The position numbers were made by a program, and so were the translations under genes. DNA of 32,000 nucleotides from Candidatus Saccharimonadota bacterium (GTDB lineage Bacteria; Bacteroidota; Bacteroidia; Cytophagales; Amoebophilaceae), in NCBI RefSeq assembly GCF_964030745.1, contig NZ_OZ034918.1, positions 30,001 through 62,000 on the forward strand. Direction: 5' to 3'. A model generated the notes under the pieces. It was given only the letters and a program-made list of their open reading frames with translations, had not been told where the DNA came from and did not search any database. Positions 1 to 32,000 of the stretch are shown piece after piece (positions within the stretch are counted from its first letter, which is position 1; every line of letters starts with the position of its first letter).

Positions 1-9436: not shown

Positions 9437-10480
9437 TTAGTATAATAGGCTGGCGCCAGCGCTTTGTACTGATTGTTCAATAAATTGAATGATATCAGAT
9501 AAGACTAAATCGGCGTAAAGCACTGTTTCACACTGGTCTACAAATAAATTAGGGTCTATAGCTATTAAATTGCTTGCATGGAGTATTCCCTTATACATAC
9601 GGCCTTTTACTTGCGGGCGATGGGGCCACGTGATAGGTGCATAGTCATGGCTTGAATTTTTTATATCTGTAAGCATCAGTGTATTTAGGCAGTCTTCGCT
9701 GGCTAATTGACTGGCTAGAGGAATCAAGGTATCGTGTCTTCCACCTTTTTGACCAGTAATCAATAGGGCATAAGCATCATTTAATGCTTCTATCTTCTTA
9801 TGTTGGCCAACTGTTTTAATATGGAATAGAGCAGAAAAATCATTCTGATGCGTAGCAATGAGCAAACAAGGGATCTCTCTGTTCACCTCTAGGAAGCTAC
9901 ATATCTCTTTTATACATGGACTATTAGGGAATATATCTTTTAAGCCATGTAGAGGCATCCAGCCTGGCCGTGTAAGGAGGCGCATCCATGCTTGTAGGGT
10001 CATACTCCACTTCATCCTAAAAAGTGGATAGTCAATAAGCTGTAATCCCGTTTTTGCATGGGCTATAAATGCTTGCACATCACTACAGCTGCGTTCCAGC
10101 AACGGTGTGCCCATGAGGGGGGCATTAAGGGTAATGATGCCAACTATGTTAAGCTGATTTTTATAGGATTGTCCTAAGGTACAGGCCAGTACCCCTCCTT
10201 GACTATAACCGATGATAATGAGTGGAAAAGATTGTAAATCTTGGTTGTAGTGCATGAGATTAAGCGCTATATGTCTAAGCAGGTCTGCTGCTTGTTGCGC
10301 GATAGGCCGTATAACAGACTTGAACCGGACCCTACATGTTGGCTGAATGATTAGCACTACTTTTCCAAACCTCTTATGCAATGCTGCTGCAATGGCTTTT
10401 AGCTCATCTGCCTGGGCGTATAAACCATGCAATAGCAACACCGCAAAAGTAGGTGGTTGGTCTAAAGTGGGTCTATTCAT
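9437..10480 (-). CDS. Alpha/beta-hydrolase-fold serine hydrolase (lipase/esterase-like), no signal peptide
   Basis: Has VLLLHGL and IGYSQGG (Ser93 codon at 10202-10204), RHDTLIP and GILHASN, matching the triad positions of the 6988-8139 paralog. Starts 23 bp downstream of the clpB stop on the same strand. Confidence 0.8.
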   Translation of the reverse strand: MNRPTLDQPPTFAVLLLHGLYAQADELKAIAAALHKRFGKVVLIIQPTCRVRFKSVIRPIAQQAADLLRHIALNLMHYNQDLQSFPLIIIGYSQGGVLACTLGQSYKNQLNIVGIITLNAPLMGTPLLERSCSDVQAFIAHAKTGLQLIDYPLFRMKWSMTLQAWMRLLTRPGWMPLHGLKDIFPNSPCIKEICSFLEVNREIPCLLIATHQNDFSALFHIKTVGQHKKIEALNDAYALLITGQKGGRHDTLIPLASQLASEDCLNTLMLTDIKNSSHDYAPITWPHRPQVKGRMYKGILHASNLIAIDPNLFVDQCETVLYADLVLSDIIQFIEQSVQSAGASLLY

Positions 10481-10503
10481 AATGTATGATTGCTCCTAAT
10501 CAC

Positions 10504-13098
10504 TTACTGGCCATTTGAGAAAACTACTCGTCCTTGATCGTAACCAATGTCAATGGGTTGCGCTTTGGTAACGTGTCCAGCTAGCAATTCTTTAGACAAT
10601 GCATTGAGTATGACACGTTGTATCAAACGCTTAAGGGGCCTTGCACCAAATTGCAAGCTATAGCCTTCTTGTGATAGGTAGTCCATAAGTCCCTCATCCA
10701 TCCGGATCATGATACCATTCTTTGCTAGATCTGCCTGAAGTTTTGTTATCTGAATATCTACAATATCTTTAATAACTTTTTTGGAAAGTGGATTAAACAT
10801 AATGATTTCATCTACTCGATTTAAAAACTCTGGCCGCATCTGGTTTTGGAGCAATTGTATGATTGCTTCTTTTGTCTCTGCTAGTACCTCTTGGGCAGGG
10901 ATATCTTCAATACCAGCAAATCGACTTTGAATAAGGTGTGCACCCATATTACTCGTCATAATAATAATGGTATTTTTAAAATTTGCTGTTCTACCTTTGT
11001 TGTCTGTTAGCCTACCATCATCCAATACTTGGAGCAAAATATTAAAAACATCTGGATGGGCTTTTTCTATTTCATCTAATAGAATTACGGAATAGGGTTT
11101 GGTACGTACCGCTTCTGTAAGCTGGCCACCTTCGTCATATCCTATGTAGCCAGGTGGCGCACCAATCAACCGACTAACTGAATGTTTTTCTTGATATTCA
11201 GACATATCTATGCGAATCATAGCTTGTTCATCGTTGAATAAAAATTGTGCAAGTGCTTTGGCTAATTCAGTTTTACCTACTCCAGTAGTCCCTAAAAAGA
11301 TAAAAGAGCCAATAGGCTTACGGGGATCTTGTAATTCAGCACGGCTTCTGCGTACTGAGTCGGCAATAACTTGAATAGCTTCTGCTTGGCCTGCAACACG
11401 CTCAGCCAGTACAGCCTCTAAGTGTAATAGTTTTTCGCGCTCATCTTGTAGCATTTTAGAAACAGGAATGCCAGTCCGCTGTGCTATGATTTGAGCAATA
11501 TCTTCTTGCGTAACCTCTTCGTTAAACAGTGGATTGGTATCACGTAGGGCTGCTACCTGTTCTTGTAAGGCTTTGAGTTTTTTTTCTGCTTCTATCAGTC
11601 GGCCATATCGAATTTCAGCCACCTTGCCATAGTCAAAATGACGTTCAGCTTGTTCAGCATCTAAACGTAGCTGTTCAATCTGTTTTTTCTGTATGCCAAT
11701 ACCCTGAATAATCGATTTGTCGTGTTCCCATTTTGCTTTTAGGAGGTTCCTTTTTTCATTTAGCGCTGCAATGGTTTTAGACAATGCTTCCAGCTTGGCG
11801 GTATCTTTTTCTTTTCGAATCGCCTCTCTTTCAATTTCTAATTCGGTAATTTTGCGCTGGATTTGATCTAAATCCACAGGAATAGCATCCAAATCAATGC
11901 GCTTTTTAGCAGCAGCTTCATCCATGACATCTATAGCCTTATCAGGTAGAAAGCCTGGTAGGTAACGATCAGAGAGCCGTACAGTGGCTGTAACGGCACT
12001 ATCTTTAATGTGTATGCCATGATGCAACTCATATTTTGGCTTTATGCCTCGTATAATAGAAACAGCCTGCTCCTGACTTGGTTCGTCTACCATAATCACC
12101 TGGAATCTTCTTTCTAGCGCTTTATCTTTCTCTATATACTTTTGATATTCCTTTAGGGTAGTAGCGCCGATAGCATGTAGTTCTCCACGCGCAAGCGCTG
12201 GTTTGAGTAAATTAGCAGCATCCATGGCACCCTCTCCAGAGGCACCTGCCCCAATAAGCATATGGATTTCATCAATAAAAAGAATAAACTCCCCATTAGA
12301 ATCCACTACTTCTTTAATAACAGCTTTAAGCCGTTCCTCAAACTCACCTTTGTATTTGGCACCAGCAATCAAAAGGCCCAGGTCTAATGCAAAAATAATT
12401 TTAGACTTGACGTTTTCAGGGACATCACCAGAGACAATTCTTTGCGCCAACCCTTCCACAATAGCTGTTTTACCCACACCAGGTTCTCCAATTAATAGGG
12501 GGTTGCTTTTGGTCCTACGTGAAATAATTTGTACGGTTCTTCTCGATTCTTCATCACGCCCAATTACTGGATCTATTTTGCCCTCCTTAACCAGTTGATT
12601 TAAATTTTTTGCGTAACGCTCCAGCGATCTGTATTTGGACTCTGCACTAGGATCAGCAACTTTATGGGTACCCCGTAAGGCTTGAATGGCCTGCAACAAG
12701 GGTTGTTCTTCTATGCCGTGTTTTTTCATCAACGCTGCTACCTGGTCTTTACCTGCACAGAGGCTTAAAAGCAAGTGGTCTACTGCAATAAAGTCATCAC
12801 CTAGTTGTGCTTTATACCTTTCTGCTCCACGAAGCGTACCATCCATATTCGGCGATAAATAAGGCTGTTGCCCAGAGGCTTTGGGATAGGTTTGAATGAG
12901 TTGATCTAATGCTTGCTCTAGCGGCATTAAGGCCACTTGAAGTTGTTTGGTAAGAAAGGTAACGTGTGCTTCATTGCTGCTTAAAATAGCCTTTAGTAAA
13001 TGACCATTTTCAATAGTAAGCTGTTGATTGGCTTGCGCAACCGCTATAGCGCCTTGTATGGCTTCTTGCGCTTTAATGGTATATTTTCCAAAGTCCAT
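10504..13098 (-). CDS. clpB: ATP-dependent chaperone/disaggregase ClpB
   Basis: 864-aa ORF with a Clp N domain, two AAA+ modules (GEPGVGKTA and [12 protein letters not shown] Walker A motifs) and a long coiled-coil middle domain between them. Confidence 0.97.
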
Positions 13099-13413
13099 AA
13101 TGTTTTATATCAATCGTTGATTTACTACCCGGAAATAAATATAATGGTTTTTTGTAAAACTGTTTAAGATGGTTATGCAATAGAAAAACAAGACGATACA
13201 TATGTGATCACCATGGACATGCCTACCGATCTTACGGGTACTGTTAGTGAGCCTTGTAGAAGGCTCTGTATTTACCCCAATAAGTTATCTACAAAATCGA
13301 TTAAAAAAAATTAGAAAATTAATACCTTACTTTTAATTAATAAAGCACTGACTATACAAACATACCTATGCAAAAGCAGCTGAGTATTTTAGGGTAGCAT
13401 CAACCAGGCAAAA

Positions 13414-15468
13414 GTGGGTAGATATTTTATTTTCATACTGCTGATTCAGAAAGCTTTTACAGCTTTCCCGATGGCGCTACCTCATTTGCTTTCCTTTGAT
13501 GATTATGTAAGCGTAATCTACCAGCGGCAAAATTTTACCGAAGAAGAGGATTTCCAGTGTATTAAACAAGCTCTTCGAGAGGCCTACGCTGCGCCGTTAG
13601 ATTTGAATAAGGTAACAGCGGAAGCATTGGCAGCATTGGGTATTTTATCTAATAACCAAATAAAAAATTATTTCAACCATTTGGCTGCCACCGGCCCGTT
13701 CTATTCTAAATACGAGCTACAGGCTATTCCTGATTTTGACTTAACCACCATCACTTTGCTTTTACCGTTTGTCTATGTAATAGAAAGCTACCATTTACCA
13801 TCGAATGAATTGAAAATCAATACCAGTAAACCTAACTATTTTTTATTTCGTTATACCCCTGCACGAAGCCAAATATCTGATAATCAGTCATCTACCTTAG
13901 GAGGGTTAGATAAATATACGGTTCAGGTTTCTTGTAACCATTTCAGTGATATCGCATGGAGCATTACTGCTAGAAAACAACCAGGTGAGTCTTTTTGCTG
14001 GGATCATTCTACCTACCGTTATGGATTTAACCTATGGTCTATTTTTATCATGGTAGATAATAAAAAATATATTAAACGGATGGTAGTGGGTGACTACCAA
14101 ATTGGCTATGGACAGGGTTTGCTACTCAGTGCAGGTTATATCCACACCGGGGATTCGATCCATTCTATCATTCGTTCTAACAGCCTGGGCATTCGTCCTT
14201 ATAAAGGCATTAGGCGTATTGGATTGCGTGGTATAGCCATTACATCTGATCTGGGACCTATTGAAGTAACAGGATTCTATGCAAACCATAACCTAGATGC
14301 CATTCTGAAACTGAATACACAAAATAAGCTCTATACCAATCGAATAGATTGCATTGGTAAGTATGATACCGCCCATAATCTAGCCAAAAAAGGGACCGTT
14401 CATGAGCAAGTTATTGGCTGCACCATACGCAAGCAATTCAATAGAAACCAAACAGAAATAGGTATGAATCTACTCTATAACCATTACGATATACCTATTG
14501 TAAAAAGAGAAGTCTCCTCAGCTCCCTATTGGTCACAATCAGCTATTGGTTTATTTTACCGCTTGCTATGCAAAAATTGGATCATATTTGGTGAGGCAGG
14601 GCTTACGCTTCCCAATGCTACTAGGGCTAAGAAAGGGCAAGCGTTCATCACAGGATGTATGATCAGCCTTTCCCGTTATATAGACCTTTCCGGTGCATTG
14701 TATTACTATGGTAAGGGATTATGCACGCCTTATGGCCATGGCTTTAAACGCTATATGACAGATCCTTCTAATGAAAAAGGGGGGTATGTCTGTTTACAGC
14801 TTACACCTTTACCCAGCTGGCAACTTGTAACCAGTGGCCACTTTTTTGCTACCTTATTCCCTAAGCCACAGCTGGCCATAGCTAGTAGTGGCCATCGTTT
14901 TAGGACACGTTCTCACCATATATGGAATCGTACAACCATGTTGGTCATGCAGCATAAGCTAGATAAAAACCCGCGTAATAAGCCAAAGGAAGCAGATTGC
15001 CTAGCAAAAATTGAGCACGCTACTCAAAACAGTTTTAAGTGTAAAATAGATCACAAACTTACCCATTATTGGTGGGCCGATGCAGCACTACAATATACCC
15101 GTTATACTTTTTTAGGGCAAACCCATCATGGTTATGCGTTGGCCAGCACGCAAAAATGGAAAGTAAGCAAATGGCAAGTTTCTTGCAAAGCAATTTATTT
15201 TAAAACCCAAAACTATGCTACTAGGTTATACGTTTATTTACCTAATCCACTATATAGTGGTACACAGTTTCATCCCTGTTATGGTAATGGCATAGCTACT
15301 ACTTGGTTGGTCTGTTGGCGGCCTATAGGGTCGGTTCGTTTGGAAATTAAATATACTTTTATATATTTTGTTGAGGATCTTTCTAAAATAGGGGTAAGCA
15401 AAATCAAAAGTGCTCCTCGCAGTGGCGGTAAGCACGATGGGGCCATACAACTTTTGGTTAATTTTTAA
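13414..15468 (+). CDS. Helix-hairpin-helix (ComEA-like) domain protein with a predicted C-terminal beta-barrel, putative outer-membrane protein
   Basis: GTG start followed by a hydrophobic signal-like N-terminus. HhH-like segment LDLNKVTAEALAALGILSNNQIKNYFNH...YELQAIPDF. The long C-terminal region is rich in alternating aromatic/hydrophilic residues and ends in ...LLVNF (terminal Phe typical of barrel OMPs). An alternative ATG lies at 13471. Confidence 0.65.
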   Translation: MGRYFIFILLIQKAFTAFPMALPHLLSFDDYVSVIYQRQNFTEEEDFQCIKQALREAYAAPLDLNKVTAEALAALGILSNNQIKNYFNHLAATGPFYSKYELQAIPDFDLTTITLLLPFVYVIESYHLPSNELKINTSKPNYFLFRYTPARSQISDNQSSTLGGLDKYTVQVSCNHFSDIAWSITARKQPGESFCWDHSTYRYGFNLWSIFIMVDNKKYIKRMVVGDYQIGYGQGLLLSAGYIHTGDSIHSIIRSNSLGIRPYKGIRRIGLRGIAITSDLGPIEVTGFYANHNLDAILKLNTQNKLYTNRIDCIGKYDTAHNLAKKGTVHEQVIGCTIRKQFNRNQTEIGMNLLYNHYDIPIVKREVSSAPYWSQSAIGLFYRLLCKNWIIFGEAGLTLPNATRAKKGQAFITGCMISLSRYIDLSGALYYYGKGLCTPYGHGFKRYMTDPSNEKGGYVCLQLTPLPSWQLVTSGHFFATLFPKPQLAIASSGHRFRTRSHHIWNRTTMLVMQHKLDKNPRNKPKEADCLAKIEHATQNSFKCKIDHKLTHYWWADAALQYTRYTFLGQTHHGYALASTQKWKVSKWQVSCKAIYFKTQNYATRLYVYLPNPLYSGTQFHPCYGNGIATTWLVCWRPIGSVRLEIKYTFIYFVEDLSKIGVSKIKSAPRSGGKHDGAIQLLVNF

Positions 15469-15527
15469 AGAAGATACAGGTAAACCTGTTCGAGTAATGA
15501 CCTCTATTTAGTACATTAGCAATATTC

Positions 15528-16124
15528 ATGAAAAAAACTACCATTCTAAAATTGCCTCGTATCTCCCATTCGTGTACTCAGCTTTTAGGAACTGTTGTTA
15601 TTGCCTTTAGCAGTCTATTGGTAAATTATACCGCTTGCCATACTTGCAATCGATCTGATGCTGATTTAGATATACAAGCTTGGTTTACACCGCAAGATCC
15701 TTGTATGGACCTTATTGTGGCTAAGATTCTATCTGCGAAATCATTAATTCTTGTGCAGGCCTATGTGATCACCTCGCATAGGATTGCTGATGCACTGATC
15801 CAAGCGCATCAAAATAGGGTAGGAGTGCAGGTATTGATAGACAAAGATGCGCAGACTACAAGAGGCAGTAAAGTAGGTTGGTTATTGCAACATGGCATTC
15901 CTATTATAGTTGACAAAACAGTTGGTTATGCCCATAATAAAGTTATGATTATTGATGATGCATATGTCCTTACAGGTTCTTTTAACTGGACACATGGTGC
16001 ACAAACGAGAAATGCAGAAAACCTAGTGATGATAACAGGAAAACATATCAATAGAAAGTTTAAAAACAATTGGTATGTAAGGGCAGCAGCTGGAGAAAGA
16101 TTAAAATTTATACGCAACCATTAA
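15528..16124 (+). CDS. Phospholipase D superfamily protein with a single HKD motif (Nuc-like), signal peptide/lipobox
   Basis: The HKD signature HNKVMIIDDAYVLTGSFNWT appears once in 198 aa. N-terminal hydrophobic segment with VNYTAC. Confidence 0.85.
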   Translation: MKKTTILKLPRISHSCTQLLGTVVIAFSSLLVNYTACHTCNRSDADLDIQAWFTPQDPCMDLIVAKILSAKSLILVQAYVITSHRIADALIQAHQNRVGVQVLIDKDAQTTRGSKVGWLLQHGIPIIVDKTVGYAHNKVMIIDDAYVLTGSFNWTHGAQTRNAENLVMITGKHINRKFKNNWYVRAAAGERLKFIRNH

Positions 16125-16133
16125 ACTACAAAA

Positions 16134-17177
16134 CTAAGACGATTGAGATGATTTGTTTTTAAATTTTCGTTGAATCCATTTAGGTAACAACATGGCCCCT
16201 AAAATTAAGTAGAGATAAAAAGTGCATATACGCCATAGCAATGCGATCAATAAGGTATAGTCGCCCAACATAGGATCAAAAAATTTCTGAAACCAAAATT
16301 CTGCAATGCCACTCCCACCTGGAGAAACAGGCACCAACATCAGTGCCCACATCACAATCTGTCTGCCCCAAATGGCTAGGTGCTGGCCTAAAGAAATAGG
16401 ACAATAAGCTGCCATCAAACAATTGATCAAAATGTATCGAACCATCCAGGTTAAAAAGGTACAGAGCACTATTTTATACCAAAAAAGAGGAGGTTTTCCC
16501 TTAAACTCATGTGAAGTAATCATAATGTCCTTGCTAAGCTGGTAAGCAGATCTGCGCCATCGCTTTAAGAAACCAATACTGGTCACATGGATTAAAATCC
16601 ATTTTAATAGCTTGGGGTTGATAAAAACACCAATGATCATAACCAAGTTATAGACCAAAAAAAACGTATAGATAACAAAAAAGAAGGCCTTTATACTACT
16701 GCTTAATGGGCCTGCCATGGAAAAAATTGGTTCATATGCGCCTGTAAAACCCAATGTTCCAGCTAACAGAAAAAAAAGATTATCCATAATCCCAGTCACA
16801 ACAATATAGGCAATAGATCTACCCAGTGACAATCCTTCTTTAGATAAAAGAAAAATAGCCACCAGACCTCCGCCTACTACCGATGGTGTTACAGCAGTGC
16901 CAAATTCCCAGAGGATGGCAATATAGAAACAACTCGTCCAAGGTAAACTGCTATTGCTCAAGATACGTAGCCTGTAAATATGACCCACTTCTCGGAGCAA
17001 AATAGAGCAGAGCGCCATAGCCAAATAGTTCCAATTGGGTTCACTTAATAGTGCCACTATTTCAAGTGAAATTTTACCAGACCTATAAAATAAAAAACCT
17101 GTAATGGCTAGTCCACATAATATAGGGAACCATACTTTTTTAACATTTAATGTTTTAAGTGCTTCTTGAGCATCCAT
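16134..17177 (-). CDS. Flippase-like / lysylphosphatidylglycerol-synthase transmembrane-domain (UPF0104) family membrane protein
   Basis: 347-aa polytopic membrane protein. Conserved SPGGSGIAE motif typical of the family. Probably co-transcribed with gatC (19-bp gap). Confidence 0.7.
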   Translation of the reverse strand: MDAQEALKTLNVKKVWFPILCGLAITGFLFYRSGKISLEIVALLSEPNWNYLAMALCSILLREVGHIYRLRILSNSSLPWTSCFYIAILWEFGTAVTPSVVGGGLVAIFLLSKEGLSLGRSIAYIVVTGIMDNLFFLLAGTLGFTGAYEPIFSMAGPLSSSIKAFFFVIYTFFLVYNLVMIIGVFINPKLLKWILIHVTSIGFLKRWRRSAYQLSKDIMITSHEFKGKPPLFWYKIVLCTFLTWMVRYILINCLMAAYCPISLGQHLAIWGRQIVMWALMLVPVSPGGSGIAEFWFQKFFDPMLGDYTLLIALLWRICTFYLYLILGAMLLPKWIQRKFKNKSSQSS

Positions 17178-17196
17178 ACGCGTTTAAGTAATTAAT

Positions 17197-17520
17197 TTAA
17201 CTTGGGTCGGCTAAGTCTGTATGTGCTGTTATCCCCTTTACAGCAGGAACCCTAAAATAATTTGAATCACTGCTGGGTGCAAGGGTTAAGGCTTGCTCGT
17301 GTGAAAGTAAATTTGATGCAACATCTGGACGCAAACTAGTAGACTCCAACTTAGCAGATGCTTCTAAAACAATATTGTTGTCCACATCAAGCTCGTCCAA
17401 TTGCTTTACCCAATCTACCATTGCGTTTAAGTCATGAAGCATCGTGTCTCGTTCATGCGGCGGTAATTCAAGACGGCAAAGGTAGGCCAGTTTATCTAAA
17501 AGGTCGTTATCAATAATCAT
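17197..17520 (-). CDS. gatC: Asp-tRNA(Asn)/Glu-tRNA(Gln) amidotransferase subunit C
   Basis: 107-aa ORF with a GatC-like N-terminus (LDKLAYLCRLELPPHERDTMLHDLNAMVDWVKQLDELDV) and a typical size. Confidence 0.85.
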   Translation of the reverse strand: MIIDNDLLDKLAYLCRLELPPHERDTMLHDLNAMVDWVKQLDELDVDNNIVLEASAKLESTSLRPDVASNLLSHEQALTLAPSSDSNYFRVPAVKGITAHTDLADPS

Positions 17521-17569
17521 CTACAGACTAAATAAAAAATTTTTACCAAAGCTAAAGTTACTTTATAAA

Positions 17570-17623
17570 TTTAATAGAACAAAATAGCTATCGACTAGCC
17601 TTCAAAAGAGGGCTGGTCGATAG
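17570..17623 (-). terminator. Candidate intrinsic terminator downstream of the ankyrin gene
   Basis: 13-bp stem (17588-17600 pairs with 17611-17623, one G-U pair) with a 10-nt loop. On the minus strand it is followed by a U-rich tract (CUAUUUUGUUCUAUU). Confidence 0.45.
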
Positions 17624-17717
17624 TGCACAGTTTTTAGGCATAGTCGTAATCGAGCAATCTAGCCATATGCAACTATAGACGCGCATAGACCAGGATCAGC
17701 GTTTGAAACAATAGCGC

Positions 17718-18329
17718 CTAGTGCGTTACGCTATATAGCAGAGTAAGTATATCGTTCCTTTGAGCATAGCATAACGGGTTGCGGCCATAGTTATCTTGCA
17801 GATTTGGGTCCAATCCTAATGCCAATAGGCGCTTAACTAGTGCATTACTCTCCTTATGGTCTAACGCAGCTGCATAGTGCAGTAAGGTTTTTCCATCTTG
17901 TCCCCGGAGCGTTAGCCTCCCTAAGGCTATTGCTTTTTTAATCAACTGTTGCATAGCAGATGCATTAGCCCCTTCGTATGCCCAATCAAAAGCTGTTCGA
18001 CCATCCTTATCTTTCGCATCTATTGGTGCACCGCTGTCAAGTAAGTTTTCAGTGCTCACACCTGTTGTATCACAGTAAGCGGCCCAATGTAAGAGCGTAC
18101 AACCATTTTCATCGCTACTATTGAGTATAGCTGGATTGTTACGCACATATATGGGAACTTTTTCAGGTTTACCTTGTTTAATAGCTGAGATAGCTGAGGC
18201 CAGAGAAGTCTCTTTTGGTTGTCTTTTAGAGGATAGACAACTACTGGCTTGTAAGGAGCAAAAGATTATAATAAGGTATACAGTTATATGGTGCATCGGG
18301 TATGTCAATAAAATAGACTTCTTTTGCAA
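17718..18329 (-). CDS. Ankyrin-repeat protein with signal peptide/lipobox
   Basis: N-terminal LIIIFCSLQASSC. At least three ANK-like repeats (GCTLLHWAAYCD, DGRTAFDWAYEGAN, GKTLLHYAAALDH...LLALGLDPNLQDNYGRNPLCYA). Confidence 0.85.
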   Translation of the reverse strand: MQKKSILLTYPMHHITVYLIIIFCSLQASSCLSSKRQPKETSLASAISAIKQGKPEKVPIYVRNNPAILNSSDENGCTLLHWAAYCDTTGVSTENLLDSGAPIDAKDKDGRTAFDWAYEGANASAMQQLIKKAIALGRLTLRGQDGKTLLHYAAALDHKESNALVKRLLALGLDPNLQDNYGRNPLCYAQRNDILTLLYSVTH

Positions 18330-18354
18330 TGCTACTTCTACGCATCACAAATAG

Positions 18355-18496
18355 AGACCTTCTGCAAAAGCTATTTCTAATGGCAATTTTGGTGTCGAAG
18401 CTTGTCTATGCTCCTCAAATACATCTAGTATTCTGCGGTGCTCAACTACGCTTCTCCTAAAAATTGCTGATCACAAATAGGTTTTGCAGAAGGTCT
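18355..18496. mobile_element. MITE-like element, full-length copy (142 bp)
   Basis: Terminal inverted repeats AGACCTTCTGCAAAAGCTATTT (18355-) and the reverse complement AGACCTTCTGCAAAACCTATTT (-18496). Non-coding. A second, shorter copy lies at 22009-22088. Confidence 0.75.
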
Positions 18497-18601
18497 TAGG
18501 TCCTAAAAGGGGTCTATTCCGAAATAAACAAAAAAAGAGCGAATTTTCATGCAATTTTTTGGTTCAATTAACCAAATAATAAACAAAAACTAGTATAGTG
18601 C

Positions 18602-21600
18602 TTATCTGGAGCTATCCACATCAGGCGTTCTTATGGACGCCAATAGATTGCTCGCTGAGGCGATACTATGGATCTGTCCAGTAATGATCAGCATGAGGTT
18701 TTGTCCCAGCTTTCTTAGCTGACAACAGGTTGGGTGTTGTTGCATATAGCACATAATGTTGTCCCACATATTCGAATGCTTTTTTTGAAAATCAGCGCCT
18801 AGGTAACAATGTAAACGTTGACCTTTAAATGAAATTTTTTGAAACCCAATGCGTTCTCCTTCCCATCGGAGCTGTACCGTTTCCAATAGCGTCTCTGTAG
18901 CAACAGGCAATGGACCAAATCTATCTATCAGCTCTTCTTTAAATTGAATGAATTGGTTCATGTTTTTAAGCTCATTTAACCTGGTATAAAGGGTCATCCG
19001 CTGTGTTGTACTTTGGACATATTCAGGTGGTAAAAGCGCTTCATAGTCGGTTTCAATGGAACATTCATTGTATGGTGTCCTTGTTTCAAACAATGTTTTA
19101 AAGTCATTATGTTTTACCTCGTCTACCGCTTCTTCTAATATTTTACAATAGGTTTCAAAACCAATGTCTGATATAAATCCACTTTGCGATGCACCCAGTA
19201 GGTCGCCTGCACCACGTATATCTAGATCTCTCATAGCCAATTTAAAGCCATCGCCTAATTCTGAAAATTCTTCTAATGCAGCCAGTCTTAGTTTAGCTTC
19301 TGGTGTAAGGGTTACATCTGTTGGAATCAATAGGTGGCAAAAAGCTTGCACATTAGACCGTCCCACCCTTCCACGCATTTGATGTAAATCAGAAAGGCCC
19401 AAAAGATGGCTGTCATTGATGATAATGGTATTGACATTGGGCATATCCATTCCAGACTCTATAATACTAGTGGCAACCAGTATATCGTAGCGTCCTACTA
19501 TAAACTGCAGTATTTTTTCCTCCAACATGGATCCCGCCATTTGCCCATGGGCGATACAGATTCGTGCGGTAGGCAGTAAGTCTGATAAATTTTGTGCGAT
19601 CGCGTTGATATTGCTTACCCTATTGTGCACAAAAAAGACTTGCCCGCCACGTGCTATTTCATCTTCTATCGCTGTTTTAATCAACCTATCATCGAAACGG
19701 TGCACGCTTGTTTGAACAGGCAGTCTATTGGTAGGAGGGGTAGTGAGGATACTTAAATCCCTTGCCCCCATCAGAGAAAAATGGAGGGTACGTGGAATAG
19801 GCGTAGCGGTTAGGGTTAGGGTATCCACATTCAAACGCATCTTCTTGAGCCTTTCTTTGGCACTTACACCAAATTTCTGTTCTTCATCAATAATCAACAG
19901 CCCTAAATCTTTAAACTTGACGCCATTGGTGAGCAACTTATGGGTACCAATTAAAATATCTACCTTTCCAGAAGCTGTATCAGAGAGCGTCTGTTCGATT
20001 TCTTGTTTGGTTTTAAATCGATTGATATAGCTTACATGTACAGGAAAACCGGCAAGCCTATTGATAAAAGAGTTATAGTGTTGCAGCGCTAGGATAGTAG
20101 TAGGTACCAGTACAGCCACTTGTTTGCCATGTTCTGCTGCTTTAAAAGCGGCACGAATGGCGATCTCTGTTTTACCAAACCCTACATCACCACATACCAG
20201 TCGATCCATTGGAGTAGGACGTTCCATGTCTTCTTTAACAGCAGCAATAGCCATTGCTTGGTCTGGGGTTTCCTCATAGCAGAAAGAAGCGGCCAGCTCT
20301 GCATCTAATAAGGTGTCTTCTCCAAACGAAAACCCTATCGTTTTTTTGCGTTCTGCATAGAGTGTAATCAATTCTTTGGCAATGTCTTTGATCTGTTTTT
20401 TGACGCTATTTTTCTTGCGTTGCCAGGCAGAAGTGCCCAATGTATGCATACTAGGCGTTATACCATCTTTACTGGTATATTTGCTGATTTTGTATAGTTC
20501 GTGTACGTTTACGTAGACAATATCGTTGTTTTTATAGATCAGTCGAATGGCTTCTTGTTGGTGGTTATTGATGGGTAAGGAATGTAATCCAGAAAAACGG
20601 CCAATACCATAATCGCTGTGGACTACATAATCACCAATTTCTAGCTTCCTGTATACATCATCGAGTAGGGTTTCTGTTGTGGAATGCTGTTTGGGCGGTT
20701 GGTACCTATAGTATCTGTTAAAAATTTGATGGTCACTATAGCAGACTATTTTTGCTGTATGGTCTATGTAACCTTCTCGCAAACTCAGCAGCAAAGGGCT
20801 AAAAGCTGTTTTGGATGCTTGGGCTTCTAAAATAGTAGTCAGCCGAGCAAATTGCCCCTCCGAAGCAGCTGTAATGTATACATCGTAGCCTTGCTGATCC
20901 CTTTCGCAGAGGTCATGCGCCAGAAGACTAAAGTTTTGCTTAAAAAATGGCTGTTTTTCAGCATTATATAATAATACAAGGTCACCATCTGCAACTAGGC
21001 TAGGTTCTGGTCCAAATAGAATTTGGTGAAAGGGCACAATGGATTCCATAAAGCTTTCCACCGTGTCTGGGGTTACAGTGCTCGACCGGGCTGTTCCTAA
21101 AACTTGCTTATCACAAGTCGCTTGTGCAAGGGAGCTATTGGTTGGCGATGCTTCTAAAATCTTTTTTTTATTTTTTATCCAGATACAACTCCCTGTGGGT
21201 AGGCAAGCGGCAAAGGAGGTGTAAGTCAATTGCTCATTACAAATCGTTTGCGAAAGAGGGCTATGGGGCAAAATAGTTGCTATATTGGTCTTTTTAAAAG
21301 ATTTTTGGTCTTTAGGGTCAAAAATGCGGATGGTAGACACTTGATCACCCCATAGTTCTACTCGATAGGGAAACGATTGGTTTATCGCATAAATATCCAT
21401 AATGCCGCCCCGTATAGCAAACTGGCCTGTACTATAGACAAAATCCACTTTTGTAAATCCTTGTTGCCCAAGGGTATTTTCCAACGTTTGCATCGATAAG
21501 GTTTGGCCTACCTCTATTTTATAACCCATAGCAGCAACCAGGGAGGGCGCGACGATCTTTTCTAAAAGTGCGGCTATGTGGGTGACCACCAATGGAGCAG

Positions 21601-21937
21601 ATTGGCTTTCGCTTATAGCATGTATGATAGCAGATCGTTTGTTTTGAATCGTTTTATATTTATCGTCTTTTTGTTCTAAACTGGGCAAAAGCAACACAGA
21701 ATGGGCAGGCAATAAATGGATTAAATCCCCATAAATAGCCAATGCTTCTTCTTTATTTTCCATCACAACCAGCTGCAACTGGCTGCAATTTTGTTGCAAC
21801 GCTGCAATCAGTAACGCATCTAAGCTACCTTGCAGCCCCTGTAAATGAATATTTTTTGGCTTTTGCTTTAGGTAGTTTGTAAGCTTGGTTACAACTTCGT
21901 TTTTTTTGTACAGCGTTATAAAATCGTTGATCTGCAA
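18602..21937 (-). CDS. mfd: Transcription-repair coupling factor
   Basis: 1111-aa ORF with a UvrB-homology N-terminal region, a CarD-like RNAP-interaction domain (GDYVVHSDYGIGRF), SF2 helicase motifs (GDVGFGKTE, DEEQKFG) and the TRCF C-terminal domain. Confidence 0.97.
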   Translation of the reverse strand: MQINDFITLYKKNEVVTKLTNYLKQKPKNIHLQGLQGSLDALLIAALQQNCSQLQLVVMENKEEALAIYGDLIHLLPAHSVLLLPSLEQKDDKYKTIQNKRSAIIHAISESQSAPLVVTHIAALLEKIVAPSLVAAMGYKIEVGQTLSMQTLENTLGQQGFTKVDFVYSTGQFAIRGGIMDIYAINQSFPYRVELWGDQVSTIRIFDPKDQKSFKKTNIATILPHSPLSQTICNEQLTYTSFAACLPTGSCIWIKNKKKILEASPTNSSLAQATCDKQVLGTARSSTVTPDTVESFMESIVPFHQILFGPEPSLVADGDLVLLYNAEKQPFFKQNFSLLAHDLCERDQQGYDVYITAASEGQFARLTTILEAQASKTAFSPLLLSLREGYIDHTAKIVCYSDHQIFNRYYRYQPPKQHSTTETLLDDVYRKLEIGDYVVHSDYGIGRFSGLHSLPINNHQQEAIRLIYKNNDIVYVNVHELYKISKYTSKDGITPSMHTLGTSAWQRKKNSVKKQIKDIAKELITLYAERKKTIGFSFGEDTLLDAELAASFCYEETPDQAMAIAAVKEDMERPTPMDRLVCGDVGFGKTEIAIRAAFKAAEHGKQVAVLVPTTILALQHYNSFINRLAGFPVHVSYINRFKTKQEIEQTLSDTASGKVDILIGTHKLLTNGVKFKDLGLLIIDEEQKFGVSAKERLKKMRLNVDTLTLTATPIPRTLHFSLMGARDLSILTTPPTNRLPVQTSVHRFDDRLIKTAIEDEIARGGQVFFVHNRVSNINAIAQNLSDLLPTARICIAHGQMAGSMLEEKILQFIVGRYDILVATSIIESGMDMPNVNTIIINDSHLLGLSDLHQMRGRVGRSNVQAFCHLLIPTDVTLTPEAKLRLAALEEFSELGDGFKLAMRDLDIRGAGDLLGASQSGFISDIGFETYCKILEEAVDEVKHNDFKTLFETRTPYNECSIETDYEALLPPEYVQSTTQRMTLYTRLNELKNMNQFIQFKEELIDRFGPLPVATETLLETVQLRWEGERIGFQKISFKGQRLHCYLGADFQKKHSNMWDNIMCYMQQHPTCCQLRKLGQNLMLIITGQIHSIASASNLLASIRTPDVDSSR

Positions 21938-22008
21938 GATTAGAATAAAGGTTAACTATAAAGATTACGTCCAACGCAAAGCTACAAATACTTTTTTAAA
22001 AAGATAGT

Positions 22009-22088
22009 AGACCTTCTGCAAAAGCTATTTTTGATCAGCAATTTTTAGGAGAAGCGCAGTCGAGCACTATAGCTTTTGCAGAAGGTCT
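22009..22088. mobile_element. MITE-like element, internally deleted copy (80 bp), inverted relative to 18355-18496
   Basis: It has the same termini (AGACCTTCTGCAAAAGC ... GCTTTTGCAGAAGGTCT). Its interior, TTTGATCAGCAATTTTTAGGAGAAGCG, is the reverse complement of 18449-18476 in copy 1. About 62 bp of copy 1 is missing. Confidence 0.75.
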
Positions 22089-22309
22089 AGTGATCAGTGC
22101 ATCGCTTTGGTAGGGCTTATGCTGTTTTTTCCTTTTGCTTTTGCCATACGATCGATAGCTGCTCAAGGGTGTTGCATAATTATGCAAGTGGGTTAATTAA
22201 GTAATTTTTCTAAACAATACAACAACTGAGTCGGTCCTTTTTTGATCTGGCATTCTATTATTTATCGATTGATAATCGTATATTAATTCATTAAACCAAG
22301 CATAATCAG

Positions 22310-23032
22310 GTGGCTAAGCAGGACAGAAGCAATTTACGCATAACACTTTTATTGTATTCCTTTATCTTAAGTTCAAGTCTATGCAGAGGGAGTACATTTG
22401 CAGAACTTCCAGGACCTCTGATAGAAGCTTTAGAGTCAAAGGTTGATCCACCAACCCATAGACCGGAAAAAGTGTCTACATCACCAGATATTATCAGTAG
22501 CCATGCTGTTCATACCACTAATGCTCCTTTAAGCCCAAATGAAAAAGTGTCTACACTACCAGATATTGTCGGCAGCCATGCTGGTAATGGTAGTGGTAGC
22601 CAAGTCATGCAACCACCCCAAATGGAAAATAGCTTCGAAGCAGTATATAAGCTAGCATCTGCAGCGTTCACTCCAATACTTAGGTCTAGACAACTATTTC
22701 TAGCTTTAATATCAAAAATTAAATCAGATGAAGAATTGGTAGCGTTAAAAAAAGTGTTAGAAAGAACGTTCGAGGAAAAGTTAAGCAACTATACCTATTT
22801 TCTTGCCTTAACAAAAGAGTTAGAAGGAGAAGAAAGCTTCAAGCAAGATGTCGGAGCAGAAATAGTGAAGATTATTCATGCAAACCAGAACGAATTAAGT
22901 GAATATAGAGCGTTAAAAACGTTACTGGCTGTTAGGGAGTATAACAACAATCAAATTAGCATCACAAAAAGTCCAAATCTCTCAAGGAGTAGTTCAAGAT
23001 ATAGAACAAACTGTCGAAGAAGCCAAAAGTAA
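22310..23032 (+). CDS. Hypothetical secreted/lipoprotein with a 25-aa tandem repeat, possibly the 5' part of a frameshifted gene
   Basis: GTG start. Signal with LSSSLC lipobox. Repeated EKVST(S/L)PDI(I/V)(S/G)SHA segment. The last 25 or so residues (ISITKSPNLSRSSSRYRTNCRRSQK) look out of frame. Confidence 0.6.
   Translation: MAKQDRSNLRITLLLYSFILSSSLCRGSTFAELPGPLIEALESKVDPPTHRPEKVSTSPDIISSHAVHTTNAPLSPNEKVSTLPDIVGSHAGNGSGSQVMQPPQMENSFEAVYKLASAAFTPILRSRQLFLALISKIKSDEELVALKKVLERTFEEKLSNYTYFLALTKELEGEESFKQDVGAEIVKIIHANQNELSEYRALKTLLAVREYNNNQISITKSPNLSRSSSRYRTNCRRSQK
22466..22583 (+). repeat. In-frame 75-bp tandem duplication inside the 22310-23032 ORF
   Basis: GAAAAAGTGTCTACATCACCAGATATTATCAGTAGCCATGCTG (22466-22508) and GAAAAAGTGTCTACACTACCAGATATTGTCGGCAGCCATGCTG (22541-22583). 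Confidence 0.85.
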
Positions 23033-23066
23033 AAACCACATCATACCTGCACAACAATGGGAAGAA

Positions 23067-23567
23067 ATGATAGATGGTACGCTGTTAATCCTTAAAGATG
23101 AAAAAGATGAAATAGCTGCTTATGAAAATAGCGTAAAAAAGTTTTTACAGAAACATCCAGACATGAAGGGGGCAAAGATAGCAAACATTATGCCGTTGAC
23201 TAGCGTAGCAAAAATGGTTCGAGAAAGTCTGCAATCACTTCAAATAGCTATAAACGAAATAGGTGGCTCATCTTCTATTAAAGCAGTAATCCAAGGGCAG
23301 GAAGTCACAGTACGGGATGCGCTAATAACGGCAAACGAAATTTGTACAAAGTTATTAGAATGTATACAAAACGAAATGGAAAAAATGGAAAAAATAAACG
23401 AAGAAATAAAAACATTAGAAAATGTTAAAGAAGAACTATTCAGTGACATAGACAAATATTCAAAAATGATAGAGCAACTCGAAACAGTAGAAAAATCCAT
23501 TCATGCGCTCAAGCCGCCTGACTTGTTGGAAGAAAACCTTAATAATCCATCTAAAAAATCTTATTAA
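23067..23567 (+). CDS. Hypothetical coiled-coil protein, possibly the 3' part of the frameshifted 22310 gene
   Basis: 166-aa Glu/Lys-rich helical ORF. Its frame stays open and protein-like upstream to 22944 (QQFKLASQKVQISQGVVQDIEQTVEEAKSKNHIIPAQQWEE-MIDG...). Confidence 0.6.
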   Translation: MIDGTLLILKDEKDEIAAYENSVKKFLQKHPDMKGAKIANIMPLTSVAKMVRESLQSLQIAINEIGGSSSIKAVIQGQEVTVRDALITANEICTKLLECIQNEMEKMEKINEEIKTLENVKEELFSDIDKYSKMIEQLETVEKSIHALKPPDLLEENLNNPSKKSY

Positions 23568-23576
23568 GCTACTAGC

Positions 23577-23969
23577 CATCGATAAAAAATTGCATCGATT
23601 CATCACCATGGCTACGTTTTTCTAAAAAAGCAAGCGGCTAGCATCTATTCACCACTGTGGCAGAAAATACGTTTTTTCTAGCTTTTCGTGAGTATCCATT
23701 CATCACTGTGATTACGTTTTTCTGAAAAAGCAAATAGCTGACCAAGTACCCGCCCCGCGTCTCCTTCGATAAAAAATGGCGCTCTAGTAAAACACTAACA
23801 GCTGAGCGATATGTTTTTTAGCGGATTAGAAAATCGTCTGTTTGAAGCCCGTTTGCGGGCTGAGTTTACGATTTTCCCGCTAAAAAACATATCGATTCAT
23901 CTATTTACTATCGGGCCAGACTTTTTATCGAAGGAAATAAGGGGCCCAGCCACAGGCGTGAATAGATAT
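23577..23969. repeat. Structured palindromic repeat array, copy B (uninterrupted, inverted relative to copy A)
   Basis: Collinear with the reverse complement of 2130-2220 + 5174-5288 + 6850-6982. Contains three units of about 50 bp (starting near 23592, 23641 and 23692), an 80-nt three-tier hairpin (23811-23890) and a terminal mini-palindrome ending GTGAATAGATAT. Confidence 0.85.
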
Positions 23970-23985
23970 AAAAAATTTTTGCACT

Positions 23986-25791
23986 TCATGCCAAGCCATC
24001 CACTACAAATTTATCTTTAACAAAGCGCAACACTGGAATATGCTGATTGGCACGATGTTTTCCGTAAGAAACACCCTGAAAAATCAGGCCATTGTAATGC
24101 ACGTTTTCCCATTCTTTTTGAAAATAAGTACCATAACGTCCTAGCATGCTACCAAAAAATAGCATCATTTCATAACCAATGTAGCTTTTTTCATTGGGTT
24201 GCGTACTATTTTTTTCAAAAAATGTTTTTCGAAACGCACTTAAAGCAGGCCTACTATAGTCTATATAATTGGGAGATAAAAATAGAATAGGCAGCCTATT
24301 GAGTTGATGCACATTTAATATCTCCTTTTTGATCCATTGTTCGTGGCCTATAATTTGTGGTTTAATACCAAGTTTTAAGCAAAGACTGATTACATTAGAG
24401 ATCAGCAATTCATCTTGAGAGGGTACATAGATATGGGTTAGTTTTGTGCAGTCCAATCTATCTTGTTCGCTGCTTTCAACTTCTTTTTCTTCCTGCTCTT
24501 GATTGCTAGCTTCTTCAAAAAAGCCTTTGATCTTTTCACTAGAAAGTTGCACAAACAGATCTATTGGCTTACCTAATTGCTGCTCAACCCTATCTTTATA
24601 TAACGTTGCTTGCAATACATCTTTCTGATCCATACCATAAAAAACAGCTATGCAAGGCTCCTCTATTGCTTTACCATATATATCACTGAGTGTAAGCGTT
24701 GCTGCTTTTTGAGCGTAAGTTTCTAAGTCAGGTTGAAAAAGAAAGGCAAATGGATTTCCGTGCGTTACGGCAGCATTATCCGAAATAGGATTCACAAGAT
24801 TAATTTTGTGTTTTTTAGCAAATGCAGCCACCAAGGGAATGGTATTAGGGTAGAGAGGGCCTATAATTAGATCCATATAGGGCATCGCTTCTTGTGCCAA
24901 CAATGCTTTCGTAACCGCTACATTTCTTTTGGTATCAAAGGCAAAAAGATTGATAACAATACCCTCCTTAGCAAGTCTTTCTATAGCCAATTCTATACCT
25001 TGATATAGCTCAATAACAAATTGGTCTGTACATGCTGCATAATTCAATTCATCTACAAAGAAGGGAAGCAAAACAGCTACATCATAAGCAGCTTTGCGCT
25101 TAGCAGTTAAGTGTTTCAAAGGATCATATATATAGTCTGAAAAATTATATTGTTGTTTTAACCTATCTAGCAGAGCAAAATCTTGCGTAAGGTAAGCCTG
25201 TTTAGCCACTTTTTTATGCAAAATAGCTTTAATCATAGAATCATTTGGGAACCTTTTGATCAGTTCCTGCAAAAAGGCCTCATTTGCTATTTTTTTAAGG
25301 AAGTATTTTTTCATTTGCAGCACTGCATCAGTCATATTTTTGTCTTCAATCAAAGCAAGGAAGGCTAAAGCCCCTGCAAAATCTTCCGCTTCAAAGCTAC
25401 ATTGCGCAGACCAGTAATAGACTTCATTGCATTTGTTCCAATCTGGAAACCGCTTTGGTATTTCTAAAAAAGCTTGCCTGGCAGTTGCTTTTTCACCATT
25501 ATGATAAGCTGCCAATGCATAGTAAAAATGAATATAGGGGGAAAGGGAAGGGGGGTGGGCTATTTTTCTAAGTCCATCAAATAATACTTTTGCCTGAGCA
25601 TAATCTGCTGATTTATAAACTTGCTTAGCTGCTTCATATTGCGCCAATAGAAGCCGAGCATGTCGATCAGACATCCCCAAACCTACTTTGTTGCGTTTTG
25701 CTATAGCAATACCTCCTAAAGTGGGCCACAACAAAATCAACAATAGATAAAGATTAATAACTGTTCTGACTTGTTTTGTATACAAACGCAT
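23986..25791 (-). CDS. TPR-repeat plus type-1 periplasmic-binding-fold (LivK-like) domain protein
   Basis: The ATG at 25791 (MRLYTKQVRTVINLYLLLILLWPTLGG, signal/anchor) is preferred over the TTG at 25830. TPR-like helices (YYALAAYHNGEKATARQAF, YYWSAQCSFEAEDFAGALAF). The PBP1-like core follows (YDVAVLLPF..., DLIIGPLYPNTIPLVAAFAKKHKINLVNPIS). Confidence 0.7.
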   Translation of the reverse strand: MRLYTKQVRTVINLYLLLILLWPTLGGIAIAKRNKVGLGMSDRHARLLLAQYEAAKQVYKSADYAQAKVLFDGLRKIAHPPSLSPYIHFYYALAAYHNGEKATARQAFLEIPKRFPDWNKCNEVYYWSAQCSFEAEDFAGALAFLALIEDKNMTDAVLQMKKYFLKKIANEAFLQELIKRFPNDSMIKAILHKKVAKQAYLTQDFALLDRLKQQYNFSDYIYDPLKHLTAKRKAAYDVAVLLPFFVDELNYAACTDQFVIELYQGIELAIERLAKEGIVINLFAFDTKRNVAVTKALLAQEAMPYMDLIIGPLYPNTIPLVAAFAKKHKINLVNPISDNAAVTHGNPFAFLFQPDLETYAQKAATLTLSDIYGKAIEEPCIAVFYGMDQKDVLQATLYKDRVEQQLGKPIDLFVQLSSEKIKGFFEEASNQEQEEKEVESSEQDRLDCTKLTHIYVPSQDELLISNVISLCLKLGIKPQIIGHEQWIKKEILNVHQLNRLPILFLSPNYIDYSRPALSAFRKTFFEKNSTQPNEKSYIGYEMMLFFGSMLGRYGTYFQKEWENVHYNGLIFQGVSYGKHRANQHIPVLRFVKDKFVVDGLA

Positions 25792-26105
25792 ATTTAGATC
25801 CAACTTAATGTAAATATAGAGGCCAATCAACGGACTTAAATATAGACTGCTTTCGAAAGCAGTCTAATGGCTAAATGTTGTTGAAGACAAAGCGTAAAAT
25901 AATAGAAAATGTACATTTATTTCATCTTTATAGCATAAAAAATAATGGACAAAGTAATAGGTTGTCCACTTTGCTGCATTGTACAACCAGGTATACGCTT
26001 CATAAAATACAACTACCTCTTGAAGAGAAGTTATAAAAAACGATAAATGTTATATATTTAACCTAGGGTAGGGTATATCCATGATATCTTAAAATGTAAG
26101 TAAGT

Positions 26106-26705
26106 ATGTATAAAAATTTAAACAACTACGTCTATAAACTTGGTTTATTGTTTGCATGTACATTGTCTATTAATTTTACCAATAAAATAGTCTATTGTGC
26201 CTTGCTATTTACTGCTTTAACAGTGGTCCTAAATAGTATAGCAAAGTGGCATGGCAGTAAAAAGGCTGCTATAAGCATACTATTGTGCAGCGCTACTAGC
26301 TTTGCTTTTTTATATGATAAACAATATTATATTTCCGGTAAGCTTATCCATGGGCTTATATTAACCTCTTTATGTGCTATATTAGTTGCTTCATATATTG
26401 GACTTAAGCTTTTTTTAAAACTACAAACACGCTATGGGTTTGCAGCAAGCAATTGTATAAGCTTATTCATCTCTTCACTTGTGGATCACCTGATCATGGG
26501 GCTGTTTTTTACTCGAGTATTTCCTATCCGTAAGGTTTGGTTAATAGTCTATCAAGAAACAGCTTATATTTACCTTTTTTCAGCTGCAATATATCTAGGC
26601 TCAGCTATAATTTTGTATGCAAAGCCAGCTTATATTAAAGTTAAAAAACAATTGCGCCTGCTTTGCACTATCCGTTCTGTTAAATCTAAGATACCACCCT
26701 TATAA
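26106..26705 (+). CDS. Polytopic membrane protein, possibly VUT/YhhQ (queuosine-precursor transporter) family
   Basis: 199 aa with about six hydrophobic segments. The segment SNCISLFISSLVDHLIMGLFF resembles the conserved VUT-family helix. The family call comes from memory of YhhQ only. Confidence 0.45.
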   Translation: MYKNLNNYVYKLGLLFACTLSINFTNKIVYCALLFTALTVVLNSIAKWHGSKKAAISILLCSATSFAFLYDKQYYISGKLIHGLILTSLCAILVASYIGLKLFLKLQTRYGFAASNCISLFISSLVDHLIMGLFFTRVFPIRKVWLIVYQETAYIYLFSAAIYLGSAIILYAKPAYIKVKKQLRLLCTIRSVKSKIPPL

Positions 26706-26743
26706 GCCATCATCATAGTAGAACAAAATCCAGTAGCCTCTAA

Positions 26744-27283
26744 ATGATTCTAAATAGAGCCTTTTTTGGACAAGACACCAATACCGTCAGCACCCATCTC
26801 ATTGGCAAGCTGCTGTGTTTTCGTAATTTTAAGGGAATCATTACGGAAACAGAGAGTTACATTGGCTCAGATGATCCCGCTTGCCATGCAGCTAGAGGGA
26901 TGACGCCAAGAACTAAAATCATGTTTGGATCTGCTGGGTTTAGTTATGTATATTTCATATATGGCAAATATTACTGCTTAAATATTGTTACGGAAGCTTT
27001 AAATTTTCCAGCGGCCACACTCATTAGAGGCATACAACTGATTCATCCACCCTATACTTATCTAAATGGACCGGGCAAACTTTGTCAGTTTTTAGGTATT
27101 GATTTAAGCCATAATGCGATCGATGTAACGCTATCAAAGTCATTGTATATTAAGGATATAGGTTTTCAATTATCCTATAAAGCAACACCTAGAATAGGGA
27201 TTTCAAAAGGTTTGGATAAAATGTGGCGGTACGTTATTACGGATAAAGATGGTATAGCAGCTATGCTACCCCATACAACTTAA
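26744..27283 (+). CDS. mpg: DNA-3-methyladenine glycosylase (AAG/Mpg family)
   Basis: FF.QDT..V...LIGK.L, ITETESY.G.DDPACHA, G.TPRT..MFG..G..YVY.IYG...CLNIV and ATLIRGI are characteristic of the Mpg/AAG family. Confidence 0.9.
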
Positions 27284-27289
27284 ACGGCT

Positions 27290-30200
27290 ATGCCTACCAA
27301 AAACCATCATGTTATTCTACGTAGCCGGATTGAAGTTACGGTAGATAAGCATAACCAAAATAGCATCCTTCAACAGACCATTCATAAAGTTATCCAGAAA
27401 CGGATTATACCTATTTTATCCAAACTCCTTTCTAAATATGTACCGCATGATGTAGTTATCCACTTAGACAAACTTGTCATAGATGGAGGCAGTTTTCATC
27501 TATCCACCCTAGACAAGCAATTGCCCTGCCAAGTAGAGCAAATTTTAATGGTTCAGCTACAAGAACAGATTAAAAAAGTGATCCAGAACCCTGCTGTACA
27601 CCAAATAATACCACTACCAGATGCAAAACGGGAAGCTCTAGCCCACTATCTCTCAGAAGGTAATTTTGCTTGGTGGATGTCAGAAAATTCTGAAAATCAG
27701 ATTGAAAAAATATATCTAGCATTACTCCATCATACCCCTCTGCTTATAGAACAACTCTGGTATAATCTGAACAAGAAAGAAAAAGCCGTTCAACGTTGTA
27801 TGACGCTTTTTTCTCATACTACCCTAGAACATACCCTTTCTTGCTTATTAAAACAGCCTATAACATACTTTAGACCCATCTTAGCTGAAACAGGATTATT
27901 ACTACATCAAACCAAGGTTTTGACCAATTTATCCTACCCACCGAAACAACAGTTGCTTGCAATGGCCTTATTAGGCATCATCACCCAACAAAAGACTAAA
28001 ATAGACCAGATGGGTTTATTGAGTATACTCCTCAAGCAAGTCGCCCTACAAACCTCTACTCATTACGACACAGTTCTAGAAAAATTACACGCTCACTATG
28101 CGCAAAATGAGGGAAAGGCCTCATGTCACACAACCACTAAAGCATTGCTCCTTCAGTTGCGTGACCTAGTTATAACGCCACCAAAGTTATGGTATCAGGA
28201 TCTTAAAAATCAGGAAAATGTATTAAAAGAATTGGACAAAATAGGCAATGGTAGGGTAGAGGACCATCAATTATCAGCAGTTATGCATCGGATTGGAGTA
28301 GCAATGGACCAAGCTGGTATACGCCCTCTGGTAAAAAGCTGGCTGCAAGAAGAAAAAAACAGAACAAAATTGGCTAAACATTTACCTGATGCGCTCTTTG
28401 CTCCATTCTTAGCCTCTATAGATCCCTCTATTATAGCTATATTTTCTGATTTTGCCCAAATCGCAACAGTTACTACTGCTACCAACGTGCCTGCTTGCGT
28501 GATTAAAACCAATACGTTAGCCTACTGTGCTTTTAGGCATTCTAAAACAGATTATCTGAAAGAGATGAAATCATTGTTTAGAAAGTATATTGCCAATAAC
28601 ATCATTAGTAAGGAACAACTCGCCACACTCCTTGCCACGCAACCCTATCACCCAGTCATAAAATCCACCCTAGTACCATTGACGTCTCGATTTGCAAAAA
28701 AAACATTACGCCATCGTCCACCTAGCACATACCTGCCTGATGTAGCAGCTAGCAAGATGCCAATCCATCAGCCCACCATACAGCATAGTCCTGCCCAACC
28801 CATACTGCTTTCAACAGAGCTCCTCAATAGACTAGAAAAGCTGATTATTAGATTGTTGGAGCCTACTCCATGCCAAATAAGTGTGGATGCAGTCAAAAAT
28901 ATATTGGTGCAAGCCGCCATTGCAGACCCACTTAGCACGGAAAAAAAATATATAGATCGTGTTATAGACTACCTTACCCCATATGCGCCATTTGCTGCTG
29001 ACATATTAGGTGCAACAGAAGAATATCAACAGCTAGCAGCCTGCTTTTCTAGTATGGCACCATTACAAACTAACCATGAGATCACCCAATTAGGTGGAGA
29101 TTCAGAAAACCCATTATCTGATGTAGTGGATTTTCTTGCTTATAATGAATTGCCAACAGGTCAGTTGGTACCAGCTTATTTCATAGCCAAATGTTTGGGA
29201 AAGGCAACATGCCAAGCAATACGAGATCAGTTGGTACCCTTATGCCAAGAGCCGACTATTCTAAAAAAGTTAATGCAACATGCCACAGAGGCAGCCTTAT
29301 CCAAACTATTACAGGCCTTTACTACTTTTCCCCAGCAGATACTAGATGGATTAGAACAGGTCATTATACAATCAGGCGTATTCCAAGGCACCCAACAGCA
29401 GGACAATATCCGTTTGCTCAAAGAAATTTTTATTACAGCAGCCATTATCCATAGACCATCCGAACAGCAATATATAGAATGCATTGTACTCCATCTTAGC
29501 AGAGCAACTGCATCTAATCCCACCATTTTATGTGAGCAATTGATAGATGCAGCCAAACAATCAAGCGATCATCACTTAGCAGAGGCCTTTTCTTTGATTA
29601 AGGAAAAGTTAGCCCCATTGAACCTAGATGAAATAGACGAAACGGATCTTATTTTTCTATCCACACACGAAACATTTACTTTGGACAAAGGACTTTTACC
29701 ACTTTACTATAGTAGCCTATTGCCAGCTATTAAACATATGGTACGCCAATCCCTTGATCTATCCCAATCAGCGATCGACCAACTCGTTGCACAACACTTG
29801 CCAACCATTCCCCCCCCTCTACAGGAAACCATAAGTTTTGCATGCTACAAGCAACTTGCCAATGTGATACAAAGCAAACAAGAACGGGTGGCACAAAGAT
29901 GGCACCTCTTTTTACATACTGGTAAGTTGGGGGATTATCTAGACAGTAAAGCCTTGTTGGAGGATGTTATTACCCATCTTCCCACTTTTGCATTAGCACA
30001 AGATAAAATACATGTACGTCAACGTCTCATTACAAATTTTACCCATACGCAGCTTATGTTATTGGTTCAGCACCACAGTGAGGCTGGAAAATCATTAGCA
30101 AGCTGTATACAGGGAAGCTATCAATTGTGGTGTGCCACACAAGGCTCATTGAGTCAATTCAATACCGCCAAACAGCTATTTTGGAATAGTGTACTCAAAA

Positions 30201-31732
30201 CCTTACCGCAGACATCTATGGATCAAGATCATTGGCTTGCACAATTCATCACCGAATTGAGTAATATGGTAGAAATCACACCCACCACACTACTTGAAAC
30301 CTTCCAACTTGTGGAGACCAAACCAAAAGAGATATCCACCTCATTACATAAGTTACAAGACAAATACCGACAAGAGATCCAGCGGCAAGCCATACAACGT
30401 GGCTACAAAGCGGCTACGTTAGCCAAGCTTTATCTACTGCTCAATAGTAATCTATCACTTTTTACCCAGGAGTATCATCTATCCATGGCTACATTAGGCA
30501 ACGAATTGGTGCAGTTTATGGCGGATCAACCATCTGCTGTATCAAAGCTTCTAGAAGAACAAGACAATCCTCAATTGGTAGCCAGACGGCTGGTACACTA
30601 CTTTAGCCAAGAAGTTGCCAGAAAAATTATAGCCTGCTTGGCAAAAGAACAATCTCAGTTTGTTATGCATTATCTAGACCTACTGACCGATCCATTGGCA
30701 CATATAGCTATACAACCAGATCCCTCTTCAACCTGGAACAAAGAACTATACATTGCTACGATAGATTATTTTATTACCCAACAGCCATTTGAAGCAACAA
30801 AATTTATACATAGCACCCTAGTGACCACCCGCTATCCCAAAGAAGCGATGTATAAAATCCTGTCTTCAATTGTAGCTACAAAAGCCACTAACCAGGACAG
30901 AGACAAGATAATCACTTTGCTTAAGCCCCTGGTACAGCACATCAATCAACCTACTATGCCTCAGCAGGTTTCAGTCAATCATCCATTAGCATCGCCATTG
31001 GCAACCAAGCAACAAGCCCCACTCCCAAAAGTTAGTCCACTAGAGAAAGAAGTGCGAGTCTATACCAAAAATAGTGGGTTGGTTTTTTTATGGCCCTTTT
31101 TGTATGATTTTTTTAAGGGACACCACCTTATGGTTGGCAACCAATTCTTCTGTGACCAAGCAGCCCATAATGCCGTTTATCTCTTACAATACTTAGTTAC
31201 GGGCAAACTAAAAAGCCCAGAATGGCAACTTACCCTGCCCAAACTACTGTGCGGATTATCCTACGATGAAGTATTGCTACCCTATACACCCATAGATGCA
31301 GATTGCGATACATATGATCAAGAAGCGCTAGAAACAACAGGACGAGCGTCAGCAAAACAGCCTAAACAGCCACCCACAGAACAAACAGCAGCAGATGCAT
31401 CCATATCTAGCAGTGCCATAGAAGCTATAGCCCTAAATAACCAACTGTTTATGGAAAAAGTAATCAAACGTTGGAAAAGCTTAACAAAACTCAAAGAAAT
31501 AGCTCTATACCAAAATTGTACCACTCAAGATATATTGCAAAGTTATTTTTTGAACCGGCTAGGTATTTTAACTAGACAGGAAGCCAATGATGCTACCGAA
31601 AGCAAATTTTGGCATCTAACGATTATGTATCAGGACGACGATACAGACAATGTACTCCCCCCTTGGTCTATGACCAATATTAAACTACCTTGGATGCAAG
31701 AAGCAATGATTGTATTTTGGATGCCCGGGTAG
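27290..31732 (+). CDS. Very large (1480 aa) predicted helical protein, candidate contractile-injection-system (eCIS / T6SS-iv type) tape-measure protein
   Basis: Uninterrupted ORF starting 7 bp after the mpg stop. The N-terminus (HHVILRSRIEVTV...RIIPILSKLL...VIHLDKLVIDGGSF) and the C-terminus (SGLVFLWPFLYDFF...AVYLLQYLVTGK...LTLPKLLCGL...VIKRWKSL...YFLNRLGILTRQ...WHLTI...IKLPWMQEAMIVFWMPG) fit my recollection of the conserved ends of CIS tape-measure proteins. The function is an inference. The CDS itself is secure. Confidence 0.55.
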   Translation: MPTKNHHVILRSRIEVTVDKHNQNSILQQTIHKVIQKRIIPILSKLLSKYVPHDVVIHLDKLVIDGGSFHLSTLDKQLPCQVEQILMVQLQEQIKKVIQNPAVHQIIPLPDAKREALAHYLSEGNFAWWMSENSENQIEKIYLALLHHTPLLIEQLWYNLNKKEKAVQRCMTLFSHTTLEHTLSCLLKQPITYFRPILAETGLLLHQTKVLTNLSYPPKQQLLAMALLGIITQQKTKIDQMGLLSILLKQVALQTSTHYDTVLEKLHAHYAQNEGKASCHTTTKALLLQLRDLVITPPKLWYQDLKNQENVLKELDKIGNGRVEDHQLSAVMHRIGVAMDQAGIRPLVKSWLQEEKNRTKLAKHLPDALFAPFLASIDPSIIAIFSDFAQIATVTTATNVPACVIKTNTLAYCAFRHSKTDYLKEMKSLFRKYIANNIISKEQLATLLATQPYHPVIKSTLVPLTSRFAKKTLRHRPPSTYLPDVAASKMPIHQPTIQHSPAQPILLSTELLNRLEKLIIRLLEPTPCQISVDAVKNILVQAAIADPLSTEKKYIDRVIDYLTPYAPFAADILGATEEYQQLAACFSSMAPLQTNHEITQLGGDSENPLSDVVDFLAYNELPTGQLVPAYFIAKCLGKATCQAIRDQLVPLCQEPTILKKLMQHATEAALSKLLQAFTTFPQQILDGLEQVIIQSGVFQGTQQQDNIRLLKEIFITAAIIHRPSEQQYIECIVLHLSRATASNPTILCEQLIDAAKQSSDHHLAEAFSLIKEKLAPLNLDEIDETDLIFLSTHETFTLDKGLLPLYYSSLLPAIKHMVRQSLDLSQSAIDQLVAQHLPTIPPPLQETISFACYKQLANVIQSKQERVAQRWHLFLHTGKLGDYLDSKALLEDVITHLPTFALAQDKIHVRQRLITNFTHTQLMLLVQHHSEAGKSLASCIQGSYQLWCATQGSLSQFNTAKQLFWNSVLKTLPQTSMDQDHWLAQFITELSNMVEITPTTLLETFQLVETKPKEISTSLHKLQDKYRQEIQRQAIQRGYKAATLAKLYLLLNSNLSLFTQEYHLSMATLGNELVQFMADQPSAVSKLLEEQDNPQLVARRLVHYFSQEVARKIIACLAKEQSQFVMHYLDLLTDPLAHIAIQPDPSSTWNKELYIATIDYFITQQPFEATKFIHSTLVTTRYPKEAMYKILSSIVATKATNQDRDKIITLLKPLVQHINQPTMPQQVSVNHPLASPLATKQQAPLPKVSPLEKEVRVYTKNSGLVFLWPFLYDFFKGHHLMVGNQFFCDQAAHNAVYLLQYLVTGKLKSPEWQLTLPKLLCGLSYDEVLLPYTPIDADCDTYDQEALETTGRASAKQPKQPPTEQTAADASISSSAIEAIALNNQLFMEKVIKRWKSLTKLKEIALYQNCTTQDILQSYFLNRLGILTRQEANDATESKFWHLTIMYQDDDTDNVLPPWSMTNIKLPWMQEAMIVFWMPG

Positions 31733-31839
31733 GATCAAACCCCATGTAGTGATTTTATATACAATATATACTTTTATTAAGCATTAAAAATGCGTCTTAT
31801 ACTTGTAATTATTAAAATCGTTTTGTAATATCACATTGT

Positions 31840-31871
31840 ATAGCCTGGTGTAGGCCAGTAGGCTATTTTTA
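31840..31871 (+). terminator. Candidate intrinsic terminator after the 1480-aa ORF
   Basis: Imperfect hairpin ATAGCC-TGG...CCA-GTA-GGCTAT (31840-31866), followed directly by a run of five T. Confidence 0.45.
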
Positions 31872-31926
31872 TAAAAATATTATCTTTATTGTAGATATTA
31901 ACTCATTAAATTAATTCATTTTTGTC

Positions 31927-32000
31927 ATGTTGTATAAAAAAATAACCTTGCCGCTTTTGCCATTTGCCGGGTTGCTCATAGTCTCGAGTTGTGACAATGG
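31927..32000 (+). CDS. Lipoprotein, N-terminal fragment (continues beyond the window)
   Basis: The ATG at 31927 gives MLYKKITLPLLPFAGLLIVSSCDN, a classical signal peptide with lipobox. Only 24 codons are visible. Confidence 0.5.
   Translation, partial: MLYKKITLPLLPFAGLLIVSSCDN

What the first reader, a model, noticed from the sequence alone, without database searches (positions are those of the whole stretch)
27290..31732. Stand-alone 1480-aa ORF with tape-measure-like termini, and no contractile-injection-system core genes nearby
Seen in sequence:
- A single 4.4-kb ORF lies between mpg (7-bp gap, probably co-transcribed) and a lipoprotein gene.
- The N-terminal roughly 90 aa read HHVILRSRIEVTV / IIPILSKLLSKYVP / VIHLDKLVIDGGSF.
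- The C-terminal roughly 300 aa read SGLVFLWPFLYDFF, AVYLLQYLVTGK, LPKLLCGL, IKRWKSL, YFLNRLGIL, WHLTI, KLPWM...VFW.

From memory, these termini match the pattern conserved at the two ends of Afp14/Pvc14/Cis14-type tape-measure proteins of extracellular CIS and T6SS subtype iv. The roughly 1100 aa between them look like non-repetitive helical spacer.

Two things would be unusual if this is right:
- The ruler gene is genomically separated from any sheath, tube or baseplate genes, and embedded among housekeeping genes.
- At the phage-derived rule of thumb of about 0.15 nm per residue, 1480 aa predicts a tube of roughly 220 nm, much longer than classical Afp/PVC particles.
Basis: partly seen in the sequence, partly recalled or inferred. 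Interest (0 to 1): 0.75.

Follow-up and report, generated by a model that had tools for sequence, protein, structure and literature searches.

The report
Cardinium injection-system tape-measure gene, already annotated
This 1480-residue gene is the length-ruler ("tape measure") protein of the phage-tail-like injection machine of the insect endosymbiont Cardinium. It is already named as such in public databases, and its position away from the other machine genes is a published feature of this lineage, so the finding is correct but ordinary.

Summary
The ORF at 27290..31732 (+), 1480 aa, is real.

- **Family match:** the protein matches Pfam PF19268 (CIS_TMP) at E=3.8e-71. The N-terminal 130 aa (E=1.2e-19) and the C-terminal 430 aa (E=2.4e-40) each match on their own.
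- **Middle region:** about 1100 aa are predicted 72% helical and contain no internal repeat.
- **Already annotated:** the exact sequence is NCBI WP_342265377.1, [quoted passage not shown]. That organism also has an annotated tail sheath.
- **Separation from core genes is known:** Penz et al. 2012 reported 16 AFP-like genes in five regions of Cardinium cEper1. Their list includes the Afp14 homologue CAHE_0118 (= Aasi_1806). In two Amoebophilus-like genomes the orthologue still sits at the end of the sheath-tube-spike-baseplate cluster.
- **Length is normal here:** Amoebophilaceae orthologues span 1255-1800 aa. Long members (1200 aa or more) make up 45 of 117 full-length relatives.
- **One small extra:** other Cardinium strains carry two or three tandem copies of a helical module of about 115-205 aa. 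This is a natural length series that could test the ruler function.

Novelty: already known. Interest: low.

The parts
27290..31732 (+). Tape measure protein gene of the Cardinium T6SS subtype iv / AFP-like contractile injection system (1480 aa; identical to NCBI WP_342265377.1)
   Evidence: ORF. Pfam PF19268 CIS_TMP E=3.8e-71, 241 bits against a cut-off of 27.8. Exact-sequence look-up gives the NCBI name. Orthologues in all Cardinium strains found. dN/dS 0.26-0.28.
27290..27679 (+). N-terminal conserved module (residues 1-130), mixed alpha/beta
   Evidence: Matches CIS_TMP profile positions 1-126 on its own, E=1.2e-19. AF2 strands at 14-18, 55-58, 62-67 and 106-108, plus helices. dN/dS 0.16-0.22.
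27617..30943 (+). Central all-helical region (residues about 110-1218), the presumed ruler part
   Evidence: 72% helix, no strands, 60 short helices (helices continue to about residue 1218). No Pfam hit. No internal repeat. Foldseek gives only generic alpha-solenoid similarity, TM about 0.1.
28640..29119 (+). Hypervariable, partly disordered stretch (residues about 451-610)
   Evidence: Identity 29-36% and 24-37% gaps in the family alignment. pLDDT below 50 at 469-508 and 569-605. dN/dS 0.47-0.55. Its length ranges from 29 to 271 aa among orthologues.
31055..31309 (+). Most conserved core of the family (residues 1256-1340: GLVFLWPFLYDFF ... AVYLLQYLVTGK ... LPKLLCGL)
   Evidence: dN/dS 0.05-0.09 and 69-75% identity windows. 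This is the stretch shared with thousands of distant relatives (query 200-290 of the 430-aa query) and with the Serratia Afp14-position gene. Well modelled by AF2.
31409..31729 (+). C-terminal alpha/beta domain (residues about 1374-1480), after a disordered linker at 1339-1370
   Evidence: AF2 helices 374-421 and strands 425-477 of the 1001-1480 model. Invariant W1395, R1423, W1441, D1451, P1458, W1459. dN/dS 0.17-0.21.
26744..27283 (+). mpg (3-methylpurine DNA glycosylase), 6 nt upstream, same strand; probably co-transcribed
   Evidence: Pfam Pur_DNA_glyco E=1.8e-48. Gap read directly. The mpg-TMP adjacency is also seen in Cardinium of Nabis limbatus and in cBcalN2.
26106..26705 (+). 199-aa hydrophobic protein of unknown function, 38 nt upstream of mpg; possible first gene of the transcription unit
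   Evidence: ORF. No Pfam or NCBIfam hit. Syntenic in L007, L002 and L001.
31840..31871 (+). Hairpin followed by a U-run after the TMP stop; possible terminator (weak)
   Evidence: Folded at -14 kcal/mol, z=-1.6, not significant. Not called by the terminator scan.
31927..32000 (+). Start of a 624-aa Cardinium-specific putative lipoprotein gene (cut by the window end)
   Evidence: Sequence. Full gene on L008. Only 8 homologues, all named ones from Cardinium. Adjacent to the TMP gene in L003, L004, L006/L012, L007 and L008.

Best explanation
The gene encodes the tape measure protein (Afp14/Cis14 class) of the Cardinium type VI secretion system subtype iv. This phage-tail-like machine is thought to form the cytoplasmic arrays of tubes typical of Cardinium cells.

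Shown here:
- It belongs to the CIS tape-measure family.
- It is the orthologue of the gene that closes the injection-system cluster in Amoebophilus-like relatives.
- It is intact and under purifying selection.
- The source organism has a sheath gene.

Inferred from Afp14 and Alg14 experiments and from phage tape-measure proteins:
- The C-terminal domains dock in the spike/baseplate hub.
- The long helical middle lies inside the growing inner tube.
- Polymerisation stops when the tube reaches the N-terminal end, where the Pvc16-like cap binds.
- The number of residues therefore sets the tube length.

For 1480 residues the predicted length is about 220 nm at 0.15 nm per residue, or about 320-340 nm at the eCIS calibrations of 0.216-0.229 nm per residue.

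The gene lies away from the sheath-tube and baseplate modules because the ancestral cluster was broken up during genome rearrangement in this IS-rich, reduced genome. It now probably rides on the transcript of a membrane-protein gene and mpg.
For: - **Family:** Pfam CIS_TMP E=3.8e-71. The N-terminal and C-terminal parts each hit on their own, matching profile positions 1-126 and 136-377. There are 5101 representative relatives at E<=1e-3.
- **Direct link to a classical system:** tblastn hits genes annotated as CIS tape measure in Burkholderia, Azospirillum and Serratia plasmids. The Serratia gene (585 aa) sits between the baseplate genes and the AAA ATPase and Pvc16 genes of an Afp-like cluster.
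- **Identity:** the exact sequence is WP_342265377.1, 'contractile injection system tape measure protein', from Cardinium endosymbiont of Philonthus spinipes. The same organism's sheath, WP_342265095.1, is on a contig of the same length, 1,093,165 bp.
- **Orthology and ancestral position:** orthologues at 43-66% identity occur in named Cardinium strains, and at 22-25% in Amoebophilus-like genomes. In those genomes the gene directly follows sheath, gp19 tube, CIS_tube, VgrG, PAAR, gp25 and an 833-836-aa baseplate protein.
- **Dispersal in Cardinium:** the TMP gene is isolated in cOegibbosus, cBtQ1, the Tipula strain and the Logan contig. In the Nabis limbatus strain the sheath module lies at about 88 kb and the TMP at about 900-905 kb of a 1.158-Mb chromosome.
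- **Literature:** 16 AFP-like genes lie in five regions of cEper1, and Table S5 pairs CAHE_0118 with Aasi_1806 and Afp14 (PMC3486910). CAHE_0118 is transcribed (PMC5698495 supplement). All sequenced Cardinium encode T6SSiv homologues (PMC12342168).
- **Selection:** dN/dS is 0.26-0.28 overall and 0.05-0.09 in the core.
- **Architecture:** alpha/beta termini and an all-helical middle, the same pattern described for eCIS tape measures.
- **Ruler function in the family:** lengthening or shortening Alg14 changes AlgoCIS particle length as predicted (bioRxiv 10.64898/2026.05.27.728243).
- **Natural length variation:** Cardinium orthologues vary by tandem duplication of a helical module while the termini stay fixed.
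Against: - No experiment on this protein or on any T6SSiv tape measure was found. One paper says only that tape measure proteins 'possibly' regulate length in T6SSiv (PMC6450956).
- AlphaFold2 folds the middle into many short helices with solenoid-like local geometry (pTM 0.62), not a few long helices. The conformation inside a tube is therefore unknown.
- The nm-per-residue factor is uncertain by about 1.5-fold.
- No solved structure resembles either part.
- I could not read the primary T6SSiv cryo-tomography paper. No measured tube length could be compared with the prediction.
- The position of the sheath gene relative to this window in the source chromosome was not obtained.
Confidence: 0.87

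Rival explanations
1. The protein is mainly a translocated cargo or effector. It keeps tape-measure termini so that it is loaded into the tube, and its large helical middle acts on the host cell after firing.
For: - The tube contents, tape measure included, are expelled on firing (general knowledge of phage tails; text).
- A tape-measure-related effector has been reported for a Streptomyces CIS (title of PMC11126660).
- The middle is conserved rather than free-running spacer.
- AlphaFold2 models the middle as a folded solenoid-like array, a fold often used for protein binding.
Against: - No enzymatic or host-targeting domain is detected.
- Foldseek TM-scores are about 0.1, so the solenoid resemblance is generic.
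- Length changes by whole-module duplication, with fixed termini, are what a ruler would show.
- The orthologue occupies the tape-measure slot of the cluster in Amoebophilus-like genomes.
Confidence: 0.08
2. The gene is a stranded remnant. It was cut off from the cluster by rearrangement and no longer takes part in assembly, or is decaying.
For: - It lies among housekeeping genes, with three transposase genes in the same window.
- dN/dS of 0.26-0.28 is not very low, and some linkers approach 1.
Against: - A 4.4-kb frame is uninterrupted in every strain examined.
- Constraint on the core is strong (0.05-0.09).
- The cEper1 orthologue is transcribed.
- The rest of the system is equally scattered yet highly expressed.
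- The tubes are seen by EM in Cardinium.
Confidence: 0.03
3. The match to tape-measure proteins is chance similarity of a leucine-rich helical protein.
For: The protein is 13.9% leucine and largely helical. Such composition can inflate weak matches.
Against: - The score is 241 bits against a 27.8-bit cut-off.
- Two separate termini match the correct ends of the profile in the correct order.
- Invariant Trp, Pro and Gly positions are shared with Amoebophilus orthologues.
- The helical middle itself gives no Pfam hit.
Confidence: 0.01

Closest known systems
CAHE_0118 of Cardinium hertigii cEper1 and other Cardinium 'contractile injection system tape measure' / 'Afp14-like' proteins
   Same: Orthologues at 43-66% identity over the full length, with the same three-part architecture. 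They are likewise isolated from the sheath-tube and baseplate modules. The window protein is itself one of these, WP_342265377.1.
   Different: The window version carries a single copy of the helical module of about 115-205 aa. That module is duplicated or triplicated in the cBtQ1, cEhis1 and cEina3 types (1594-1800 aa). The upstream neighbours differ between strains (mpg here, in the Nabis strain and in cBcalN2).
Aasi_1806 of 'Candidatus Amoebophilus asiaticus' 5a2 and its homologues in Amoebophilus-like genomes (T6SS subtype iv)
   Same: Same family and similar length (1552-1573 aa in the two relatives found). Invariant residues are shared throughout. Penz et al. list Aasi_1806 as the Afp14 counterpart, and its locus tag places it away from the Aasi_1072-1083 genes listed with it.
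   Different: Only 22-25% identical. In Amoebophilus sp. 36-38 and in an 881-kb metagenomic contig the gene is still the last gene of the contiguous cluster.
Afp14 / Pvc14 / Alg14 of extracellular contractile injection systems (Serratia Afp, Photorhabdus PVC, Algoriphagus AlgoCIS)
   Same: Same Pfam family. N- and C-terminal mixed alpha/beta parts flank a helical middle. There is a direct tblastn match to the Afp14-position gene of a Serratia marcescens Afp-like cluster. Ruler function was shown by engineering Alg14.
   Different: Those proteins are about 2.5-3 times shorter (585 aa in pELP1.10; 526 aa for Alg14, with a 120.6-nm particle). They are encoded inside their clusters and belong to released particles, not membrane-anchored intracellular arrays.
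Phage tail tape measure proteins (T4 gp29, lambda gpH)
   Same: The same proposed logic: a mostly helical protein inside the tube whose length sets tail length, and length evolution by internal tandem duplication.
   Different: No detectable sequence match was obtained here. The relationship rests on the literature (Afp14 'shares homology with Gp29').

Membership tests
CIS tape measure protein family (Pfam PF19268; Afp14/Pvc14/Cis14) | Significant whole-protein match to the family profile above the curated cut-off | tested here: met
   241.2 bits, E=3.8e-71, cut-off 27.8.
CIS tape measure protein family (Pfam PF19268; Afp14/Pvc14/Cis14) | Both conserved ends present in the right order (N-terminal module and C-terminal module) | tested here: met
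   Residues 1-130 match profile positions 1-126 (E=1.2e-19). Residues 1051-1480 match profile positions 136-377 (E=2.4e-40). Each was scanned alone.
CIS tape measure protein family (Pfam PF19268; Afp14/Pvc14/Cis14) | Central region almost exclusively alpha-helical and variable in length | tested here: met
   72% helix, no strands in residues 110-1200. Orthologue lengths of 1255-1800 aa arise from indels and duplications in the middle.
CIS tape measure protein family (Pfam PF19268; Afp14/Pvc14/Cis14) | Encoded within or next to a sheath-tube-baseplate gene cluster | tested here: not met
   No such gene in the 32-kb window or on L008. The feature is met for the orthologues in two Amoebophilus-like genomes. 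Its absence is the published state in Cardinium. This is a usual context rather than a strict definition.
CIS tape measure protein family (Pfam PF19268; Afp14/Pvc14/Cis14) | Sheath and tube genes present in the same genome | tested here: met
   Sheath WP_342265095.1 comes from the same named organism, on a contig of the same length. In the related Nabis strain the sheath, gp19 tube, CIS_tube and Pvc16_N genes are on the same chromosome. The full set was not enumerated for the source genome.
CIS tape measure protein family (Pfam PF19268; Afp14/Pvc14/Cis14) | Protein length determines tube/particle length | not testable with these tools
   Shown for Alg14 and reported for Afp14 (cited). No data exist for any T6SSiv.
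T6SS subtype iv (Amoebophilus/Cardinium AFP-like system) | Orthology to the component of the characterised A. asiaticus system | tested here: met
   Full-length homology to Amoebophilus-like proteins encoded in the cluster (E=1.4e-77 and 6.5e-74). Penz Table S5 pairs the Cardinium orthologue with Aasi_1806.
T6SS subtype iv (Amoebophilus/Cardinium AFP-like system) | Membrane-anchored intracellular arrays of contractile structures | not testable with these tools
   EM of Cardinium shows such arrays, according to the literature.

The most novel reading that the evidence does not exclude
Cardinium strains form a natural ruler series. The tape measure carries one (this window, 1480 aa), two (cEhis1 type, 1594 aa) or three (cBtQ1 and cEina3 types, 1712-1800 aa) tandem copies of a helical module of about 115-205 aa. 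Some copies are still 91-96% identical. T6SSiv tube length, and with it cargo capacity or reach, would then differ between strains by roughly 30-45 nm per 204-aa copy. This would be the first in-situ evidence that a tape measure sets the length of a T6SS-type machine.
Probability: 0.4. Interest if true: 0.4.

Novelty: already known. Interest (0 to 1): 0.12.

Why it matters
It matters little as a discovery.
- The protein is already annotated with this function.
- The scattered gene layout of the Cardinium injection system has been in the literature since 2012.

Its residual value is practical. The gene is a clean example of a very long tape measure in a T6SS-type (membrane-anchored) machine. 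Classical T6SSs have no ruler, and length control in subtype iv is still only 'possible'.

Comparing strains whose tape measures differ by whole duplicated modules would give a direct, genetics-free test of ruler function in an uncultivable symbiont. It would also calibrate the nm-per-residue factor for long tape measures.

Tried and rejected
- **NCBIfam:** no model matched the protein.
- **PDB by sequence:** the single protein and a family profile gave nothing significant.
- **PDB by fold:** Foldseek with the C-terminal model gave nothing (best E=0.6). The 1-1200 model gave only generic alpha-solenoids at TM about 0.1. There is no structural anchor and no hidden enzyme domain.
- **Exact-sequence contig look-ups:** these failed for the window protein, P0006 and P0312. 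I could not fetch the source chromosome or measure the TMP-to-sheath distance in it.
- **Sheath in the sample of the 99% contig:** I tried to find a sheath gene in that Logan sample (SRR15069915). The two candidate Logan sheath contigs came from other samples.
- **Self-comparison:** the first self-BLASTs were invalid, because BLAST drops off-diagonal matches contained in the full-length self-hit. I redid the test with fragments.
- **Promoters and terminators:** the sigma-70-type scan and the Bacteroidota -7 motif TAnnTTTG showed no enrichment and no useful site upstream of the gene. The hairpin after the stop codon is not significant (z=-1.6).
- **ClpB versus ClpV:** the ClpB-like gene at 10504-13098 was checked as a possible ClpV. 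It scores higher as housekeeping ClpB (1180 against 812 bits), so it is not counted as part of the system.
- **Primary T6SSiv paper:** Böck et al. 2017 is not held, so no measured T6SSiv length is quoted.

Full report
**Observation**

All the peptide strings quoted are in its translation.
- The upstream gene (26744..27283) is a methylpurine DNA glycosylase (Pfam Pur_DNA_glyco, E=1.8e-48). The gap to the ORF is 6 nt, not 7.
- The downstream gene starts at 31927 and is cut by the window end. Its N-terminus, MLYKKITLPLLPFAGLLIVSSC, reads as a lipoprotein signal with a lipobox cysteine.
- The rest of the window holds the following genes:
  - a phosphoglycerate-mutase fragment, enolase, and three transposase genes of different families;
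  - two alpha/beta-hydrolase paralogues and housekeeping ClpB (TIGR03346 1180 bits against 812 for ClpV);
  - a PLD-like protein, an LPG-synthase-type membrane protein, GatC and an ankyrin protein;
  - Mfd, a TPR protein and several proteins with no family match.
- No sheath, tube, spike or baseplate gene is present.

**Family**

- The protein matches Pfam PF19268, 'Contractile injection system tape measure protein', at E=3.8e-71 (241 bits, cut-off 27.8).
- Scanned separately, residues 1-130 match profile positions 1-126 (E=1.2e-19). Residues 1051-1480 match positions 136-377 (E=2.4e-40). Residues 131-1050 match nothing.
- A search of 1.84 billion representative proteins with the C-terminal 430 aa found 5101 relatives at E<=1e-3. 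Most share the stretch corresponding to residues about 1250-1340.
- The same stretch aligns by plain tblastn to plasmid genes annotated as CIS tape measure proteins in Burkholderia, Azospirillum and Serratia.
- In Serratia marcescens pELP1.10 the matched gene (585 aa) sits in the Afp14 position of a canonical Afp-like cluster. It lies after the tube, three sheath genes, DUF5908, VgrG/Pvc8, gp25 and two large baseplate genes, and before the AAA ATPase and the Pvc16-family cap.

**Source and prior annotation**

- An exact-sequence look-up shows the window protein is NCBI WP_342265377.1. Its name is 'contractile injection system tape measure protein [Cardinium endosymbiont of Philonthus spinipes]', on a 1,093,165-bp contig.
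- That organism's tail sheath protein, WP_342265095.1, is on a contig of the same length.
- All close homologues are from Cardinium (43-66% identity). One is named 'Afp14-like protein' in the Sogatella furcifera strain. The next relatives are Amoebophilus-like proteins at 22-25% identity.
- The organism belongs to the Amoebophilaceae.

**Is the separation from core genes unusual?**

It is not unusual for this lineage.
- Penz et al. 2012 (PMC3486910) reported 16 AFP-like genes in five genome regions of Cardinium cEper1.
- Their Table S5 pairs CAHE_0118 with Aasi_1806 of A. asiaticus and with Afp14. The other listed A. asiaticus genes include Aasi_1072-1083, so by locus tag the gene is apart from them there too.
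- I confirmed the pattern directly. The orthologue is flanked by IS elements and housekeeping genes in cOegibbosus. It is flanked by ankyrin and housekeeping genes in cBtQ1 and by transposases in the Tipula strain.
- In the complete chromosome of the Nabis limbatus strain the sheath-tube module (Pvc16_N, sheath, gp19, DUF5908, CIS_tube) lies at about 88 kb. The tape-measure gene lies at about 900-905 kb of 1.158 Mb.
- By contrast, in Amoebophilus sp. 36-38 and in an 881-kb metagenomic Amoebophilus-like contig the orthologue directly follows sheath, tube, CIS_tube, VgrG, PAAR, gp25 and an 833-836-aa baseplate protein.
- The simplest reading is that the contiguous cluster is ancestral and was fragmented in these IS-rich symbiont genomes.
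- Local synteny (TPR protein, 199-aa membrane protein, mpg, TMP, lipoprotein) is shared with the Nabis strain. The mpg-TMP pair is shared with cBcalN2.

**Is the length unusual?**

- Within the Amoebophilaceae, 1255-1800 aa is the norm.
- Among the best 150 family representatives the lengths are bimodal. Of 117 that look full-length, 49 are 400-700 aa and 45 are 1200 aa or longer.
- On calibration, the 0.15 nm per residue rule gives about 222 nm.
- A 2026 preprint on AlgoCIS measured 120.6 nm for 526 residues (0.229 nm per residue). It found a slope of 0.2156 across characterised systems, and showed that lengthening or shortening Alg14 changes particle length as predicted.
- Those factors give about 319-339 nm for this protein.
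- I could not read the primary T6SSiv tomography paper, so I quote no measured value. A 2019 paper says only that tape measure proteins 'possibly' control length in T6SSiv.

**Anatomy**

- AlphaFold2 with 20-21 family sequences gave usable models: residues 1-1200 with pLDDT 75 and pTM 0.62, and residues 1001-1480 with pLDDT 74.
- Residues 1-110 form a small alpha/beta module.
- Residues about 110-1218 are all-helical, with 60 helices of median 12 residues in residues 110-1200 (72% helix, no strands). A disordered stretch lies at about 469-605.
- After a disordered linker (1220-1252) comes a compact alpha/beta core (1256-1338). A second linker (1339-1370) and a C-terminal alpha/beta domain (1374-1477) follow.
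- Neither model has a meaningful PDB neighbour. The helical part gives only generic solenoid matches at TM about 0.1. Sequence and profile searches of the PDB are also empty.
- Conservation is fairly even (50-65% identity per 50-aa window). It dips at 451-600, 1201-1250 and 1351-1400, and peaks at 1251-1350.
- dN/dS against two orthologues is 0.26-0.28 overall. It is 0.05-0.09 for residues 1256-1340, 0.22-0.33 for the helical middle, and 0.47 to above 1 for the linkers.
- The gene is therefore intact and constrained, and the middle is more than free spacer. The cEper1 orthologue is transcribed.

**Mechanism (inferred)**

This follows Afp14/Alg14 and phage tape-measure proteins.
- The conserved C-terminal domains dock in the spike/baseplate hub.
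- The helical middle occupies the lumen of the growing tube.
- Growth stops when the tube reaches the N-terminal module and the Pvc16-like cap binds.
- Only family membership, orthology, integrity and the presence of a sheath gene are shown here. The ruler role itself is inferred.

**An extra observation**

- The window protein has no internal repeat (an earlier self-BLAST was invalid).
- Several orthologues carry tandem duplications inside the helical middle:
  - two copies of a module of about 204 aa in the cEhis1 type (1594 aa);
  - three copies in the cEina3 type (1800 aa, copies up to 96% identical);
  - mixed 115- and 204-aa periods in cBtQ1 (1712 aa);
  - a 104-aa duplication in the Tipula strain;
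  - 52-aa repeats in a metagenomic relative.
- Fixed termini with a middle that grows by module duplication is what a ruler is expected to show. It mirrors the engineered Alg14 duplications.
- It predicts strain-specific tube lengths, which could be tested by tomography.

**Verdict**

The feature is an already annotated member of a known family, in a lineage where both its long size and its separation from the cluster are established. Interest is low.

Noticed in passing
L012 (cBtQ1, P0003), L004 (cEina3, P0004), L003 (cEhis1, P0007), P0005, L013 (Tipula strain, P0014), P0018; protein residues about 300-930: Orthologous tape measure proteins in other Cardinium strains carry 2-3 tandem copies of a helical module of about 115-205 aa, with copies 50-96% identical. 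This accounts for most of the 1480-to-1800-aa length spread. The window protein has one copy.
   Followed up: partly
window 31927-32000, continuing on L008 9547-11421: A 624-aa putative lipoprotein with no Pfam family has only 8 homologues, and all the named ones are from Cardinium. It lies directly downstream of the tape-measure gene in at least five strains, even where the upstream neighbours differ. It could be an accessory of the injection system, but nothing tested here shows that.
   Followed up: partly
window 2632-6757: Three transposase genes of different families sit side by side: DDE_Tnp_1/DUF772, IS110, and IS66 with its zinc finger. IS copies also flank the tape-measure gene in the cOegibbosus and Tipula strains. 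This fits IS-driven break-up of the injection-system cluster.
   Followed up: partly
window 6988-8139 and 9437-10480 (- strand), with a 269-aa unknown gene between them at 8497-9306: Two paralogous alpha/beta-hydrolase genes give weak palmitoyl-thioesterase / lipase-type Pfam matches. They are possible host-directed enzymes.
   Followed up: no
window 15528-16124 (+) and 17718-18329 (-): A small PLD-family protein (PLDc_2, E=1.9e-23) and an ankyrin-repeat protein. Both are typical candidate host-interaction proteins of intracellular symbionts.
   Followed up: no
window 10504-13098 (-): An 864-aa Clp/Hsp100 ATPase scores higher as housekeeping ClpB (1180 bits) than as T6SS ClpV/TssH (812 bits). 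It reaches neither model's curated cut-off.
   Followed up: yes
window 27001-31000: GC skew is strongly negative (-0.15 to -0.19) across the tape-measure gene, while it stays between -0.11 and +0.16 in the rest of the window. This probably reflects the Gln/Leu/Pro/His/Thr-rich coding strand, but that was not tested.
   Followed up: no
window 13414-15468 (+), 22310-23032 (+), 23067-23567 (+), 26106-26705 (+): Four ORFs of 166-684 aa have no Pfam or NCBIfam match. The 199-aa hydrophobic one is syntenic with mpg and the tape-measure gene in several strains.
   Followed up: partly
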